Positions 1-64,000 of a DNA stretch of 64,000 nucleotides are shown here, in pieces. Numbering within the stretch: position 1 is the first letter of the stretch; each line of letters starts with the position of its first letter. A program made the translations under genes and the position numbers. The DNA is taken from positions 800,001-864,000 of the forward strand of contig CBDBOV010000004.1 in assembly GCA_965208575.1 (NCBI GenBank), in the 5' to 3' direction. The stretch is from Spirochaetia bacterium (GTDB taxonomy: Bacteria; Spirochaetota; Spirochaetia; SZUA-6; Bin103). The notes under the pieces were generated by a model that was not told where the DNA came from, searched no databases, and saw nothing but the letters and a program-made list of their open reading frames with translations.

Positions 1-644
1 CCTCCGCCCGGGCACTGATCACCCGACTCGCGAACGGCAGCGAAACGCTGGTCTTGTCGAGCGCCCGCTCCGCCAGCGTGAGGGCGGTCCGCGCCTGCTC
101 CAGGCGTGCCTCGACGGCGGCGACCGCCTCTTCGCGGCCGACCCAGTCGAACCCGTCCACGTCCGGCTCGCCATCGCCGAACAGCCGCCGCGCGGCGGCC
201 GCGCGCGCCTTCTGAAAGCGCACCATCGCCTCCGCCGCCCGCACGCCGGCAGCCGCGGCCTCGACGCGCAACGCCGCGTCCTCCGGGTCGATCCTGACGA
301 TCACCTCGTCCGCCGCCAGCGCGCCGCCGTCGCGAAAGTTGGGCGACACCCAGACGATGCGCCCGCCGACCTCGGCGCGTACGCTGACCTGCACCTGCGC
401 CTCGACCGTGCCGGTCAGCGCCACCGGCAGCGCCACCGCCGTGATGGCCGGCCGCACCACCCGCACCTGCATCGGGCCTTCTGCCGCCGGCTGCGGCAAT
501 ACGCCCCCCGGCGATCGGCTCGGCGCCTGGGCAAAGTACACTGCGGCTGCGAGCGCAAGCAGGATCAGCGCGAGCTGTGCGTAGCCGCGCCAACGGGGGG
601 GGCCGGGCGTCGCTTGCGGATGGAATGGATCCCGGTTCGCTCAT
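1..644 (-). CDS. RND efflux periplasmic adaptor (membrane fusion protein), runs off the window; start ATG is out of frame with the body across a G8 run at 595-602
   Basis: Minus-strand translation gives a TM helix (YAQLALILLALAAAVYF), then TGTVEAQVQVSVRAEVGGRIVWVSPNFRDGG and a coiled coil. ATG 644 joins this frame only if the run is 7 nt. Confidence 0.75.
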   Translation of the reverse strand, partial: MSEPGSIPSASDARPPPLARLRTARADPACARSRSVLCPGAEPIAGGRIAAAGGRRPDAGAGGAAGHHGGGAAGGADRHGRGAGAGQRTRRGRRAHRLGVAQLSRRRRAGGGRGDRQDRPGGRGVARRGRGCRRAGGGGDGALSEGARGRRAAAVRRWRAGRGRVRLGRPRRGGRRRRGTPGAGADRPHAGGAGARQDQRFAAVRESGDQCPGG

Positions 645-792
645 CGCGGAGTATACCGAAACCCCTTATAGCACTATGTGAAAGTTACATCAAATACCCT
701 TCTGAGAAGATTGTATATCGAATCAAGGTACGTGCCCGGACTGTACCGACAGGGCAGGACCGCGCAGGCGGCTCAGGTCAGGGAATCAGAGT

Positions 793-1653
793 TCAGGCCT
801 GCTCGGAGCCGGTCTCCGCGGCGAGCCAGCGTACGGCGTTTTCGATGATGCGCAGCGGGATCGGCAGGTGGTAGACCGGATAGGTCTCGTGGCCGGGGCG
901 GAAGTAGAACAGCCGGCCGCGCCCGATGCGCCACACCATGCCGCTGCGGAACCACTCGCCGGTGGGCCAGCGGTCCTCGAAGATCACCTCGTCCGGGGCG
1001 GGGACGTGCAGCGGCTCGTCGTACATCTCGGATTGCGGCAGCGAGAACTCCGCGGGGATACCCTCGGCAATCGGGTGGTCGGGCAGCAGGGTGCGCGAGA
1101 AGCTCGGCTCACCGTCGGCGCGCCATGCCGGGAAGCAGCAGATCGGGAGCCCGACCCGGACGCGGGTCACGCCGCCGGGAAACTTGCGCACCTGGTAGGA
1201 TGGGGTGACCACGGCGTCCGCGGCGGGCGCCTGGTAACGGTTCTCGGGGGCGACGAAATCGAATTCGACCCGATCGCCCGCGGTGTCCGGGAACAGCCGC
1301 CGCGCATCTTCGCGGGTGCGATGGTCCATCGCCGCGATGAACGGGGTTGCCCAGTGCGCCGAATGCAGCACGATGAGCGACAGCCGCCCCGCCAATACCC
1401 GGTCGAGAATACGCCTGCCGGTGTCGGCGGGAACGTCGCGGTGGCGCACGTGGCCCCACCACACCAGCACGCGGCTGCCATCGAGCGCCTCGTCGGACAG
1501 ACCCTGGTCGGCGTCGTCCAACCCGGCCGACCGCACTGCCAGACCGCCCTGCGCGCGCAGATGATCGGCGATCGCGTTGCCCAGGAAATTGTCGTACGCC
1601 TCCTGCTGGCGCGGCTGGCGTTCGTCCCACACCAGCACCCCTAAATCACTCAT
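793..1653 (-). CDS. ThuA-like (trehalose utilization) domain protein
   Basis: VLVWDE, LVWWGHVRH, IVLHSAHW, EMYDEP and GRLFYFRPGHETYP motifs. Confidence 0.85.
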   Translation of the reverse strand: MSDLGVLVWDERQPRQQEAYDNFLGNAIADHLRAQGGLAVRSAGLDDADQGLSDEALDGSRVLVWWGHVRHRDVPADTGRRILDRVLAGRLSLIVLHSAHWATPFIAAMDHRTREDARRLFPDTAGDRVEFDFVAPENRYQAPAADAVVTPSYQVRKFPGGVTRVRVGLPICCFPAWRADGEPSFSRTLLPDHPIAEGIPAEFSLPQSEMYDEPLHVPAPDEVIFEDRWPTGEWFRSGMVWRIGRGRLFYFRPGHETYPVYHLPIPLRIIENAVRWLAAETGSEQA

Positions 1654-1733
1654 GCGCGCCAGTAAAGATCATCCCCCTGGCCATGACAAGCCCGCCGTCC
1701 AGCCACCCGCCCCACAAACGCGCTGCCGTCGCG

Positions 1734-1763
1734 TTGACATTACAGCCTCCGTTCGCCTAGAGT
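1734..1763 (+). promoter_or_regulatory. Putative sigma70 promoter of the sugar ABC operon
   Basis: TTGACA (1734-1739), 18 nt spacer, TAGAGT (1758-1763). Confidence 0.5.
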
Positions 1764-1938
1764 CGGCCGCGGATGTGCGCTGAGTCGCGCACGCCCCCGT
1801 GCTCCCACGGAACGCGTGCGCGCCTCGCAAGCAGGGAGGTGAGACGACCGCAGACTCAAGGATGTTGGGGCCGAACATGCATAATGCCGGCACCATCTCG
1901 AAACGTACTCCATGACACACTTTACAAGGAGAATAGAA

Positions 1939-3277
1939 GTGAAAAAGAGGTTCTACATAACCTCGATTGTAGCGCTTGCCGGGATGCTTCTCCCGCTTGC
2001 GCTGTGGGCAGCGCCCGCCGGCGAAGAAGGCGCCACGACGATTCCCGAGGGCATCGACCTGGTGACGCCGGAACGGATCGGCAACCCGAACGCCGAGATC
2101 ACCCTGGTGTGGTCCCCGCAGCAGGTTTACGGCCCGTTTTCCGACATCCCGGCGCGCACCTCATACCTGCGGGAGAAGCTGGAAGAGTGGACGCGGGCAC
2201 ACCCGAACGTCAAGATCGAGCCCGTAGTCTGGGGCGGGGACGCCAACGCGTTCTATGCCAAGCTGGCTGCCGAAGCCGCCTCCGGCAGAGCTCCGGACGC
2301 CGTCCAGATGCCCGATCTTCCCATCTACAATCAGTGGCTGCAGCCTATCGATGAGTTTATCCGGGATGAGCTCGACGACTTCTTCCCATGGACGCACGAG
2401 ATCATGATCGATCCGGCGGACGGCAAGATAAAGAGAATCAAGTTCAACACCGGCACCGGCGGCCTCTGGTACCGGCGCGACCTGACGCCGGATCCGCCGC
2501 GTTCCTTCGACGAGCTGATAGCCGCCGCCAAGAAGTTGCAGGCGGAAGGCATGGAGAGTCCGATCGGCGGGGTCAGCGCGCCGATTCTATCACCTGATCT
2601 TCCCGATGTGGTCTTCGCAGGGCAGATCCTGGTACGACGAGAACGAGCAACCGACCTTCGGGAACATTCCGGAGGACCGGCAGGCGATGATCGACATCTT
2701 CGCCGTCTACCGGAGCCTCATCGACGAAGGCTTGATGTCGTTGAACGTGCTCGAGTTGAAAAACAACATGGACTGGGCCACCGAGATGGGCAGGGGCACG
2801 GTAGCGTTCTTCCTGGGCAACATGTGGACCAGTCAACTGGAGCAGGCGATGTCCCCCGAGGAGGTCGACAACTGGGCCCTGACCCACTACCCGCAGATGA
2901 CCGCGGACGCTCCGCGCAGCGCGGCCGCCGGTGGCTGGAACTACGGTTTCTTCTCCGACGATCCCGAGAAACTGGAGCTCGCGGTGGACCTCGTGATGCA
3001 TCTGTATGCCAGTGCGGACGGCATGGCGGGTTGGTGTGAAGCTGGCGGCTATCCGCCGTCGCGGGCAAGCGTCTACGACTATCCCGCCTTCCAGAGCAGA
3101 TTCTTCCAGGAACTGTCCGCGGTTCTCGCCGTAGCGCGACCGTGGCCTTCGAGCCCCACCATGCAGGTCATGTGGGGCGAAGCGACCAACGCCTATGAGG
3201 CGATGCTGCTTGGCCAGATGACGCCCGAGGAAGCGGTGGATGCCTTCTGGGAGGGCACTCTCGACCAGATGAAATAG
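1939..3277 (+). pseudogene. Carbohydrate ABC transporter substrate-binding protein, split by a frameshift near 2570-2600
   Basis: AAGGAG RBS, GTG 1939 and signal peptide. The N-half (GRAPDAVQM, LWYRRDL) is in one frame and the C-half (AAAGGWNYG, TPEEAVD) in another. Confidence 0.8.
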
Positions 3278-3282
3278 GTAGC

Positions 3283-3309
3283 GGGGGCTTCGGGACACTC
3301 GGGGCCCCC
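3283..3309 (+). terminator. Intercistronic stem-loop after the SBP gene (mRNA stabiliser or weak terminator)
   Basis: GGGGGCTTCGGG-ACA-CTCGGGGCCCCC followed by TCTTT. Confidence 0.5.
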
Positions 3310-3335
3310 TCTTTCGAGTTTCGGGGGGAGGGACT

Positions 3336-4235
3336 GTGACAAGAATCGGAGCCGCGCGTGAATTGGGATCGCGCATGGCGTGGCTCGCGCCGGCCATCAT
3401 GTTCCTTGCGGTGTTCATGGTCCTTCCCCTGTTCGACGTAATCCGGCTCAGTTTCACCACCGCATCCATCATCGAGCCCGAGTATTCGTATACCCTGTCG
3501 TCCTATGCCAAGGTGTTCGGAGACAAGGACTTCCTCTGGTCGCTGTCCATTACCTTCATCTTCGTTGCCGCCAACTGCGTCCTGCAAATTCCACTGGGTC
3601 TGCTGATCGCCCTGGCCGTCCACGCCGGCAAGGACAAGAACGTGTATGGCAGCATCCTGGCCAGAACTGCCGTCCTCACCGCCTGGATCATACCCGGCGT
3701 ACTGGTCGGCATCCTGTGGAAAACGCTGCTGTCGAGTGCCAGCTCCGGCATCATCAACCACTTCGTTCAATCGCTGGGTATGGAGCGCATTCCGTTTCTC
3801 CTCGATCCGCTGTATGCGGTCATCTCCATCATTGGTGCCAACGTGTGGGGAGGAGCCGCCTTCTGCATGATCCTGCAATACGCCGGGCTGCAGCGGATTC
3901 CCGCCGAACTGTACGAGGTCTCGCGGGTGGACGGCGCGCGCGCCTGGCAGCAGTTCTTGCACATAACGTTGCCGCAACTGAAGCCGATCCTGTTCATCAA
4001 CCTGGTGCTGATCACGATTTCCAGCTTCAACACGTTCGACATGATCGCGACGCTCACCTCGGGCGGGCCCGCCGGCACCACCGAGGTATTGACCCTGGCC
4101 GCCTACATTCAGGTTTTTACGTACTGGAACATGGGCAGAGGCTCCGCCATCGCGGTCCTGCTGCTCGCCATTACCGTGGTCATGACCATCGTCTATTACA
4201 AGCTGTTCCAGTTGGACGAAGACATTGCCGAATAG
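3336..4235 (+). CDS. Carbohydrate ABC transporter permease (MalF/UgpA type)
   Basis: Multiple TM helices; EAA loop AGLQRIPAELYEVSRVDGA; LTSGGP. Confidence 0.92.
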   Translation: MTRIGAARELGSRMAWLAPAIMFLAVFMVLPLFDVIRLSFTTASIIEPEYSYTLSSYAKVFGDKDFLWSLSITFIFVAANCVLQIPLGLLIALAVHAGKDKNVYGSILARTAVLTAWIIPGVLVGILWKTLLSSASSGIINHFVQSLGMERIPFLLDPLYAVISIIGANVWGGAAFCMILQYAGLQRIPAELYEVSRVDGARAWQQFLHITLPQLKPILFINLVLITISSFNTFDMIATLTSGGPAGTTEVLTLAAYIQVFTYWNMGRGSAIAVLLLAITVVMTIVYYKLFQLDEDIAE

Positions 4236-5073
4236 GAGCCGCCTGGATGCAACCAGGATCCTGATCTACGCATCCTACCTGGTCGTCATAGTGGTGTTCT
4301 GGGGACCGGTAACGTGGATGATATCGTTGTCTCTCAAGACCATCCCGGACATCCTCGCCTACCCCCCGAAGCTGTTTCCGAGCCGGCCTGCTATAGAGAA
4401 CTACGGCACCATTTTCGCGCAGTCCACCATTCCCCGCAACATGCTCAACTCGGCCAAGATCACGGTCATCACCGTGGTCGGAACCCTGCTCGTTACGGTG
4501 CCCGCGGCGTACGGATTTTCGCGGTTCAGATTCAGGGGCAGAACGCAGATCCTGATGGCGATCCTGCTGTTCCAGATGATCTCGACGCTGATCATAATCC
4601 TGCCGCTGTACCGCTATTTCATCAGGCTGAACCTGCTGGATACTCATCACGGGCTGATCATGATCTACATCACGGTGCAGATTCCCTTTACGGTGTGGCT
4701 GCTGAAGGGCTTCTTCGATTCCATACCCAAGAGCCTGGACGACGCGGCCCGCATCGACGGAGCATCGCGGCTGCAGAGCGTGGTTCGGGTAATCGTGCCG
4801 GTCGCCATGCCGGGGATCGCCGCCGCCGTGCTGTTCAACACCATCAACGCCTGGTCGCAGTTCCTGATTCCCTATATTCTGATCGGCAAGGGACGCCTGC
4901 AACCGATCTCGGTCGGGGTCGCCAAGTACGCGGAGACGGTGGGCGAAGCGATCGTCACCACCCACCTGCTGGCCGCGGCAAGCCTGATGGCGATGCTGCC
5001 GGCCATCGCCATTTTCATCGCCCTGCAGCGGTTCATCGTCCGGATCCTGATCTCCGGCGCCGTGAAGGGCTAG
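4225..5073 (+). CDS. Carbohydrate ABC transporter permease (MalG/UgpE type)
   Basis: AAYGFSRFRFRG; FFDSIPKSLDDAARIDGAS; ends GAVKG. Confidence 0.92.
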   Translation: MPNRSRLDATRILIYASYLVVIVVFWGPVTWMISLSLKTIPDILAYPPKLFPSRPAIENYGTIFAQSTIPRNMLNSAKITVITVVGTLLVTVPAAYGFSRFRFRGRTQILMAILLFQMISTLIIILPLYRYFIRLNLLDTHHGLIMIYITVQIPFTVWLLKGFFDSIPKSLDDAARIDGASRLQSVVRVIVPVAMPGIAAAVLFNTINAWSQFLIPYILIGKGRLQPISVGVAKYAETVGEAIVTTHLLAAASLMAMLPAIAIFIALQRFIVRILISGAVKG

Positions 5074-5082
5074 CGGCCTAGG

Positions 5083-7059
5083 CCGAAGTTCCAGAGCGGG
5101 AATCTTGTTAATTCGTTATTGATCTGAAAATTGCGCTCAACAGCCGATGTCCGTTACTGGCTACACTTGGGCGCTGACCTCCAGGAGATCGAAACAGCGC
5201 TGCTGCAGCGCGGTCGGTTCGCTGTGCATGGTGAACGTGGCGCCGCTATCCACTATCCGCACGCGGTTGGCCGTCAGCGTCCCCAACTCGCTCATCAGGC
5301 TGCGAAAGCTGTGCACCGGCAGACCGTCGTCGGTACGCTTGCTCGCCGCCTTCCGGTGTGCGGCCGGTGAGCGTTCCGCCGGTTGCACCACCGACTCGCG
5401 CAGCGCCTCGCCGGCGGCGCGGTCGTGGTCGTCGAACAGCACCGGCGCCAGCTTGCTGCGCATGTGCCACTCCACGTAGTAGGCCAGCATGCACAGGAAC
5501 ACGTGCGCCCGCACCCGGTCAGCACTGCGGTGATAGATCGGTCGCACCTTCAGATCCACCGTTTTCATGCTGCGGAACGCGCGCTCCACCTTGGCCAGAT
5601 CCTTGTACGCCGTCACCGTCTGCTCGGCGTCGAACAGCTCCGGCTCCACGTTGGAGCGCACGATGTAGAGCCCGTCCAGTTCTTCCTCGGCCGCGATCTT
5701 GTCCAGGTCACGCACGAACGAGAACGAGTCGTCGGTGATGGTGGTGGTGAAATGCTTGCCCACCTTGTAGTGGTTGATCACCTTGCCCACCCGCAGGCCG
5801 ATCGCGGCGGCGCCGCGCAGCGGCTTTTTGGCGCGCTGCGTGGCCGTCACGATCGGCGTCAGTTCCTCCTCCGTGGAGGCCAGCAACTTCTGCCTCTTGC
5901 GCTGCCGTTGCTCGGCCAGGATCGGGTTGCGGCACACGATCAGCCGCTCGCCGGGGAACTCGGGTGAGCTGATCTCCGCCAGGTCACGCTCGTCGAACAT
6001 GGTCTGCGCCACTTCGCCGGCCTCGATCAGCTTGCGGATGGTGGGCGCCCGCAGGGTCGTGATCCAGCGCAGGCCGTCGATCCCCTGCAGGTCCTCGCGG
6101 ATGCGCGCGCCGGTGAGCATGCCGCGGTCGCCGACCAGCACGACGCGCTGCAAGCCGAAACGGTTGCGAATCTTGTCGACCTGAGCGGCGACCGTCTTGG
6201 GGTCACTGGTGGAGCCCTCGAATACCTCGACGGCGATGGGACAGCCGTCTGCGGTACACAGCAGGCCGAACACGATCTGCAAGGTGCCGCGTTTGCCGTC
6301 GCGGCTGTGACCGCGGCGCGCCAACGGGCAGGTGTGTCCCTCGAAGTAACTGGAAGTCAGGTCGTACAACATGAGCGTGTTGTCATGCAGATGGCGCTTG
6401 GCCAAGCGCTGCTCGATGCCGTGCTGGCGAGCGAGCAGCCAATCCATGGCGGCATACAGCTCATTCTCGTCGACGGCTCCCAACTGCAGCAGGTGGCCGA
6501 GGGAGGAGACGGCGCTTTCGGGGTTCAGGCCGCGAGCGGTGGCGAGTTTGGAGCGAGCGTCGACGACGCGAGCGACGATCATGGCGACGACCAGGTCGCG
6601 TTCACGGGAGGCGGGACGAGCGACGAGGGAATGGAGGGAGAGCTTGCGGAGGGAACCGAGGACGGCGGCGACGTGGCCGTGGGGATAGCTGCGCAAGATG
6701 GAGAGCAGTTCGTTGGGAGAGCGCAGAGCGATACCGCCGTTGAGGAGGACGCGCAAACCCTCGACGAGGTGATCGGGCCACTTGGAGAGGTTGGCGATGG
6801 TGCGTTTTTTGACCTTGCCGTGCTGGCGGAAGGACTCGCGGAGGAGGACGGCCGGGGGAGAGTTGCGGTTGGGGACGGTGTCGATGTACATGGGCACCCT
6901 ACGGAGGGAATGGTAGATCATTTAATAATTACATATCAACCAGATGAGAGAAAATTAACGCTGAACCACAGGACTATTTACATGGACACGATTTACACCC
7001 ATGAACACGCTAATTCCTGTAATAGGAAACAGTTACAAGAACGGCCTCTCAAACCTCGG
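5083..7059 (-). mobile_element. IS1634-family insertion sequence, complete
   Basis: Imperfect terminal IRs (CCGAAGTTCCAGAG vs CCGAGGTTTGAGAG on the opposite strand); CCTAGG directly repeated at 5077-5082 and 7060-7065; one transposase inside. Confidence 0.88.
5161..6891 (-). CDS. IS1634-family DDE transposase
   Basis: MYIDTVPNRNSPPAVLLRES, YDLTSSYFEG, GHSRDGK, VGDRGM, YKDLAKVERAFRSMK, RPIYH. Confidence 0.93.
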   Translation of the reverse strand: MYIDTVPNRNSPPAVLLRESFRQHGKVKKRTIANLSKWPDHLVEGLRVLLNGGIALRSPNELLSILRSYPHGHVAAVLGSLRKLSLHSLVARPASRERDLVVAMIVARVVDARSKLATARGLNPESAVSSLGHLLQLGAVDENELYAAMDWLLARQHGIEQRLAKRHLHDNTLMLYDLTSSYFEGHTCPLARRGHSRDGKRGTLQIVFGLLCTADGCPIAVEVFEGSTSDPKTVAAQVDKIRNRFGLQRVVLVGDRGMLTGARIREDLQGIDGLRWITTLRAPTIRKLIEAGEVAQTMFDERDLAEISSPEFPGERLIVCRNPILAEQRQRKRQKLLASTEEELTPIVTATQRAKKPLRGAAAIGLRVGKVINHYKVGKHFTTTITDDSFSFVRDLDKIAAEEELDGLYIVRSNVEPELFDAEQTVTAYKDLAKVERAFRSMKTVDLKVRPIYHRSADRVRAHVFLCMLAYYVEWHMRSKLAPVLFDDHDRAAGEALRESVVQPAERSPAAHRKAASKRTDDGLPVHSFRSLMSELGTLTANRVRIVDSGATFTMHSEPTALQQRCFDLLEVSAQV

Positions 7060-7060
7060 C

Positions 7061-7690
7061 CTAGGGCGCGGCGAGAAAGTCTCTGCCCAGGCGATGTGCG
7101 GTGGCGAGATTGCGCGTCCTGGCCTGGGCCGCCGCCCCGGGATCTTCCGTGCCGGGCAGGAGCACGAATTCGCAGTGGCCGACACCGACCGCGGGCGGCA
7201 GGCGGTCGCTGGCGAAGATCCGGCGCATGCCCTCGGCAACGCCCGACTGTTGGAAGGCATCGCCCGTGTTGCCGCCGGGACACAGGACCAGCGCCCTGTC
7301 GATCGACAGCCGCGGATACCGGAATGTCTCGCCCGGCAGGCCGTAATCGTAGGCGTAGCCGCACACCCAGACGCGGTCGAACCATCCCTTCAGCTTGGCA
7401 GGGCAGTCGCTCCACCACACCGGGAACACGAACGCCAGGCCATCGGCGCGGGCGATCTTCGCATGCTCCGCCCGCACGTCGGCGGGCAGCGGGCCGTGCG
7501 CCCGGTTGCCATGCACGTTGGTCTCACGTTCGTACTCGGCGAGCGTCATGTCGGATCGGAAACCCATCGCGTACAGGTCGCCGACCTCGAAGGTGTGCCC
7601 TCCCTCCTCAAGGCCGCGGCAGAGTGCATCCAGCACGGCTCCGGTAAACGACCGCCTGGTCGGGTGCGCGTACACGACGTAAGCATGCAT
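7061..7690 (-). CDS. Flavodoxin-fold NAD(P)H dehydrogenase (quinone) family protein
   Basis: VVYAHP, DLY, FPVWWSDCPAKLKGWFDRV; GGAGG RBS. Confidence 0.88.
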   Translation of the reverse strand: MHAYVVYAHPTRRSFTGAVLDALCRGLEEGGHTFEVGDLYAMGFRSDMTLAEYERETNVHGNRAHGPLPADVRAEHAKIARADGLAFVFPVWWSDCPAKLKGWFDRVWVCGYAYDYGLPGETFRYPRLSIDRALVLCPGGNTGDAFQQSGVAEGMRRIFASDRLPPAVGVGHCEFVLLPGTEDPGAAAQARTRNLATAHRLGRDFLAAP

Positions 7691-7710
7691 GACCACCTCC
7701 GCGACGTGTT

Positions 7711-9465
7711 TCAGTGACCGGCGCGGTAATCGAAGACGGAGGAGGACCCGACCATCTCACGAAACCACAGGGTGGCTTCAGCGCCCATGGAGTCGGTGAG
7801 CCGGACAGCTTCGTTCAAGCTGAAGTGCACGGGCTGTTGCACACCGTCGTTGATCGCGATGTTGTCTGCGAACAAGTAGGACCGGTCCAGGCTGTCAAGT
7901 ATCGGGTTCAACCGCCCCCGGACGCCGGGAAGATGCCCCCTCCGATTGGCGATGATCATCGAGCCGCCGGTCGGCTCCGGGGACACCCGCACCTCAAGGG
8001 GCCGGTTTGGGACGAAATTGGTGGACACACCCGCCTTGAACCCGGGCCCGGCACACAGCACGGTCATCGGCAGTCGCGCGTGCAATTCGAAGTCGGCATG
8101 CCCAAATACATCGGTGCGCCCCTCGCGATAGGTCTTGTTTGGATACACCATCAGCACGTGGATACCCTGGAGCGGCTCACCGGTATCGTCCCGGAGGACC
8201 GTGATGCGGGCCGCGATTCCGTCGGGCAAGGGGGGGCTGGCAGCCGGCAGTGACACCTTCAATTCCCGCTCCCCGATCAACTCAAAGACCGGTTTCCGTC
8301 CGGCAAGGGCGAACGTCTCGTCCTCGATGACCGGGATGCCCTCCCCACGGCGCTGGATGAAGTATTCGCGCCCTCCTGCACCCGGCACGTCACCGACCGG
8401 ACACTGTCCAAGCCGGGACGCCAGCAGTTCGTTTCGAGTGAACTGACTGGTACGTAAATCTTCTACCTTCATGGAATTACACAGACCACCCGGTGAGTAG
8501 ATCTCCATGCGGTCATCGAACATGAATAGGCGGATCTTCGATCCTGATACCGCGTAGTCGCGATGCACCACCGCGTTCACTACCACCTCGAACACCGCAC
8601 GTTCGCTGAATTGCGGCACGTCGCTGCGGGCCGGCTGCTGCCGAGCCGCGATGCGCCGGTTGCGGACAACGAACCGCATGGCATCCCGAATCTGCTGGTC
8701 AAGCGGACCTCCGATGTCCTGCGCATCGAGCTGTCGATTGCCGTCCAGACGGTTGCCCTGGTAGCAGACGGCCTGGATGTAGGCGTTGGGTAGCCACTGG
8801 CGCGGATCGTCGGCGCCGAGCAGCACACCGCCAACCGTTGCGCGAACCGTGCCGCGCTGGTCGTCCTTGACGAACTTCAGTTTGGTCAGCGCGATCTCGT
8901 CAGGATCTCTGGCTCTCGAACTGGCGTAGCGGCGCCACAACTCCGGTCGCAAAGTGTTGACTCCCGTGTTGCGGACCACCTGGGAGTCGGTCGCCGCCAC
9001 ATCCGACTGGCCGCGCACTTGCAGCAGCCGGCGAATCTCGTCAGGTTGCATCTGCCGCTTCGTATCCCCCCGCCGCCGCAGGTACCCGCCCGGAGAACGA
9101 TGGACAGCGTTTCCCTCGGGAATCTCGACAACCAGAACGCCACCTTCTTCCGCCGGTGTCAAAAGAGGAACTCGATATATGCTGAAGTCCATAGGCGGCT
9201 CTACACTGTCCGTGCAGATTTCCGTGACGTAGTCCGCCAACGCGTCCAACTGCTCGGGCTTGAGCGCCTGCGGCTCACGATCGTCCGACACACCCAAAAC
9301 GAGACGTCCGCCGTCCGAATTGGCGAACGCCGCGAACTCGTCGGCGAGGCTGTCACGACGCGGCGCCGAAACCTGGCTCCCGCGAAGCCTGACATCCTTG
9401 AGTTCGAGTCCGCTGTCTTCACCGAGACCAATCTGCTGCCATATGCGTGACGAATCGATCGGCAT
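7711..9465 (-). CDS. Schlafen/AlbA_2 domain + HATPase_c_4 (RecG-C-like) protein with C-terminal beta-rich Ig-like module
   Basis: GEDSGLELK, AFANSDGGRLVLGVSDD; EVVVNAVVHRDY, DDRMEIYSPG, RNELLA, RRGEGI; C-terminal DDTGEPLQGIHV...GRTDVFG. Confidence 0.8.
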   Translation of the reverse strand: MPIDSSRIWQQIGLGEDSGLELKDVRLRGSQVSAPRRDSLADEFAAFANSDGGRLVLGVSDDREPQALKPEQLDALADYVTEICTDSVEPPMDFSIYRVPLLTPAEEGGVLVVEIPEGNAVHRSPGGYLRRRGDTKRQMQPDEIRRLLQVRGQSDVAATDSQVVRNTGVNTLRPELWRRYASSRARDPDEIALTKLKFVKDDQRGTVRATVGGVLLGADDPRQWLPNAYIQAVCYQGNRLDGNRQLDAQDIGGPLDQQIRDAMRFVVRNRRIAARQQPARSDVPQFSERAVFEVVVNAVVHRDYAVSGSKIRLFMFDDRMEIYSPGGLCNSMKVEDLRTSQFTRNELLASRLGQCPVGDVPGAGGREYFIQRRGEGIPVIEDETFALAGRKPVFELIGERELKVSLPAASPPLPDGIAARITVLRDDTGEPLQGIHVLMVYPNKTYREGRTDVFGHADFELHARLPMTVLCAGPGFKAGVSTNFVPNRPLEVRVSPEPTGGSMIIANRRGHLPGVRGRLNPILDSLDRSYLFADNIAINDGVQQPVHFSLNEAVRLTDSMGAEATLWFREMVGSSSVFDYRAGH

Positions 9466-9505
9466 CACCTCTCCCGCCGCCTACAGAATAGCGCGATACC
9501 GGGAT

Positions 9506-11077
9506 TCATGCTCCGTCGGGACCGGCGCTCCCGCGGTTTGCGGCGGTAGCAGTCGGCCGCGGCACTGAAGCCAGCGGGAAGCGGGCGCCGCGGTCGAGGG
9601 GGTAGAGGCCGGGGCGCAGGCGGCGGTAGCGGTAGGCGGCGAAGTCGGGGCGGTGCACGCCCGGCGTGTCGAGGTCGAAGATGCGTTCGGCGATCTGCTG
9701 GTAGGTGCTGCGGAAGTGCACGGCCGACTTGAGCGCCACCAGGCGCTGCCTGCGCGGCTCGATGCCGACGCTGCGCAGCAGTTCCGCGTCGAGCGGCTGC
9801 ACCCGGCGCTCGGTCACCACCACCCGCACGCCGCCGCTCTGCAGCACCGCGGTACGGCCCATCTCGGTGACCCCGCCCGCGCCCATGCGGCTGCGGGTCA
9901 GGAAGCGGCCGTCCGACAGCAGCCGCACCACCGCGCGCAGCGCCAGCGGGTCGCCGTGGCGGCGGTCGGTCTTGCCGCCGAGGCGCACCTCGATCGTCTC
10001 CCCTACTCCGGCCGCGACGGCCACGCCTACTGCTTCGGGGTCGGCGATCACTGCCACCACCGCGTCCTCGGCGCCGGCTGCGAGCAACTCGCGCAGCACC
10101 ACGGTGCCGTCGCACGGCGCGCCGCCGCCCGGGTTGTCGGAGCCGTCGGCCAGCACTACGAGGCCGGTCGCCTGCTCGCGGGCGAAGCGGGTCGCCTCCG
10201 CGACCGGCGTCAGGGTCACGTCGAAGGCGCGCCGGCGCCGCCAGACGGCGCGCGCCAGTTCGGCCGCGTGCGCGGCGGCCAGTTCCGCCGAGCCGTCCGC
10301 GGTGACCAGTACCGACGTGCCGGCGTTGCGGATGTCCGCGAACGGAAAGCCGTACGCGATGGTGGCATCCAGCACCGCCGGCTGCCGCGCCACGGCCTGC
10401 GCACGGCGCAGCAGGGCGCGCGCCGGCGCGATCAGGGTGCATTGCTTCGGCGGCATGGTGAGGAGCGGCAACTGCACGTACGCAAGCCGCGGCCGTACCG
10501 TCTCCGCCGCGGCGGCGTGGATCAGCCTGCACGCCTGCACGCCGCGCTCGAACACGTCCACGTGCGGGTACTCCTCGAACCCGACAATCGCGTCGGCGTG
10601 CGCGGCCATGCGCGCGGTGACGTTGGCGTGCAGGTCGATGGTGACCACCAGCGGCACGCCGGCGCCCAGCACCGCGCGCGTGCGCTCGATCAGGTCGCCC
10701 TCCACGTCCTCCAGGTGCTCGCTCACCATGGCGCCGTGCAGGTCGAGCAGCACCCCGCGGCAGCCGGCCTGCCGGCGCCGCCGCGCGAGGCGCTCCAGCA
10801 ACACCCCTGCGAGTGCCTCGTACGCGGTTCGCTCCACCACGCCCGACGGGGTGGCGTACGCCCACAGCAGCGGCTCCAGCTCGAATCCCAGCTCTTCGGC
10901 AGCGGCCAGGTAGCCGCCGTGCACGGTACGGGTGCCGCGAAAGCGGCGGCGGATCCGCTCCGGCGAGGCATCGGCGGCCGGCGCGCCGGCGAAGTCGAAG
11001 TCCGCCAGCCGCGTGGGCGTAACGGCGAACGTGTTGGTCTCGTGGCCGATGGCGGCGCTGAAGAAACGGGCGGCCAT
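9506..11077 (-). CDS. M81 family metallopeptidase (MlrC-like)
   Basis: HETNTF, LDLHGAM, DLHANVT, YPHVD, DNPGGGAPCD, KSAVHFR. Confidence 0.92.
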   Translation of the reverse strand: MAARFFSAAIGHETNTFAVTPTRLADFDFAGAPAADASPERIRRRFRGTRTVHGGYLAAAEELGFELEPLLWAYATPSGVVERTAYEALAGVLLERLARRRRQAGCRGVLLDLHGAMVSEHLEDVEGDLIERTRAVLGAGVPLVVTIDLHANVTARMAAHADAIVGFEEYPHVDVFERGVQACRLIHAAAAETVRPRLAYVQLPLLTMPPKQCTLIAPARALLRRAQAVARQPAVLDATIAYGFPFADIRNAGTSVLVTADGSAELAAAHAAELARAVWRRRRAFDVTLTPVAEATRFAREQATGLVVLADGSDNPGGGAPCDGTVVLRELLAAGAEDAVVAVIADPEAVGVAVAAGVGETIEVRLGGKTDRRHGDPLALRAVVRLLSDGRFLTRSRMGAGGVTEMGRTAVLQSGGVRVVVTERRVQPLDAELLRSVGIEPRRQRLVALKSAVHFRSTYQQIAERIFDLDTPGVHRPDFAAYRYRRLRPGLYPLDRGARFPLASVPRPTATAANRGSAGPDGA

Positions 11078-11150
11078 GTGTCCAATATCGGCAACCGCCG
11101 GAGGCCGCCGCACGCCGCCGCCTGTTGTTATATTGGAACCTCCGGTAGAC

Positions 11151-13529
11151 ATGGAGCAGACCATTCCGCAGCACATCCGCGACCGGCTCGCGGCGGCCGG
11201 AGTACGCCCGGAGGAGGTGCGCCACGCGGTGCGTTCCGACCTCGACGCGGACGGCCGCTACGGGTCGCAGTGGGCGCTGGCCACGGACACCGCCCTGCAC
11301 CTGGTGAACGCCGAGCGCGTCGACTCGCACGCGCTTGCGGATCTCGGCGAAATGCAGGTGCAGGCGCTGGTCACCGGCGGTCTGCTCATGACGAGCCCCG
11401 GAGCCGCCGGCACGGAGGGTGTGGCATCTGCCACCGTCGCGGCGGCACACGGCGCCGCCACGGCCGCGCCGCTTGCCGATCCGGCCGGCACGGACGGCGC
11501 GCTCTCCGAACCCGCTCCGGCGGGCCCTGGTGACGACGCGGCCGCGCCGGCGCCGGACGCGGCGGACGGCGCCGAGCTGGATCGCCTGCTGCTGCGCTTC
11601 ACCAACAGCGAGGCGCAGCGGTTCGAGACGTTCGCCCGCGCGGTGGCCGCCCTGCAGAAGGGCGAGCGGGCACAGGCGGTCGAGGCGGAGCGGGAGCGCC
11701 ACTGCCCGCGCTGCGGGCTGCGCTACCCCGACCAGCACCGCAACGTGTGTCCGCGCTGCATAGACAAGCGCGGCCTGTTTCTGCGCGTGCTTGGTTACCT
11801 GACCCCCTACCGCGGCTGGGTGGCGGTGATCGCCGCCGCCATGGTCGCCGCCGCCGGGCTGCGCACGGTCGCGCCGCTGCTCAGCGGGCGGGTGCTGTTC
11901 GACGACGTGCTCGATCCGGCGGGGCGCTTCCACGGCCACCTCGCCGAGCTGATCGCCGTTCTGGTGGGCGTGCACCTCCTCGGCGTCCTGGCGGAGGTGC
12001 TGCACATGCGCATTACCGCGCGCGTCTCGGTGAGCATGATCTACGACCTCAAGAACGAGATCTTCGCGGCGCTGCAGCGGCTGTCGCTCGGGTTCTTCAC
12101 CCGCAAGCAGACCGGCGGGCTGATGGTTCGGGTCAATCACGACTCGGACAACCTCAACTACTTCTTCATCGACGGCCTGCCCTACTTCGTCGTCAACCTG
12201 GTGCAGATCGTGGCGATCGTGTCCGCCATGGCCGCTCTGCACTGGCCGCTTGCACTGCTGCTCCTGATCCCGGCGCCGCTGGTGATACTGATCATCCGGC
12301 GGCTGGTTCCGCAGATCTGGCGCCTGTTCGGCCGGCAGTACCGTTCGCTGGCGGTCCTCAACGGCGTGGTGGAGGACTCCCTGAGCGGCGTCCGGGTGGT
12401 CAAGGCGTTCGGCAAGGAACAGGAAGAGATCGAGCGCTTCGGGCCGGTCAACGACGAGGTGTTCCGCGCCCACCGCCGCACCCAGCGCACGCTGGCCGCC
12501 CTGTTCCCGTCCGTGGCCTTCCTGACCCAGGTGGGCGGGCTGGTGGTGTGGGCGGTAGGCGGCTGGCAGGTGGTGGCCGGCAACCTGACCTTCGGCGTAC
12601 TGATGAGCTTCGTCGGCTTCGTGGCACTGCTGTATGAGCCGTTGCGGTTCATGACCAAGGTGGTGGAGTGGTGGTCGGCCGCCATGAACTCCGCGCAGCG
12701 CATCTTCGAGATCCTCGATACGGTGCCCGAGGTCGCCGAACGCGCCGATCCGGTGCCGCTGCCGGAGATGCGGGGCGCCGTGGAATTGCGCGGCGTCACG
12801 TTCGGCTACGAGCCCAACAAGCCGGTGCTGCACGAGATCGACCTGCGGGTGGCCGCCGGCGAGACGGTGGGGCTGGTGGGGCGCACCGGCGCCGGCAAGT
12901 CGACTCTGATCAACCTGATGACCCGGCTGTACGACACCGGCTCCGGCCAGGTGCTGATCGACGGCATCGACGTGCGTGACATGCGCACCGCCGACCTGCG
13001 CCGCCAGGTGGGCATCATTCTGCAGGATCCCTACCTGTTCGCCGGCAGCGTGGCCGACAACATCGCCTACGGGCGTCCCGGCGCCAGCCGCGCGGAAGTG
13101 GTCGCGGCGGCACGGGCCGCGTTCGCCCACGACTTCATCACCGCGCTGCCCAACGGCTACGACACCGTGATCGGCAGCCGCGGCCACGGACTGTCCGGCG
13201 GCGAGCGGCAGCGCCTGTCGATCGCCCGCGCGGTGCTGCTCGATCCGCGCATCCTGATCCTGGACGAGGCGACCTCGTCGGTGGACTCGGCCACCGAGGA
13301 GATGATCCAGCACGCCCTGGAGCGGCTGATCCGCGGCCGCACCACCATCGCCATTGCCCACCGGCTGTCGACCCTGCGCATGGCGGACCGGCTGGTGGTG
13401 GTGGAAGAAGGCCGCCTGGTGGAGCAGGGCACGCACGACGAGTTGATGGCAGGCGGCGGCGTATACAGCCGGCTGGCGCGCAAACAGCAGGATGCCCTGG
13501 CGGTGATCGGGATCGGCGTCGAGCGATGA
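11151..13529 (+). CDS. ABC transporter TMD-NBD fusion with N-terminal extra domain and Zn ribbon
   Basis: CPRC-x11-CPRC before the TMD; GRTGAGKST, LSGGE, ILDEATS, AHRLS. Confidence 0.92.
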   Translation: MEQTIPQHIRDRLAAAGVRPEEVRHAVRSDLDADGRYGSQWALATDTALHLVNAERVDSHALADLGEMQVQALVTGGLLMTSPGAAGTEGVASATVAAAHGAATAAPLADPAGTDGALSEPAPAGPGDDAAAPAPDAADGAELDRLLLRFTNSEAQRFETFARAVAALQKGERAQAVEAERERHCPRCGLRYPDQHRNVCPRCIDKRGLFLRVLGYLTPYRGWVAVIAAAMVAAAGLRTVAPLLSGRVLFDDVLDPAGRFHGHLAELIAVLVGVHLLGVLAEVLHMRITARVSVSMIYDLKNEIFAALQRLSLGFFTRKQTGGLMVRVNHDSDNLNYFFIDGLPYFVVNLVQIVAIVSAMAALHWPLALLLLIPAPLVILIIRRLVPQIWRLFGRQYRSLAVLNGVVEDSLSGVRVVKAFGKEQEEIERFGPVNDEVFRAHRRTQRTLAALFPSVAFLTQVGGLVVWAVGGWQVVAGNLTFGVLMSFVGFVALLYEPLRFMTKVVEWWSAAMNSAQRIFEILDTVPEVAERADPVPLPEMRGAVELRGVTFGYEPNKPVLHEIDLRVAAGETVGLVGRTGAGKSTLINLMTRLYDTGSGQVLIDGIDVRDMRTADLRRQVGIILQDPYLFAGSVADNIAYGRPGASRAEVVAAARAAFAHDFITALPNGYDTVIGSRGHGLSGGERQRLSIARAVLLDPRILILDEATSSVDSATEEMIQHALERLIRGRTTIAIAHRLSTLRMADRLVVVEEGRLVEQGTHDELMAGGGVYSRLARKQQDALAVIGIGVER

Positions 13530-14107
13530 GCGACGAGTTGCCAACAATGCACGACCGGGTTCAGCGCGCCAACGGCAGTGGAGCATCGGACGCATCGGAC
13601 GGGTACGTTGCCGAGGTGCGCATGCTGGACCCGGCAGCGCTACGCTTTACCGCTACCGACGGCGGCTTCCTGGCACTCACCGTGACCGGAGATACGGGCG
13701 CCGAGCACTACCCGCGCATCAACGCCTTCCGAACGTTTCCGCTGAGCGCCGCCGACCACTACCTCTCGTTGCGTGCCCCGGACGGCAACGAGATCGGCAT
13801 TCTCGAGTCGCTCGCCGACTTGCGCCCGGACCAGGCGGCGCTGCTGCGCCACGAATTGGAGCGGCGCTACTTCACCCCGGTGATCGAGCGGATTCGCTCC
13901 CTGAAGGAGGAATTCGGCTACTCCTACTGGCTGGTCGATACCGATGCCGGGCAGCGCCGGTTCACGGTGCAGAGCGGCAAGAACAACGTCACGGCGGTCA
14001 GCGACCGCCGTCTGCTGATCGTCGACGTCGACGGCAACCGCTTCTTCGTGGACGACTACCGCAGCCTCGACCGCAACGTGCTGCGCACCCTGGAGACGCT
14101 GCTGTGA
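13526..14107 (+). CDS. DUF1854 family protein
   Basis: RTFPLS..YLSL...GNEIG, ELERRYFTPVI, WLVDTDAG.R.F, LLIVDVDGNRF; ATGA/GTGA coupling to both neighbours. Confidence 0.85.
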   Translation: MSDELPTMHDRVQRANGSGASDASDGYVAEVRMLDPAALRFTATDGGFLALTVTGDTGAEHYPRINAFRTFPLSAADHYLSLRAPDGNEIGILESLADLRPDQAALLRHELERRYFTPVIERIRSLKEEFGYSYWLVDTDAGQRRFTVQSGKNNVTAVSDRRLLIVDVDGNRFFVDDYRSLDRNVLRTLETLL

Positions 14108-16548
14108 GGCTGCGCTTCGAGCTCCCCGCCGAGGCCGCGGCCGAGCTGGCCGGGATTCTCGGTGCGGAAGTGCACGGTGCGGAAGCGCACGGCGCGGACG
14201 AGCTCGGCGCGGTGGCCGCTCAGTCCGCACCGGGGGCGCAAGCCGTACCGATGGTGCAGGGAGCGCCGGTGGTTCACGCCGATGCGGGGGTGCAGGCCGT
14301 CCCCGAGGAGTACGCCGCACCTTCCGAGCAGGCCGCACCTTTGGAGCAGGCCGCACCTTTGGAGCAGGCCGCACCTTTGGAGCAGGCCGCACCCTTGGTG
14401 CGGTACGCGGTGCCGGCGGACCTGACCGCGGACGGCGCGTTCGGCGACGGCTGGACGGTTGCCACCGACTTGCTGGTGGCGGTGCAGGCGCCCGGCACGC
14501 GCGGCTGGCGCACCCTGCCCCTGAGCCGGGTGGCGCGGTTCCGTGCCGACAACATGGTGGGCAGCGGGCGCCTGGTGGCGGAGCCGGCGACCAACGGCAC
14601 CGGCGGCGCGGACGGCCACGAGCAGATCCTGGCCCACTACTCCATGAGCCATGCGCCGCGCTATGCCACCTTGGCGCGCGGCCTCAACCTGCTGCTGGCC
14701 GGCAAGCGTCCCGCGGTGGACGACGCGCCCGACGAAGGCGTGTGCCCCACCTGCGGCCGCCGCCGCGAGCCCGGCACCCGCGTGTGCCGCGCCTGCACCA
14801 ACCGCGCGGCCATGATGCGCCGGCTGTGGGCCCTGGCCCGCACCCACCTGCGCTGGGTGGTTGCCGCCGTGGCGCTGTTCGCCGCCTTCACCCTGCTGTC
14901 GCTGCTGCCGCCGCAACTCACCCGGATTCTGATCGACAACCACCTGGTGCCGCGGCGCCCCGAGCTGACACCGATTCTGCTGCTGATCGGTGCGCTGGCC
15001 GTCACCTATGGGCTGACCGCGCTCACCGACGCCCTGCGCGGGCGCGCCATGGCGCAGCTCTCCAACGCCCTGGCGCGCGACCTGCGCGGCATGGTGTACA
15101 CCAATGTGCAGAAGCTCTCGCTCGGCTACCTGGGCACGCGCGACGCCGGCGACATCCTCAACCGGGTCAGCAAGGACACGCGCAACATCCAGCAGTTCAT
15201 CAACTTCTGGCTCACCGACAGCGTCGCGCAGGGGCTGTTCCTGGTCGGCGTGGCGGTGATCCTGTTCCTGCGCGAGTGGCGCCTGGCGGTACTGGTGCTG
15301 GCCCCCATTCCGGTGGTGGTGCTGCTCGCCGGCGCGGTGTGGGGCCACGTCCGGTTCCTGTTTCGCCGGCAGGAGCGGCTGTTCGACAAGGTGGACACCC
15401 TGCTGCAGGACATCCTGTCCGGCATCCGTGTCGTCAAGGCATTCGGCCGCGAACGCGCCGAGGTGGACCGCTTCCGCGCACGCAGCGGCGAGCTGCGCGA
15501 GGTGATGCGCGTCAACGAACGCACCTGGGCCAACATGATGCCGCTGTGGAGCTTCGTGATGCGCGCCGGCGAATTCCTGGTGTTCGCGGTCGGCGGCTAC
15601 CTGGTGCTGGGCGAGCGGATGAAGCTCGGCGAGCTGGTCCAATTCGTCCAGTACGCGATGCTGCTATACGGTCCGCTGGTCTGGATCGCCGGCTTGCCGC
15701 GCCGGTTTGCGGAGTCGATGACCGCCGCCGAACGGATATTCGAGTTGATCGACGAGCAGCCGGCGGTTGCCGACGGCGCCCGCCCGCGGCGCCTGGCGAT
15801 CGCGGGGAGCGTGCGGTTCGAGGACGTGGTATTCGGCTACAAGAGTCACGACCCGGTGCTGCACGACGTATCGCTGGAGGTGAGGCCCGGCGAGATGATT
15901 GGCATCGTCGGCCACTCCGGCTCCGGCAAGTCGACCCTGATCAACCTGCTGCTGCGCCTGTACGATCCGGACGAAGGGCGCATCGCCATCGACGGCGTCG
16001 ACCTGCGCGCCATCGAATTGCGCGACCTGCACCGGCAACTCGGCGTGGTGCTGCAGGAGACCTTCCTGTTCGCCGGCAGCATCGCCGAGAACATCGCCTA
16101 CGCGCGGCCCGGCGCCACGCCGGGCGAGCTCATCGCCGCCGCCAAGGTGGCCGGCGCGCACGACTTCATCTGCGCGTTCCCAGACGGCTACGACACGCGC
16201 GTCGGTGAGCGCGGCCAGCGCCTGTCGGGCGGCGAGCGCCAGCGCGTTGCCATCGCCCGCGCCATCCTGCACGACCCGCGCATCCTGATCCTGGACGAGG
16301 CCACCGCCGCGGTGGACACCGAAACCGAGGAGCAGATCCAGGCCGGGCTGTTCGCGCTGATGCAGGGACGTACCACCTTCGCCATCGCCCACCGCCTGTC
16401 TACCCTGCGCCACGCCGACCGGCTGCTGGTGCTCGACAAGGGCCGTATCGCCGAAGTGGGCAGCCACGCCGAACTGATGGCCGCCGGCGGCATCTACCAC
16501 GGCCTCGTGCAGTCGCAACGCCGCATGAACCGCCGCCACGCACTGTAG
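14104..16548 (+). CDS. Second ABC transporter TMD-NBD fusion with N-terminal extra domain and Zn ribbon
   Basis: CPTC-x10-CRAC; GHSGSGKST, LSGGE, ILDEATA, AHRLS. Confidence 0.92.
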   Translation: MRLRFELPAEAAAELAGILGAEVHGAEAHGADELGAVAAQSAPGAQAVPMVQGAPVVHADAGVQAVPEEYAAPSEQAAPLEQAAPLEQAAPLEQAAPLVRYAVPADLTADGAFGDGWTVATDLLVAVQAPGTRGWRTLPLSRVARFRADNMVGSGRLVAEPATNGTGGADGHEQILAHYSMSHAPRYATLARGLNLLLAGKRPAVDDAPDEGVCPTCGRRREPGTRVCRACTNRAAMMRRLWALARTHLRWVVAAVALFAAFTLLSLLPPQLTRILIDNHLVPRRPELTPILLLIGALAVTYGLTALTDALRGRAMAQLSNALARDLRGMVYTNVQKLSLGYLGTRDAGDILNRVSKDTRNIQQFINFWLTDSVAQGLFLVGVAVILFLREWRLAVLVLAPIPVVVLLAGAVWGHVRFLFRRQERLFDKVDTLLQDILSGIRVVKAFGRERAEVDRFRARSGELREVMRVNERTWANMMPLWSFVMRAGEFLVFAVGGYLVLGERMKLGELVQFVQYAMLLYGPLVWIAGLPRRFAESMTAAERIFELIDEQPAVADGARPRRLAIAGSVRFEDVVFGYKSHDPVLHDVSLEVRPGEMIGIVGHSGSGKSTLINLLLRLYDPDEGRIAIDGVDLRAIELRDLHRQLGVVLQETFLFAGSIAENIAYARPGATPGELIAAAKVAGAHDFICAFPDGYDTRVGERGQRLSGGERQRVAIARAILHDPRILILDEATAAVDTETEEQIQAGLFALMQGRTTFAIAHRLSTLRHADRLLVLDKGRIAEVGSHAELMAAGGIYHGLVQSQRRMNRRHAL
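14218..14397 (+). repeat. In-frame 18-bp tandem repeat (EQAAPL-like): about 10 units, the last four near-perfect
   Basis: GAGCAGGCCGCACCTTTG x3 plus GAGCAGGCCGCACCCTTG at 14326-14397; degenerate units upstream; 15-bp GAEVH/GAEAH/GADEL units at 14161-14205. Confidence 0.9.
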
Positions 16549-16562
16549 GTGGCTTCTGGCAG

Positions 16563-17696
16563 CTACACGATGCGTTCGCCGTACTTGGCCACGGCTGCGG
16601 CGGACAGGGCCAGCCCCAGGCCCGGCTGCTCCTTGAGGGTGAGCCGGCCGCCGGCGATGCGCGGCGGGTCCTCGAACAGTTCCGCCTGCAGGGGATCGCG
16701 CTCCGGATCGGTGAAGCTCTCCACGATGCACCCGGCGGGGCTGCCGGCAACGATGTGGGCGTGGATGAAGCAATCGTGGTGCGGCGCCACCTGCACGTGG
16801 TTCAGTTCGCACAGGGCGGCGAGCTTGCGGCCCTCGGTGAAGCCGCCCATCATCGTGCAGTCGAACTGCAGGATCCGGATCGCCTGCTCGTCCAGCAGGG
16901 CACGGCAGCCGTAGCTGGTCAGTTCGCTCTCGCCGGCCGACAGCGGGATGGAGGTTCGGGCGGACAGCAGCCGCAACTCGCGGCGGTCGTCGGCCCAGCG
17001 CACCGGCTCTTCCAGCCAGCGCGGGCGCAGCGGCTCCAGCAGCCGCGCCGCCTCGGTGGCGGTGTCCAGGTCCCAGGCCCGGTTTACGTCCACCATCAGG
17101 CCGGCCTCGTCGCCGATCACCTCGCGCACCAGCGCCAGGCGCTCCAGGTCGTCCGCCAGCGAGACGCCGCCCGCCTTGGCCTTGAAGGCGGTGTGTCCCT
17201 GCGCCACGAGCATCTCCATCTCGTCGCGCAACTCGGCCAGCTCCTTGCCGTCGCGGTAGTAGGCGCAGGTCACGTAGCACGGCACCACGCTGCGGTAGCC
17301 GCCGAACAACCGGTACAGCGGCAGCCCGGCGCGCTTGCCGACGATGTCCCAGGCGGCGATGTCCACGGCGGCGGAGATCCTCACCAGCGCATCGCGCGAC
17401 CAGCCGCGCTCGTGGGAGAGGCGCTGCCAGGTGAGGGAAAACAGCTTCTCGTACAGCGCCTCGGGCGCCAGCGGATCGGCGCCCACGACCAAGTCGAAGA
17501 TACCGCTGCGCACCGCGTGGATTACGGCCTCGATCGGCGTGTAGCTGGTGGCCAGCCCGATGCCGTCGATGCCATCGTCGGTGCGCAGCCGCACCAGCAA
17601 CTCGTTGGCCTTGGGCACCGTGAAGTGGCTGACCCAGTGCGGGCGCCCGCCTTCCGGTGCTCGCAAGATGTAAGCCTCGACCGCCGTGATCTTCAT
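16563..17696 (-). CDS. Mandelate racemase/muconate lactonizing enzyme family protein
   Basis: MKITAVE, DIAAWDIVGK, FKAK, MVDVN, WLEEP, AGESE, PGLG. Confidence 0.92.
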   Translation of the reverse strand: MKITAVEAYILRAPEGGRPHWVSHFTVPKANELLVRLRTDDGIDGIGLATSYTPIEAVIHAVRSGIFDLVVGADPLAPEALYEKLFSLTWQRLSHERGWSRDALVRISAAVDIAAWDIVGKRAGLPLYRLFGGYRSVVPCYVTCAYYRDGKELAELRDEMEMLVAQGHTAFKAKAGGVSLADDLERLALVREVIGDEAGLMVDVNRAWDLDTATEAARLLEPLRPRWLEEPVRWADDRRELRLLSARTSIPLSAGESELTSYGCRALLDEQAIRILQFDCTMMGGFTEGRKLAALCELNHVQVAPHHDCFIHAHIVAGSPAGCIVESFTDPERDPLQAELFEDPPRIAGGRLTLKEQPGLGLALSAAAVAKYGERIV

Positions 17697-17856
17697 GCTT
17701 TCGCCTGCGTGCCGTAGCGTGCGTCAAATTGTTGGCCCGCGACAAGCCACCCCCGCAAGGCGGCCCGCGGTGGCCGAACATCGCCGGGAGTGCTACAAAG
17801 GGAATGCGGCTTCACCTGTCGCGTGCGTTGCGATTTGAAGATCAAGAGGGCGTTCT

Positions 17857-18084
17857 TTGAGTGAGTTTGTAATCTGCTTGAACAACGAGGGTTCGGCAGC
17901 CAGCCTGACCGTAGGCAAAGTGTACCGCACCCTGCCCGACCCCAAGGCCGCCGGCCACGAATTGTTGCGCGTCCTTGATGAAGACCGTTCGGAGCGGGAT
18001 GGCTACCTCTACCCCGCAACGATGTTTACTGCCATCGAACTGCCCGAGACAGCCCGTCGGGCGCTGACTGCCGCCGGGCTCTGA
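17857..18084 (+). CDS. Small conserved hypothetical protein
   Basis: FVICLNNEG..ASL..GKVY..LPD......LRVLDE....GYLYP resembles a recurrent small protein family; coding-like codon use. Confidence 0.7.
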   Translation: MSEFVICLNNEGSAASLTVGKVYRTLPDPKAAGHELLRVLDEDRSERDGYLYPATMFTAIELPETARRALTAAGL

Positions 18085-18169
18085 ACAGGTCTTCCTGCAG
18101 CCGGTCGAGCAGATAGCAACAAACACACTCGCTTGTAGCGGGCCGCGGCGCCGTGCGACTCTGAACATC

Positions 18170-19120
18170 ATGCAGTTGCGGCGATTCGGCGACACCGACC
18201 TGGAGGTGTCGCCCATCTGTTTCGGTCCGATGCGGTTTGCCGCCAAGGATGGCACCGACGACGACGCCTCGCGCGCGGGGCGGCGCGCCCTGGAGCGGGC
18301 GCTGGAGCGCGGCGTCAACTTCGTGCACTCCAGCTACGAGTACGGCACCCGCTGGTCGATGGCCAAGGTGCTCGCCGGCCATCCGCGCCGGCACGACATC
18401 CACCACGTCATCAAGGTGCCGGTCCCCGACTTCGACGACGGCGGGCGGTTCGACGCCGCCAAGTTCCGCCTGCGCGTCGAGGAGGCGCTTACCGACCTGT
18501 ACACCGACCGCATCGCCATCCTCCAGCACCTGCAGCGCGCGCAGCCGAACAGCGATGGGAAGCGGTTGCCCGACGTCGCAGCCGTGGACGAACCGCTGCG
18601 CGAGGTGTTCGAGACGCTGCGCGCCGAGGGCAAGGTGGGCTGCCTCACCTCGTTCCCCTACACGCCCGGATTCGCCGAGGCGGCGCTGGCCAGCGGTACC
18701 TTTTCCGGACTGGTCGCGTACTACAACGCCGTCGAGTTGGAAATGGCCCGCTTCTTTCCTGCGCTGGAACAGAGCGGCGGCGGCTTTCTGTGCATCAGGC
18801 CGTTCCTGGCCGGCCTGCTTACCGACCGGCGCGCCGACCGCGACGCCCTGCCCGCCGCCGACCGCATGCGCGAGGCCTCGTGGGACGCCGCCTACCGGCG
18901 CCTGGCGATCCTGCGCGAGCGGCTGCAACCGGCGTCGGTCACCGCCTTCGCCATCCGGTTCGCCCTGGCCCACCCGATCGTCGCCAGCCTGATCGTGGGT
19001 CTGAACACGGTCGAGCAGGTCGACGAGGTGATCGACGCCGCCGCCGACCCGGCCTCGCGCTCCGCGTTCGATGAGGCGCTGGCCATCTTCCACGAGTCCG
19101 GCCCGATCACGACCGGGTAG
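18170..19120 (+). CDS. Aldo/keto reductase
   Basis: RRFGDTDLEVSPICFG, ALERGVNF, AIRFALAHP, SLIVG. Confidence 0.9.
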   Translation: MQLRRFGDTDLEVSPICFGPMRFAAKDGTDDDASRAGRRALERALERGVNFVHSSYEYGTRWSMAKVLAGHPRRHDIHHVIKVPVPDFDDGGRFDAAKFRLRVEEALTDLYTDRIAILQHLQRAQPNSDGKRLPDVAAVDEPLREVFETLRAEGKVGCLTSFPYTPGFAEAALASGTFSGLVAYYNAVELEMARFFPALEQSGGGFLCIRPFLAGLLTDRRADRDALPAADRMREASWDAAYRRLAILRERLQPASVTAFAIRFALAHPIVASLIVGLNTVEQVDEVIDAAADPASRSAFDEALAIFHESGPITTG

Positions 19121-19354
19121 CGGCGCGCCACAATCGATTCCGGGCGATCAGCCCTTCGGCTCCAGGCACGCCGTGGCCCTCCGGTCGTCCGGGAGAATCC
19201 ACGGTGAGCCATCGGTGAGCAGTCCGGGGGACGCATTGTGCCCGTCGCGGCGGAGTTTGCGATCCGGTGGCCGAGCGCGCAGGTGCGGAACACCGCCTCC
19301 CGAAACCTTGCCTTCGCAACCAACGCCCAGCGTGGCCACGTCCAGTCCTTCATG

Positions 19355-20905
19355 TCACTTGCGGTCGCGCCAGGGATCGTAGTCCGGGTCGGGCGCCTCG
19401 GCGGGCGGGCGTTCAGCCTCGGGCACATGCCGCAGATTGACGCGAATCCGCGTCCAGGTGGAGGAACGCCCGCGCATCGCGTCGGTCAGCACGTCCGCGG
19501 CCTGCAGATGTCTTGCCGCTTCCGGGTGGCGCTGCTTCCACCGGTCCAGGCCGGCAAGCGCCCCGGCCTCGGTGCGCGCCTTGGCGACCACGATCAGCGG
19601 CATCTTCGAGCGCCGCCGCCCGGGAGCCGGCGCTGCCGAACTGGCCGATGCAGCGGGAGCGGCTTCGGAAGTGGGCGTCGACGAGGCCGCCGGGAACGCC
19701 GGCGCGGCTGCCGCAGGAGCAGCCGCCGGCGCAGCCGGCGAAACCGGTGCGGCCGCCGTGTCGATGGTTCCCGTCGCAGCGGGGCTCCCCGCCGTGCCGG
19801 ACGCGGCCGCCGGTGATGCCGGCGCCTCCGGCGAGGGACCGGCTGCCGGAGCAACCTCCGCACTTCGTGCCACGCCGGATTCGGAAGCGGCAGGGTCGGC
19901 GGCCCGCGACGGCGCCACCCGTTTCGGTTCGCCGCGCCGGCGGCGGAAGTGGGGCGGCCACGGTGCGTCGCCGCCGAGGCCCTCCGCCTCGTGGCGCTTC
20001 GCCAGCTCCAGCAGGCCGGCGAGACTGCCGGGGCTGGCATCGAGGCCGGCAGCGAGGTCGCCGCGCGCGGCGAGCCGGGCGGGCATCGAGCGGATCGTGA
20101 AGTCGGCCGGCTCGCATTCGGGCACCTCGTCCCAGGTCAGCGGCGCGGACACGCGCGCCTCCGGCAGCGGGCGCACCGAGTAGGCGGCGGCCACGGTGCG
20201 GTCCTTGGCGTTCTGGTTGTAGTCCAGGAACACCCCTTCGCGCTCCTCCTTCCACCACTTGCTGGTCGCCCGCCCGGGTGCGCGCCGCTCCACCTCGCGC
20301 GACACCGCCAGCGCCGCCCGCCGCACCTCGCCGAACCCCCACTCGCGGTGCAGCCGGACGTACACGTGCAGGCCGCGCGAGCCGGTGGTCTTCGGCCAGC
20401 CGGTCAGTTCGTGCTCGGCCAGCACCTCGCGCACGACCTGCGCCACCTCGCGCACCGTCTGCCAGCTCACGCCGGGCCCCGGGTCCAGGTCGATGCGTAG
20501 CTCGTCCGGGTGATCGAGATCGTCCTCGCGCACCGGGTGGGGGTGCAGGTCGATGTTGCCCAGGTTGGTGATCCACACCAGTTGCGCGCGCTCGCTGATT
20601 ACCAGTTCGTGCGCGGTGCGCCCGGAGGGGAATGTCAGTTCCACGGTGCGCACCCAATCGGGCCGCTTCGCGGGAGCACGCTTCTGGTAGAACCCCTCGC
20701 CCTCGATTCCGTTCACGTAGCGCTTCAGCACCAGCGGGCGCCGCCCGATGGCACGCAGCGCGCCATCGGCCACGGCCAGGTAGTAGCTCACCAGGTCAAG
20801 CTTGGTCACGCCGACGGCCGGGAAATACACCTTGTGCGGATTGGTCACCCGCACCTCGCGCCCGTCAATGTCGAGTAACTCGGCAGCCGCAGCCTTCGCC
20901 GCCAT
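19355..20905 (-). CDS. LigD-Pol-type primase-polymerase (Prim-PolD/PolD2-like) with Ala/Pro linker and C-terminal domain
   Basis: TNPHKVYFP, TKLDL, FYQKRAP, DELRIDLDP, KTTGSRGLH, DYNQNAKDRT..AAYSVR; C-terminal MRGRSSTWTRIRVNL..VP. Confidence 0.88.
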   Translation of the reverse strand: MAAKAAAAELLDIDGREVRVTNPHKVYFPAVGVTKLDLVSYYLAVADGALRAIGRRPLVLKRYVNGIEGEGFYQKRAPAKRPDWVRTVELTFPSGRTAHELVISERAQLVWITNLGNIDLHPHPVREDDLDHPDELRIDLDPGPGVSWQTVREVAQVVREVLAEHELTGWPKTTGSRGLHVYVRLHREWGFGEVRRAALAVSREVERRAPGRATSKWWKEEREGVFLDYNQNAKDRTVAAAYSVRPLPEARVSAPLTWDEVPECEPADFTIRSMPARLAARGDLAAGLDASPGSLAGLLELAKRHEAEGLGGDAPWPPHFRRRRGEPKRVAPSRAADPAASESGVARSAEVAPAAGPSPEAPASPAAASGTAGSPAATGTIDTAAAPVSPAAPAAAPAAAAPAFPAASSTPTSEAAPAASASSAAPAPGRRRSKMPLIVVAKARTEAGALAGLDRWKQRHPEAARHLQAADVLTDAMRGRSSTWTRIRVNLRHVPEAERPPAEAPDPDYDPWRDRK

Positions 20906-21063
20906 CGTGTCCCCCCTGCTACCAGTTTCGGCACCACGGTCCGGCGCCGCAAGCGGCTGAACCGGTGGACATCGTCACCTGTGGAACGTGGTCGCAGGTA
21001 GCCACATGACAATGCGGCCCGGCGGTACAGAACTATCCCGGGCGATCGCCCGCGCGTCCGCCC

Positions 21064-21092
21064 TTGTCGCGTCTCGGTCATGCGCATAGGGT
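21064..21092 (+). promoter_or_regulatory. Putative promoter for a leaderless polX mRNA
   Basis: TTGTCG-N17-TAGGGT-N6-ATG(21099), no SD. Confidence 0.5.
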
Positions 21093-21098
21093 TGCGTC

Positions 21099-22883
21099 AT
21101 GGCCGGCACGCCCAACCCGCCTCGCCCCGGCACCAGGCTGCAGATGCACGAGCTGGTCGCGCACCTCGACGAGTTGCGGCGGCTGACCATTCTCGACGAC
21201 CAGAACCCGCAGTCGTTCCGGGCGCGCGCCTACGAACGCGCGGTGCGCCGGCTGCGCGACAGCGATGAGGATCTGACCGCGCTGTCGGAGGCGGAACTGC
21301 TGCGGCGGGACGGCATCGGCAAGGCGATTGCCGCCAAGATGCGCGAGTTCTTCGACACCGGACATATCGCCAAGCTGGAGACGCTGCGCGAGCGGTTTCC
21401 TCCGGCGGTGCAGCAGCTCGCACAGATACCGGGGGTCGGTCCCAAGACCCTCGCCCGCCTGCGCGCCGAACTGGGCATCGAGAGTATCGATGCGCTGCGA
21501 GCCGCCGTCGAGCAGGGAGCGCTGCGAAACGTTGCCGGGCTGGGCAACAAGAGCGAGCAAATGCTGCGCCGCGGGCTGCAGCGCGTCGGGGCGGCCGGCA
21601 AGAATCGGCGCCAGCCGATCGCCCGCGTGCTGCCGGAGGCCGAGCTGCTGGTCGGGGAGCTGGCGGAACTGCCGAGTGTGGCGGCCGCCAGCTACTGCGG
21701 CAGCCTGCGCCGGCTGCGGTCCACGATCGCCGACCTCGACATCCTGGTGGCGGCAACCGACCCGCATCCGGTGATGGCGCATGCCGCCGCCCTGCCGGTG
21801 ATTGATGCGTCGCGGCCGGCGCACGGCGGCGACACGCGCGCCGCGCTGACCACGCGGCGCGGGCTGCACGTCGACCTGCGCGTGGTGGCGCCCGATCAAT
21901 ACGGCGCCGGCGCGCTCTACTTTACCGGATCGCAGGCGCACAACATCAGGCTGCGCGGGCTGGCCGCGGCGCGCGGCTGGCTGCTGAACGAGTACGGCCT
22001 GTGGAACGAGCGGCGCGAACTGATCGCCGCCGACACCGAGGAGGCGATCTACGCCGCGCTTGGCCTGCCGCTCATCGCGCCGACCTTGCGCGAGGACCGC
22101 GGCGAGATCGAGGCGGCGCAGCGCGGAGAGCTGCCGGCGCCGGTGACCGTGGCCGACCTGCGCGGCGACCTGCACCTGCATACCGATGCCTCCGGCGACG
22201 GGCGCAGCACCCTTGAGGAGATGGTAGCCGCGGCCGCGCGGCGCGATTTCTCGTACCTCGCGATAACCGACCACGGCGAGGACAGCATGAACGGAGTCAA
22301 CCGGGAACGGCTGCTGGCCCAGCGCGCGGCGCTGCGCAAACTGGACGCCGCCCACCCTCGCCTGCGCCTGCTGCACGGCGTGGAGTTGAACATCGGCCCG
22401 AACGGCTCGCTCGACTACGACGCCGCCTTCCGGGCGTCGTTCGATTGGTGCGTGGCGGCCGTGCACTCCGCCTTCGACCTGGACCGCGCCGCGCAGACGC
22501 GGCGCATCATCGCCGCCATGGAAGATCCGTCCGTGAACGTGATAGGCCACCTGTGCGGACGCATGATCGGACGCCGGCCCGGCATCGAACTGGACATCGA
22601 CGCCATCTTGGCCGCGGCGGCGCGCACCGGCACCGCGATCGAGGTCAACAGCAGCCTGAGCCGCCTCGACGCCGCCGCGGACACCTTGCGCAGGGCGCGC
22701 GCCCTGCCGGTGACCATCGTCGTGAACAGCGACGCCCACCACCAGCGCGAGTTCGACCGGCTGCGCTGGGGAGTGCTGCACGCCCAGCGCGGCTGGGTGG
22801 ACCGCGAACGCATCGCCAATACCTGGCCCGCGGAACGGTTCCTGACCTGGGCGGCGCACGCGAGAAGCGCGGCGCCAGCGTAG
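21099..22883 (+). CDS. polX: DNA polymerase X family with C-terminal PHP domain
   Basis: HhH motifs GIG/GVG/GLG; GSLRR..TIADLDIL; VDLRVV; YFTGS..HN; PHP HLHT, TDH, DAH. Confidence 0.93.
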   Translation: MAGTPNPPRPGTRLQMHELVAHLDELRRLTILDDQNPQSFRARAYERAVRRLRDSDEDLTALSEAELLRRDGIGKAIAAKMREFFDTGHIAKLETLRERFPPAVQQLAQIPGVGPKTLARLRAELGIESIDALRAAVEQGALRNVAGLGNKSEQMLRRGLQRVGAAGKNRRQPIARVLPEAELLVGELAELPSVAAASYCGSLRRLRSTIADLDILVAATDPHPVMAHAAALPVIDASRPAHGGDTRAALTTRRGLHVDLRVVAPDQYGAGALYFTGSQAHNIRLRGLAAARGWLLNEYGLWNERRELIAADTEEAIYAALGLPLIAPTLREDRGEIEAAQRGELPAPVTVADLRGDLHLHTDASGDGRSTLEEMVAAAARRDFSYLAITDHGEDSMNGVNRERLLAQRAALRKLDAAHPRLRLLHGVELNIGPNGSLDYDAAFRASFDWCVAAVHSAFDLDRAAQTRRIIAAMEDPSVNVIGHLCGRMIGRRPGIELDIDAILAAAARTGTAIEVNSSLSRLDAAADTLRRARALPVTIVVNSDAHHQREFDRLRWGVLHAQRGWVDRERIANTWPAERFLTWAAHARSAAPA

Positions 22884-23017
22884 CGACAACGCAGCCGGTG
22901 CGAGCTTGTCCAGGGTGGCGAAGTCAACCCCATCGAGCGCGTCGCGAACCTTGAGGGCGCGCGGCAGGTGCTCGACCATGAGCGGGAAGGCGACCCGGCA
23001 CAAGGATCGGCTGGCCG

Positions 23018-24667
23018 TCAGGCGTCGGCGGCCTCGAAGGCCGTGACGTTGCGGGTGGCGCGGCTGAACTCGACGCCCACGAGATGGATCGGCTCGCCTC
23101 GGGCGCGGTACTTGTCGGCGTAGCGGCGCTCCCTTAACTGCGCGAGCGCCGATCCCGGCGGCGCCATCTCCGCCACCTTGAACTCGAACAGGTACACGTG
23201 GCCGGCCGCGCGCACCGCCATGTCCAGCCGCCCATGGCTGCTCGACTCCTCCACCGCGATGTCGTAGCCGAGCGCGGCGAAGTAGGAGTAGAACACGCTC
23301 GCGTAGAAGCCTTCGTAGTCGGCGATGTCGTTGTTCGTGTACCAGTGATACGGGATGCTGGCGAAGAAGGCGCCGAACAGCTCCTTCAGGCCGGCGCAGT
23401 CGTGCGCCTCCAGCAGGCGCGCCAGGCGGATGCTGTTGGCGGTCTGTTGCGCCGTATCCTGCACCAGGTGGCACAGCAGTACCCGGTTCAAGCTCTGCCG
23501 CACCTCCCGGTTGGGATAGCCGAGCCGGTACAACGCCTCGCCGCCCAGCCGCTCTTCCGCGGTGATGGTCAGGTAGCCGGTCTGGAACAGCAGCGCCTCG
23601 GTGCCGATGCGGTCAGCGGCGGAGCGGCCGCCGACGTCGAACGCCGACAGCAACTCCGCCGGGCTCACCATGTCGTCCAGAGCCACCGACGACACGCGGC
23701 GTTCGAACAGGGTGTCCACCAGGAACGCCGGCGTTCCGGTCTCGAACCAGTGCGCGGCGAACTCGCCGCGGCGCAGCAGCAGCAGCACGTCGTAGGGGTT
23801 GTACACCTTCTCGGCGCCGCGCCAGCTATAGCCGTTATACCAGTCCCGCACCTGCTCCCGGTCCAGCCCGGCCATCTCCGGAGCGAACACCGTGTCCAGG
23901 TCTTGTTCCGTGTAGCCGCACACCGACGAGTACGGGGGATCGAGCGTGAGGTCGGTAAGGTTGTTCAGTTGCGAAAAGAGCGCCCCACCAGCGGCGCCTT
24001 CGGCTTCGCCGGTGGCCCATCCCGTCCTGCCGCCCGAGAGACTTCCACGGAAGTGTCTCGGGCGGTTGACCTTCGAGAACTTGCTGATGCCGGTCAGGAA
24101 CGTGAACCGCACGTGGGCGTCGTTGTCCTTGATCACGCCGTACAGGCCGCGCAGGTAGTCGCGGTTGGTGCGCGCCGCCTCGCGGTCCTCCAGCACGTCC
24201 AGGATCGGCTTGTCGTACTCGTCCACCAGCACCGCCACCCGCTGTCCGGTCTGCCGGTGCAGGGCTTCCAGCAGGTAGGCGAAGCGGCCGGCCGCCGTCA
24301 GGTACTCCGATTCCACCCCCAGGCGCCGTTCGGCGGCGGCGAGCTGCTCCATGACGTTCGCTTCCAGCGCGTCCGGTCCCGTGAAGCTGCCGCCGCCGAA
24401 GCTCAGCCGCACCACCGGATGGCGCTGCGACCAGTCGTGACCGGCGTGGATGTGCAGGCCCTCGAACAGCTCCTCGCTACCCTCGAACAGCTCCTTGAGC
24501 GTGTCCAGGAACAGGCTCTTGCCAAACCGGCGGGGACGCGACAGGAAGTAGTGCTTGCCTTCGCGGAGCAGCCGCTCCACGTAGGCGGTCTTGTCGACGT
24601 AGTAGCAGTCCTGCTCGCGCAGCTCGCGGAACGTCTGTATGCCGATCGGCAGCCTGCGTCTCGCCAC
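23018..24667 (-). CDS. AAA-ATPase-like protein with C-terminal PD-(D/E)xK nuclease domain
   Basis: LPIGIQTF, YYVDKT, SRPRRFGKS, VDEYDKP, WYNGY, YNPY, GRLDM..YLFEFK; TATGAT 6 nt before GTG. Confidence 0.92.
   Translation of the reverse strand: MARRRLPIGIQTFRELREQDCYYVDKTAYVERLLREGKHYFLSRPRRFGKSLFLDTLKELFEGSEELFEGLHIHAGHDWSQRHPVVRLSFGGGSFTGPDALEANVMEQLAAAERRLGVESEYLTAAGRFAYLLEALHRQTGQRVAVLVDEYDKPILDVLEDREAARTNRDYLRGLYGVIKDNDAHVRFTFLTGISKFSKVNRPRHFRGSLSGGRTGWATGEAEGAAGGALFSQLNNLTDLTLDPPYSSVCGYTEQDLDTVFAPEMAGLDREQVRDWYNGYSWRGAEKVYNPYDVLLLLRRGEFAAHWFETGTPAFLVDTLFERRVSSVALDDMVSPAELLSAFDVGGRSAADRIGTEALLFQTGYLTITAEERLGGEALYRLGYPNREVRQSLNRVLLCHLVQDTAQQTANSIRLARLLEAHDCAGLKELFGAFFASIPYHWYTNNDIADYEGFYASVFYSYFAALGYDIAVEESSSHGRLDMAVRAAGHVYLFEFKVAEMAPPGSALAQLRERRYADKYRARGEPIHLVGVEFSRATRNVTAFEAADA
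23981..24064. repeat. 84-bp in-frame insertion containing a 17-bp-arm palindrome
   Basis: CCGCCCGAGAGACTTCC-AC-GGAAGTGTCTCGGGCGG (24030-24065, 16/17 match); splits the SKFSKVx|LFSxLNNL motif. Confidence 0.8.
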
Positions 24668-24804
24668 CAGTTCATCATACCCGCATGGCGCAGTGACGCG
24701 AAACCGCGTCAGAACGCCAGCAAGCCACAGACCGACGGGCAAGAGGGTCATCGGTTGCCTCAAGGGTCGCCACGATCGCCGACGTGGCGCATAATCGCCC
24801 CGCG

Positions 24805-26052
24805 ATGGACAACGCCCCGATTCGGATTCCCACCCACGCCTGGTACGGCGACCGCGAGATGGAGTTGCCGTTTCCCGCGTCATGGCAGGTCGAGGAGTGC
24901 CGCATGGCCGGCCACGATGCACCCGCCCTCGACGACGATCAGCTCCGCGCGCAGCTCGGAACGCCGCTCGGCACCCCGCCCCTCCGCGATCTGGCGCAGG
25001 GACGCAAGCAGGCGGTGATCCTGTTCGACGACCTGACGAGGCCGGCGCCGACGTGGCGCATCCTGCCGATGGTGCTCGCCGAGTTGCACGCGGCCGGGTT
25101 CACCGACGATCGGATCCGCTTCGTGGGTGCGTTCGCCAACCACGCCGTGATGTCGCACGAGGACTTCGTCAAGAAGCTCGGCGCCGACGTGGTGCGCCGC
25201 TACCGGGTGTACAACCACAACCCGTTCGACCACCTGGTGGAGGTGGGCACCACCAGCCGCGGCACGCGCGTCGAGATCAACCGCGAGGTGATGGCGTGCG
25301 ACCTGCGCATCGGCGTCGGCGGCCTCATCCCGCACCTGGCGGCGGGCTTCGGCGGCGGCGCCAAGCTGGTGGTGCCGGGCGTGGCCGGGATTGCCACCGT
25401 GGACCACAACCACCGCGTCCTCGGCCGGCGCAGCGCCGCCGCCCGTGCCGCCGGCCCCGCCCGCCTGCTGGGCAACGTCGACGACAGCGTGGTGCGCCAG
25501 GACCTGGAAGAGGCGGTGGCGATGGTGGGCCTGGACTTCAAGGTCGACCTGCTGATCAACCAGCGCCGCGAGGTGGTGCAGGTGTTCGCCGGCCAGTTCA
25601 TGGAGCAGCACCGCGCCGGCGTGGCGGCCGCCAAGCGCCTCTACACCACCCCCCTGGCATCGGGGTGCGACGTCGCCGTGGTCAACACCTACCCGATCGA
25701 AAACCAGGCGGCCAAGGGCATCTGGCCCGCCGACCTGTCGCTGAAGGAGGGCGGCGTCGCCGTAGTGGTGTCGGAGAGCGTCGAGGGGCAGGCGCCCCAC
25801 TACCTGGTCGGCCGGTTCGGCAGCGACTACGGCGGGGCGATCTGGTCGCCGGTCAAGGAGAGCCCGATCCGCAAGGCGGCCCTGGTGCTGGTGTGCTCCC
25901 GCTACCAGTCACGGGTGGACCTGGACGTCTACGGGCCCGACGCGGTGGCGTGCCGCACCTGGAGCGAAGTACTGATTCACCTCACGCAACGCTATCCGCA
26001 CGGCGGCAGGGCGGCGGTGTACCCGTACGCGGCGATTCAACTGCCGGGGTAG
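24805..26052 (+). CDS. Lactate racemase (LarA/DUF2088) family protein
   Basis: PLGTPPL, FDDLTRP, GTTSRGT, PHLAAGFGGGAK. Confidence 0.88.
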   Translation: MDNAPIRIPTHAWYGDREMELPFPASWQVEECRMAGHDAPALDDDQLRAQLGTPLGTPPLRDLAQGRKQAVILFDDLTRPAPTWRILPMVLAELHAAGFTDDRIRFVGAFANHAVMSHEDFVKKLGADVVRRYRVYNHNPFDHLVEVGTTSRGTRVEINREVMACDLRIGVGGLIPHLAAGFGGGAKLVVPGVAGIATVDHNHRVLGRRSAAARAAGPARLLGNVDDSVVRQDLEEAVAMVGLDFKVDLLINQRREVVQVFAGQFMEQHRAGVAAAKRLYTTPLASGCDVAVVNTYPIENQAAKGIWPADLSLKEGGVAVVVSESVEGQAPHYLVGRFGSDYGGAIWSPVKESPIRKAALVLVCSRYQSRVDLDVYGPDAVACRTWSEVLIHLTQRYPHGGRAAVYPYAAIQLPG

Positions 26053-26062
26053 CGGGCGGGAA

Positions 26063-26134
26063 AGCGAGCGAAGGGAATCGAACCCTCGTCACGAGCTTGG
26101 GAAGCTCGGGTAATAACCATTATACGACGCTCGC
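26063..26134 (-). tRNA. tRNA-Gly (CCC)
   Basis: Cloverleaf GCGAGCG...CGCTCGCT; anticodon arm CGAGC-TTCCCAA-GCTCG; GGTTCGATTCC T-loop; no encoded CCA. Confidence 0.96.
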
Positions 26135-26262
26135 CGGACTTCCCCCCACCCTAACCCACACCAACCGAGCCTGTCCACCCCTCGACCGAACAAACCAAAC
26201 ACGCGAGGTTGCCTCACTGCCTCACCGCATCGCGTTGACCGGATCGCGCCCACATGACAAAC

Positions 26263-26282
26263 TATGTCGCAAATGCGATACA
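26263..26282 (+). promoter_or_regulatory. Putative TA operator palindrome
   Basis: TATGTCGCA-AA-TGCGATACA imperfect inverted repeat just upstream of the antitoxin start. Confidence 0.5.
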
Positions 26283-26292
26283 GGATGCTGGG

Positions 26293-26574
26293 ATGAAGAC
26301 ACAGAGTTCGATGCTGCACGTCCGTATGGACACCGAGATGAAGCGGAAGGCGACGACCGCGCTCGCGGCGATGGGTCTGACTCCCTCCGAGGCCGTACGG
26401 TTGCTCTTCCATCGCATCGCGGTCGATCAGGCCTTTCCGCTCGAACTCAAGGTGCCGAACGCGCCAACCCGCGCTGCCATGGCCGAGGTAGACGAGATGG
26501 TGAAGACGCGCACGGCGCGATTCGCGAGCGCGGACAAGATGTTCGCGGAACTTGAAGAAGCCGACGGCCGGTAA
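26293..26574 (+). CDS. RelB/DinJ family antitoxin
   Basis: LHVRMDTEMK..A...L..MGLTPSEAVRL.....A....FPLELKVPNA.TRAAM. Confidence 0.9.
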   Translation: MKTQSSMLHVRMDTEMKRKATTALAAMGLTPSEAVRLLFHRIAVDQAFPLELKVPNAPTRAAMAEVDEMVKTRTARFASADKMFAELEEADGR

Positions 26575-26878
26575 ACGAGCCACCCTGCCGCGCCGGGCTG
26601 ACTACGCCCGACAATTCCTCAAGGACTGGCAACGGCTCTCGCGTTCCGGCCGCTCCGACATGAATCGCCTGAAGGCGGTCATGCTCCTTCTCATCGCCAA
26701 CGAGACGCCGCTCGGTCCCGAACGGAGAGATCACGCGCTCAGAGGCTCGTGGGCGCGCTACCGGGAGTGCCATGTCGGTGGCGATTTCCTTCTGACCTAT
26801 CGCCTCGACGACACGAGCGGGCCGAGCGGGTCCATCCACTTCGCCCGCGTCGGCACCCATGCCGAACTGTTCGAATGA
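26552..26878 (+). CDS. YafQ/RelE family toxin
   Basis: QFLKDW, DHALRG.W..YRECHVGGDFLL.Y, RVGTHAELF. Confidence 0.9.
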   Translation: MKKPTAGKRATLPRRADYARQFLKDWQRLSRSGRSDMNRLKAVMLLLIANETPLGPERRDHALRGSWARYRECHVGGDFLLTYRLDDTSGPSGSIHFARVGTHAELFE

Positions 26879-27007
26879 CCACGTGGCCGGACATCGCGCC
26901 GGCGGACATCCAGAGGCTCTGGCGTACCGCGCTCGGTCAGTTGGCGGCTCCGTCGTGCGCGCGGCGCGGGTAGATGCGGCACGCCGTTTCGGCGGATTCT
27001 GTCGGCC

Positions 27008-27271
27008 ATGGAAGCGCGATTGCTCCTCGACGTGGCGGGCTGGATCGGCATGGCCGGACTGCTGTCCGCCTACTGGCTGGTATCGACGAACCGGGTGCGC
27101 GGCACCTCGCGCCTGTACCAGACGCTGAACGTGATCGGCGCCGGCGGCCTGCTGGCCAACACCTTCTACTACCGCGCCTACCCCGCCGCGGCACTGAATT
27201 CCGTGTGGCTGGCCATCGCGGTCATCGCCTACGTCCGCGCGGTCGTGCGCCGCCGCGGCGGCCTGACCTGA
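27008..27271 (+). CDS. Small membrane protein (CBU_0592-like)
   Basis: Three TM segments; GWIG....L.AY, YQTLN.IGA, LNSVW. Confidence 0.75.
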   Translation: MEARLLLDVAGWIGMAGLLSAYWLVSTNRVRGTSRLYQTLNVIGAGGLLANTFYYRAYPAAALNSVWLAIAVIAYVRAVVRRRGGLT

Positions 27272-27309
27272 GCAAACGAGGATGGGGCCGGCAGCGGCGA
27301 TTCCGGGTG

Positions 27310-28287
27310 CTACCGGGTCGGCTGGGTCAGGATCTCGTCACCGAACATCGACAGCACGAGTTGCCCGTCTTCCGGCTCCACGTACGGAATGGCGATCGGG
27401 CCGCCGGGGTGCTTGGTTTCCAATATTGTGCGCGTCTCGCCCGGAGTGATCACCTCCAGCTTCAGGTCGACCAGGATGGGATAGTCCGGCAGCGTAGACT
27501 CCACGAGGCCGAACACCATCCCCTCCTCGACCTCGCCGGGCACCGTCATCTCCAGTTGCACGATGGAGCTGTAGGGTATCTCCTGGCCCGCCGGCGGCGA
27601 CTGCGAGACGATGCTGCCGGGCGGGTCGCCGTCGCGGGCCGCCCGCATTCGGAACACGAACGGCAGGTTGAGCGCGGCCAGCTCGTCGCGCACCTCCAGT
27701 GCCGGCCGTCCCACGTAGTTGCCCAGTTCGATCAGGTCTCCGCCCGGCCCCTTGCTCACCACCAGTTCCAGCATCGTCTCGCCAACCACCGGCGTATCGG
27801 CGGGCGGGTTCTGCACCAGGATGGTGCCCGCGGGCGCGGGGTCGGTGATCCGGGCCACCGGTTCGCGAATCTTGATCAGCGCCCGATAGGAGGCGAACGC
27901 GGTCTGCAGTTCCAGGCGCACCTCCTCCAGGTCGCGCCCGACGTAGTGGCCGACCCGGTCGATGATGGGACCCCGGCTGACCACCAGCAGCACGGGCCGG
28001 CCCGCCTTCACCAGCGTCCCCGCCTGCGGATCCTGTTCGATTACCTGCCACTTCGGGTGATCGGAGGAAAACCGCCCCTCCACCCGCGGCGCCAACGCCT
28101 TCTCCTGCAGCAACACCAGCGCATTGAGCAGGTCGGCGGCGATCACGTCGGGCACCAGGGTCTGCTCCTCGCCCCGCACCACGACGAAGAACGCTACCAG
28201 TCCGCTGGCCACCAGCAGCGCGCAGACGGCAACGGGGAACAGGAACCCGCCGCGACCGGAACGGCGGCGCTCCGGTGCGCTACTCAC
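27310..28287 (-). CDS. PASTA domain-containing membrane protein
   Basis: N-terminal TM; three PASTA-like repeats (VIEQDP.AG, ILVQNPP, IVSQSPP); GTG overlaps the fmt stop. Confidence 0.85.
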   Translation of the reverse strand: MSSAPERRRSGRGGFLFPVAVCALLVASGLVAFFVVVRGEEQTLVPDVIAADLLNALVLLQEKALAPRVEGRFSSDHPKWQVIEQDPQAGTLVKAGRPVLLVVSRGPIIDRVGHYVGRDLEEVRLELQTAFASYRALIKIREPVARITDPAPAGTILVQNPPADTPVVGETMLELVVSKGPGGDLIELGNYVGRPALEVRDELAALNLPFVFRMRAARDGDPPGSIVSQSPPAGQEIPYSSIVQLEMTVPGEVEEGMVFGLVESTLPDYPILVDLKLEVITPGETRTILETKHPGGPIAIPYVEPEDGQLVLSMFGDEILTQPTR

Positions 28288-29239
28288 CGAGCCGGGCACC
28301 GGCGACCCCGGGATGGCCATTGACGAATGCCTGCCACTGCATCGGCTTCTTGCCCTGGAGCTGCAACTCCCGCACCCACAGGCCCTGCCGCCCGGCTCGC
28401 ACCAGGATTCCGCGCCGCTTGTCCACGGCCACCACCTCGCCCGGCGCGCCCGCCGGCAGCGCCGTGCCGCTGTCGTCCAGCGCGGCCGCCAGGATGGTCA
28501 GCCCGCGGCCCGACCAGGTCGTGTACGCCCGCGGCCACGGCTGGTACGCGCGCACCGCCCGCTCGATCGCCGCCGCCGGCTGCCGCCAGTCGATCCGCCC
28601 CTGTTCCTTGGCCAGCAGTCCGCACCAGGTAGCCGCCGTCTCCTCCTGCGGACGCGGTCTCTCGCGTCCCGCCGCGATCGCGTCTACCGCCTCGCGCAGG
28701 AGTTCCGCGCCGATGCGCGCCAGCCGCGTCGTCAGCGACGCGCTGGTGTCGGTCGGCAGCAGCGCAACCGCGCGCTGCACGAGGATGTCGCCCGCGTCCA
28801 CCGCCGCCGCCAGGCGCTGCACCGTGACCCCGGTACGCTCCATGCCGGCGAGAATGGCCGCGGGAACCGGCGCGGGACCGCGCAGCTCCGGGAGCAGCGA
28901 CGGATGCACGTTGACGCCGCCACGCGGGAACAGGTCCAGGAAGTAGGGACGGAAGATCTTGCCGTACGCCACGGCCACCAGCAGGTCCGGCTGCAGCGCG
29001 GCCAGCTCGGCGCTGAACGAGCGACCGATACGGTGCGGCTGCAGCACCGGCAGCCCGCGTTCGGCGGCGCGCCGCTTCACCGGCGGCGCCTGCGGCGTGC
29101 CGCGCCGCCCGGCCGGCCGGTCGGGGGCGGTCACGACGGCACACAGCTCTTCGCGGGCGAGGACATCGAACGCCGGGACGGCGAATTCCGGCGTGCCGGC
29201 GAACACGATACGCACCGCGTCAGTCGGCGTCCCCGACAC
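28280..29239 (-). CDS. fmt: Methionyl-tRNA formyltransferase
   Basis: VFAGTPEFA, VTAPDRPAGR, NVHPSLLP..RGPAP, DAGDI. Confidence 0.96.
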   Translation of the reverse strand: MSGTPTDAVRIVFAGTPEFAVPAFDVLAREELCAVVTAPDRPAGRRGTPQAPPVKRRAAERGLPVLQPHRIGRSFSAELAALQPDLLVAVAYGKIFRPYFLDLFPRGGVNVHPSLLPELRGPAPVPAAILAGMERTGVTVQRLAAAVDAGDILVQRAVALLPTDTSASLTTRLARIGAELLREAVDAIAAGRERPRPQEETAATWCGLLAKEQGRIDWRQPAAAIERAVRAYQPWPRAYTTWSGRGLTILAAALDDSGTALPAGAPGEVVAVDKRRGILVRAGRQGLWVRELQLQGKKPMQWQAFVNGHPGVAGARLGE

Positions 29240-29726
29240 TCGCCTCCGTGCCCTGCGCGTACTCCCGGCACACGCGCTCGCGTTCCTCGCCGCTGAGGTG
29301 GTCGATGAACAGGGTGCCGTTCAGATGATCGAGTTCGTGCAAGATCACGCGCGCGAGCATCCCGTCGGCCTCCAGGGAAAACAACCGTCCGCGCCGGTTG
29401 CGCGCCTGCACGCGGACGTGGACCGGCCGTTCCACGTCGGCGCGCGGACCGGGGATACTCAGGCAGCCTTCTTCGCGGCTCTCGGTCTCGATGCCGGTGC
29501 GGACGATCTCGGGGTTGATGAACACCCGCTCGCGATCTTCGGGCGCGCGGGTCACGAACAGCCGCACCATGCGGTTCACCTGGGTGGCGGCGAGACCGAT
29601 GCCTTCATGCCGCTTCATCACGGCCAGCATGTCGTCGGCGAGGCGGCGCAACTCGGGAGTCACTTTGGGCACCGGATCGGCACGCCGGCGGAGCGCGGGG
29701 TGGCCAAGCGTGACAACTTCAAGCAT
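29220..29726 (-). CDS. def: Peptide deformylase
   Basis: GIGLAATQV, EGCLSIP, HELDHLNG. Confidence 0.96.
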   Translation of the reverse strand: MLEVVTLGHPALRRRADPVPKVTPELRRLADDMLAVMKRHEGIGLAATQVNRMVRLFVTRAPEDRERVFINPEIVRTGIETESREEGCLSIPGPRADVERPVHVRVQARNRRGRLFSLEADGMLARVILHELDHLNGTLFIDHLSGEERERVCREYAQGTEASVGDAD

Positions 29727-29748
29727 GGACAACTTCAAGCATGGACAA
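29712..29748. repeat. 16-bp tandem duplication spanning the def start codon
   Basis: GACAACTTCAAGCATG x2 plus GACAA. Confidence 0.9.
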
Positions 29749-29802
29749 GCGATAACATGGCGAACGCGCGGCGCGATTGTCAAACGGGGGAGTCCGCAAG
29801 CG

Positions 29803-31782
29803 CTACAGCACCGAGGTCGGATCCACGTCGATCTCCAGGTGGGTGCCGGCGGGTGGCTTGAAGGTGAGCCATGCGCGCTTCAGCCACCGGTGCAGCGGGC
29901 CGATGGTGCGATGGCGCAGCAGCAGATGGAACCGGTAGCTGCCGGCAATCCGCTCGATCGGGCACTCTACCGGACCGAGCATCTCGCCTTCCGCGGCCGC
30001 GCCGCGGCCACGTTCCAGGTGCTCGGCGAAGCTGGTGGCCGCCGCGTGCGCGCGCTGCTTGCTGCGCGACCGGAACACCAGCCGGATGAGCCGGGTGAAC
30101 GGCGGGAACCCGGTCTCGCGCCGCGTCGCGATCTCGCGCCGGTAGAATTCGTCGCTGCGGCCCTCCACCGCCAGCCGGATGGCGGGCCGGTCCGCCTGGT
30201 ACGTCTGCACCAGCACGCGGCCGTCGGGCAGCGAGCGCCCGGCGCGGCCGGCGACCTGCACGATCAGATTGAACGTTCGCTCGGCCGCGCGGAAGTCGGG
30301 CAGATGCAGGCCGGTGTCGGCGTTGATGATGCCGACCAGCCGCACCGCGGGGAAGTTGAGCCCCTTGGCCACCATCTGGGTGCCGACCAGCACGTCCACG
30401 GCGCCGCTGCGAAACCGGCTGAGCACGTCGCGCAGTTCGCCGCGGTCGCGCAACGCGTCGGTGTCCAGGCGCTGCACGCGCACTCCCGGCAGCACCGCGG
30501 CCAGCTCCTGTTCGACCCGCTGGGTGCCGAATCCGCCGTAGCCGATGTCCAGCGACGCGCACTCCGGACACACGCGCAGCGGAGCGGTCCGGTAGCCGCA
30601 ATAGTGGCACAGCATCACGCCCCTCGCCTTGTGATACGTGAGGCTCACCGAGCAGCGCACGCAGCGCATCTCGAAACCGCAACTCCGGCAGTGAAAGAAG
30701 TAGGAGAACCCGCGCCGGTTCAGAAACAGGATCGACTGGCGTCCGGCCGCCGCCGCGGAGCGGATCTCGTCCACCAGCCGCTCCGACAGCGGACCCGGCC
30801 GGCCCTTCATCTCCACCACCTCGACCGACGGCATGCGCGCCCCGCCCGGCCGGCGGGTCAGGTCAAGGCGGCGCAGCACGCCGCGCCGCATGTGGTGCAG
30901 CGCCTCCAGCGACGGCGTCGCGCTGCCCATCACCAGGGTGGCGCCCTCGGCGGAACAGCGGTGCATCGCCACCTGGCGCGCATGGTAGCGCGGCGTGGCG
31001 CCCGCCTTGTAGGAGGTCTCATGCTCCTCGTCGATCACCAGCAGGCCCAGGTCGCGCAGCGGTGCGAACACCGCGCTGCGCGCGCCGATCACCACGCGCG
31101 CCGCCCCGCGCCGGATGCGGCGCCACTGCTGCAGCCGCTGCGACGGGGTGAGCGCGGAGTGGATCACCGCCACCCGGTCGCCGAACACGTCGCCGAACTG
31201 ATCCACCACCTGGTGGGTCAGGGCGATTTCCGGCACCAGGTAAATCACCCCGCGTCCGGCCGCCACCACGCGCTTCGCGGCGGCCATGAATACCGCCGTC
31301 TTGCCGGATCCGGTCACCCCGCGCAGGTAGAAGCGCGGCGGCTGCGCGCCGCCGGCGGCATGCCGGGCGTCCGGCGCCGTCAGCGCCGCCACCGCGTGCT
31401 CCTGCTCCTCGGTCAGCGCGTGGTCCCGCCACCGTTCGACGGCGCCGCCGCCGTCGTCGGGCAGGATCTCGCGCCGCCCGGAGGGAATCATGGCCGCCAG
31501 CGCCTCGCCGACCGCGCACAGGTAGGTGTCCGCCACCCACCGGGCCAGCTCCAGCAGCGCGTCGTCGAACACCGGCTGCGCGTCGACGCGGCGCGCGATG
31601 GCGCGCAACTCCACGCCGGCCGGAGGGCGGCGCGGCGTGCCCACCACGAAGCCGGTGACCCGCCGCCTGCCGAATGGAGCCACGACGCGCACGCCACTGG
31701 CGGTTTCCCCGTCGTCCAGGTCGAGATAGGTGAACGTCTGTTGCACGGGCAGGTTGAACGCAACCTGCAGGTAGCGGGGCAC
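29803..31782 (-). CDS. priA: Primosomal protein N' (replication restart helicase)
   Basis: GVTGSGKT, LVPEIALT, IDEEHE, SATPS, four CxxC pairs, GTQMVAKG, QVAGRAGR. Confidence 0.96.
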   Translation of the reverse strand: MPRYLQVAFNLPVQQTFTYLDLDDGETASGVRVVAPFGRRRVTGFVVGTPRRPPAGVELRAIARRVDAQPVFDDALLELARWVADTYLCAVGEALAAMIPSGRREILPDDGGGAVERWRDHALTEEQEHAVAALTAPDARHAAGGAQPPRFYLRGVTGSGKTAVFMAAAKRVVAAGRGVIYLVPEIALTHQVVDQFGDVFGDRVAVIHSALTPSQRLQQWRRIRRGAARVVIGARSAVFAPLRDLGLLVIDEEHETSYKAGATPRYHARQVAMHRCSAEGATLVMGSATPSLEALHHMRRGVLRRLDLTRRPGGARMPSVEVVEMKGRPGPLSERLVDEIRSAAAAGRQSILFLNRRGFSYFFHCRSCGFEMRCVRCSVSLTYHKARGVMLCHYCGYRTAPLRVCPECASLDIGYGGFGTQRVEQELAAVLPGVRVQRLDTDALRDRGELRDVLSRFRSGAVDVLVGTQMVAKGLNFPAVRLVGIINADTGLHLPDFRAAERTFNLIVQVAGRAGRSLPDGRVLVQTYQADRPAIRLAVEGRSDEFYRREIATRRETGFPPFTRLIRLVFRSRSKQRAHAAATSFAEHLERGRGAAAEGEMLGPVECPIERIAGSYRFHLLLRHRTIGPLHRWLKRAWLTFKPPAGTHLEIDVDPTSVL

Positions 31783-31793
31783 GCGTGCTCCCG

Positions 31794-32591
31794 TCAGTCT
31801 GGTCGGCCGTCGCCGGGCGCCGCCGGCGCGCGGTCGGGCGCGTGCGCCGCGGTTCCGGCCCCGGAGACGGGTGCGCCGGGCTCGGCGAGCAGGTGCTGCA
31901 GGCGGCGCAGGTCGTCCCACACCGCGCGCCGCAGCGACTGGTTGCGCAGCACGCCGCTCGGGTGGTAGGTCGCTACCAGCGGTACGGGGTGCGCGAGCCC
32001 GGGAATCCGGTAGGAGTGGGTCTGCAGACGCAGCGCGGCCATCGTGGCGGCCTGCCCGGTGAGAAGCTGGCCCGCGATCCGGCCGACGGTCAGTATGGCG
32101 CGCGGTGCGAGCAGCCGCATCTGGCGCTGCAGGAACGGCAGGCAGGCCTGCGATTCGTCGCCGGCGGGATCGCGGTTGTCGGGCGGCCGGCACTTCACCA
32201 CGTTGGTGATGAAACAGTTGTCGGCGCGCCGCAGCTCGATCGCCTCCAGCCACCGGTCCAGGTACTCCCCGGCGCGGCCCACGAACGGCCTGCCGGTGCG
32301 ATCCTCGTCGTAGCCCGGCCCCTCGCCGACCACCAGCACCAAGGGCTGCGCCGCGCCCTCTCCCGGCACCGTGCGGGTGCGCCCGCGGCACAGCCCGCAC
32401 GCACGACAGGCCGCGACCTCGCCGGCCACCGCGTCCAGGCTGTCTTCGCGGGCGACCTCGGCGGGCGCCGCCGGCGCCGCTTCCCGCGCCGGCAACCGCA
32501 CCGGCGGCGGATCGCCCGCCGTTCGCTCGCCGCCGGTGTAGTAGTCCTCGATCAGGCTCAGCAGGCGCCAGTAGCGCTGGTCAGGCGTCAT
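31794..32591 (-). CDS. Uracil-DNA glycosylase, family 4
   Basis: CRAC.LC, VGEGPG..ED..GRPFVG, NVVKCRPP.NR, TYHPS. Confidence 0.93.
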   Translation of the reverse strand: MTPDQRYWRLLSLIEDYYTGGERTAGDPPPVRLPAREAAPAAPAEVAREDSLDAVAGEVAACRACGLCRGRTRTVPGEGAAQPLVLVVGEGPGYDEDRTGRPFVGRAGEYLDRWLEAIELRRADNCFITNVVKCRPPDNRDPAGDESQACLPFLQRQMRLLAPRAILTVGRIAGQLLTGQAATMAALRLQTHSYRIPGLAHPVPLVATYHPSGVLRNQSLRRAVWDDLRRLQHLLAEPGAPVSGAGTAAHAPDRAPAAPGDGRPD

Positions 32592-33406
32592 GGGTCGGGA
32601 GTGAGCGGAGGATACCACACGCGCTCCAGGAACAGGCCGCGCGCCGGCGCCGTCCGGCCCACCTCGGCGCGGCGCCGGCCCGCGACCAGGCGCCGCACGT
32701 CGCTGGCGGGAGCTTCCATGGCGGCCAGCTCCAGCAGCGTGCCCACGATGCTGCGCACCATCTTCCACAGGAAGGAGGTGGCCACGATGTGGAACACCAC
32801 ATACGGCGGCGACGGGTAGAACGACGCGCTTAGCACCCGTCGAACCTTGCTCGGGCTCGGATCCCGGGCTGCCGCGAACACCGTGAAGTCGTGTTCGCCG
32901 ACCAGGAGTCCGGCGGCCCGGTTCAGGTGACGGAGGTCGAGCCGCTGGCGAACGTGGTAGCAGTAGCGGCGCAGGTGCGGCAGCCCGACGCCGCCGCAGA
33001 GCAACTGGTAGCGATAGCCGCGCGCCAGCGCGCTGCGGCGCGCGTCGAACCGCGCCGCGGCCGGACACGCCGCCAGCACGCGCACGTCAGGCGGCAGGTA
33101 GGAGTTGATCGCCACCGCCCAGCGCTCGGCGGGAAATGTCATCGGGGCGCTGAAGTTGGCCACCTGACCGGTCGCATGTACTCCCGAGTCGGTACGCCCC
33201 GCCGCCCGCACGCGCACCGGGCGGTCCAGCATCCGCGCCAGCGCCGCCTCCAGCACGCCCTGGACGGTGCGTTCGTCGTTCTGCACCTGCCAGCCGGCGA
33301 AGTCGGTGCCGTCGTAGGCAAGCGTGAGCTTCACGTTGGCATTCGCGGACGCGGCCGACCCGCGGCCGCCCGGTGGCGTGGACCGCTCGGCGGCGCGCCC
33401 GGTCAC
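32588..33406 (-). CDS. truA: tRNA pseudouridine(38-40) synthase
   Basis: AYDGTDFAGWQ, AGRTDSGVHA, GEHDF, FLWKMVR, TAPARGL; start is uncertain (GTG overlapping the acpS stop). Confidence 0.94.
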   Translation of the reverse strand: MTGRAAERSTPPGGRGSAASANANVKLTLAYDGTDFAGWQVQNDERTVQGVLEAALARMLDRPVRVRAAGRTDSGVHATGQVANFSAPMTFPAERWAVAINSYLPPDVRVLAACPAAARFDARRSALARGYRYQLLCGGVGLPHLRRYCYHVRQRLDLRHLNRAAGLLVGEHDFTVFAAARDPSPSKVRRVLSASFYPSPPYVVFHIVATSFLWKMVRSIVGTLLELAAMEAPASDVRRLVAGRRRAEVGRTAPARGLFLERVWYPPLTPDP

Positions 33407-33804
33407 GCGCCGGTTGAGGCGGCCGCGTGGTCGCTCTCGATGACGCACATCGCCAGCACCGCCTCCTTCTCGTGCGACAGGGAAATGAACACGCGCCCGC
33501 CGCCGGCGCGCTGCAGCGCCGCCTTGGCCGATCCGGTAAGCTGCAACTCCGGCTTGCCGTCCGCGTTGTTCAACACCGCCATGTCGCGCAGGGAAAGACC
33601 GGCAAGTCCCGAGCCCAGCGCCTTGCCGAACGCTTCCTTGGCGGCGAACCGCGCCGCCAGCGACAGCACCGCGGCCGCGCCGGAGCGCCGACGGCACTGC
33701 GCCAACTCTTCCGGGTGATAGAACCGTTCCAGCAGGCCCGGAATCTCCTGCCAACGCCGCAGCCGCTGCGGGTGCACCACGTCGATGCCTACACCCAGGA
33801 TCAT
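33403..33804 (-). CDS. acpS: Holo-[acyl-carrier-protein] synthase
   Basis: GVGIDVV, LAARFAAKEAFGKALG, GKP, SLSHE. Confidence 0.95.
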   Translation of the reverse strand: MILGVGIDVVHPQRLRRWQEIPGLLERFYHPEELAQCRRRSGAAAVLSLAARFAAKEAFGKALGSGLAGLSLRDMAVLNNADGKPELQLTGSAKAALQRAGGGRVFISLSHEKEAVLAMCVIESDHAAASTGA

Positions 33805-33838
33805 GCCGCCGCCACCATCGCGCGCCTTGCCGGACCCG

Positions 33839-35032
33839 TCAACCGTCGCGTTGGTTGCATGCAGCTTCCCGCGCCGCGGCCACGAATCGCACCGCCTGCA
33901 CCGCCGCCGGCACGTCGTGCACGCGGATCATGTCCGCGCCGTGCACCAGGGCCACGGTGTTGGCGATCGTGGTACCCGCGAGCCGATCTTCGACCGGCGC
34001 CTGCAATATCTTGCCGATGAAAGACTTGCGTGACACGCCAATGAGCACGGGCGCGAGCGACCGCACGGCCGGCGTGCCGTGCAGCAGGCGCAGGTTGTCG
34101 TGCACGCGCTTGCCGAACCCGATGCCCGGATCCACGATCACCTGGCGGCAATCGATGCCGTCGTCGAGTGCGTCGTTGATGCGCTGCTTGAGTTCCCGCA
34201 CCACCTCCGCGACGGTGTCGCGGTAGGCGGCGCCGCGCTGCATGGTGGCGGGCGTGCCGCGCATGTGGTTGATCACAACCGGCACCCCGCGCTCGGCCGC
34301 CAGGCTGCGCAGGTCGGGATCGCGCAGGCCGTTCACGTCGTTGACCATCACCGCCCCGGCGTCGAGCGCCGCTTCCGCCACCACCGCCTTGCCGGTGTCG
34401 ATGGAGACCGGAGGACCACCCGCCGCCACCACCGCGGCGACCGCCGGCACCACCCGGCGCAGCTCCTCCGCGGCGCTCACCGGCGCCGCGCCGGGGCGCG
34501 TCGACTCGCCGCCGAGATCGACCAGGTCGGCGCCCTGCTCGCGCATGCGCAGCGCGGCCTGCGCCACCGCACCCGGCTCGGTGAGACGGCTGGCGGCATA
34601 GAACGAGTCGGGCGTGATGTTGATGATGCCCATGACCAGCGCGCGCCGCGCATAGTTCAGGGTTCCGGCGGCGGTCGCAATCGCACCCGGCAGTGCCTCC
34701 CACGCCGCCGCCAACTCGAGGCCCAGCCCGCGGGTGACTTCGTGCTGCTGCCAGCATGCCGCGAGTCGCGCCACGCCCGGGCCCGCGATCGTGGCGCGCA
34801 GGGCCGCTCCGCGCACGCTGAAACCGGCGGACAAATCTCGCAGGGACGCGGTGACGATTCGTTGTCGCGGCCGATCAAGCGCGTCGAGGCTGATTTCCGC
34901 TGCGAGCGGCTGCGGCTGCCCCGGACCCGGCCTGCGCCCACCCAAGGGGACGACGCGCAGATTGCGGCGAACGTCGTAGGCCCTGATCCGGAAGAGCGGG
35001 CCGGCGGGCGATGCGTGGGCATCGGGCTTCAT
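33839..35032 (-). CDS. folP: Dihydropteroate synthase with long N-terminal extension
   Basis: MGIINITPDSF, DLGGESTRPG, SIDT, DPGIGFGK, GVSRKS, RVHDV. Confidence 0.94.
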   Translation of the reverse strand: MKPDAHASPAGPLFRIRAYDVRRNLRVVPLGGRRPGPGQPQPLAAEISLDALDRPRQRIVTASLRDLSAGFSVRGAALRATIAGPGVARLAACWQQHEVTRGLGLELAAAWEALPGAIATAAGTLNYARRALVMGIINITPDSFYAASRLTEPGAVAQAALRMREQGADLVDLGGESTRPGAAPVSAAEELRRVVPAVAAVVAAGGPPVSIDTGKAVVAEAALDAGAVMVNDVNGLRDPDLRSLAAERGVPVVINHMRGTPATMQRGAAYRDTVAEVVRELKQRINDALDDGIDCRQVIVDPGIGFGKRVHDNLRLLHGTPAVRSLAPVLIGVSRKSFIGKILQAPVEDRLAGTTIANTVALVHGADMIRVHDVPAAVQAVRFVAAAREAACNQRDG

Positions 35033-35113
35033 CGTCTTCCCTGTCACGGCGTGACCGTACGGACTCACCGCGTTGACGAGACTGCGCGCGCAGTACGCCG
35101 GCGACGGACCACG

Positions 35114-35203
35114 CTACTTCTTCTTGTGCCGGTTCTTTCTGAGCTTTTTCTTGCGCTTGTGAGTAGCTATTTTATGGCGCTTACGCTTCCGCCCACAGGG
35201 CAT
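35114..35203 (-). CDS. AURKAIP1/COX24-domain small basic protein (bS22/mS38-like ribosomal protein), not in the ORF track
   Basis: MPCGRKRKRHKIATHKRKKKLRKNRHKKK (29 aa); GGAG RBS; lies downstream of miaA. Confidence 0.9.
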   Translation of the reverse strand: MPCGRKRKRHKIATHKRKKKLRKNRHKKK

Positions 35204-35313
35204 TGCAACGATACTCCAGTGTTGACCAGGTCGGTGACCAGTGTGTTCAGCCTCGGGATCCGCGACCGGCGCTGCACCGTCACGGGTTGCCGTGGAGTAC
35301 GGAGCGCACGGTA

Positions 35314-35342
35314 ACTATCGCCAACCTGTCCCCCGGTGTCAA
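35314..35342 (-). promoter_or_regulatory. Putative sigma70 promoter for the bS22-like gene
   Basis: Minus strand TTGACA-N17-GATAGT. Confidence 0.5.
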
Positions 35343-35457
35343 GGTGCCGTGCGTCAAGGTGCCGTGCGTCAAGGTGCCGTGCGTCAAGGTGCCGTGCGTC
35401 AAGGTGCCGTGCGTCAAGGTGCCGTGCGTCAAGGTGCCGTGCGTCAAGGTGCCGTGC
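35338..35457. repeat. Perfect 15-bp tandem repeat x8
   Basis: GTCAAGGTGCCGTGC x8 with no spacers; the unit contains the miaA stop codon. Confidence 0.97.
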
Positions 35458-36409
35458 GCGCGAGAAACCGCTCCATTGCCGTGCCGACTTCGGCGCTGGC
35501 ATCGGCCGGCAGCCAGCGGACCTCCGGGAAGCGCCGGAAGAAGGTGAGCTGGCGCTTTGCCAGCCGCCGCGTGTTGCGCTGGATCAGCCGCAGTATCGTT
35601 TCATCCGGGGCCGAGTGGTCCTGGAAGAACTCCGCGTAACCGATGCTGCGCAGTCCCGGTGTGTCGCGGTGGTAGCCGCGCGCGCGCAACGCCGCCACCT
35701 CGGCGGCCAGGCCGCCGGCGAACATCTGCTCCACCCGTCGATCGATGCGCCGGTACAGATCGGCGCGATCCCGATGCAGCCCCAGGATCAGCAACTCGAA
35801 ATCGCTGCGCACCGTCTCGGACGGGCGGAACGACGACCATGGCGTACCGGTGAGCCGGATCACCTCGAGAGCGCGCAGCACCCGATTCACGTCCGCCTGT
35901 GGCAGCCGCGCCGCGCCGTCCGGGTCGCTGCGGGCAAGCTCGGCGTGCAGCGCCGCCGCACCCTCGGTGCGCAGCCGTTCGCGCAACTCGCGCCGGATTC
36001 TCGGGTCGGCCGGAGGCGCCGCCGATAGCCCGTGCAACAGTGACCACAGGTAGAACGCCGCGCCGCCGGCCACCACCGCCCGGCCGCCGCGCCGCTCGAT
36101 CTCGCCCACCAGGCGGTTCGCAGCGCGCACGAAGTCGCCCGCGGTGAACTGGCGGTCGGGGGCCACGACGTCGACCAGGTGATGCGGCATCCGGCGGCGC
36201 AACTGCTGCGGCGGCTTGGCCGTACCCGCGTCGAGTTCGCGGTACACCTGACGCGAGTCGGCATTGATCACTTCCACCTGCCAGCGGCGCAAGCGCGGCA
36301 GCAGGTCTTCAAGGAGCCGAGACTTCCCGACCGCCGTCGGGCCCAGCAGCAGCGTTACGCGCGGGCGAGGAGCGGCTTGCGCGCCGGCGCGCGAACCCGG
36401 TTCCGCCAT
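35444..36409 (-). CDS. miaA: tRNA dimethylallyltransferase
   Basis: GPTAVGKS, NADSRQVY, GTAKP, PHHL, RVLRALEV, TRRLAKRQ. Confidence 0.96.
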   Translation of the reverse strand: MAEPGSRAGAQAAPRPRVTLLLGPTAVGKSRLLEDLLPRLRRWQVEVINADSRQVYRELDAGTAKPPQQLRRRMPHHLVDVVAPDRQFTAGDFVRAANRLVGEIERRGGRAVVAGGAAFYLWSLLHGLSAAPPADPRIRRELRERLRTEGAAALHAELARSDPDGAARLPQADVNRVLRALEVIRLTGTPWSSFRPSETVRSDFELLILGLHRDRADLYRRIDRRVEQMFAGGLAAEVAALRARGYHRDTPGLRSIGYAEFFQDHSAPDETILRLIQRNTRRLAKRQLTFFRRFPEVRWLPADASAEVGTAMERFLARTAP

Positions 36410-36441
36410 CGACGACGCCCCGACTCGGCAGCGCGGATGCG

Positions 36442-36633
36442 CTACCGCGCTATCTCGTACTTCACCTTCTTGGTGAGAATCTGCTGGATGGAGGTGGAGA
36501 CGATCTTGCCCTTGTTCGCTTCGATATCTTCGTCGCCGGTCAAGGCGAGCTGGTGCGCGCGGCGCATCGCGGCAGCCGAGAGCTGATAGCGGTTATCGAC
36601 ATTTCCGATCAGAAGGTGCAGAGGAAGAATCAC
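36442..36633 (-). CDS. rpoZ: RNA polymerase omega subunit (spirochete type)
   Basis: ILPL..L.....NRYQL..AAMRRA.QL; located between cmk and miaA. Confidence 0.8.
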   Translation of the reverse strand: MILPLHLLIGNVDNRYQLSAAAMRRAHQLALTGDEDIEANKGKIVSTSIQQILTKKVKYEIAR

Positions 36634-36715
36634 GTCCACCCAATTATATAGCCGTTGCCGCGCTTCGGGTATCGGAATTGTCCGCCGCCGCGTCCGCCAC
36701 CGCCGGCGCGGGCCG

Positions 36716-37255
36716 TCAGCTCACGCCGCCGCCGGCAACGCCGCCACGCGCGCGCGCCGCCGCGACAATGGCTGCCGCCGCCGCGAATTGATCGTACGCC
36801 GACGTATCGATTACCAGGTCGGCGGGTGCGGCGTCGTCGATGTCGATCCGGTACAGTTCCAGGTAGCGCTGCCGGTCGTTGGCGTCGCGCCGTCCGGTGT
36901 CGACTTCGGCGGCGGCGTACGCGGTGTGCTCGCGCCGCGCGATGCGCCGCGCCCGCACCTCCGGAGGCGCGGTCAGGTACACCTTCAGCTCGGCATCCGC
37001 GAGCAGCCAGATGGCGAGCCGCGAGGCGAGTACGCAGGCGCCGCCGGCCGCCGCGGCGAGCTGGCGCCGGTCGAGGGTGCGGTCGATCGAGAAATCGCGC
37101 GCCGCGCGCGCGTGCAGCTCGGCAAAACCGACTCCGTATTCGGCGGCGAGGTTCTTGAACGTGTAGTTGATCAGCCGCAGGCCGAGGCGGTCGGCGACCA
37201 GGCGCGATACCGTCGAGTTTCCGCAGCCGCTCTTGCCCGAGATCGCTATGCGCAT
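36716..37255 (-). CDS. cmk: Cytidylate kinase (type 2)
   Basis: IAISGKSGCGNST, INYTF, SRLAIW, RARRI..RE, RY..LY.ID. Confidence 0.85.
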   Translation of the reverse strand: MRIAISGKSGCGNSTVSRLVADRLGLRLINYTFKNLAAEYGVGFAELHARAARDFSIDRTLDRRQLAAAAGGACVLASRLAIWLLADAELKVYLTAPPEVRARRIARREHTAYAAAEVDTGRRDANDRQRYLELYRIDIDDAAPADLVIDTSAYDQFAAAAAIVAAARARGGVAGGGVS

Positions 37256-37268
37256 CGGCGTGGCCCGG

Positions 37269-38129
37269 TCAGGCGACGTTGCGCAGGTGCTCGCGGATGC
37301 GCTCGACGGCATCCTTGACGCGAACGGCCGCGGCGCTGATCGAGACCGCCGAACCCTTGGCGGCCAAGGTGTTGGCCTCGCGCATCATTTCCTGGCTGAT
37401 GAACTCCAGCTTCTTGGCCCGTTCACCGGCTGCGAGCGCGTCGCCGAACGCCTCGAGGTGGCCGCGCAGCCGGACCAGCTCCTCGTTGACGTCGCTCCTG
37501 GCAAGCAGCGTGGCGAGCGTTGCCACCAACCGCTCCTCGTCCACCGCGTCCGCGAGCAGTTCCTGCACGCGGGCGGCCAGTGCGTCCCGCTGGCGCCGGG
37601 CCGCCCGCGGCGCCTCGGTCTCGATCCGGTCCACCTCGCTTGCGATCTGTGCGAGCAGGCGGCGCAGGTCGGCCGCGGTGACGCTCCCGTCGCGGCGGCA
37701 CGCCGCGTCGTACCGTGCGAACGCCTGCTCAAGCGGCTGCCTGCAGTCGTTCCACACCTCCTCCACGCACGGCTCGCGCCGCTCGCTCAGGAATCCACCC
37801 ACCGCGAGCAGGTTGGTCAGCGTGACCGGGCCGCCGCCGGCAACGTCGGACAACTCGCGCAACGCGCCGATGTAGGCGCGGGCGGCCGCCGTGTCGGCGC
37901 TCACCTCGACGGTGTCGGCAAGATCCGCCACCGTCAGCGCCAGTTCCACCCGTCCGCGGCTCACGCGCTCGGCCACCTCGGCGCGCAGACGCGGCTCCAG
38001 TTCGGCGTAGCCGGGCGGCACGCCGACCTGAATTTCCAGGTAACGGCTGTTGTACGACTTTACCTCGACGGCGATGCGCCGCTTCCGGGTGGTGTGCTCG
38101 GCCCGGCCGAAGCCGGTCATGCCGCGCAT
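37269..38129 (-). CDS. yicC: YicC/YloC family endoribonuclease
   Basis: MTGFGR, EVKSYNSRYLE, RGRVE, DVNEELVRL..H, QEMMREANT. Confidence 0.92.
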   Translation of the reverse strand: MRGMTGFGRAEHTTRKRRIAVEVKSYNSRYLEIQVGVPPGYAELEPRLRAEVAERVSRGRVELALTVADLADTVEVSADTAAARAYIGALRELSDVAGGGPVTLTNLLAVGGFLSERREPCVEEVWNDCRQPLEQAFARYDAACRRDGSVTAADLRRLLAQIASEVDRIETEAPRAARRQRDALAARVQELLADAVDEERLVATLATLLARSDVNEELVRLRGHLEAFGDALAAGERAKKLEFISQEMMREANTLAAKGSAVSISAAAVRVKDAVERIREHLRNVA

Positions 38130-39577
38130 CAGCGGGCTGCCCCGCGCCGCTGCGCACCGCCGAGCAGGCGCAGCAGGTCCCGGCCCACCCGCCAATTGTC
38201 GCCGGCTCCCATGGTCACCAGCAGGTCGCCGCGGCGCAGGGTGGCGGCGAGGCGCGCGCTTGCCGCCGCCAGGGTGTCGCACCAGCGCACGCACGGGTGT
38301 GCGCCGGCGACCGCATCGTACAGCGCGCGTCCCGCCTGCGCGGGGGTGACCGGGGATCGCTCGCGCGCGGAGGCGTACACGGGGTGCAGCAACACCTCGT
38401 CGGCGGCGCCGAACGCGGTAGCGAAGTCGGCCAGCAGCGCCGCGGTGCGCGAGAAGGTGTGGCTCATGAAGTCGACCACGATGCGCCGGCCCGGGTAGAA
38501 CGCCCGCAGCCCGGCCAGCGTGGTAACCAGCTCCGTCGGGTGATGCGCGTAGTCGTCGATCACCAGGATGCCGCCGTGCTCCCCGACAATCTCGGTGCGG
38601 CGCTTGCCGCCGCGGTAGCCGCCGAGCGCGCGCACGATCGCCGACTGCTGCGGCTCGCCGAGCGCCCGGCCCTGCTCGCCGAGCAGCACGCATGCCACGC
38701 CGGCGGCGGCGGCGGCGTTGGCGGCGTTGTGGCGTCCCGGCACCCGGAGCGCGACCGGCTCGGCCAGGCAGTGCAGCCGGAACCGGGTCACGCCGGCCGC
38801 CGCCCGCAACGAGCAGATGCGCAGCGCGCCGGCGGCGTGTTCACCGTACGGGAGCAGGCGCAGGTCCGGGCGCCGTCCGGCAACGATGCACGCCACCTCG
38901 ACGGCGCCCGCGTTGTCGGCGCAGTAAATGAGGGTGCCGCCCTCCGGCAGCGTGCCGGCGAAGTCGGTGAACGCGGCCACCAGCGCGGCGTGGGTCGGAA
39001 ACGCATCGACGTGCTCCAGCTCCACGGCGGTTATCACGATGTGGCTGGGCCGGAAACTGGCGAAGTGGTTGCGATATTCGCAGGTCTCGGCGATCAGGTA
39101 GTCGGTGCCGCCGATCAGGGTCGCCCGGCCGTCGAAGTTGGCCACCCCGGTGGCGGTGAGCACGGTTGCCGGGAGCTGCAGCGCCTGCACCAGCAGCCCG
39201 CACAGCGCGGCGGTGGTGGTCTTTCCGTGTACCCCGGCGATGGCCACCGAACGGGCGCCGCGCGACAGCGCACCGAGCGCCTCCGGGTAGCTGGACAACG
39301 GGATGCCGCGCGCCGCGGCGGCGAGCAGTTGCGGGTTGTCGCTGCGTTCGTAGGCGGCGGAGTGGATCACCCAGTCGGTGTCCGCCGGCAGGTCGGCAGC
39401 GGCGAAACCGACCCCGGGCCGGAGTTGCAGGCGATCCAGTATCTCGTCGGTAGGGAACGACTCGGCCACGTCGGAGCCGGTCAGGGACGCACCGCGGGCG
39501 GCCAGAATCTCGGCAAGCGCCGCCATGCCGGTGCCCTTGGCCCCTACCAGGTGAATGTTGCGTCCTCTGATCTGCAT
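38129..39577 (-). CDS. murC: UDP-N-acetylmuramate-L-alanine ligase
   Basis: HLVGAKGTGM, GSD, AGVHGKTTT, ETCEY, DDYAHHPTE, TMGAGD. Confidence 0.95.
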   Translation of the reverse strand: MQIRGRNIHLVGAKGTGMAALAEILAARGASLTGSDVAESFPTDEILDRLQLRPGVGFAAADLPADTDWVIHSAAYERSDNPQLLAAAARGIPLSSYPEALGALSRGARSVAIAGVHGKTTTAALCGLLVQALQLPATVLTATGVANFDGRATLIGGTDYLIAETCEYRNHFASFRPSHIVITAVELEHVDAFPTHAALVAAFTDFAGTLPEGGTLIYCADNAGAVEVACIVAGRRPDLRLLPYGEHAAGALRICSLRAAAGVTRFRLHCLAEPVALRVPGRHNAANAAAAAGVACVLLGEQGRALGEPQQSAIVRALGGYRGGKRRTEIVGEHGGILVIDDYAHHPTELVTTLAGLRAFYPGRRIVVDFMSHTFSRTAALLADFATAFGAADEVLLHPVYASARERSPVTPAQAGRALYDAVAGAHPCVRWCDTLAAASARLAATLRRGDLLVTMGAGDNWRVGRDLLRLLGGAQRRGAAR

Positions 39578-39632
39578 TCCGGGTGCTCCGGCGCGGGGCG
39601 CGAACGGTGCGATCAACGAAACTGCGCGGCGT

Positions 39633-39704
<72 letters not shown>

Positions 39705-39765
39705 CTGGAGTGGTGAAAATATCGTCGCGCGAGCGTGCCATGTCAACCGAAGGGGGCCGCGTACG

Positions 39766-41019
39766 CAGGGCAATCGACTGAGTGGATTTACTCAGGTCGT
39801 GAGCAGCGAGTAGAGAAAGTCCTCATTCCAGGCAGCGATGTGACGACTGGCGCGCATGCTGTGTTTGCCCTTGCCGCGCCGCAGGAGATTGCTGGCCATG
39901 TGCTTGATGGTGGCGAAGTTCGCCGGCGCGTGCCCGCTCCGTATGCGGCACTCGTCATCGCGGAACACCATGTCCATCACCCAGTGCAGCCCATTCTCGA
40001 CGCCCCAGTGGCTGCGTATCGCGTGGCCGATCTGCTCGGCATCCGCCGGCAACGAGCTGATGTAGTAGCGCGTCTCGGTTTCGACCTTGTCCTCGACCAA
40101 TAGTTCACGCCGGCTCTCCACCTTCACGATGCTGCGCAGCCCCGGCCAGCGGTGGTCCTGCTGCAGCCACGCGATGTCCTCGGTCGCTACCACCCGCCGC
40201 GTCTCCAGACGTCCGTGGCCCTTGTCACTACTCTCATGTACCGTGACTTGGTGCCCGGCGAAGCCATCCTGTCGTTCGTCGAAGAACAACGCCACATCCT
40301 TATGCAGCGTCCCCTGATTTCCTTTCAGACCCAATACATAGTCTGCTTTCTGCTCGATGATCCGGGCACCGATCTCGCGCTGGCAGCCCATCGCGTCGAT
40401 GGTCACCACCGCGCCGTGCAACTCCAGCAACCGCAACAGCTCCGGGATCGCCGGGATCTCGTTCGACTTGTCCGCCACCTTGCACTGGCCCAGCACCAGC
40501 CGCTGCTGGCTACTCCACGCCGAGATCATATGGATCGGTCCCTGCTCGGCAGCGCGATCAAGCGAGCGCCGCAGCGTCTTGCCATCTACCGCCACCACTC
40601 CACGCACCGCCGCCGTAAACCGCTCCACCCAGGCGATGAAACAACTCTGGAACTGCTGCGCGTCCAGCCGCGCGAACACGTTCCCCAGTTGGTCATGCGA
40701 TGGGACCCCATGGGCGAATGGCAAGAAGCGGCGCAGAAACTTCAGCTTCTGCTGGCCATACAGCGCCACCTCGACCCAGCTATCGGCACCGCCGAGCACT
40801 GCGCACAGGCACAGCAACAGGATCTCCGGCAGCGGATAGAGCACCTTCGCCTGCTGGCGCGGGTCGTCGAGAGCGTCGAAACTGCCTAAGAATTCGACAT
40901 CACCACCACTGTCATCGTTCATCAGAATGCCCCTCCCAGAGCTATTTCCTAGCTCCTTCAGTACATACTGATCACCGCCTGTCTGTCACCCTACCCAAAA
41001 TATTCGGTCGATTGCCCTG
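39766..41019 (-). mobile_element. ISAs1-family insertion sequence, complete
   Basis: IRs CAGGGCAATCGACTGAGT / CAGGGCAATCGACCGAAT; 10-bp target duplication GCCGCGTACG at 39756-39765 and 41020-41029. Confidence 0.95.
39792..40922 (-). CDS. ISAs1-family transposase
   Basis: DPRQ, PSHD, AVDGKTLR, KSNEI, TIDAMGCQ, LKGNQ, HGRLETR, RSHWGVEN.LHW. Confidence 0.96.
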   Translation of the reverse strand: MNDDSGGDVEFLGSFDALDDPRQQAKVLYPLPEILLLCLCAVLGGADSWVEVALYGQQKLKFLRRFLPFAHGVPSHDQLGNVFARLDAQQFQSCFIAWVERFTAAVRGVVAVDGKTLRRSLDRAAEQGPIHMISAWSSQQRLVLGQCKVADKSNEIPAIPELLRLLELHGAVVTIDAMGCQREIGARIIEQKADYVLGLKGNQGTLHKDVALFFDERQDGFAGHQVTVHESSDKGHGRLETRRVVATEDIAWLQQDHRWPGLRSIVKVESRRELLVEDKVETETRYYISSLPADAEQIGHAIRSHWGVENGLHWVMDMVFRDDECRIRSGHAPANFATIKHMASNLLRRGKGKHSMRASRHIAAWNEDFLYSLLTT

Positions 41020-41128
41020 GCCGCGTACGGCCGCGAACCCCCGGTAAGATTCGCGGCTTTGCGGCCGTCTGTGCACCGTGAGCGGTTGCCGCCGGCAGCC
41101 GCTATCCCGTTCCGATGGAGCTGTAACG

Positions 41129-42331
41129 ATGCAATGGAAACCGCCCACCCGGATTCGACTCACGGTTGTGGCCATCGCGCTCGCGATCCTGGCGGGCGGC
41201 GCCGTGCTGCTGGTCGCCGCGCCGGCGCCCGCCACCGTCGCCGCCAACCCCGAACTGCTGGCCGAGGAGCCGGCCCCGCCCGGCGCGGCGCGCGAGTTCA
41301 AGACCGACTTCGCGCGCCACACGGTACCGTACAGCGACGTGTTGTCGGGCGGCCCTCCCAAGGACGGCATTCCCGCCATCGACCATCCGAACTTCGTGCC
41401 GGTGGCGGACGCGGACGGCTGGCTCGGCGAGCTCGAACCGGTGGTGCTCGTGGAGGCCGGCGGCGTGGCCAAGGCGTATCCCCTGCAGGTCCTCACCTGG
41501 CACGAGATCGTCAACGACGAGGTAGGCGGCGTGCCGATCTCGGTGACGTTCTGCCCGCTGTGCAACACCGCGATCGGCTTCCAGCGTGAGTTCGACGGCC
41601 AGGTGCTCGACTTCGGCACTACCGGCCGGTTGCGGTACAGCAACCTGATCATGTACGACCGCCAGACCGAGACCTGGTGGCAGCAGGCCACCGGCGCCGG
41701 CATCGCCGGCACGTACGCCGGCAGCCAGCTTGCCTTCTATCCGGCCAATATCGTCAGTTGGCAGGAGTTTCGCGACCGCTACCCCGATGCCGAGGTGCTC
41801 TCGCGCGACACCGGCTACAGCCGCGCCTACGGTCGCAACCCCTACGCCGGCTACGACAACGTCAACAACCGGCCGTTCCTGTACCGCGGGCCGAGTACGC
41901 CGGATGCGTTGCCGCCGATGGCGCGCGTGCTGACGGTGGACCTCCCGGAAGAGGCCGTCGCCTACCCGTACGAGACGCTGCGCGAGGTGCGCGTGATCAA
42001 CGACACCGTGGCGCAGGCGCCGATCGTGGTGTTCTGGCAGGCGGGGACGGCATCCGCGCTCGACTCCGGCAGCATCGCCGCGGGCCGCGACGTCGGCACC
42101 GGCGCCTCGTTCAGCCGCCGCGTCGATGGCCAAGTGCTCGACTTCGCGTGGTCGGACGGGGCTATCCGCGACAGCCAGACGGCCAGCACGTGGAGCCTGC
42201 TCGGCGAAGCGACCGCCGGGCCACTGCAGGGCAGCAAGCTGGAGGCGGTGGTGAGCATAAACCACTTCTGGTTCTCCTGGGCGGCGTTCCGCCCGGAGAC
42301 GCGGGTGTACGTCGACGGCGAGATGAATTGA
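41129..42331 (+). CDS. DUF3179 domain exported protein
   Basis: Signal peptide; GGPPKDGIPAID, HEIVND, FCPLCN, MYDRQTETWWQQ, FWFSWAAF. Confidence 0.9.
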   Translation: MQWKPPTRIRLTVVAIALAILAGGAVLLVAAPAPATVAANPELLAEEPAPPGAAREFKTDFARHTVPYSDVLSGGPPKDGIPAIDHPNFVPVADADGWLGELEPVVLVEAGGVAKAYPLQVLTWHEIVNDEVGGVPISVTFCPLCNTAIGFQREFDGQVLDFGTTGRLRYSNLIMYDRQTETWWQQATGAGIAGTYAGSQLAFYPANIVSWQEFRDRYPDAEVLSRDTGYSRAYGRNPYAGYDNVNNRPFLYRGPSTPDALPPMARVLTVDLPEEAVAYPYETLREVRVINDTVAQAPIVVFWQAGTASALDSGSIAAGRDVGTGASFSRRVDGQVLDFAWSDGAIRDSQTASTWSLLGEATAGPLQGSKLEAVVSINHFWFSWAAFRPETRVYVDGEMN

Positions 42332-42351
42332 CGGCGGCGCAGGCGGGCGCG

Positions 42352-43164
42352 TCAGCCGCTCTTGCCCGCCTTCGGACTGGTGATGGCGCTGGTCAGGATG
42401 GCGAACGCCTCGTCGACGTCGTTGACCACGTGAATCAGTTCCCGGTCGCGGTCGCTGATGGTGCCCCACTCGCGCAGCTTGTCGAAGTTCACCACCTCCT
42501 CCCAGTAGTCGCGCCCGTAGACGATCACCGTCACCGGGCGCTGCACCTTGCGCGTCTGCAGCAGGGTCAGCACCTCGAACAGTTCATCCATGGTGCCGTA
42601 GCCGCCCGGGAACGCCACCAGCGCGCGCGCCAGGTACATGAACCAGAACTTGCGCATGAAGAAGTAGTGGAACTCCATCGCCAGGCCCTGACCGATGTAG
42701 CGATTGGGCAGCGGCTCGCCCGGCAGGCTGATGGTGAGGCCGACGCTCTGCCCGCCGGCCTCGGACGCGCCGCGATTGGCCGCCTCCATCATGCCGGGGC
42801 CGCCGCCTGAGCACACGACCAGTTCGCCTTCCGCGCCCGACTCCCGCGCCCACGCGGTAACCCGGCGCGCCAGTACGCGGGCATCCTCGTAGTACTCGGC
42901 GAGACGAAGCTGATGGCGGGCGCGCAGGACATCGGCTTGCGATGCGCCGACCACCCGGCCGGCTGCCAGATCGCCGAACCGTTTGGCGGCCTGTTCACGG
43001 TCGAGCGTACTGCTCGACCCGAAGAACACGATGGCGCTGCGAATGCGGCGCCTGCGCAGCCGCGACTGCGGCTCCAGGTACTCTGCGAGGATGCGCAGCA
43101 TGCGGGCGTCGCGGCCGCGCAGGAACGGCAGGTTCTCGTATGCCTTGTTCGGTGGGGTAGCCAT
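42352..43164 (-). CDS. LOG family (TIGR00730-like) Rossmann-fold protein
   Basis: SGGGPGMMEAANRGA, FHYFFMRKFWF, FPGGYGTMDE. Confidence 0.92.
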   Translation of the reverse strand: MATPPNKAYENLPFLRGRDARMLRILAEYLEPQSRLRRRRIRSAIVFFGSSSTLDREQAAKRFGDLAAGRVVGASQADVLRARHQLRLAEYYEDARVLARRVTAWARESGAEGELVVCSGGGPGMMEAANRGASEAGGQSVGLTISLPGEPLPNRYIGQGLAMEFHYFFMRKFWFMYLARALVAFPGGYGTMDELFEVLTLLQTRKVQRPVTVIVYGRDYWEEVVNFDKLREWGTISDRDRELIHVVNDVDEAFAILTSAITSPKAGKSG

Positions 43165-43217
43165 GGGCCGGCGCCCGCACGGGCGCCACGTCACTCCTGT
43201 TGGTATGCCGGCAGTCG

Positions 43218-43670
43218 CTACCCGCGGATCCGTGCAGCGGACCCCGTGCGGCGCGACCCGAGCTTGTTTCGGTTGCCGCCGTGGCGCGGCGCGGATACCG
43301 CGCTCGGATGGGCACAGGCGGCGCCGCTCCAGTGGCGGCAGCCATCATAGTAGCAGACCGGCAGCCCCACCACAGGGCAGGTGTCCGGCTTGGCCGCGGC
43401 CGTGGTGCCCGCCGAACGCCCGGCGGCGGGGCCGCCCGGTTGCGATTTCGCTCGCCGCGCGCCGCCGCCCTTGGCAACCGATCGGCCCGGTGTCGTGCGC
43501 TTCGGACGCGCGTCGCCGGGCAGCGGCGCGGGCGGCTGTTCCGGGCATTGCGGGCGTCCGGGGCGTTCAGGCTCGTCGTCGATGCCGGCGCTCCGGCCAT
43601 CGGGACCTCGGACGGCGGCGCGCGAGGGCGGCGCACCTTGCAGGGTTGCGACCCGGGACAGCAGGCCCAT
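43218..43670 (-). CDS. Hypothetical protein, low-complexity with C-terminal Cys cluster
   Basis: Fills the gap co-directionally; GC3-rich codons; CPVVGLPVCYYDGCRHWSGAACAH. Confidence 0.45.
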   Translation of the reverse strand: MGLLSRVATLQGAPPSRAAVRGPDGRSAGIDDEPERPGRPQCPEQPPAPLPGDARPKRTTPGRSVAKGGGARRAKSQPGGPAAGRSAGTTAAAKPDTCPVVGLPVCYYDGCRHWSGAACAHPSAVSAPRHGGNRNKLGSRRTGSAARIRG

Positions 43671-43733
43671 AGTCTGTATGTCGGCGCGCGCCGCCGCGAA
43701 GTCGAGCGTCCGCACTCCGTACGCGCGGTCCCG

Positions 43734-44609
43734 TCAGGACTGGCCGAGCAACACTTCGCGCATCGTGTGACCGATCGCGGACGGCGACTCCACCACGGCC
43801 GCGCCTGCCGCGCGCAGCGCCTCCTGCTTGGCGCGCGCCGTGCCGGCGGCCCCGGCAATGATCGCCCCGGCGTGCCCCATGCGGCGCCCCGGCGGCGCCG
43901 TGGCGCCGGCGATGAACGCCACCACCGGCTTGCTCATCGACGCCACGTATTCGGCCGCCTCCTGCTCGGCGGTGCCGCCTATCTCGCCGATCAGTACCAC
44001 GGCACCGGTGTCGGCATCCGCCTCGAACAACTCGAGCGCCTCCCGCTGCGAGGTCCCGATCACCGGATCGCCGCCGACGCCGACGCTGCCCGACTGGCCG
44101 ATTCCGAGCCGCGACAACTGATCCACGGCCTCGTACACGAGGGTCCCGGAGCGGGAGATCACGCCAACGTTGCCGGGGCGGTATACATCCACCGGCATGA
44201 TGCCGGCCCGGGCACGCTGCGCCGGGGCGATCACGCCGGGGCAGTTGGGGCCGATCAGCCGGGTCGCGGAGCCGCGCAGGTAGCGCTTTACCTGCACCAT
44301 GTCGCGCGTCGGAATGAACTCGGTGATGCAGATCACCACCGGAATGCCGGCGTCCGCGGCTTCCAGTATGGCATCGGCGGCGTGCGGAGCGGGCACGAAG
44401 ATCACCGACACGTTGGCCCCCTGCTCCGCCACCGCCGCACGCACCGTGTCGTACACCGGGGTCTCCTCCAGCCGCTGGCCGCCCCGGCCCGGCGTGACGC
44501 CCGCCACCACGGCGCTCCCGTAGGAGCGGCTGATGCGCGCCTGCAACTGGCCGGCACGGCCGAAGCCCTGCACCAGTATGCGGCTCGATGCGCCGAGCAG
44601 CACCGCCAT
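43734..44609 (-). CDS. sucD: Succinyl-CoA synthetase alpha subunit
   Basis: GVTPG.GG, IGPNCPG, SRSGTL, GVGGDP, GEIGG, MGHAGA. Confidence 0.96.
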
Positions 44610-45781
44610 TACGCGGCCCCTCCCCGGGCCGCGAGCACCGCGGCGCGCGCCGCCTCGGCGAATCCGCCGGCGCGCACCAGGTCGACCGCCGCGCGGTCGA
44701 GAATCTCCAGCCCCTGCGTGACGTTGGTGCCGGCGAGGCGAACCACGGTGGGCTGCGGCAACGCGCCCTCCGCCTTCGCCGCCACCACGCCGGCGGCGAT
44801 GATGTCGGTGCGCGCGAGTCCGCCGAAGATGTTGACCAGCACCGCGCGCACGTCGGGGTCGGCGCCGATAATCCGCAATGCGGCGACCACCGCCTCGCGG
44901 CGGTTGGCGGTGCCGATGTCCAGGAAGTTGGCCGGTTCACCGCCGGCCAGCTTGATCGCATCCATGGTGGCCATGGCCAGGCCGGCGCCGTTCACCAGGC
45001 AGCCAATGTCGCCGTCCAGCTTCACGTAGTTGTCGATCCCGGCGTCGTGCGCCTCCAGTTCGCGTTCCGCCTCCTGGCCGCGGTCGCGCAGCCGCACCAG
45101 ATCCGGCTGCCGGAACAGCGCGTTGTCGTCCACGTCGAACTTCGCGTCGCCGGCCAGCAGGGCGCCGTCATCCGTTACCACCAGCGGGTTGATCTCGACC
45201 AGGCGCGCGTCGCTGCCCTCGAATGCGGCCACCAGCGCATCGATCAGCCGCACCGCCGGCGCCAGCAGCTCGCCTCCCAGGCCGGTGGCGAATGCCAGGG
45301 CGCGCGCCTGGTACGGCTGCAGTCCACAGGTCGGGTCGACGTGCTGGCGGTGAATCGCCTCCGGCCGCTCGGCCGCGACCTGTTCGATCTCCATGCCCCC
45401 GGCCGCGGACGCGATCACCATCGGCATCCCGGCCGCGTTGTCGATCACCACGCTCAGATAGAGCTCGCGCGCAATGGCCACGCGCTCTTCCACCAGTACG
45501 GCGTCCACCGGAAGTCCGGCCGGGCCGGTCTGGTTGGTGACCAGCCGGATGCCGAGCAATTCACCCGCGGCCGCCTGCGCGGCCCCCGCATCCGCGGCCA
45601 GCCGGATGCCGCCCGCCTTGCCGCGCGCCCCGGTGTGTACCTGCGCCTTGATCACCACCGGTCCGCCCAGGTCGCCGGCAACGCGCGCGGCGTCCTCGGC
45701 CGTGGCCGCGACCCGGCCGCGCGGCACCGCCACGCCGTAGCGCGCCAGCACCGCCTTGGCCTGATGTTCGTGCAGCTTCAA
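44609..45781 (-). CDS. sucC: Succinyl-CoA synthetase beta subunit
   Basis: TTG start, [41 protein letters not shown]. Confidence 0.96.
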
Positions 45782-46638
45782 CTTCGCGAGGTCCTTCCGG
45801 CCACCGGTTCGCCGATGCCTGCCAGTACGCGCCGCAGCGCGGCGGCGGCGACCGCGAATCGCGCCGGCGAGGTGCGTCCGTGGCTGGCCCCGGCCACGTC
45901 CAGGTGCGGCTCCAGCGTGAGAAAACTGTCGAAACCGGCCGCGTACGCCTCGGCGAGAATGCGCGCCACCGCACCATCGCCCTCCCCGGCCGGGACCACC
46001 GTCGCGGTGGCCGCCACGGCGTCCTTGATGTGAAAGTAGGCGACGTGCCGGCGCACCCGCTGCCAGCAGCGGTAGGGATCCTCGCCGCACACCACGAAGT
46101 TGGCGAAATCGAAAATGCCGGTGAAGGCTGGCGATCGGATGCTGTCCAGCAGATCAAGCACCCGGTCGCCGGTGTCGCCGTAGATGCCACGCTCGTTCTC
46201 GTGCGCCAGGCGCACGCCGGTCGGTTCGGCCAGCTCCACCAGGGCGCCAAGCCAATCCAGCACCCGGCCCCGGTAGCTGGCGGCGTCCTCTCCGGCCGGA
46301 ATGTAGTAGGAGAAGATGCGCACGAACGGCGCCTCCAGCAGCGCGGCGCACTCCAGTGCCCGCAGCATGCGCTCCCGTTCCTCGGCAAAGTCGCCGGCCA
46401 CCGGGAACTTCCCGATCGGCGAGCCAACGGCCGAGAATCCCACTCCGGCCTGCCGAGCAGCGTCCTTCACGCGCCGCACCTCGCCCGCGGACAGCTCCAG
46501 CACGCCCTTGCCCCACACGCCGCGCAACTCGATGTTGCCCACGTCGTTGGCAGCGAGCGCCGCCAGTTGTTCGTCCAGTTCGGCGCCGATTTCGTCGGCA
46601 AACGCGCTGACCCGCCGCCGGTTCCAACTCACGCTCAT
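45778..46638 (-). CDS. Sugar phosphate isomerase/epimerase (TIM barrel)
   Basis: SAFADEI, GSPIGK, HENE, FDFANF, HIKD, TLEPHL. Confidence 0.9.
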   Translation of the reverse strand: MSVSWNRRRVSAFADEIGAELDEQLAALAANDVGNIELRGVWGKGVLELSAGEVRRVKDAARQAGVGFSAVGSPIGKFPVAGDFAEERERMLRALECAALLEAPFVRIFSYYIPAGEDAASYRGRVLDWLGALVELAEPTGVRLAHENERGIYGDTGDRVLDLLDSIRSPAFTGIFDFANFVVCGEDPYRCWQRVRRHVAYFHIKDAVAATATVVPAGEGDGAVARILAEAYAAGFDSFLTLEPHLDVAGASHGRTSPARFAVAAAALRRVLAGIGEPVAGRTSRS

Positions 46639-46747
46639 CGCGGCTATCCAATCGGTCCCGCGCCAGGTTGTCAATGCCGGCCTGCCCGACGCGGCCCGGC
46701 GCCGCGTATGCACCGCCGCGTGGCCCGCGGCCATGCAGCGCCCGGTG

Positions 46748-48259
46748 CTACAGGTTGACGTCGATGGTGCTGCGCACTCCGTCGCGCACGATGCGGAACC
46801 GGTACTCGCCGCTCTCCCCCGCTCCGACGGTCCGGTAGAAGTCGGCGGCGTCGCGGACTGCGGTGCCGTTGACGTGCGTGATGATGTCTCCCACGCGCAG
46901 CCCGGCCGCCGATGTCGCGCTCGATTCGTTGACGCTTGCGATCAACATGCCGCGCTGGTTGTCGGCAATTTCGAACCGCGCTCGTACGCGATCGGTGAGC
47001 GGCACCGGAAAGATGCCCGGCCAGTCGCGCACCGCCCATGCCTCGGAATCGTCGCGCAGGGCGACCACGACCGTCACCTGCATGGGTGCCCCCGCGCGCA
47101 CCAGCGCGAACGTACTCTCCTGACCCGGCTCCAACGCACCCACGGCGCGCACCAACTCACCGCTGTCGCGCACCGGCCGGCCGCTCACGTGCGTGATCCA
47201 GTCGCCGGGGCGCAGATCGCCGAGCGCCGCCGGCGAGTCGAGGATGATGCTCCATGCCAGTGCGCCGTCGATGTCGTCCACGCCCAGCGCCGCACGGGTC
47301 TCGGAGCCTGCCGAACTCACGAACACGCCGAGATAGCCGTAACGCACGCGTCCGCTCTCCAGGAAGTCGCGGATGGCCCGTTTGGCCGCGTTGATCGGCA
47401 ACGCGAACCCCACTCCCACGTTACCGCCGCTGCTCGAGGCGATCCACGTGTTGACGCCGATCACTTCGCCGTCCAGGTTGACCAGCGCGCCGCCGGAGTT
47501 GCCCGGGTTGATGGCCGCGTCGGTCTGTATGTACTCGGCAATGTTGATGCCCGCGGTGCCGCTGGTCTCGCGCCCGAGCGCGCTGATGATGCCGGACGTC
47601 ACGGTCGACTGCAGGCCGAACGGACTGCCGACGGCAAGCACCAGGTCGCCCACCACGAGCTGGCTGGAGTCGCCGAGGCGCGCGGTCGGCAGACCGCGCG
47701 GAGCGTCGAACGACACGACCGCGATGTCCTGGCGCGGGTCGGTGCCCACCAGTTCGGCTTGGTACTCTTCACCGCTGTCGAGCGTGACCAGGATGTGGTC
47801 GCGATTCTCGATCACGTGGTTGTTGGTCAAGACGAAGTAGCGGCCATCCTCGGTGCTCACGATGATCCCGGAGCCGGTGCCGCCCGGCTGTTCGAACGGC
47901 CGCGGCTGCGTCTGATTGGGCGCGAAACTGCGCTGGCGGCGGCTCACCGTCCTGGTAGTGTTGATCTTCACGACCACCGGCATCACCGCGGCCGCGACCG
48001 CCCGGTACGATGCCTGCAGTTCGCGCAGCAGATCGAGCCCCGAGGCGCGGTGTGCCGGCGACGCGTGTGTCCGCTCCGGTTCGGCGGCCGGCACGGCCGC
48101 AGGTGCGGCCGCCGGCGCGGGCTGCACCGGAACCAGGTCGTCGGCGTCCGCCTCGGCGAATATGCCGGATGCGATGGCGGATCCCGCGCTCAACAGGAGG
48201 CCCAGGAGTACAAGCACGCTGCCTCGCCGCGCCACGGTGATACCTGCTCGTTGCGTCAT
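46748..48259 (-). CDS. DegP/HtrA serine protease with two PDZ domains
   Basis: GSG, TNNHV, DIAV, IQTDAAINPGNSGG; signal peptide. Confidence 0.94.
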   Translation of the reverse strand: MTQRAGITVARRGSVLVLLGLLLSAGSAIASGIFAEADADDLVPVQPAPAAAPAAVPAAEPERTHASPAHRASGLDLLRELQASYRAVAAAVMPVVVKINTTRTVSRRQRSFAPNQTQPRPFEQPGGTGSGIIVSTEDGRYFVLTNNHVIENRDHILVTLDSGEEYQAELVGTDPRQDIAVVSFDAPRGLPTARLGDSSQLVVGDLVLAVGSPFGLQSTVTSGIISALGRETSGTAGINIAEYIQTDAAINPGNSGGALVNLDGEVIGVNTWIASSSGGNVGVGFALPINAAKRAIRDFLESGRVRYGYLGVFVSSAGSETRAALGVDDIDGALAWSIILDSPAALGDLRPGDWITHVSGRPVRDSGELVRAVGALEPGQESTFALVRAGAPMQVTVVVALRDDSEAWAVRDWPGIFPVPLTDRVRARFEIADNQRGMLIASVNESSATSAAGLRVGDIITHVNGTAVRDAADFYRTVGAGESGEYRFRIVRDGVRSTIDVNL

Positions 48260-48350
48260 CGTCGCGTCCCTCCCGTCATGCCGTGTATACGCACTCAATG
48301 GTATTGCATTAGCGGTACCAAAGCGATGTTGAAAGCGTATTAACCGCTCG

Positions 48351-49097
48351 TTAAGGATGGGTAACGCGAGCGGATTGGCGGTCGCCGGCGGCTGGTGCGG
48401 CAGTGGTGACCGCGGCCAGCAGGGCCACGCCGAACAGGCGGCTCAGGCGCGTGTAGTCGAGCGCATCACACTCGACGAGTGCCTGCACGACGGTCTCCTG
48501 GAAGAAGTTGAAGGTCGCCACAACGTCCGCGGGCGCCAGGCCCAGGCGTCTCGCGGCGCGACCGTAGCTGGCGCCCAACTGGCCGGCGCGCCGCAGTGCG
48601 TCCGCGCGCGGCGCCTCCGCGCGCGGTGCGTCGGCACGCGTTGCGTCGCTGTCGACGGCGGCCTCGGACTGCTCGACCGCGTAGCGAATCAGCAGCCCCA
48701 ACAGCTCGCGCCCGAGGTGGGTCATCGACCGGCGCTGGTTGCCGCTCAACTCGGCGCGCAGCCCGTGCAGCACCGAGATGCCGGACGCCGGCGAGCCGGC
48801 CGGGGGAGCCGCGGCGAGCGCGGCGCGCACCGCACGCCGCGCCAGTTCCGCGATCGCGGCCGCGGTGGCAGGGTCGTCCTGCGGCGCGGCAAGCACGCGC
48901 CGCAGATCGCGCAACCGGTAGCGGCGATGCCCGCCCGGCGTGCGCAGGCAGCGGACGGTGCCCTTCTCGCTCCAGTTGCGCATGGTCAGCGGATGCACCC
49001 CAAGCAGCTCGGCGGCCTGGCCGATGGTGAGCAGGCGTTCGTCGCCGGCGCCGGAGGGGTGCTGCGGCGCGCGCACTATACCGCTTGCGAATCGCAT
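48351..49097 (-). CDS. MerR/excisionase-type HTH regulator with helical C-terminal domain
   Basis: LLTIGQAAELLGVHPLTMRNWSEKG....RTPGGHRRY; divergent from hemA. Confidence 0.85.
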   Translation of the reverse strand: MRFASGIVRAPQHPSGAGDERLLTIGQAAELLGVHPLTMRNWSEKGTVRCLRTPGGHRRYRLRDLRRVLAAPQDDPATAAAIAELARRAVRAALAAAPPAGSPASGISVLHGLRAELSGNQRRSMTHLGRELLGLLIRYAVEQSEAAVDSDATRADAPRAEAPRADALRRAGQLGASYGRAARRLGLAPADVVATFNFFQETVVQALVECDALDYTRLSRLFGVALLAAVTTAAPAAGDRQSARVTHP

Positions 49098-49133
49098 AAA
49101 ATCGTATATATCTTATCTGCGACGACGCCTTCC

Positions 49134-50390
49134 ATGATCCGAGCCTGGCTCCTCAATTATCGGCCCCTGGACCAGCACCTTGCAAGCGAGGCGGCAGCCG
49201 CAGCCGCGCCGCTGCCGGAGCGGCTAGCCGCGGCGTTCGCGCGCGCAAACGGTGGGCACGCGGAGTGGGCGGTACTCGCAACCTGCCATCGCTGCGAGGT
49301 GTACACTCACGGAGCGAACGGCGCGCTGGTTGGCGGCGTTCTGGACGACGTGTTTCCCGCCGCGGCGCGCACTACCGTGGCCGAGGTGGCGGAGGATGAT
49401 GCGGTGCGCCACCTGATGCGGGTGGCCGCCGGCCTGGACTCCATGCTGCTCGGCGAGACCGACGTCCAGCACCAGGTCGTGGCGGCCTGGCAGGACGCCG
49501 CTGCCGGCGGCTCGACCGGCGCGGTACTCGATGCCGTGTTCCGCGCCGCGATCCACGCCGGCAAGCGCGTGCGCACCGACACCGGGATCGGCCGCCACGC
49601 CACCTCGCTGGCACCCGCGGCGGTCGACCTGGTGGCCGGGCGGTTGGCAACGATCGGCGGGGCGCGGGCGCTGGTGTTCGGCGCCGGCACCATGGCGCAG
49701 CGCGCTTGCGAGCGGCTGCGAGACCTCGGGTTCGACCGCCTTACCGTTACCAGCCGGACTCTGGAACGCGCCGAACGGCTGGCGCAGCACTGCGGGGGCC
49801 GGGCGGTGCCGTGGGCCCCGGCCGCCGCTCTGCGTTCGGCGGATGTCGCCATCGCGGCGACGGCGGCACCCACGCCTTTCATCGACGACGCGATGCTGAG
49901 TGCGGCCATGACGGACCGCCGTCGTCCACTGCACCTGGTCGACCTGGCGTTGCCGCAGAACGTCGATCGCGGCGCCACGCCGCTGCCCGGGTTCACCTAC
50001 TACGACTTCGCCGACCTGGAGGATGCCACGCGGGCAAGCCATGCGGCGCGGGCGGCAGAGATCCCGCTTGCCGAGGCGGTGATCGAGCAGGAGCTGGCGC
50101 GTTTTCGCTCCTGGTGGCAGCAGCGTGAGATCATGCCCGCCCTGCGCATGCTCGGCGAACTGGCCGCCGCCACCCGCGACGCGGAGCTGGAACGAGTGTG
50201 GCGCCGCCTGCCGGGGCTCACCGACCGCGAGCGGCGCATCGTGGAATCGCTCGCCCACAACGTGACTCGCGGCCTGCTGCGCCGGCCGATGACGCGGCTG
50301 CGGGACGCCGCCGGAACTCCACTCGCGGACCAGTATCGCGGTACACTGGAGTCGCTGTTCGCGGATCGGCCGCCTCGGGACACCCGATGA
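49134..50390 (+). CDS. hemA: Glutamyl-tRNA reductase (divergent N-terminus)
   Basis: TCHRCEVY, HLMRVAAGLDSMLLGE, GKRVRTDT.I, GAGTM, DLALPQNV. Confidence 0.88.
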   Translation: MIRAWLLNYRPLDQHLASEAAAAAAPLPERLAAAFARANGGHAEWAVLATCHRCEVYTHGANGALVGGVLDDVFPAAARTTVAEVAEDDAVRHLMRVAAGLDSMLLGETDVQHQVVAAWQDAAAGGSTGAVLDAVFRAAIHAGKRVRTDTGIGRHATSLAPAAVDLVAGRLATIGGARALVFGAGTMAQRACERLRDLGFDRLTVTSRTLERAERLAQHCGGRAVPWAPAAALRSADVAIAATAAPTPFIDDAMLSAAMTDRRRPLHLVDLALPQNVDRGATPLPGFTYYDFADLEDATRASHAARAAEIPLAEAVIEQELARFRSWWQQREIMPALRMLGELAAATRDAELERVWRRLPGLTDRERRIVESLAHNVTRGLLRRPMTRLRDAAGTPLADQYRGTLESLFADRPPRDTR

Positions 50391-51208
50391 GCCGGCATGG
50401 TCGCGCGCCGGCACCTGGAACGATGAAGACCGACTCACACGCATCCGACGAACGCCGGCAGTCCGCCGGGCACGGGCGCGCCGCAGTCCGCCCGGCGCCG
50501 TCACGCGAGGCGCACGCCGAGTCGCGGCAGACACCGCGCACCCTGTCGCACTTCGCCCTGCTGCGCTTTACCGCGGCCTGGTGGCACCTCGCGGACCAGG
50601 AGCGGCGCCGGCAGCGCGAGGCGCTCGGGGCGGCGCTTGCGGACCTGGGCGATGCGCGCCACCTGTACCAGGTGTTCCCTGCCCAGGACAGCGCCGACCT
50701 GCTGCTGTGGACCGCGCTGCGGGAGGCGGCGCCGGTGGCCGTGCACGCGTTCTTTCGCGACTACGCCGCCCGGCTGGCGCGCTTTCGCGGCGTGCTGACC
50801 TGCCGCGCACCGCTGTGGGGCTTCACGCGCCCCTCCACCTATACCAGGGTGCGGTCGGCGCAGGAGATGGATCCCTTCACTGCCGACCGGCAGCCCTTCC
50901 TGGTGCTCTATCCGTTCGTCAAGACCACCGGCTGGTATGCCTTGAGCCGCGACACGCGCCAGGGCATGATGAACGGCCACATCCGCGTCGGCAAGGAGTA
51001 CCCCGACATCACCCAGCTCCTGCTGTACTCGACCGGCGTCCAGGACCAGGAGTTCGTGGTGGTGTACGAGACCGCCGACCTGACCCGGTTCTCCGACCTG
51101 GTGACGCAGTTGCGCAGCACCGAGGCACGCGCCTATACGGAACGCGACACACCGTTGACTACCGCCCTCCACCATCCGCCCGGCGCCGCATTGGATCTGT
51201 TCCGATGA
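50387..51208 (+). CDS. hemQ: Coproheme decarboxylase (ChdC/HemQ, chlorite dismutase superfamily)
   Basis: YPFVK, WY.L, MMNGHIRVG, G.QDQEFVV.YET, RDTP; inside the hem operon. Confidence 0.82.
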   Translation: MSRHGRAPAPGTMKTDSHASDERRQSAGHGRAAVRPAPSREAHAESRQTPRTLSHFALLRFTAAWWHLADQERRRQREALGAALADLGDARHLYQVFPAQDSADLLLWTALREAAPVAVHAFFRDYAARLARFRGVLTCRAPLWGFTRPSTYTRVRSAQEMDPFTADRQPFLVLYPFVKTTGWYALSRDTRQGMMNGHIRVGKEYPDITQLLLYSTGVQDQEFVVVYETADLTRFSDLVTQLRSTEARAYTERDTPLTTALHHPPGAALDLFR

Positions 51209-51310
51209 GCCTGCGCGGGCGCTCGGCGATGTGGAAGACGACGAAAATCGATGTACCGGCATCGTGCACCGGCCGGCTTCTTGGGACCAGGCCAGCCGGG
51301 GAGCCGACGC

Positions 51311-52384
51311 GTGCACACGGCTGAAGCGCCGCCGCTGGTGGCTGCCTGCCGGCGCCAGCCGGTCGCGCGGGTGCCGATCTGGCTGATGCGCCAGGCGGGA
51401 CGCTACCTGCCGGAGTACCGCGAGCTGCGCAGCCGGTACGGGATGCTCGACATCCTCGGCAGCGCCGAGCTGGCCGCCCGGGTCACCCTGCAGCCGCTGC
51501 GCAGGTTCGATTTCGACGGCGCCATCATCTTCGCCGACATTCTGCCGCCGCTGATCGGCATCGGGCTGGACCTGTCGTTCGGCAATGGCACCAGTCCGCG
51601 CATTCACAACCCGGTTCGCGACGCTCATGACGTTGCGGCGCTGCGCGAGGCCGACCCGCGCCGCGATCTTGCCGCCACCATGAGCGCGCTGCGGATGGTG
51701 CGTGGCGAGTTGCCGCCGGCGGTAGCGCTGATCGGCTTCTCCGGCGCGCCGTTCACGCTGGCTACCTACGCCATAGAGGGCGGCACCTCGCGTCAGTTCA
51801 CGCTTACCAAGCGGATGATGTTCGAGCAACCGAAGGCGTGGCGCGCGTTGATGGAGCGCCTGACGCGGCTGGTGATCGACTACCTGGCCGCCCAGGCCGA
51901 GGCGGGCGCGCAGGTGCTGCAGATCTTCGATAGCTGGGCGGGCGTGCTCAGCGCCGCCGACTACGGCGCCCACGTGCTGCCGTTCCTGCGCCGGGTGTGC
52001 GCCGATCTGCAGCCGGCCGGGGTTCCGCTGATCTACTTCAGCACCGGTACCGGGACGCTGCTCGAACTGCTCTCCGAGCTGCCGTGCGACGTACTGAGCG
52101 TGGACTGGCGGGTCGATCTTGCCGGTGCGCGCCGCCGGCTGCCGGCGCGCATGGCGCTGCAGGGCAACCTGGAACCGGCGCTGCTGTTCGCCCCGGAGCA
52201 GGTGCTGAAGACGCGCGCGCGCACGGTGCTTGCCGCCGGAGCAAACACCGCCGGCTACATCTTCAACCTCGGCCACGGCATTCTGCCGCAGACGCCGCCG
52301 GAAGCGGTGGCGCGGCTGGTCGACCTGGTCCATGGCCACCCGGCCGCCGCGGCCGGCAACGCACCGCCGGGGGCCGCGTCGTGA
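51311..52384 (+). CDS. hemE: Uroporphyrinogen decarboxylase
   Basis: PIWLMRQAGRYLPEY, IIFADI, GFSGAPFTLA.Y, QIFDSW, QGNL, FNLGHG. Confidence 0.96.
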   Translation: MHTAEAPPLVAACRRQPVARVPIWLMRQAGRYLPEYRELRSRYGMLDILGSAELAARVTLQPLRRFDFDGAIIFADILPPLIGIGLDLSFGNGTSPRIHNPVRDAHDVAALREADPRRDLAATMSALRMVRGELPPAVALIGFSGAPFTLATYAIEGGTSRQFTLTKRMMFEQPKAWRALMERLTRLVIDYLAAQAEAGAQVLQIFDSWAGVLSAADYGAHVLPFLRRVCADLQPAGVPLIYFSTGTGTLLELLSELPCDVLSVDWRVDLAGARRRLPARMALQGNLEPALLFAPEQVLKTRARTVLAAGANTAGYIFNLGHGILPQTPPEAVARLVDLVHGHPAAAAGNAPPGAAS

Positions 52385-53340
52385 GCCGGCTCGGCGTGCT
52401 GGTGATGGCGTACGGCGGCCCCGACTCGCTGGCCGAAGTGGAGCCCTACCTGCTGGACATCCGCGGCGGGCGGCCCACGCCGCGGGCGCTGGTGGAGGAA
52501 GTTCGCGAGCGCTACCGAAAGATCGGCGGCCGGTCGCCGCTGCGTGAGATCACCGAGCGACAGGCGCAGGCGCTCGGCGCCACCCTGCGCGAACGCGGGG
52601 TCGCCGCCACCGTCGAGGTCGGCATGCGCCACTGGCAACCGCGCATTGCCGCGGCGGTGCAGCGCCTCACCGAGCGCGGCGTGACGCGCGCGGTCGGACT
52701 CACCATGGCGCCGCACTACGCGCGGCGCAGCGTGGGCGCCTACCAGGAGCAGGTGCGCACCGCCGCAGGCGCCGCGGCGCGCGCCCCCCGGTTCAACTTC
52801 GTGTCCCACTTCTGCGACCACCCGCGCTTCACCTCCGCGGTGGCGCGCGAGGTTCGCGCCGCGCTGCGCGCACTACCCGAGCGGCCCGCGGCGGCGCCGG
52901 CGCGGCCCCGCTTCCGGGTGCTGTTTTCGGCGCACAGCCTGCCGGAGGCCTGGGTCGGCGGCGGCGACCCGTATCGTGACCAACTGGGCGCCTCGGCAGC
53001 GGCGGTGGCCGAGGCCGCCGGCCTGGCGCCGGGTCAGTGGCGGCAGTGCTACCAGTCGGCCGGCGCGCGGCCCGGCGCCTGGCTCGGGCCGGCGCTCGAC
53101 GCGGAGGTGCGGCTGGCCGCGGACGAGGGAATCGGTCACCTGGTGGTGGCGCCGTTCGGCTTCGTGGCCGACCACGTGGAGGTGCTGTTCGACATCGACA
53201 TCGAGCTGCGCGAACTCGGCGACTCGCTCGGCGTGTCGGTAAGCCGAACGCGGTCGCTCGGCACCGACCCGGAGCTGATGGCGGCGCTCGCCGACCGCGT
53301 GCTCGAATCCGCCGCCGACGGAGCAGCACGTGCGGGCTAG
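52381..53340 (+). CDS. hemH: Ferrochelatase (coproporphyrin type by context)
   Basis: MAYGGP, RY.KIGG.SPL, FSAHSLP, YQSAG...WLGP, GFVADHVEVL.DID. Confidence 0.94.
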   Translation: MSRLGVLVMAYGGPDSLAEVEPYLLDIRGGRPTPRALVEEVRERYRKIGGRSPLREITERQAQALGATLRERGVAATVEVGMRHWQPRIAAAVQRLTERGVTRAVGLTMAPHYARRSVGAYQEQVRTAAGAAARAPRFNFVSHFCDHPRFTSAVAREVRAALRALPERPAAAPARPRFRVLFSAHSLPEAWVGGGDPYRDQLGASAAAVAEAAGLAPGQWRQCYQSAGARPGAWLGPALDAEVRLAADEGIGHLVVAPFGFVADHVEVLFDIDIELRELGDSLGVSVSRTRSLGTDPELMAALADRVLESAADGAARAG

Positions 53341-53364
53341 CCGGTCCGCGGCAGCGGCGGTTCG

Positions 53365-54801
53365 ATGAGCGAATCAAGCGATCCTCGGACCCGCCAGCGC
53401 CGCGTGGTCATTGTCGGCGGCGGAGTTACCGGACTGTCGGCCGCCTACTACCTGCAGCGCGCACTGCCGGAGCGCCCGGACGTCGAGGTCGTGGTTCTGG
53501 AGGCAGACTCCCGGCCGGGCGGCAAGCTGCACACCCTCCACCACGCCGGGTTCGCCGTGGAAACCGGTCCCGACTCGTTCCTGACCAGCAAACCGGCCGC
53601 ATTGGCGCTGTGTCACGACCTCGGGCTGGACGGCGAGCTGATCCCCCAGCAGCAACCGCGCGGTGCGTACGTGTTGCGCCGCCGCCGGCTCGTGCCGATC
53701 CCGCCGGGAATGCGCCTCATCCATCCCACCCGGCGGTGGCAACTGCTGCGTTCACCGCTGCTGTCGCCGGGCGGACGCCTGCGGGCGCTTGCCCACCCGC
53801 TTACCCGCCGCAGGCGCGCGACCGGGGACGAGAGTATCGGCGCCTACGTGCAGCGCCGCTACGGCGCCGAGATGCTGCGTGTGCTCGGCGAACCGCTGCT
53901 TGCCGGGATCCACCTGGCCGATCCGTGGCAGCTCAGCCTGGAAGCTACCTTCCCGGCGCTGCACGCCGCACCGGGGCGGCGGCGCCGCGGCGCCGCACCG
54001 GTGCAGTCGGCAGCGGGGCCGAAGCACCTGCACGGCAGTCCGTTCGCCAGCCTCGCGGGCGGCATGGAGCGGTTGACCGACGCACTCCTGGGCGAACTCG
54101 GCGGCTCGGTAAGCACCGACACGACGGTGCACGAGCTGATTCCTTCCGAGGGAGGCTATCGCCTGGTCCTGAAAGGAAATCCGTCCCTCAGTGGCCACTA
54201 CGAGCTACCCGCCGACGCGGTGCTCGTGACGACGCCGGCGGCGGCCGCGGCGCGCCTCGTGAACGGCGTCAACCCGTCCCTGGCCCGGCTGCTCGAGGCG
54301 GCGCGCGCCACCTCGTCGGCGGTCGTGACCCTCGGCTTCCACGAGCCTGATCAGGCGCTGCCCTTGGGGTCGGGATTCCTGGTGCCGCGCGGCGAGGACA
54401 GCCGGCTGCTCGCTTGTACGTGGAGCTCCAACAAGTTCGCCTCGCGCGCGCCCAAGGGCGCCATTCTGGTGCGCGGCTTCGTGGGCGGCTGGCGCGACCC
54501 GAAGGTCCTGGAGTTGGACGACGACGAGCTGCTGGATCTGGTACGGGGCGAGATGGCGATACTGCTCGGCGGCGTGTTCGGCGGCGACACGCCTGCCACC
54601 ATCCGCCACGTGGCACGCTGGCCGGAGGGCACACCGTTGTACCAGGTCGGGCACCGTCAGTGGCTGGCCAAGCTCGCCGCCGCCGGCAAGACCACCCCTG
54701 GGCTGTGGCTGGCCGGTGCTGCCTACGACGGCGTCGGCATTCCCGACTGCATCCACCAGGCCCGCAACGCCGCCGGCGAGATTGTCCGCTACCTCGGCTG
54801 A
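53365..54801 (+). CDS. hemY: HemY-type copro/protoporphyrinogen oxidase
   Basis: GGGVTGLSAAY, ETGPDSF, EPLLAGI, GSGFLVP, YQVGH, GVGIPDC. Confidence 0.93.
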   Translation: MSESSDPRTRQRRVVIVGGGVTGLSAAYYLQRALPERPDVEVVVLEADSRPGGKLHTLHHAGFAVETGPDSFLTSKPAALALCHDLGLDGELIPQQQPRGAYVLRRRRLVPIPPGMRLIHPTRRWQLLRSPLLSPGGRLRALAHPLTRRRRATGDESIGAYVQRRYGAEMLRVLGEPLLAGIHLADPWQLSLEATFPALHAAPGRRRRGAAPVQSAAGPKHLHGSPFASLAGGMERLTDALLGELGGSVSTDTTVHELIPSEGGYRLVLKGNPSLSGHYELPADAVLVTTPAAAAARLVNGVNPSLARLLEAARATSSAVVTLGFHEPDQALPLGSGFLVPRGEDSRLLACTWSSNKFASRAPKGAILVRGFVGGWRDPKVLELDDDELLDLVRGEMAILLGGVFGGDTPATIRHVARWPEGTPLYQVGHRQWLAKLAAAGKTTPGLWLAGAAYDGVGIPDCIHQARNAAGEIVRYLG

Positions 54802-54828
54802 CCTGCTGACGCCGGCGGCGGTCGCCGG

Positions 54829-54858
54829 TTGACACGGCTCCATCGGTGAGCGTATATA
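54829..54858 (+). promoter_or_regulatory. Sigma70 promoter for the ABC-2 operon leader
   Basis: TTGACA (54829-54834), N18, TATATA (54853-54858). Confidence 0.6.
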
Positions 54859-54871
54859 CAACTCCACTCTG

Positions 54872-54994
54872 ATGAGCGGCGCACCGGTCACCACACTCGC
54901 GGCCGAATCGACTCCGACGTTCGCGGCGATTTCGCTAGTCGCGGATCACATGTGGTGCGTCCTCATGGCAGAGGAGGTCAATCCGGCAGGGTAA
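54872..54994 (+). CDS. Putative 40-aa leader peptide
   Basis: MSGAPVTTLAAESTPTFAAISLVADHMWCVLMAEEVNPAG, between the promoter and a terminator; no clear SD. Confidence 0.5.
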   Translation: MSGAPVTTLAAESTPTFAAISLVADHMWCVLMAEEVNPAG

Positions 54995-55018
54995 CGTCGC
55001 CGCCTCGGCGCAACCGTG

Positions 55019-55047
55019 AAGGCCCTGCCATTGCGCAGGGCCTTTTT
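55019..55047 (+). terminator. Intrinsic terminator (attenuator) upstream of the ABC-2 operon
   Basis: AAGGCCCTGC-CATTGC-GCAGGGCCTT-TTT. Confidence 0.85.
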
Positions 55048-55094
55048 CATTGGTGTGCGGCGGTCGGCGCGACCCTCCGATGGGAGGAGCGCCA

Positions 55095-56081
55095 ATGATC
55101 ATCGAAGCACGCAATCTGCGCAAACGGTTCCGGGTGCGGGCGGCACGCACCCGCACCGCCGGCGCGATGGGCGCACTGCGCGGCATGGCAGCGGCGCCCC
55201 GCTGGCGGACGGTGGCGGCGGTGGACGACATCGACCTCGCCGTGGCGCACGGCGAGGCGATCGCCTTCATCGGACCCAACGGGGCCGGCAAGTCGACCAC
55301 CATCAAGCTGTTGACCGGCATCCTGCAGCGCGACCGCGGCTCGGTCTCGGTGCTCGGGCTCGACCCGCAACGCCAGCGCCGCCGGCTCGCCTACCGCATC
55401 GGCACGGTGTTCGGCCAGAAGTCGCAGCTCTGGTTCCACCTGCCGCCGATCGACACCTTCAGGCTGCTCGCCGATATCTACGACCTGGAGCCGCGCCGGG
55501 CGCGGGAACGCATCGCCGCTCTGACCGAGGTGTTCGGCATCGGCCGCCACCTGGCCACGCCGGTGCGCAAGCTGTCCCTGGGCGAGCGCATCCGCTGCGA
55601 GATTGCGGCGTCGCTGATCCACGATCCGGAGCTGCTGCTCCTGGATGAGCCCACCATCGGACTGGACGTGGTGATTCGGCAGCGCATCCGCGACCTGATC
55701 GCCCGCGTCAACCGCGAGCGTGGAGTAACCGTGTTCCTGACCTCGCACGACACCGGCGACATGGAGCAGGTGTGCCGGCGCGCGGTGGTGATCAACGAGG
55801 GACGCATCGTCTGGGACGGTGCCGTCGACGAGCTGCGGCGCTCGGTGCTGGCGGCAAAGATCGTGGACCTCAAGCTGTCCGGACCGCTGGCTCTCGACCT
55901 GCCGGAGGTCACCGTACGACACGCGGACCGGTATTCCGCCAAGCTGGAAGTCGACACCGCCCGAACCCGAGTCGAGGCGGTGGTGCGCGCCATCCTGCAG
56001 CGCAACACGGTGCTGGACATCACCATCTCCGACCCGCCCCTGGAGGAGACCATTGCCGCGCTGTACGGAGACACGGCGTGA
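55095..56081 (+). CDS. ABC-2 type exporter ATP-binding protein
   Basis: GGAGGAG RBS; GPNGAGKSTT, FGQKSQLW, LSLGE, LDEPTIGLD, TSHD. Confidence 0.93.
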   Translation: MIIEARNLRKRFRVRAARTRTAGAMGALRGMAAAPRWRTVAAVDDIDLAVAHGEAIAFIGPNGAGKSTTIKLLTGILQRDRGSVSVLGLDPQRQRRRLAYRIGTVFGQKSQLWFHLPPIDTFRLLADIYDLEPRRARERIAALTEVFGIGRHLATPVRKLSLGERIRCEIAASLIHDPELLLLDEPTIGLDVVIRQRIRDLIARVNRERGVTVFLTSHDTGDMEQVCRRAVVINEGRIVWDGAVDELRRSVLAAKIVDLKLSGPLALDLPEVTVRHADRYSAKLEVDTARTRVEAVVRAILQRNTVLDITISDPPLEETIAALYGDTA

Positions 56082-56893
56082 TCGCCGTGGTCTCCCGATG
56101 CAGTCCCTGGCTGCGCCGCTACGGCCGCGCCCTCACCTACGCCGGCCGCGACCAGCTCGCCTACCCCGCCGCGCTGCTCACGCGCGGCGTGCTGCTGGTG
56201 ATCTTCGTGTTCGTGTTCAACACGCTGTGGCGGGCGATCGCCGGCGACGACGGCGAACTGCGCGGCCTCACCGTGGTGCAGCTCACGTGGTACCTGGTGT
56301 TCACCGAGATGGTCGAGCTGGCCCGGCCCACCATCATGGCGGAGATCCAGGAGCAGGTGCAGGACGGCAGCATCGCCTACGGCCTGGTGCGCCCCTACTC
56401 CTACCCCCTGTTCGCCGTTGCCCGCGCCGTCGGCCAGGCGCTCACCAAGACGGTGCCGATCGGCATGGCGGGAGCGGTGGTCGCGCTGGCGCTGGTGGGG
56501 CCGCTGCCGGGATTGGCGGCCGCCCTGCCCCGCGGCCTGCCCCTGTTCGCCGGCGCGCTGCTGCTGAACTGCCTGTGGATGCTGATCATCGGCCTCACCG
56601 CGTTCTGGTTCGAGTCGGTGCTGCCGTTTCAGTGGATTCATCAGAAGCTGGTGTTCATCGTCGGCGGCATGTTCTTCCCGCTCGACCTGCTGCCGCCGTG
56701 GCTGGCGGGGGTGGCGGCGCGGCTGCCGTTTGCATTCCAGGCCTACTGGCCGGCGCGCATGCTGGTAGACCCAGCCCCCGAGCTGTTCGCCGAGGCGCTG
56801 CTCGGCACCGCGTTCTACGCCGTGCTGCTCGGCGCGCTGGCGGCCGGCCTGTTCCAACTCGGCATGCAAAGGGTACAGGCCAATGGCGGCTGA
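56078..56893 (+). CDS. ABC-2 family permease (DUF990-like)
   Basis: Six TMs; VQDGSIAYGLVRP, GGMFFPLDLLP, LPF. Confidence 0.88.
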   Translation: MIAVVSRCSPWLRRYGRALTYAGRDQLAYPAALLTRGVLLVIFVFVFNTLWRAIAGDDGELRGLTVVQLTWYLVFTEMVELARPTIMAEIQEQVQDGSIAYGLVRPYSYPLFAVARAVGQALTKTVPIGMAGAVVALALVGPLPGLAAALPRGLPLFAGALLLNCLWMLIIGLTAFWFESVLPFQWIHQKLVFIVGGMFFPLDLLPPWLAGVAARLPFAFQAYWPARMLVDPAPELFAEALLGTAFYAVLLGALAAGLFQLGMQRVQANGG

Positions 56894-57746
56894 CCGGCGC
56901 CGCACCGCTGCCGCGCCGGCGACCGGCGCGGCGCGCTGCTACCGCACGCTCCGCCTGCTCGGCCGCTACTTCCGCGTCAACCTGGCCGCCAACACCGCCT
57001 ACCCGGTGCCGTTCGCGATCCAGGTGGTCGCCATGGCCGCCAACAACGCCATGTTCCTGGCGTTCTGGGCGATCCTGTTCGAGGCGATAGACGCGCCGAT
57101 TGCCGGCTACACGTTCACTGACGTGATGTTCCTGTGGGCGGTGGCGGCCGCCGGCTTCGGCCTTGGGGCGGTGCTGTGCGGCAATTCCGGCCACCTGTCG
57201 CGCATCATCTACCGGGGCGACCTCGACGTGTACCTGGCCCAGCCCAAGCCGGTGCTGCCCAACCTGCTGGCCTCGCGCATGTCGGTGTCGAGCTGGGGAG
57301 ACCTGCTGTACGGACTCGGCCTGTTCGCCGTCAGCCAGCCGCTCACCGGGCCGAGCATCGGCCTGTTCCTGGTGTTCGTGCTGCTGGCCGCCGGCGTGCT
57401 GGTCGCGGTGCGGGTGCTGTACCACAGCCTGACCTTTCTGCTCGGCAACGCCGAGGATCTGGCCGGCGTGGGCTCGGAGCAGATCATCACCTTCTCCCTG
57501 TATCCGGGTACCATCTTCGACGGCCCGCTGGTGGCCGTGGTGCTGCACACCCTGATCCCGGCGGCGCTGGTCGCCCACCTGCCCGCCGACCTGTTCCGCG
57601 CCGTCGTCCGCGGTACCGGGATGGACTGGGGCCTGCTGGCGATCATCGTCGCCGGGGACGCCGCCCTGATCGCGGCTGCCTGGGCGCTGTTCGCCCTGGG
57701 CCTGCGCCGCTACGAGTCCGGCAACCGCATCGGCGCCCGCATCTGA
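56883..57746 (+). CDS. ABC-2 family permease (DUF990-like)
   Basis: I.RGDLDVYLAQP, YP.TIF, GLRRYESG. Confidence 0.88.
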   Translation: MAADRRRTAAAPATGAARCYRTLRLLGRYFRVNLAANTAYPVPFAIQVVAMAANNAMFLAFWAILFEAIDAPIAGYTFTDVMFLWAVAAAGFGLGAVLCGNSGHLSRIIYRGDLDVYLAQPKPVLPNLLASRMSVSSWGDLLYGLGLFAVSQPLTGPSIGLFLVFVLLAAGVLVAVRVLYHSLTFLLGNAEDLAGVGSEQIITFSLYPGTIFDGPLVAVVLHTLIPAALVAHLPADLFRAVVRGTGMDWGLLAIIVAGDAALIAAAWALFALGLRRYESGNRIGARI

Positions 57747-57793
57747 AGTCGGTGGGCGCCCACATGGCCCATGAGCCGGTGCGTGGCAATCGC

Positions 57794-59527
57794 TTACCGC
57801 GAACGTTCGACGCCTACGCGCTCCGCAACAAGTGCGATGGCATCCAGTTTTTGGCGGATTTCCGGGTCGATCTCGCGGTCGGGCACATGTTCGGCCAGTT
57901 CGTAGAAGCTCTTCTTGGCCATCAGGTTCGGCAGCCCCAGCTTCTTGAAGTACGACGCGAACAGAGGCGTCAGAAACTCGTCGCTTGCCTTGATGTCCGC
58001 ATCCCAGGGAGAACCCCTGTCGAGCGTCTCCAGGGCGGACTCAATCTCCGAAATCGCCCTACGCATGGCACGTAACCGGCGGTCCGCTTCGGCTTCGGTG
58101 AACAACGGCCCCGGCACGGACTGGGCAGCCGACGCCCTGGCGTAGGCTTCCAGCGTGGCTTGCGAACTCAGGTAATTCTCGATTTCGCGGCGGTTCCAGA
58201 TCTGACACTCGACAGGGGCCAGATCCGGAGGAGGGATTCGATCGAAGAGAGCGATGCCACGCAGGGCCGGCAGAGCCTCCTTCAGTCCGTGGAAGTGCCG
58301 CCGCACGGCAGCCGGCTGGTTCTCCACTACGCAGACGAATGGCCGCTCCAACGCCTTGATTGCCCGTTCATGACCCAACCGGCGGGCAAACGCTTGCAGA
58401 ATGCTGAGATCGGTCGAACCTTCGACATAGAGCACCCAGCCGGTCTGTTCCGCCTGGTAGTACTGGTCGAACGGAATATCCCGGAGCGCCTTCAGAACCT
58501 GACTGCCGCGGTCGTCGATGCGATGCGGTTGGCCGACGAAGGCCACCACCATGTCACGGCCGGCGGCCTGGTTGAGCAGCACTTCGGAGTGACTGGCGGC
58601 GATGATCTGGCTGCCGCTCTCGCGCGCCACGTCAGTCAGCAAGGCGTAGATCTGACGCTGGCGGAGAATCTCCAGGTGTGCGTCCGGTTCGTCCAGCAGC
58701 AGAATGGCACCCGGATTCGCGTACATGTACGCCAGCAGCAGCAGGGTCTGCTGCAAGCCGCGCCCGGCCGACGAGAGGTCGAGTTGGATTCGCCCTTCGC
58801 GATAGGTCATCGCGATTTCGCCGCGAGCCGCGACGTAATGCGGGGGATCGAGTTCAACGCCGAACAAGCTCCGAGTCTGCGCCACCAGCCGGTCCCACGG
58901 AGACAGGTGCTGATTGTGAACCGCCAAGCACAGGTTGCGCAGCACCTCGGCCGTGCGGCCCTCGCCGATGCGGACGCTAACGGCGCCGCTGTCGAGACGC
59001 GTCTCGGTGGCGGCCAGCCCGGACATCGGAGGCAGGAATGCGATCGGGGCGCTTCCCGCCTCCTCAGGAACAGGCATCCGGTCCGGCGTCCTGCCATCCG
59101 ACAAACGCAGCGGCCGGCAGTAGAACGACTCCTCGTTTGCGTAATCGAACTCCAATCCGCACGTCCAGGAGCGGTCATTGGAGACGCCCTCCACGACCAG
59201 GTCGATGCGGATGTTGCTGGTCCGCGGCTTCCCGTCGACCTGCCGCACGTCTCGCACATGCAGGCCTCGCCACAGCAGGTTGGCGTCAGGAACGGGGACC
59301 GCCACGAGATCGCGCCGATTGACGGTCACGCCCGGCCGCTTCTCGGGGGTGCGTCTACCTGACCGCTTCTCGTTCCAGCGCCTCAGGCCGGCATCCCACA
59401 GGGCGAGGGCCTGCATCGCGGAGGTCTTGCCGGAGTTGTTGGGGCCGATGAACACCACCGGGCTGCCGAGTTCGATTTCGACTTCGCCAAAGCGCTTGAA
59501 ATTGCGGATGATCAACCTGGTGAGCAA
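57794..59527 (-). CDS. ABC-type AAA ATPase with Toprim-like C-terminus (OLD-like nuclease)
   Basis: IRNFKRF, GPNNSGKT, SSAGRG, LLLDEPDAHL, ASHS, VEGSTD, REIENY. Confidence 0.82.
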   Translation of the reverse strand: MLTRLIIRNFKRFGEVEIELGSPVVFIGPNNSGKTSAMQALALWDAGLRRWNEKRSGRRTPEKRPGVTVNRRDLVAVPVPDANLLWRGLHVRDVRQVDGKPRTSNIRIDLVVEGVSNDRSWTCGLEFDYANEESFYCRPLRLSDGRTPDRMPVPEEAGSAPIAFLPPMSGLAATETRLDSGAVSVRIGEGRTAEVLRNLCLAVHNQHLSPWDRLVAQTRSLFGVELDPPHYVAARGEIAMTYREGRIQLDLSSAGRGLQQTLLLLAYMYANPGAILLLDEPDAHLEILRQRQIYALLTDVARESGSQIIAASHSEVLLNQAAGRDMVVAFVGQPHRIDDRGSQVLKALRDIPFDQYYQAEQTGWVLYVEGSTDLSILQAFARRLGHERAIKALERPFVCVVENQPAAVRRHFHGLKEALPALRGIALFDRIPPPDLAPVECQIWNRREIENYLSSQATLEAYARASAAQSVPGPLFTEAEADRRLRAMRRAISEIESALETLDRGSPWDADIKASDEFLTPLFASYFKKLGLPNLMAKKSFYELAEHVPDREIDPEIRQKLDAIALVAERVGVERSR

Positions 59528-59668
59528 CTGGTTACGCCCTCGTCAATATCCTAACCCCTGAGCGCGCCCGCGGTCAGGCCGCCCACGAACCGACGCGCGG
59601 CGGTGCCGGGCGGATCGACCAACTGCTCACAGCGCAGAGAGGTGGCCGGTGGTCACCGGCCACCCGGA

Positions 59669-60050
59669 CTACGCGGAGGCGGCGGTCGGGAGTTTCGGCG
59701 CCGGGTGGGCGAGCCCGGGTTCCGCTGCCAGGCGGCGGTACACGTCGCCGCACGCGGCCAGGGTGAGGCCGGCGCCGCGGGCGTGCTGCAGCAGCAGGTC
59801 GATCTGCGCGGCGCCCCGGTCCACCCGGTAGACCGACCAGGGGTGGAAGCACGGGTCGTAGGTCAGCAGTCCCTGGTCGCGGGTGTACTCGATGCCGGGC
59901 GCGTACGCCTCGTACACCTCGCGGCCGGTGGTGGGGAGCCGCGACGGGTAGCCCCACGGCAGCGCGGGCGGCCATGCCGTGGCCGAAGGCTGCCCGGTGA
60001 GAATGTTGTCGTGCCAGGCATGGGCGGAAATCTCCAGCAGCTCGGGGAAG
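59669..60050 (-). pseudogene. 3' remnant of a gene, possibly polysaccharide-deacetylase-like
   Basis: Coding-like FPELLEISAHAWHDN...PCFHPWS; 5' part is replaced by AT-rich DNA. Confidence 0.5.
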
Positions 60051-60102
60051 AGGCCGCAACCGCCAGCCCTCATAGGATCGGGCCGGCAGTAGCTACCGGG
60101 CC

Positions 60103-60161
60103 AAAGATTGTACAATCTTTACCTATTTCAACAAATAATCTGTTGATTCAATCCAAAGATT
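60103..60161. promoter_or_regulatory. Operator-like palindromes upstream of the AlbA_2 gene
   Basis: Perfect AAAGATTGTACAATCTTT (60103-60120); TCAACA-N7-TGTTGA (60128-60146); half-site CCAAAGATT repeated at 60153. Confidence 0.65.
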
Positions 60162-60178
60162 AGATAATAATTCACGAC

Positions 60179-61810
60179 ATGGCTCGTGTACCCTCGCTCG
60201 GTGACTTCCCCCCAACCCTGACCAAAGAAGCGTTCTGGGGAATGCTTGGCCAGATCGAGCACGAGCAACTCGACTTCAAACGCGGCGTTTCAACAAGCAT
60301 TCGCGAGACTATCTCCGCTATGGCCATGACGCACGGGGGCCTGATTGTCCACGGTATCGACGACCAGCGTACCATAATCGGCTGCCCCCTCTCCCAGAAC
60401 ACCCAGGACCGGATTACTCGCATCGCCACCGAGTGCGGCGTAGACGTACAAGTACGCACCGTTGTCGTCGGACCGCACGAGTTGACGATCACCGCCGTGC
60501 CGGAGGTGCGTGGACGAATCGTGACCACTCCAGATGGGCGGCTGTTGCGCCGGGTCGGCGGCGACTCGCAGCCGATACGAGGCGATGCCATGGGCCGCTT
60601 CGTGCGCGAGCGGGAATACCGATCCGGCGAAGATGAACCACTCGCGCTGGTCCGACCGGAGACGTTCAGCCTGGACGCACTGAACCAGGCCCTGGCAGCC
60701 GACGGTCGCGGACACGTCGGACCAATTCGGCTGACCCGCGCTTTGACGGACCTGAATGTTGCCGTCGCCGCCCCGCCACCGCTGGGAAGCAACGTGTTGC
60801 AGGCTGCTGCCATTCTGTTCGCGTCCAAACCGCGAGACCTGATCCGCGGTGCCGCCGTGCAGCTTGTGCGGCGGGTCGGTGTTGGCCCCCAGCCCGGCCC
60901 CGCCACCGCTCGCGAAGAGTGCTCGGCACCGCTGGTGGCGACAGTCGACTGCTGCCTGAAGTTCATCGCCGACCACACGCGAGGGGTGGAAGCAGTGTCG
61001 GGATCGAGGCGCGAGGTACTGCCTGAATATCCCCAGGCCGTGCTGCGGGAAGCGATTGTCAACGCCCTCGCTCATCGTGACTATGGTCTGAGAGGCAGCA
61101 CCGTGGACATCAGCGTCTGGGACGACCGCATAGAGGTTCACAGCCCCGGGCCGCTCCCCGGTCACATCACCCTCGAAAACATGCGCACCGAACACTACAG
61201 CCGCAATCCAAGGATCATGCGGGTCTTGAAGGCGGTCGGGCTCGTGGAGGAGTACGGCGAGGGAATCGAGCGTATGTACCGGGAAATGGAGGCCCGGCTG
61301 CTGGAGCCGCCGGTGTTTTCTGCCAACGACAGTTCGGTTACGGTCACGCTCTACAACCGCAGCGTGATCGACGTGGAGGAGCAGCTCTGGCTGCAGGCTC
61401 TCGACGGTGTGGACCTGGCAGCAGATGAGCGCCGCCTGCTGGTTGAAGTCCGCCGTGCCGGCGGTTCCATCGCTCCGCGCCAGGTCCGTGAGGCGATGCC
61501 GGGAGCGGACACACGCGAACTGCTTGCACGTGCCCAGGCCAAGGGCTTGGTGGCACGTATTGGCACACGCGGCGGCTCGCGCTACGCCCTCGCCAATTTC
61601 ATCGTCCCGCTCGCCGGCGGCTCCGTGACCACGCACGCACAGATGCTGCTCAACGAAATCCGGCGCCGGGGCAGCCTCTCCACTCCCGAAGGCGCCAAGC
61701 TCATCGGGATCGCTCCGGGAGCTGTTCGCGCCGTGCTGAACAAGCTCGAACAAGCCGGACTGATCCGGGCCGAGGGCAAGACTCGCGCGCGACGCTATTA
61801 CCTTCGCTGA
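60179..61810 (+). CDS. Schlafen/AlbA_2 + HATPase_c_4 + winged-helix protein
   Basis: EHEQLDFK, GGLIVHGIDD; REAIVNALAHRDY, DDRIEVHSPG, RNP, EEYGEGI; two C-terminal wHTH-like segments. Confidence 0.85.
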   Translation: MARVPSLGDFPPTLTKEAFWGMLGQIEHEQLDFKRGVSTSIRETISAMAMTHGGLIVHGIDDQRTIIGCPLSQNTQDRITRIATECGVDVQVRTVVVGPHELTITAVPEVRGRIVTTPDGRLLRRVGGDSQPIRGDAMGRFVREREYRSGEDEPLALVRPETFSLDALNQALAADGRGHVGPIRLTRALTDLNVAVAAPPPLGSNVLQAAAILFASKPRDLIRGAAVQLVRRVGVGPQPGPATAREECSAPLVATVDCCLKFIADHTRGVEAVSGSRREVLPEYPQAVLREAIVNALAHRDYGLRGSTVDISVWDDRIEVHSPGPLPGHITLENMRTEHYSRNPRIMRVLKAVGLVEEYGEGIERMYREMEARLLEPPVFSANDSSVTVTLYNRSVIDVEEQLWLQALDGVDLAADERRLLVEVRRAGGSIAPRQVREAMPGADTRELLARAQAKGLVARIGTRGGSRYALANFIVPLAGGSVTTHAQMLLNEIRRRGSLSTPEGAKLIGIAPGAVRAVLNKLEQAGLIRAEGKTRARRYYLR

Positions 61811-62043
61811 TGCGGGCCCGCCGCACGACCGCCGCACGCGCAAGCTCGATCGGGCTCGCCTTCCGCGCTCGCAGCAGGAAGTCGGAGCGCTGATTGCTGC
61901 GGCGTCCCATGTGGGAACGGACGCGAAGTGAGCACTCGGCCCGTTACCCGATTCGACCGTTCAAGTGCGCCGCGTGCCGCGGACTAGCGCTCATCGAAGC
62001 CGCCTGACGCGAACTTCCGGTTGCCGCACGGCCCGCGCCGCTC

Positions 62044-62457
62044 CTACGGATCGGAATCCTGTCCGAGCCGATGACTGGTGATACCCCCGCCGGGGAACCG
62101 CTCGTCGAGGGTGAAGACGGCTTGGCCGGTGAAACGGGCGACGGCCCATATCATGGCATCGCCAAACGACACCCGGCCCGACGGACGGCACAACTGGAGC
62201 GCTTCGATCATCTGCTCCTTCCGCGCCGGGTAGGCGGCGATGTTTGCTCTGCGCAACAACGCAACGAGTTGGTCGACGACCCGCTCGCGAGGAACGCCAT
62301 ACACCGAGCCGAGTACGTAGGCCGACTCCAACAACACCACGTCGGTAATGACCAGGTCTGTCTCGCTGTCGATGAGCCGGGCGCTCAGATCTGCCAGATG
62401 AGGCGGATCCCCGGTCAGGTACCTGACGATGACCGACGTATCGATCAGGTCGCTCAC
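62044..62457 (-). CDS. PIN-domain (VapC) toxin
   Basis: IDTSVIVRYL, VLLESAYVL, SFGDA, TLD. Confidence 0.9.
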   Translation of the reverse strand: MSDLIDTSVIVRYLTGDPPHLADLSARLIDSETDLVITDVVLLESAYVLGSVYGVPRERVVDQLVALLRRANIAAYPARKEQMIEALQLCRPSGRVSFGDAMIWAVARFTGQAVFTLDERFPGGGITSHRLGQDSDP

Positions 62458-62732
62458 CTCTGCTGCGAATCCCCGCGTATCCGCCGTTCAGCCGCACGTT
62501 GCCACGCCTGTTCCTTGGCTTCCGAGAACTCCTCGCCGGAGCGGATATGCCGAGTGACGTACGGTGCGAGCGTCCCTTTCAACGACTCGCGATGATCGGG
62601 CGGCAGGAAGCGAATCTCCACGTGGTCATCGACCACCCGTTGCAGCGCCACCCACCCCGGCGCGATCCCGAGCGAGTCGCGTATCGCCTTGGCGATGACG
62701 ACTTGGCCCTTCTGTCCTACTACGTGCGACAT
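62454..62732 (-). CDS. AbrB/MazE-type antitoxin
   Basis: VGQKGQVVIAK.IR..LGI.PG; GTGA coupling to the PIN gene. Confidence 0.88.
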   Translation of the reverse strand: MSHVVGQKGQVVIAKAIRDSLGIAPGWVALQRVVDDHVEIRFLPPDHRESLKGTLAPYVTRHIRSGEEFSEAKEQAWQRAAERRIRGDSQQR

Positions 62733-62790
62733 GGTATAACCTTCTACGTCAAGTATAACTCATCCGCCGCCTTCAGACGAATGAGAGTTC

Positions 62791-63093
62791 GCGGCTCCGG
62801 CAATCATCATCTTCACGGTCAACATCGGTGGCGTGATCATCGCCGAGGCCTCGCTGAGCTTTCTGGGATTCGGTCTGCCGCCCGACGTTCCCAGTTGTGG
62901 AGGCATGCTCAGCCGCGAAGGACGGCAATACATGGAGATGGCGCCGCGCTTGGCCCTCTGGCCCGGCCTGTGCCTGACGATCGTGGTATACAGTCTGAAC
63001 ATGTTCGGCGACGCGGTGCGCGACCTGCTCGACCCGCGGCTGCGCGGTGGCGGGTGTCTCGGCGCCGATGCCGGGGGCGCGGGGTCGGTATAG
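62791..63093 (+). pseudogene. 3' remnant of a peptide ABC permease (DppC/OppC)
   Basis: IIAEASLSFLGFG.PP..PSCGGML, NMFGDAVRDLLDPR; in-frame stop at 62782, 5' part absent. Confidence 0.85.
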
Positions 63094-63265
63094 CAAGCGT
63101 CATTCGCGCGTGGCGCTACGCTTCCCGTCGGTGTATGCTGCGCTCAGGTGAGCGGCGGCACGGTCGCGGCGCCGGGCGTCGGGGTGACGCTGTTGCCGCG
63201 ATCCAGACGTTCGGATTCACCACCGGGGCGTGGTGGTGACCAGGATGTTCGACTGAGGTGTGGCG

Positions 63266-63470
63266 GTGCGCAGGTTCAACACGGAGGGCCCGGTAGAGTT
63301 CCCGACCGGCACTACTGCATTCCGCCGCTGGAGCGGCTGGACGACGTGGACCGGGTGCTGTGGGGCACCTGGTGATCTTCGACCCCAGTGCCGACAAGAG
63401 CTGGGACGAGAAGGAATACCGGCGCGACGAGCGCCTCGGCGCGCGCTCGATCGTGGTGTGGGGGATGTAG
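63266..63470 (+). pseudogene. Internally deleted ATP-binding protein gene (N- and C-termini only)
   Basis: RRFNTEGPV..PDRHYCIPPLERLD joined across frameshifts to GHLVIFD...SWDEK..RR......IVVWGM*. Confidence 0.7.
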
Positions 63471-63620
63471 ACGTGCTCGCCCGCGGCGGCGCGCTGACGA
63501 TGGACACCACGGTCGCAGGTGCCGCACTCCACTGCGCTCGTTGGGTTACAATCGTTGGTGGAGACAACCGATCAGGCGGGCGCGTAACCCGCGCCACGAG
63601 TTTCTCCCCGGAGGCCGCAC

Positions 63621-64000
63621 ATGACCGCTGACCTTATCGAACGGCGCAACCGGGCGCTCGGCGCCGGCGCGCCGCTGTTCTACCGCGAGCCACTGCACAT
63701 CGTGCGCGGCGAGGGCGCCTATCTGTTCGATGCCGCCGGCCGCCGCTACGTCGACATGTACAACAACGTGCCGTGCGTCGGTCATGCCCATCCCCGGATC
63801 GTCGAAGCGATGGCGGCCCAGCAGGCAACCCTCAACGTGCACAGCCGCTACCTGCACGAGGGCATCCTGGAGCTCGCCGAACGGATCACGGGGCTGCACG
63901 GGGAGCGCATGGAGAGCGTCGTGTTCTCATGCACCGGGACCGAGGCCAACGAGGTGGCGCTGCGCATGGCGCGGGCGGCGACCGGCCGGCGCGGGATCGT
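63621..64000 (+). CDS. Class III PLP aminotransferase, partial
   Basis: GGAGG RBS; PLHIVRGEGAYLFD..GRRYVD.YNNVP.VGH.HP, GTEANE.ALR. Confidence 0.92.
   Translation, partial: MTADLIERRNRALGAGAPLFYREPLHIVRGEGAYLFDAAGRRYVDMYNNVPCVGHAHPRIVEAMAAQQATLNVHSRYLHEGILELAERITGLHGERMESVVFSCTGTEANEVALRMARAATGRRGI

Follow-up and report, generated by a model that had tools for sequence, protein, structure and literature searches.

What decides whether RNA polymerase enters the ABC-2 transporter operon at 55095-57746 of the window, the 64,000-nucleotide stretch of spirochaete DNA analysed here, when a terminator-like hairpin stands directly before its first gene? A sequence-only reading had described a promoter, a 40-codon open reading frame (ORF; 54872-54994), a U-tailed hairpin (55019-55047) and the three-gene operon, all of which are found at those places, and had proposed that a ribosome at the stop codon of the leader ORF switches the operon off while a stalled or absent ribosome leaves it on. 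Comparative data and folding support this logic, although covariation is absent and the pairing concerned lies within the range of shuffled sequences. We consider it moderately probable that the operon is governed by ribosome-mediated transcription attenuation, in which completed translation of the leader leads to termination and a stalled or absent ribosome to read-through. The host of the leader belongs to an uncultured, GC-rich lineage from sponge metagenomes, and relatives were sought at the DNA level in 41 genomes and with the ATPase in 92 genomes of the order.

The leader and the transporter operon

The leader, a compact element of approximately 220 nt on the forward strand, opens with a -35-like box read in the sequence, TTGACA (54829-54834), whose TTGNC is invariant in 10/10 aligned orthologous leaders and at which sequence conservation among these leaders begins exactly. 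Eighteen nucleotides further, at a position fixed in relatives, lies the -10-like box TATATA (54853-54858), which an invariant G.GTA leads into and which takes the form TAGGAA, TAGAAA, TAGAAG, TATAAG or TACAAG among the relatives; the ATG follows 13-14 nt later in all ten leaders. A promoter consensus scan of 53000-59000 calls no promoter because this box lacks the final T, and 54853-54858 presumably functions as a non-canonical -10 box. Spacing predicts a transcription start at 54866, a conserved A that is the eighth base after the -10 box, and hence a 5' UTR of 6 nt without a Shine-Dalgarno (SD) sequence; no contig of an RNA run examined for transcripts spans this region. The leader ORF taken from the ORF list (54872-54994; 40 codons, MSGAPVTTLAAESTPTFAAISLVADHMWCVLMAEEVNPAG*, stop TAA at 54992-54994) has no Pfam match and is probably translated. 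Leader peptides contain no single-amino-acid runs and no tandem or clustered codons such as those of the trp, his and leu leaders, just a loose Ile/Leu/Val-rich patch before acidic residues.

In the minimum free energy (MFE) structure the leader AUG is held in the 5' strand of a helix (helix A, 54867-54886) that pairs with 54953-54973, the codons for W-C-V-L-M-A-E, and the domain 54866-54975 folds with -46.0 kcal/mol (RNAfold). Efficient translation of the leader is not assured because there is no SD, the predicted 5' UTR has 6 nt and the AUG is inside so strong a helix. RNAalifold retains helix A, with 75% of cells paired in 13 sequences, the covariation in these not being above that of shuffles. 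Towards the end of the ORF, 14-21 nt before the stop, stands a conserved SD-like GAGGAGGT (54971-54978); GGAGGT is present in 10/10 orthologues that still have the transporter, and GGAGAT in three remnants of decayed loci. One role it might play is to hold a terminating ribosome through anti-SD pairing.

The 5' strand of the antiterminator, GGCAGGGU (54985-54992), abuts and overlaps the stop codon and forms 8/8 pairs with 55022-55029 in the nascent-RNA MFE. The sequence-only reading had singled out the GGCAGGG directly before the TAA, which is confirmed at 54985-54991; GGYAGGG occurs in 12/13 family members (as GGTAGGG in the sister genus), the thirteenth, G014, being short of one G (GGTAGG). 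It had also named ATGGCAG at 54965-54971, which is present, but only in the window and its nearest relative (G006); the complementarity of this second segment is probably incidental. Enclosed by the antiterminator is a small hairpin of the GCCG-loop-CGGC type (54996-55012; -7.4 kcal/mol), which the alignment displays with variable loops, and without covariation, in 10 orthologues. The intrinsic terminator follows (55019-55050; -19.1 kcal/mol by RNAfold), a 10-bp stem with a 6-nt loop and then UUUUUCAU; the hairpin proper, AAGGCCCTGC / CATTGC / GCAGGGCCTT, occupies 55019-55044 and is followed by TTTCATT. Its AGGCCCTGCC...GCAGGG, the T run and the CATTG are nearly invariant in the 13 sequences, and the hairpin forms the core of our RNA model R1. 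A terminator consensus scan of 53000-59000 returned two terminator-like sites, neither of them the hairpin at 55019-55047, which was likely missed since a G-T pair extending the stem putatively shortens the T run. Termination in vivo is predicted at 55019-55050. The 180-nt leader RNA is stably folded (z = -2.74; 0/200 shuffles fold as well), and no Rfam family reaches threshold in 53500-58500, a scan that the sequence-only reading had suggested.

The operon begins with an SD, GGGAGGAG (55082-55089), 5 nt before the ATG at 55095. This SD can pair with CCCTCC (55073-55078) in the window and in G006, a pairing that is not conserved in the other orthologues. The first gene encodes a natA-like ABC ATPase (55095-56081; PF00005, E 3.8e-25), the best NCBIfam match of which is the drrA subfamily, below the cut-off of that model; the nearest named matches of the ATPase are labelled Spirochaetales MAGs. 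Two ABC2_membrane_6 permeases follow, the first at 56087-56893 (PF06182, E 3.9e-14), for which a GTG start at 56087 in frame with the stop at 56891-56893 is the probable one, and the second at 56883-57746 (PF06182, E 3.3e-20), whose start overlaps the stop of the first in ATGGCGGCTGA. A long ORF in another frame than permease 1 (55819-57090) has no Pfam match. One ABC ATPase and two PF06182 permeases, in overlapping or abutting genes, thus make up an ABC-2 transporter operon with ABC2_membrane_6 permeases; PF06182 membership and orthology suggest that these permeases belong to COG3694 and COG4587. A full-text literature search found no functional study or substrate for PF06182 permeases. Approximately 45 nt separate the hairpin from the ATPase ATG, a stretch without promoter-like boxes by sequence reading or consensus scan, which leaves no space for a second promoter.

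Conservation of the leader in two sister genera

Close orthologues of the operon (ATPase 81-94% identical) occur in nine other genomes, and the same leader precedes it in 9/9, so that 10 genomes from two sister genera (g1, that of the window, and g2) have the unit of promoter, ORF and terminator together with the transporter, whatever gene lies upstream. In the window, G006 and G008, hemY stops 70 nt short of the leader ATG and has no terminator of its own; the leader is nonetheless present in G003, G009 and five g2 genomes though hemY is elsewhere, and is therefore linked to the transporter and not to hemY in 7/9 of the other genomes. The upstream gene is divergent in g2, where the leader unit supplies the only correctly oriented promoter for the transporter. 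Its presence with all nine close orthologues, also without an adjacent hemY, and the onset of conservation at the -35 box assign the element to the transporter and not to the hem operon. The sequence-only reading had allowed that the hairpin might merely terminate the hem operon, with a separate promoter downstream; this does not accord with an element that follows the ABC operon without hemY, nor with a gap of some 45 nt devoid of promoter-like sequence. Three genomes with a decayed transporter keep an intact leader ORF, which shows recent loss rather than function.

Both the ORF and the pairing invoked by the sequence-only reading are conserved in homologues. The leader ATG is invariant and the ORF is open in 13/13 family members at four different lengths: 40, 40, 31, 36 and 31 codons in g1 (120, 120, 93, 108 and 93 nt) and 26 codons (78 nt) in eight g2 sequences, all in frame. 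GC content is highest at the third codon position in 12/12 leader ORFs computed and lowest at the second in 11/12, as in the flanking genes, and the overall pattern of GC3>GC1>GC2 is gene-like. The stop always falls on GGYAGGG, even though the two genera arrive there in different frames: g1 reads G|GCA|GGG|TAA, and g2, with two extra bases upstream, uses the TAG inside GGTAGGG. The SD-like box is likewise retained although g1 and g2 read the bases after it in different frames. Upstream of these motifs, the interior of helix A shows no sequence conservation, and its length differs by up to 27 nt among members of a single genus. By our own count 10/40 residues differ between the peptides of the window and G006, the middle of the peptide evolving freely, and what is conserved could be the RNA rather than the peptide.

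Folding and chance

The 5' arm of the window's terminator pairs with the upstream leader at -18.0 kcal/mol, a value equalled or beaten by 164/1000 dinucleotide shuffles, and for this reason the complementarity is not significant by itself in so GC-rich a sequence; for a more distant orthologue, L022, 358/1000 shuffles pair as well with the terminator arm. Covariation, which the sequence-only reading had proposed to seek, did not appear: in 13 sequences from two genera the antiterminator has 98% of its cells paired and 0 compensatory pairs, and the number of pairs changed on both sides in the whole structure was reached by 359/500 shuffles. Complementarity alone is within chance, and it is conservation that carries the case for an attenuator.

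When a ribosome was represented by masking, all of the antiterminator pairs (8/8) formed with no ribosome or with one at codon 6 or codon 31, and with a ribosome at the stop none did (0/8), the terminator then forming 10/10 of its pairs. For nascent RNA without a ribosome, both the MFE and the suboptimal structures listed contain the antiterminator, and no anti-antiterminator of the trp/his/leu or bmrCD/vmlR type appears in these folds. At equilibrium the terminator structure is the more stable (-79.4 vs -75.0 kcal/mol for the forced antiterminator), and the attenuation model therefore depends on kinetics. The geometry recurs: the nascent-RNA MFE contains a candidate for a mutually exclusive antiterminator in 6/6 representatives of the family, with the bases that pair with the terminator 5' arm at -7 to +6 from the stop, and also in two distant orthologues, where the partner bases remain within reach of the ribosome (+6 to +14 from the stop in L022, -20 to -10 in L024); in the 13 family sequences, however, it has 0 compensatory pairs, and its strength is within the range of shuffles.

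Leaders of distant orthologues

More distant orthologues (ATPase 55-58% identical) have unrelated short ORFs arranged in the same way. Leader ORFs of 40 and 35 codons occur in L024 and its relative L280, respectively, and in them the terminator arm CCGTGGAT has its partner in (A/T)TCCACGG, situated four codons upstream of the stop; their RNAs are predicted to be leaderless because the -10 box lies 6 nt before the ATG. A leader ORF is found in L022 as well, and in four orthologues from Bacillota (L025, L028, L031, L033) a terminator lies downstream of a short ORF that is led by an SD. Upstream of three others (L023, L029, L032) there are instead ykkC-like RNAs and terminators, that of L023 scoring 54.1 bits (gathering score 63). 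Models of the ykkC, guanidine-I and ppGpp riboswitches gave no match in 53500-58500 of the window at E up to 5. According to PMC6003355, operons of natA, COG3694 and COG4587 are found under ppGpp riboswitches in 12/105 examples; such control is reported for orthologous operons in Firmicutes.

Alternative explanations

An unlikely alternative, though the best of those considered, is that the leader acts through its RNA only: the choice of structure would fall to an RNA-binding protein or to a metabolite (possibly through a riboswitch, of a new alarmone type or another), with helix A and the conserved GGAGGU..CCAU tail as the binding site and the open frame a coincidence. Conservation of the leader 3' end at the nucleotide level across a change of frame fits such a switch, as do the strong conserved helix that closes the leader, the ORF without an SD, and the riboswitches that control the same operon family elsewhere (PMC6003355, and the match upstream of L023); a GGA-rich single strand might also serve as a protein site. 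Yet no Rfam family reached threshold in 53500-58500, the interior of helix A is unconserved and variable in length, unlike an aptamer core, and helix A overlaps neither the antiterminator nor either switch strand, so that a ligand-stabilised aptamer would have no obvious means of choosing between structures. Moreover, an untranslated leader does not account for in-frame indels, third-position periodicity in every ORF computed or a stop that keeps to the antiterminator in two frames, and the unrelated leaders of distant orthologues likewise have short ORFs ending at the antiterminator.

It is more improbable that the leader encodes an arrest peptide, whose conserved C-terminus (W-C-V-L-x-x-E-E-V-x-x-A-G-stop) would stall the ribosome only when a particular small molecule, such as the substrate of the transporter or a drug, is bound in the exit tunnel; this would be a specific form of the inhibitor sensor that the sequence-only reading had in mind. 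The conserved part is indeed the C-terminal third, loosely similar to the unrelated leaders of L022 (SILVQVDVPEERVG-stop) and L031 (SILIIVGHLIG), but RNA constraints can explain it because the conserved codons coincide with the 3' strand of helix A and the SD-like box; and while Gly-stop ends the g1 and L022 peptides, those of g2 end differently (LEVSIR-stop). That drugs stall ribosomes on the leaders of bmrCD, vmlR and tlrB is established (PMC13689557), whereas a stall at or near the stop of the window's leader would, by the mask folding, cover the antiterminator and turn the operon off, not on, and the literature search yielded no transporter substrate.

That there is no regulation, the unit from promoter to hairpin being a small RNA gene in its own right, or the hairpin simply ending the hem operon, with the transporter expressed by constitutive leak-through, is very improbable: the lack of a terminator after hemY, the stable fold of the 180-nt RNA and the survival of the leader in three genomes without the transporter are set against a unit tied to the transporter rather than hemY, its being the sole suitable promoter in g2, the deletion of leader and operon together in G007 where hemY stayed, a single leader copy in the genome, and an invariant alternative pairing at the ORF stop for which a plain terminator has no need.

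Proposed mechanism and signal

For the attenuation by a translating ribosome that we favour, direct support comes from the conservation of the parts, their geometry and thermodynamics, while we infer that the ORF is translated, where transcription starts, that the two structures compete kinetically and what the signal is. The promoter (-35 at 54829) would start the RNA at about 54866, and a pioneer ribosome would load on the near-leaderless AUG at 54872 before helix A (54867-54886 with 54953-54973) hides it. On reaching the stop at 54992 its footprint would cover GGCAGGGU (54985-54992), the terminator (55019-55044) would form, and RNA polymerase would stop at the U run, leaving the operon off. 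Were the ribosome to halt further than about 6 codons from the stop, or to fail to load, GGCAGGGU would pair with the emerging GCCCUGCC (55022-55029), blocking the 5' arm of the terminator, and the polymerase would go on to transcribe the genes for the ATPase and both PF06182 permeases, so that the operon is on.

As to the signal, we tentatively suggest a general slowing of translation, by amino-acid starvation or ribosome-targeting compounds, with no one specific drug favoured; the parallel with ppGpp riboswitches in Firmicutes hints at translation stress rather than one drug. The translation inhibitor named by the sequence-only reading is only a possible signal, and a resistance pump only a possible function for the transporter, no link to antibiotics having been found. 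More speculative, and on balance doubtful, is a general rule in which transporters of this family, a natA-like ATPase with two PF06182 permeases, would be wired to translational stress throughout bacteria by interchangeable sensors, namely ppGpp riboswitches in some Firmicutes and, in the window's lineage and others, minimal two-state attenuators with a near-leaderless ORF without an SD, a stop in the antiterminator and a default of on when translation is lacking. If true, the leader would measure in a general way how fast ribosomes move compared with polymerase, and the transporter would be a conserved, unrecognised part of the starvation or stringent response and not a drug pump.

Leader-peptide attenuation is textbook biology, within which this leader would be a new and unusually minimal attenuator, having no anti-antiterminator, no SD and its stop codon within the antiterminator. 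Its main value is as a functional clue: a widespread ABC-2 family seems to lie behind a conditional terminator in many lineages, the sensor being a ppGpp riboswitch (published) in some and a short ORF in others, and this convergence leads to the testable hypothesis that the transporter is turned on when translation falters. Because the leader is compact and start-codon and stop-codon mutants are predicted to have opposite effects, the two-state model can be tested in a reporter host.

Comparison with known systems

The leader resembles the trpL, hisL, leuL and ilv leaders of E. coli in having a short leader ORF, an intrinsic terminator before the first structural gene and, as predicted here, an antiterminator that shares the 5' arm of the terminator, the position of the ribosome being what would decide between them. 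In the trp attenuator the terminator is the more stable structure and control is kinetic; folding gives the window's terminator the same advantage over its antiterminator, so that here too control would be kinetic. The window's leader differs in that it lacks single-amino-acid codon runs, a 1:2-type anti-antiterminator and an SD, in that its 5' UTR is predicted to have about 6 nt and its stop codon falls within the antiterminator strand, and in that the genes behind it encode a transporter rather than biosynthetic enzymes. Because nascent RNA free of ribosomes adopts the antiterminator fold, an untranslated leader is expected to turn the operon on and not to cause super-attenuation.

In the mgtA and mgtCBR leaders of Salmonella (mgtL, mgtP, mgtM), a finished leader ORF favours a terminating RNA, and a stall inside the ORF favours read-through before a transporter gene; termination is Rho-dependent and the sensed codons are proline. 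The window's leader would be alike in that a finished short ORF upstream of a transporter gene is predicted to favour termination, and differs in its intrinsic terminator and in having no special codons evident.

The antibiotic attenuators of B. subtilis (bmrB-bmrCD, vmlR, tlrB, ytbDE) consist, according to PMC13689557, of a uORF and a terminator that is read through on leader stalling, and the window shares with them a uORF and terminator upstream of an ABC-type gene. The same source gives these leaders default anti-antiterminator and terminator hairpins and SD-led uORFs, whereas the window's leader has neither an anti-antiterminator nor an SD-led uORF. The exporter BmrCD is a heterodimer of type I and VmlR belongs to the ABC-F factors, in contrast to the ABC-2 ATPase and two PF06182 permeases of the window.

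Finally, the ppGpp riboswitch (ykkC subtype 2a), as PMC6003355 presents it, serves the same kind of three-gene operon with a conditional intrinsic terminator as its read-out. No ykkC-like sequence was found in 53500-58500, and the sensor in the window would be a translating ribosome and not an aptamer. The inputs are plausibly related, the alarmone level in the riboswitch corresponding to ribosome stalling in the window's leader.

Organization of the leader

The window has a G+C content of approximately 70% and contains a haem biosynthesis cluster, comprising hemE (51251-52384), hemH and a protoporphyrinogen-oxidase-type gene (hemY, 53365-54801), which is followed by a 293-nt gap and then by an ABC ATPase gene (PF00005; ATG at 55095) and two permeases of PF06182 (56087-56893 and 56883-57746). 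A long ORF at 55819-57090 lies in the wrong frame for the first permease and has no Pfam match. The gap holds a -35-like TTGACA (54829) separated by an 18-nt spacer from a -10-like TATATA (54853), a 40-codon leader ORF beginning with ATG (54872-54994), a hairpin with a U run (55019-55050; 10-bp GC-rich stem, 6-nt loop, -19.1 kcal/mol) and the strong Shine-Dalgarno sequence of the ATPase gene, GGGAGGAG. Two segments of the ORF, GGCAGGG (54985-54991), which abuts the leader TAA, and ATGGCAG (54965-54971), had been proposed in a sequence-only reading as partners of the terminator 5' arm, and every part named in that reading is present in the gap where it was placed. No terminator separates the hem cluster (51251-54801) from the leader promoter, so hem transcripts would enter the attenuator in the window's genome. 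Beyond the operon, a convergent gene on the reverse strand (57794-59527) ends 48 nt from the end of the second permease and encodes a 577-aa protein with AAA_21, AAA_15, SMC_N-type and AAA_23 ATPase domains, an architecture common among ATPases of defence or abortive infection.

A consensus promoter and terminator scan listed neither the leader promoter nor the leader hairpin. An Rfam search of 53500-58500, a check proposed with the sequence-only reading, returned nothing at threshold and two sub-threshold chance matches, among them suhB/mmgR on the terminator, an identity rejected at 20.1 bits (gathering score 41). The strongest pairing of the terminator 5' arm with the preceding 149 nt (CGGCAGGGTA, -18.0 kcal/mol) is within chance, being equalled by 164 of 1000 dinucleotide-shuffled versions of that stretch, while the leader as a whole folds more stably than its shuffles (z = -2.74; 0/200 as stable). 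Since complementarity in this single sequence does not exceed chance, the case rests on comparison across genomes. Contigs from an RNA run, 90-95% alike, cover the ATPase gene at low depth and none covers the leader; hence, they have no bearing on transcript ends or expression. One contig of run X1 (depth 6.4, 22 other letters) joins 54810 to 54870, skipping 59 nt that include both promoter boxes; the junction may come from a variant strain or from diverged DNA between the genes.

The leader travels with the transporter

Orthologues were sought with DNA in 41 genomes and with the ATPase in 92 genomes of the order. Close orthologues (ATPase 81-94% identical) occur in nine other genomes, four from the window's genus (g1) and five from its sister genus (g2), and all nine carry the same leader; hemY directly precedes it in just two of them, G006 and G008. 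This bears out the assignment of the leader to the transporter and not to the hem operon. In g2 the gene 5' of the leader is transcribed divergently, leaving the leader promoter as the sole one directed into the operon. Across the ten sequences, alignable sequence starts exactly at the -35 box and retains TTGNC, the 18-nt spacer, a TA-rich -10 box, an invariant ATG 13-14 nt beyond it and the 5' codons of the ORF, followed by the motif GTGSG..CTC..GGAGGT..CCAT..GGYAGGGT, a small GCCG-loop-CGGC hairpin and the terminator, AGGCCCTGCC-loop-GCAGGG, with a T run and CATTG. A CCCTCC within 55073-55089, found only in the window and G006, could pair with the GGGAGG of the ATPase Shine-Dalgarno sequence and might add a further layer of translational control; elsewhere among the orthologues, another small hairpin stands immediately 5' of that site.

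The leader is present as a single copy in the window's genome, by BLAST and by R1, a covariance model of the leader 3' half, whose sole other match there is an antisense hairpin (17.4 bits); a repeat or multi-copy sRNA is thereby ruled out. Four paralogous ABC operons in that genome lack such a leader. Among the 92 genomes, strong R1 matches (at least 77 bits) are limited to 13, all in family f1. A 37-bit match in G040 proved to be the terminator of an unrelated gene, and G081 and G060 score 24 bits or less. The leader is absent from the order's next-best ATPase matches (G002, G082, G083, G076, G031 and G027; 53-65% identical), and a pattern scan of metagenome contigs returned at least 119 stretches, of which 80 were scored with R1, none above 33.4 bits and none a new member, in a collection that may lack close relatives. 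Among the genomes searched, the leader as a sequence family occurs in g1 and g2 only. Close relatives have frequently lost the transporter operon: in G014, G019 and G022 (L143-L145) an intact leader ORF and terminator precede a degraded or missing ATPase gene, in G001 (L008) the operon is broken by two internal deletions, and in G007 (L007) a clean deletion has removed leader and operon together, from directly beyond hemY to directly beyond the second permease (window 54807-57821).

Alternative RNA structures

In nascent RNA extending up to the terminator 3' arm, GGCAGGGU (54985-54992) pairs with GCCCUGCC (55022-55029); this antiterminator encloses the small hairpin and appears in the minimum free energy structure and in all suboptimal structures listed. 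When the 3' arm is included, the terminator is favoured (-79.4 kcal/mol, against -75.0 kcal/mol with the antiterminator forced), and any control must therefore be kinetic. A ribosome mask placed at the stop codon left 0/8 antiterminator pairs and 10/10 terminator pairs, whereas masks at codon 31 or codon 6, or no mask, gave all eight antiterminator pairs. Predicted folding thus agrees with the logic first proposed, OFF when the leader is completed and ON when the ribosome is stalled or absent. We consider a two-state, ribosome-mediated transcription attenuator to be the best-supported reading of the leader, and a probable one: a ribosome completing the leader would sit on the antiterminator strand and allow the terminator to form, while a ribosome delayed more than about six codons upstream, or absent, would leave that strand free.

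The leader AUG is held in a long helix, helix A (54867-54886 with 54953-54973; whole domain -46 kcal/mol), which overlaps neither switch strand; it may allow just one pioneer ribosome to initiate, or cause the polymerase to pause. A terminating ribosome may be held in place by the conserved, Shine-Dalgarno-like GGAGGT that lies 14-21 nt 5' of the stop; as a hidden re-initiation site the GGAGG box was rejected, there being no conserved start codon 5-10 nt downstream. No anti-antiterminator was found in the folded leader, and the suggested role of ATGGCAG as a second switch strand was dropped because its conservation stops at G006. An ANTAR-type dual-hexaloop target was also set aside, the small-hairpin loops being 3-5 nt and variable.

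Paired cells amount to 81.7% across 13 sequences, compared with 39-56% in slid controls. The covariation test proposed with the sequence-only reading did not reach significance in these 13: four pairs changed on both sides, a number matched by 359 of 500 shuffles, and none of them was in the antiterminator. RNAalifold on nine sequences retained helix A, with compensatory changes at five pairs, and the terminator.

Evidence for and against translation of the leader

The ATG is invariant in the leader family, and the frame is open in g1 (40, 40, 31, 36 and 31 codons) and in eight g2 sequences (26 codons each), all length differences being multiples of three; the conservation expected of a real leader ORF is thus borne out. 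Of the three codon positions, the third (GC3) is the richest in G+C in each of 12 sequences and the second (GC2) the poorest in 11 of the 12, a ranking shared with the flanking genes. Over its last stretch the ORF runs in different frames in the two genera and yet stops on the same RNA element, as G|GCA|GGG|TAA in g1 and as a TAG inside GGTAGGG in g2, which, judged from sequence, is the most telling sign that the ORF is real.

Several features count against translation: there is no Shine-Dalgarno sequence 5' of the leader ATG, the predicted start at A54866 gives a 5' UTR of only 6 nt, and the AUG is paired inside helix A. The missing Shine-Dalgarno sequence and the helix would suit a switch operated by RNA alone or controlled by a protein, which we regard as unlikely beside the two-frame stop. 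Conservation is also lacking in the middle of the peptide, a further point against the ORF. We think a ligand-sensing arrest peptide improbable, and an unregulated small RNA or a plain terminator the least credible explanation.

Leaders of distant orthologues

The nearest named relatives of the ATPase (55-58% identical) are on two MAG contigs labelled Spirochaetales, with leaders of the same layout and unrelated sequence. The spirochete flagellar sheath family PF04620 matched neither the window's genome nor the control genomes, and so does not bear on its taxon. In L024 (2600-2900), a promoter precedes a 40-codon ORF in which ATCCACGG, four codons before the stop, pairs with the terminator arm CCGTGGAT, a pairing equalled by 47 of 1000 shuffles; L280 (G095), a 71% relative of L024, has the same arrangement with 35 codons. 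In both, precisely 6 nt separate the -10 box (TATACC or TATACA) from the ATG of the ORF, which is therefore predicted to be on a leaderless mRNA. In L022 the partner of the terminator arm falls 3' of the stop, at a distance of 6-14 nt. Among Bacillota orthologues, four (L025, L028, L031 and L033) have Shine-Dalgarno-led ORFs of 17-28 codons and then terminators, with longer and more complex spacers. Directly 5' of the ATPase, L026 (2300-2586) has a short gene that looks helix-turn-helix (XRE-like) on reading its sequence, and would be another solution to control of the same operon family.

In some orthologous operons (Brassicibacter, Paenibacillus and some MAGs) a ykkC-like RNA and terminator replace the leader ORF. 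L023 (2843-2933) reaches 54.1 bits with the guanidine-I model, short of the gathering score of 63; L029 and L032 have the motif, with the ATPase start approximately 160-190 nt beyond it; L027 and L114 (at a contig end) are ykkC-like by eye only, and the G083 contig ends inside what appears, by eye, to be the 3' half of such an RNA with its terminator. A ykkC-like RNA in this position fits the published ppGpp class (ykkC subtype 2a) found 5' of natA/COG3694/COG4587 operons, which account for 12 of 105 cases in Sherlock et al. 2018 (PMC6003355); its authors note that no connection of these transporters with ppGpp is known. We infer that the window permeases belong to COG3694/COG4587.

Comparison with known attenuators

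By analogy with the ppGpp riboswitches, the parallel suggests general translational stress as the signal; a specific translation inhibitor, as first envisaged, is possible but unsupported. In a limited collection of full-text literature we found no paper on this leader or on attenuators of this transporter family, and a broader search there for leader-peptide attenuation of ABC transporters returned known systems only. Leaders of the trp type terminate when untranslated, as do those of bmrCD and vmlR (PMC13689557), whereas the window leader is proposed to be ON in that state. This difference makes a start-codon mutant a sharp test: if the two-state design is true, the mutant would be constitutively ON, in contrast to the OFF state of untranslated bmrCD and vmlR leaders.
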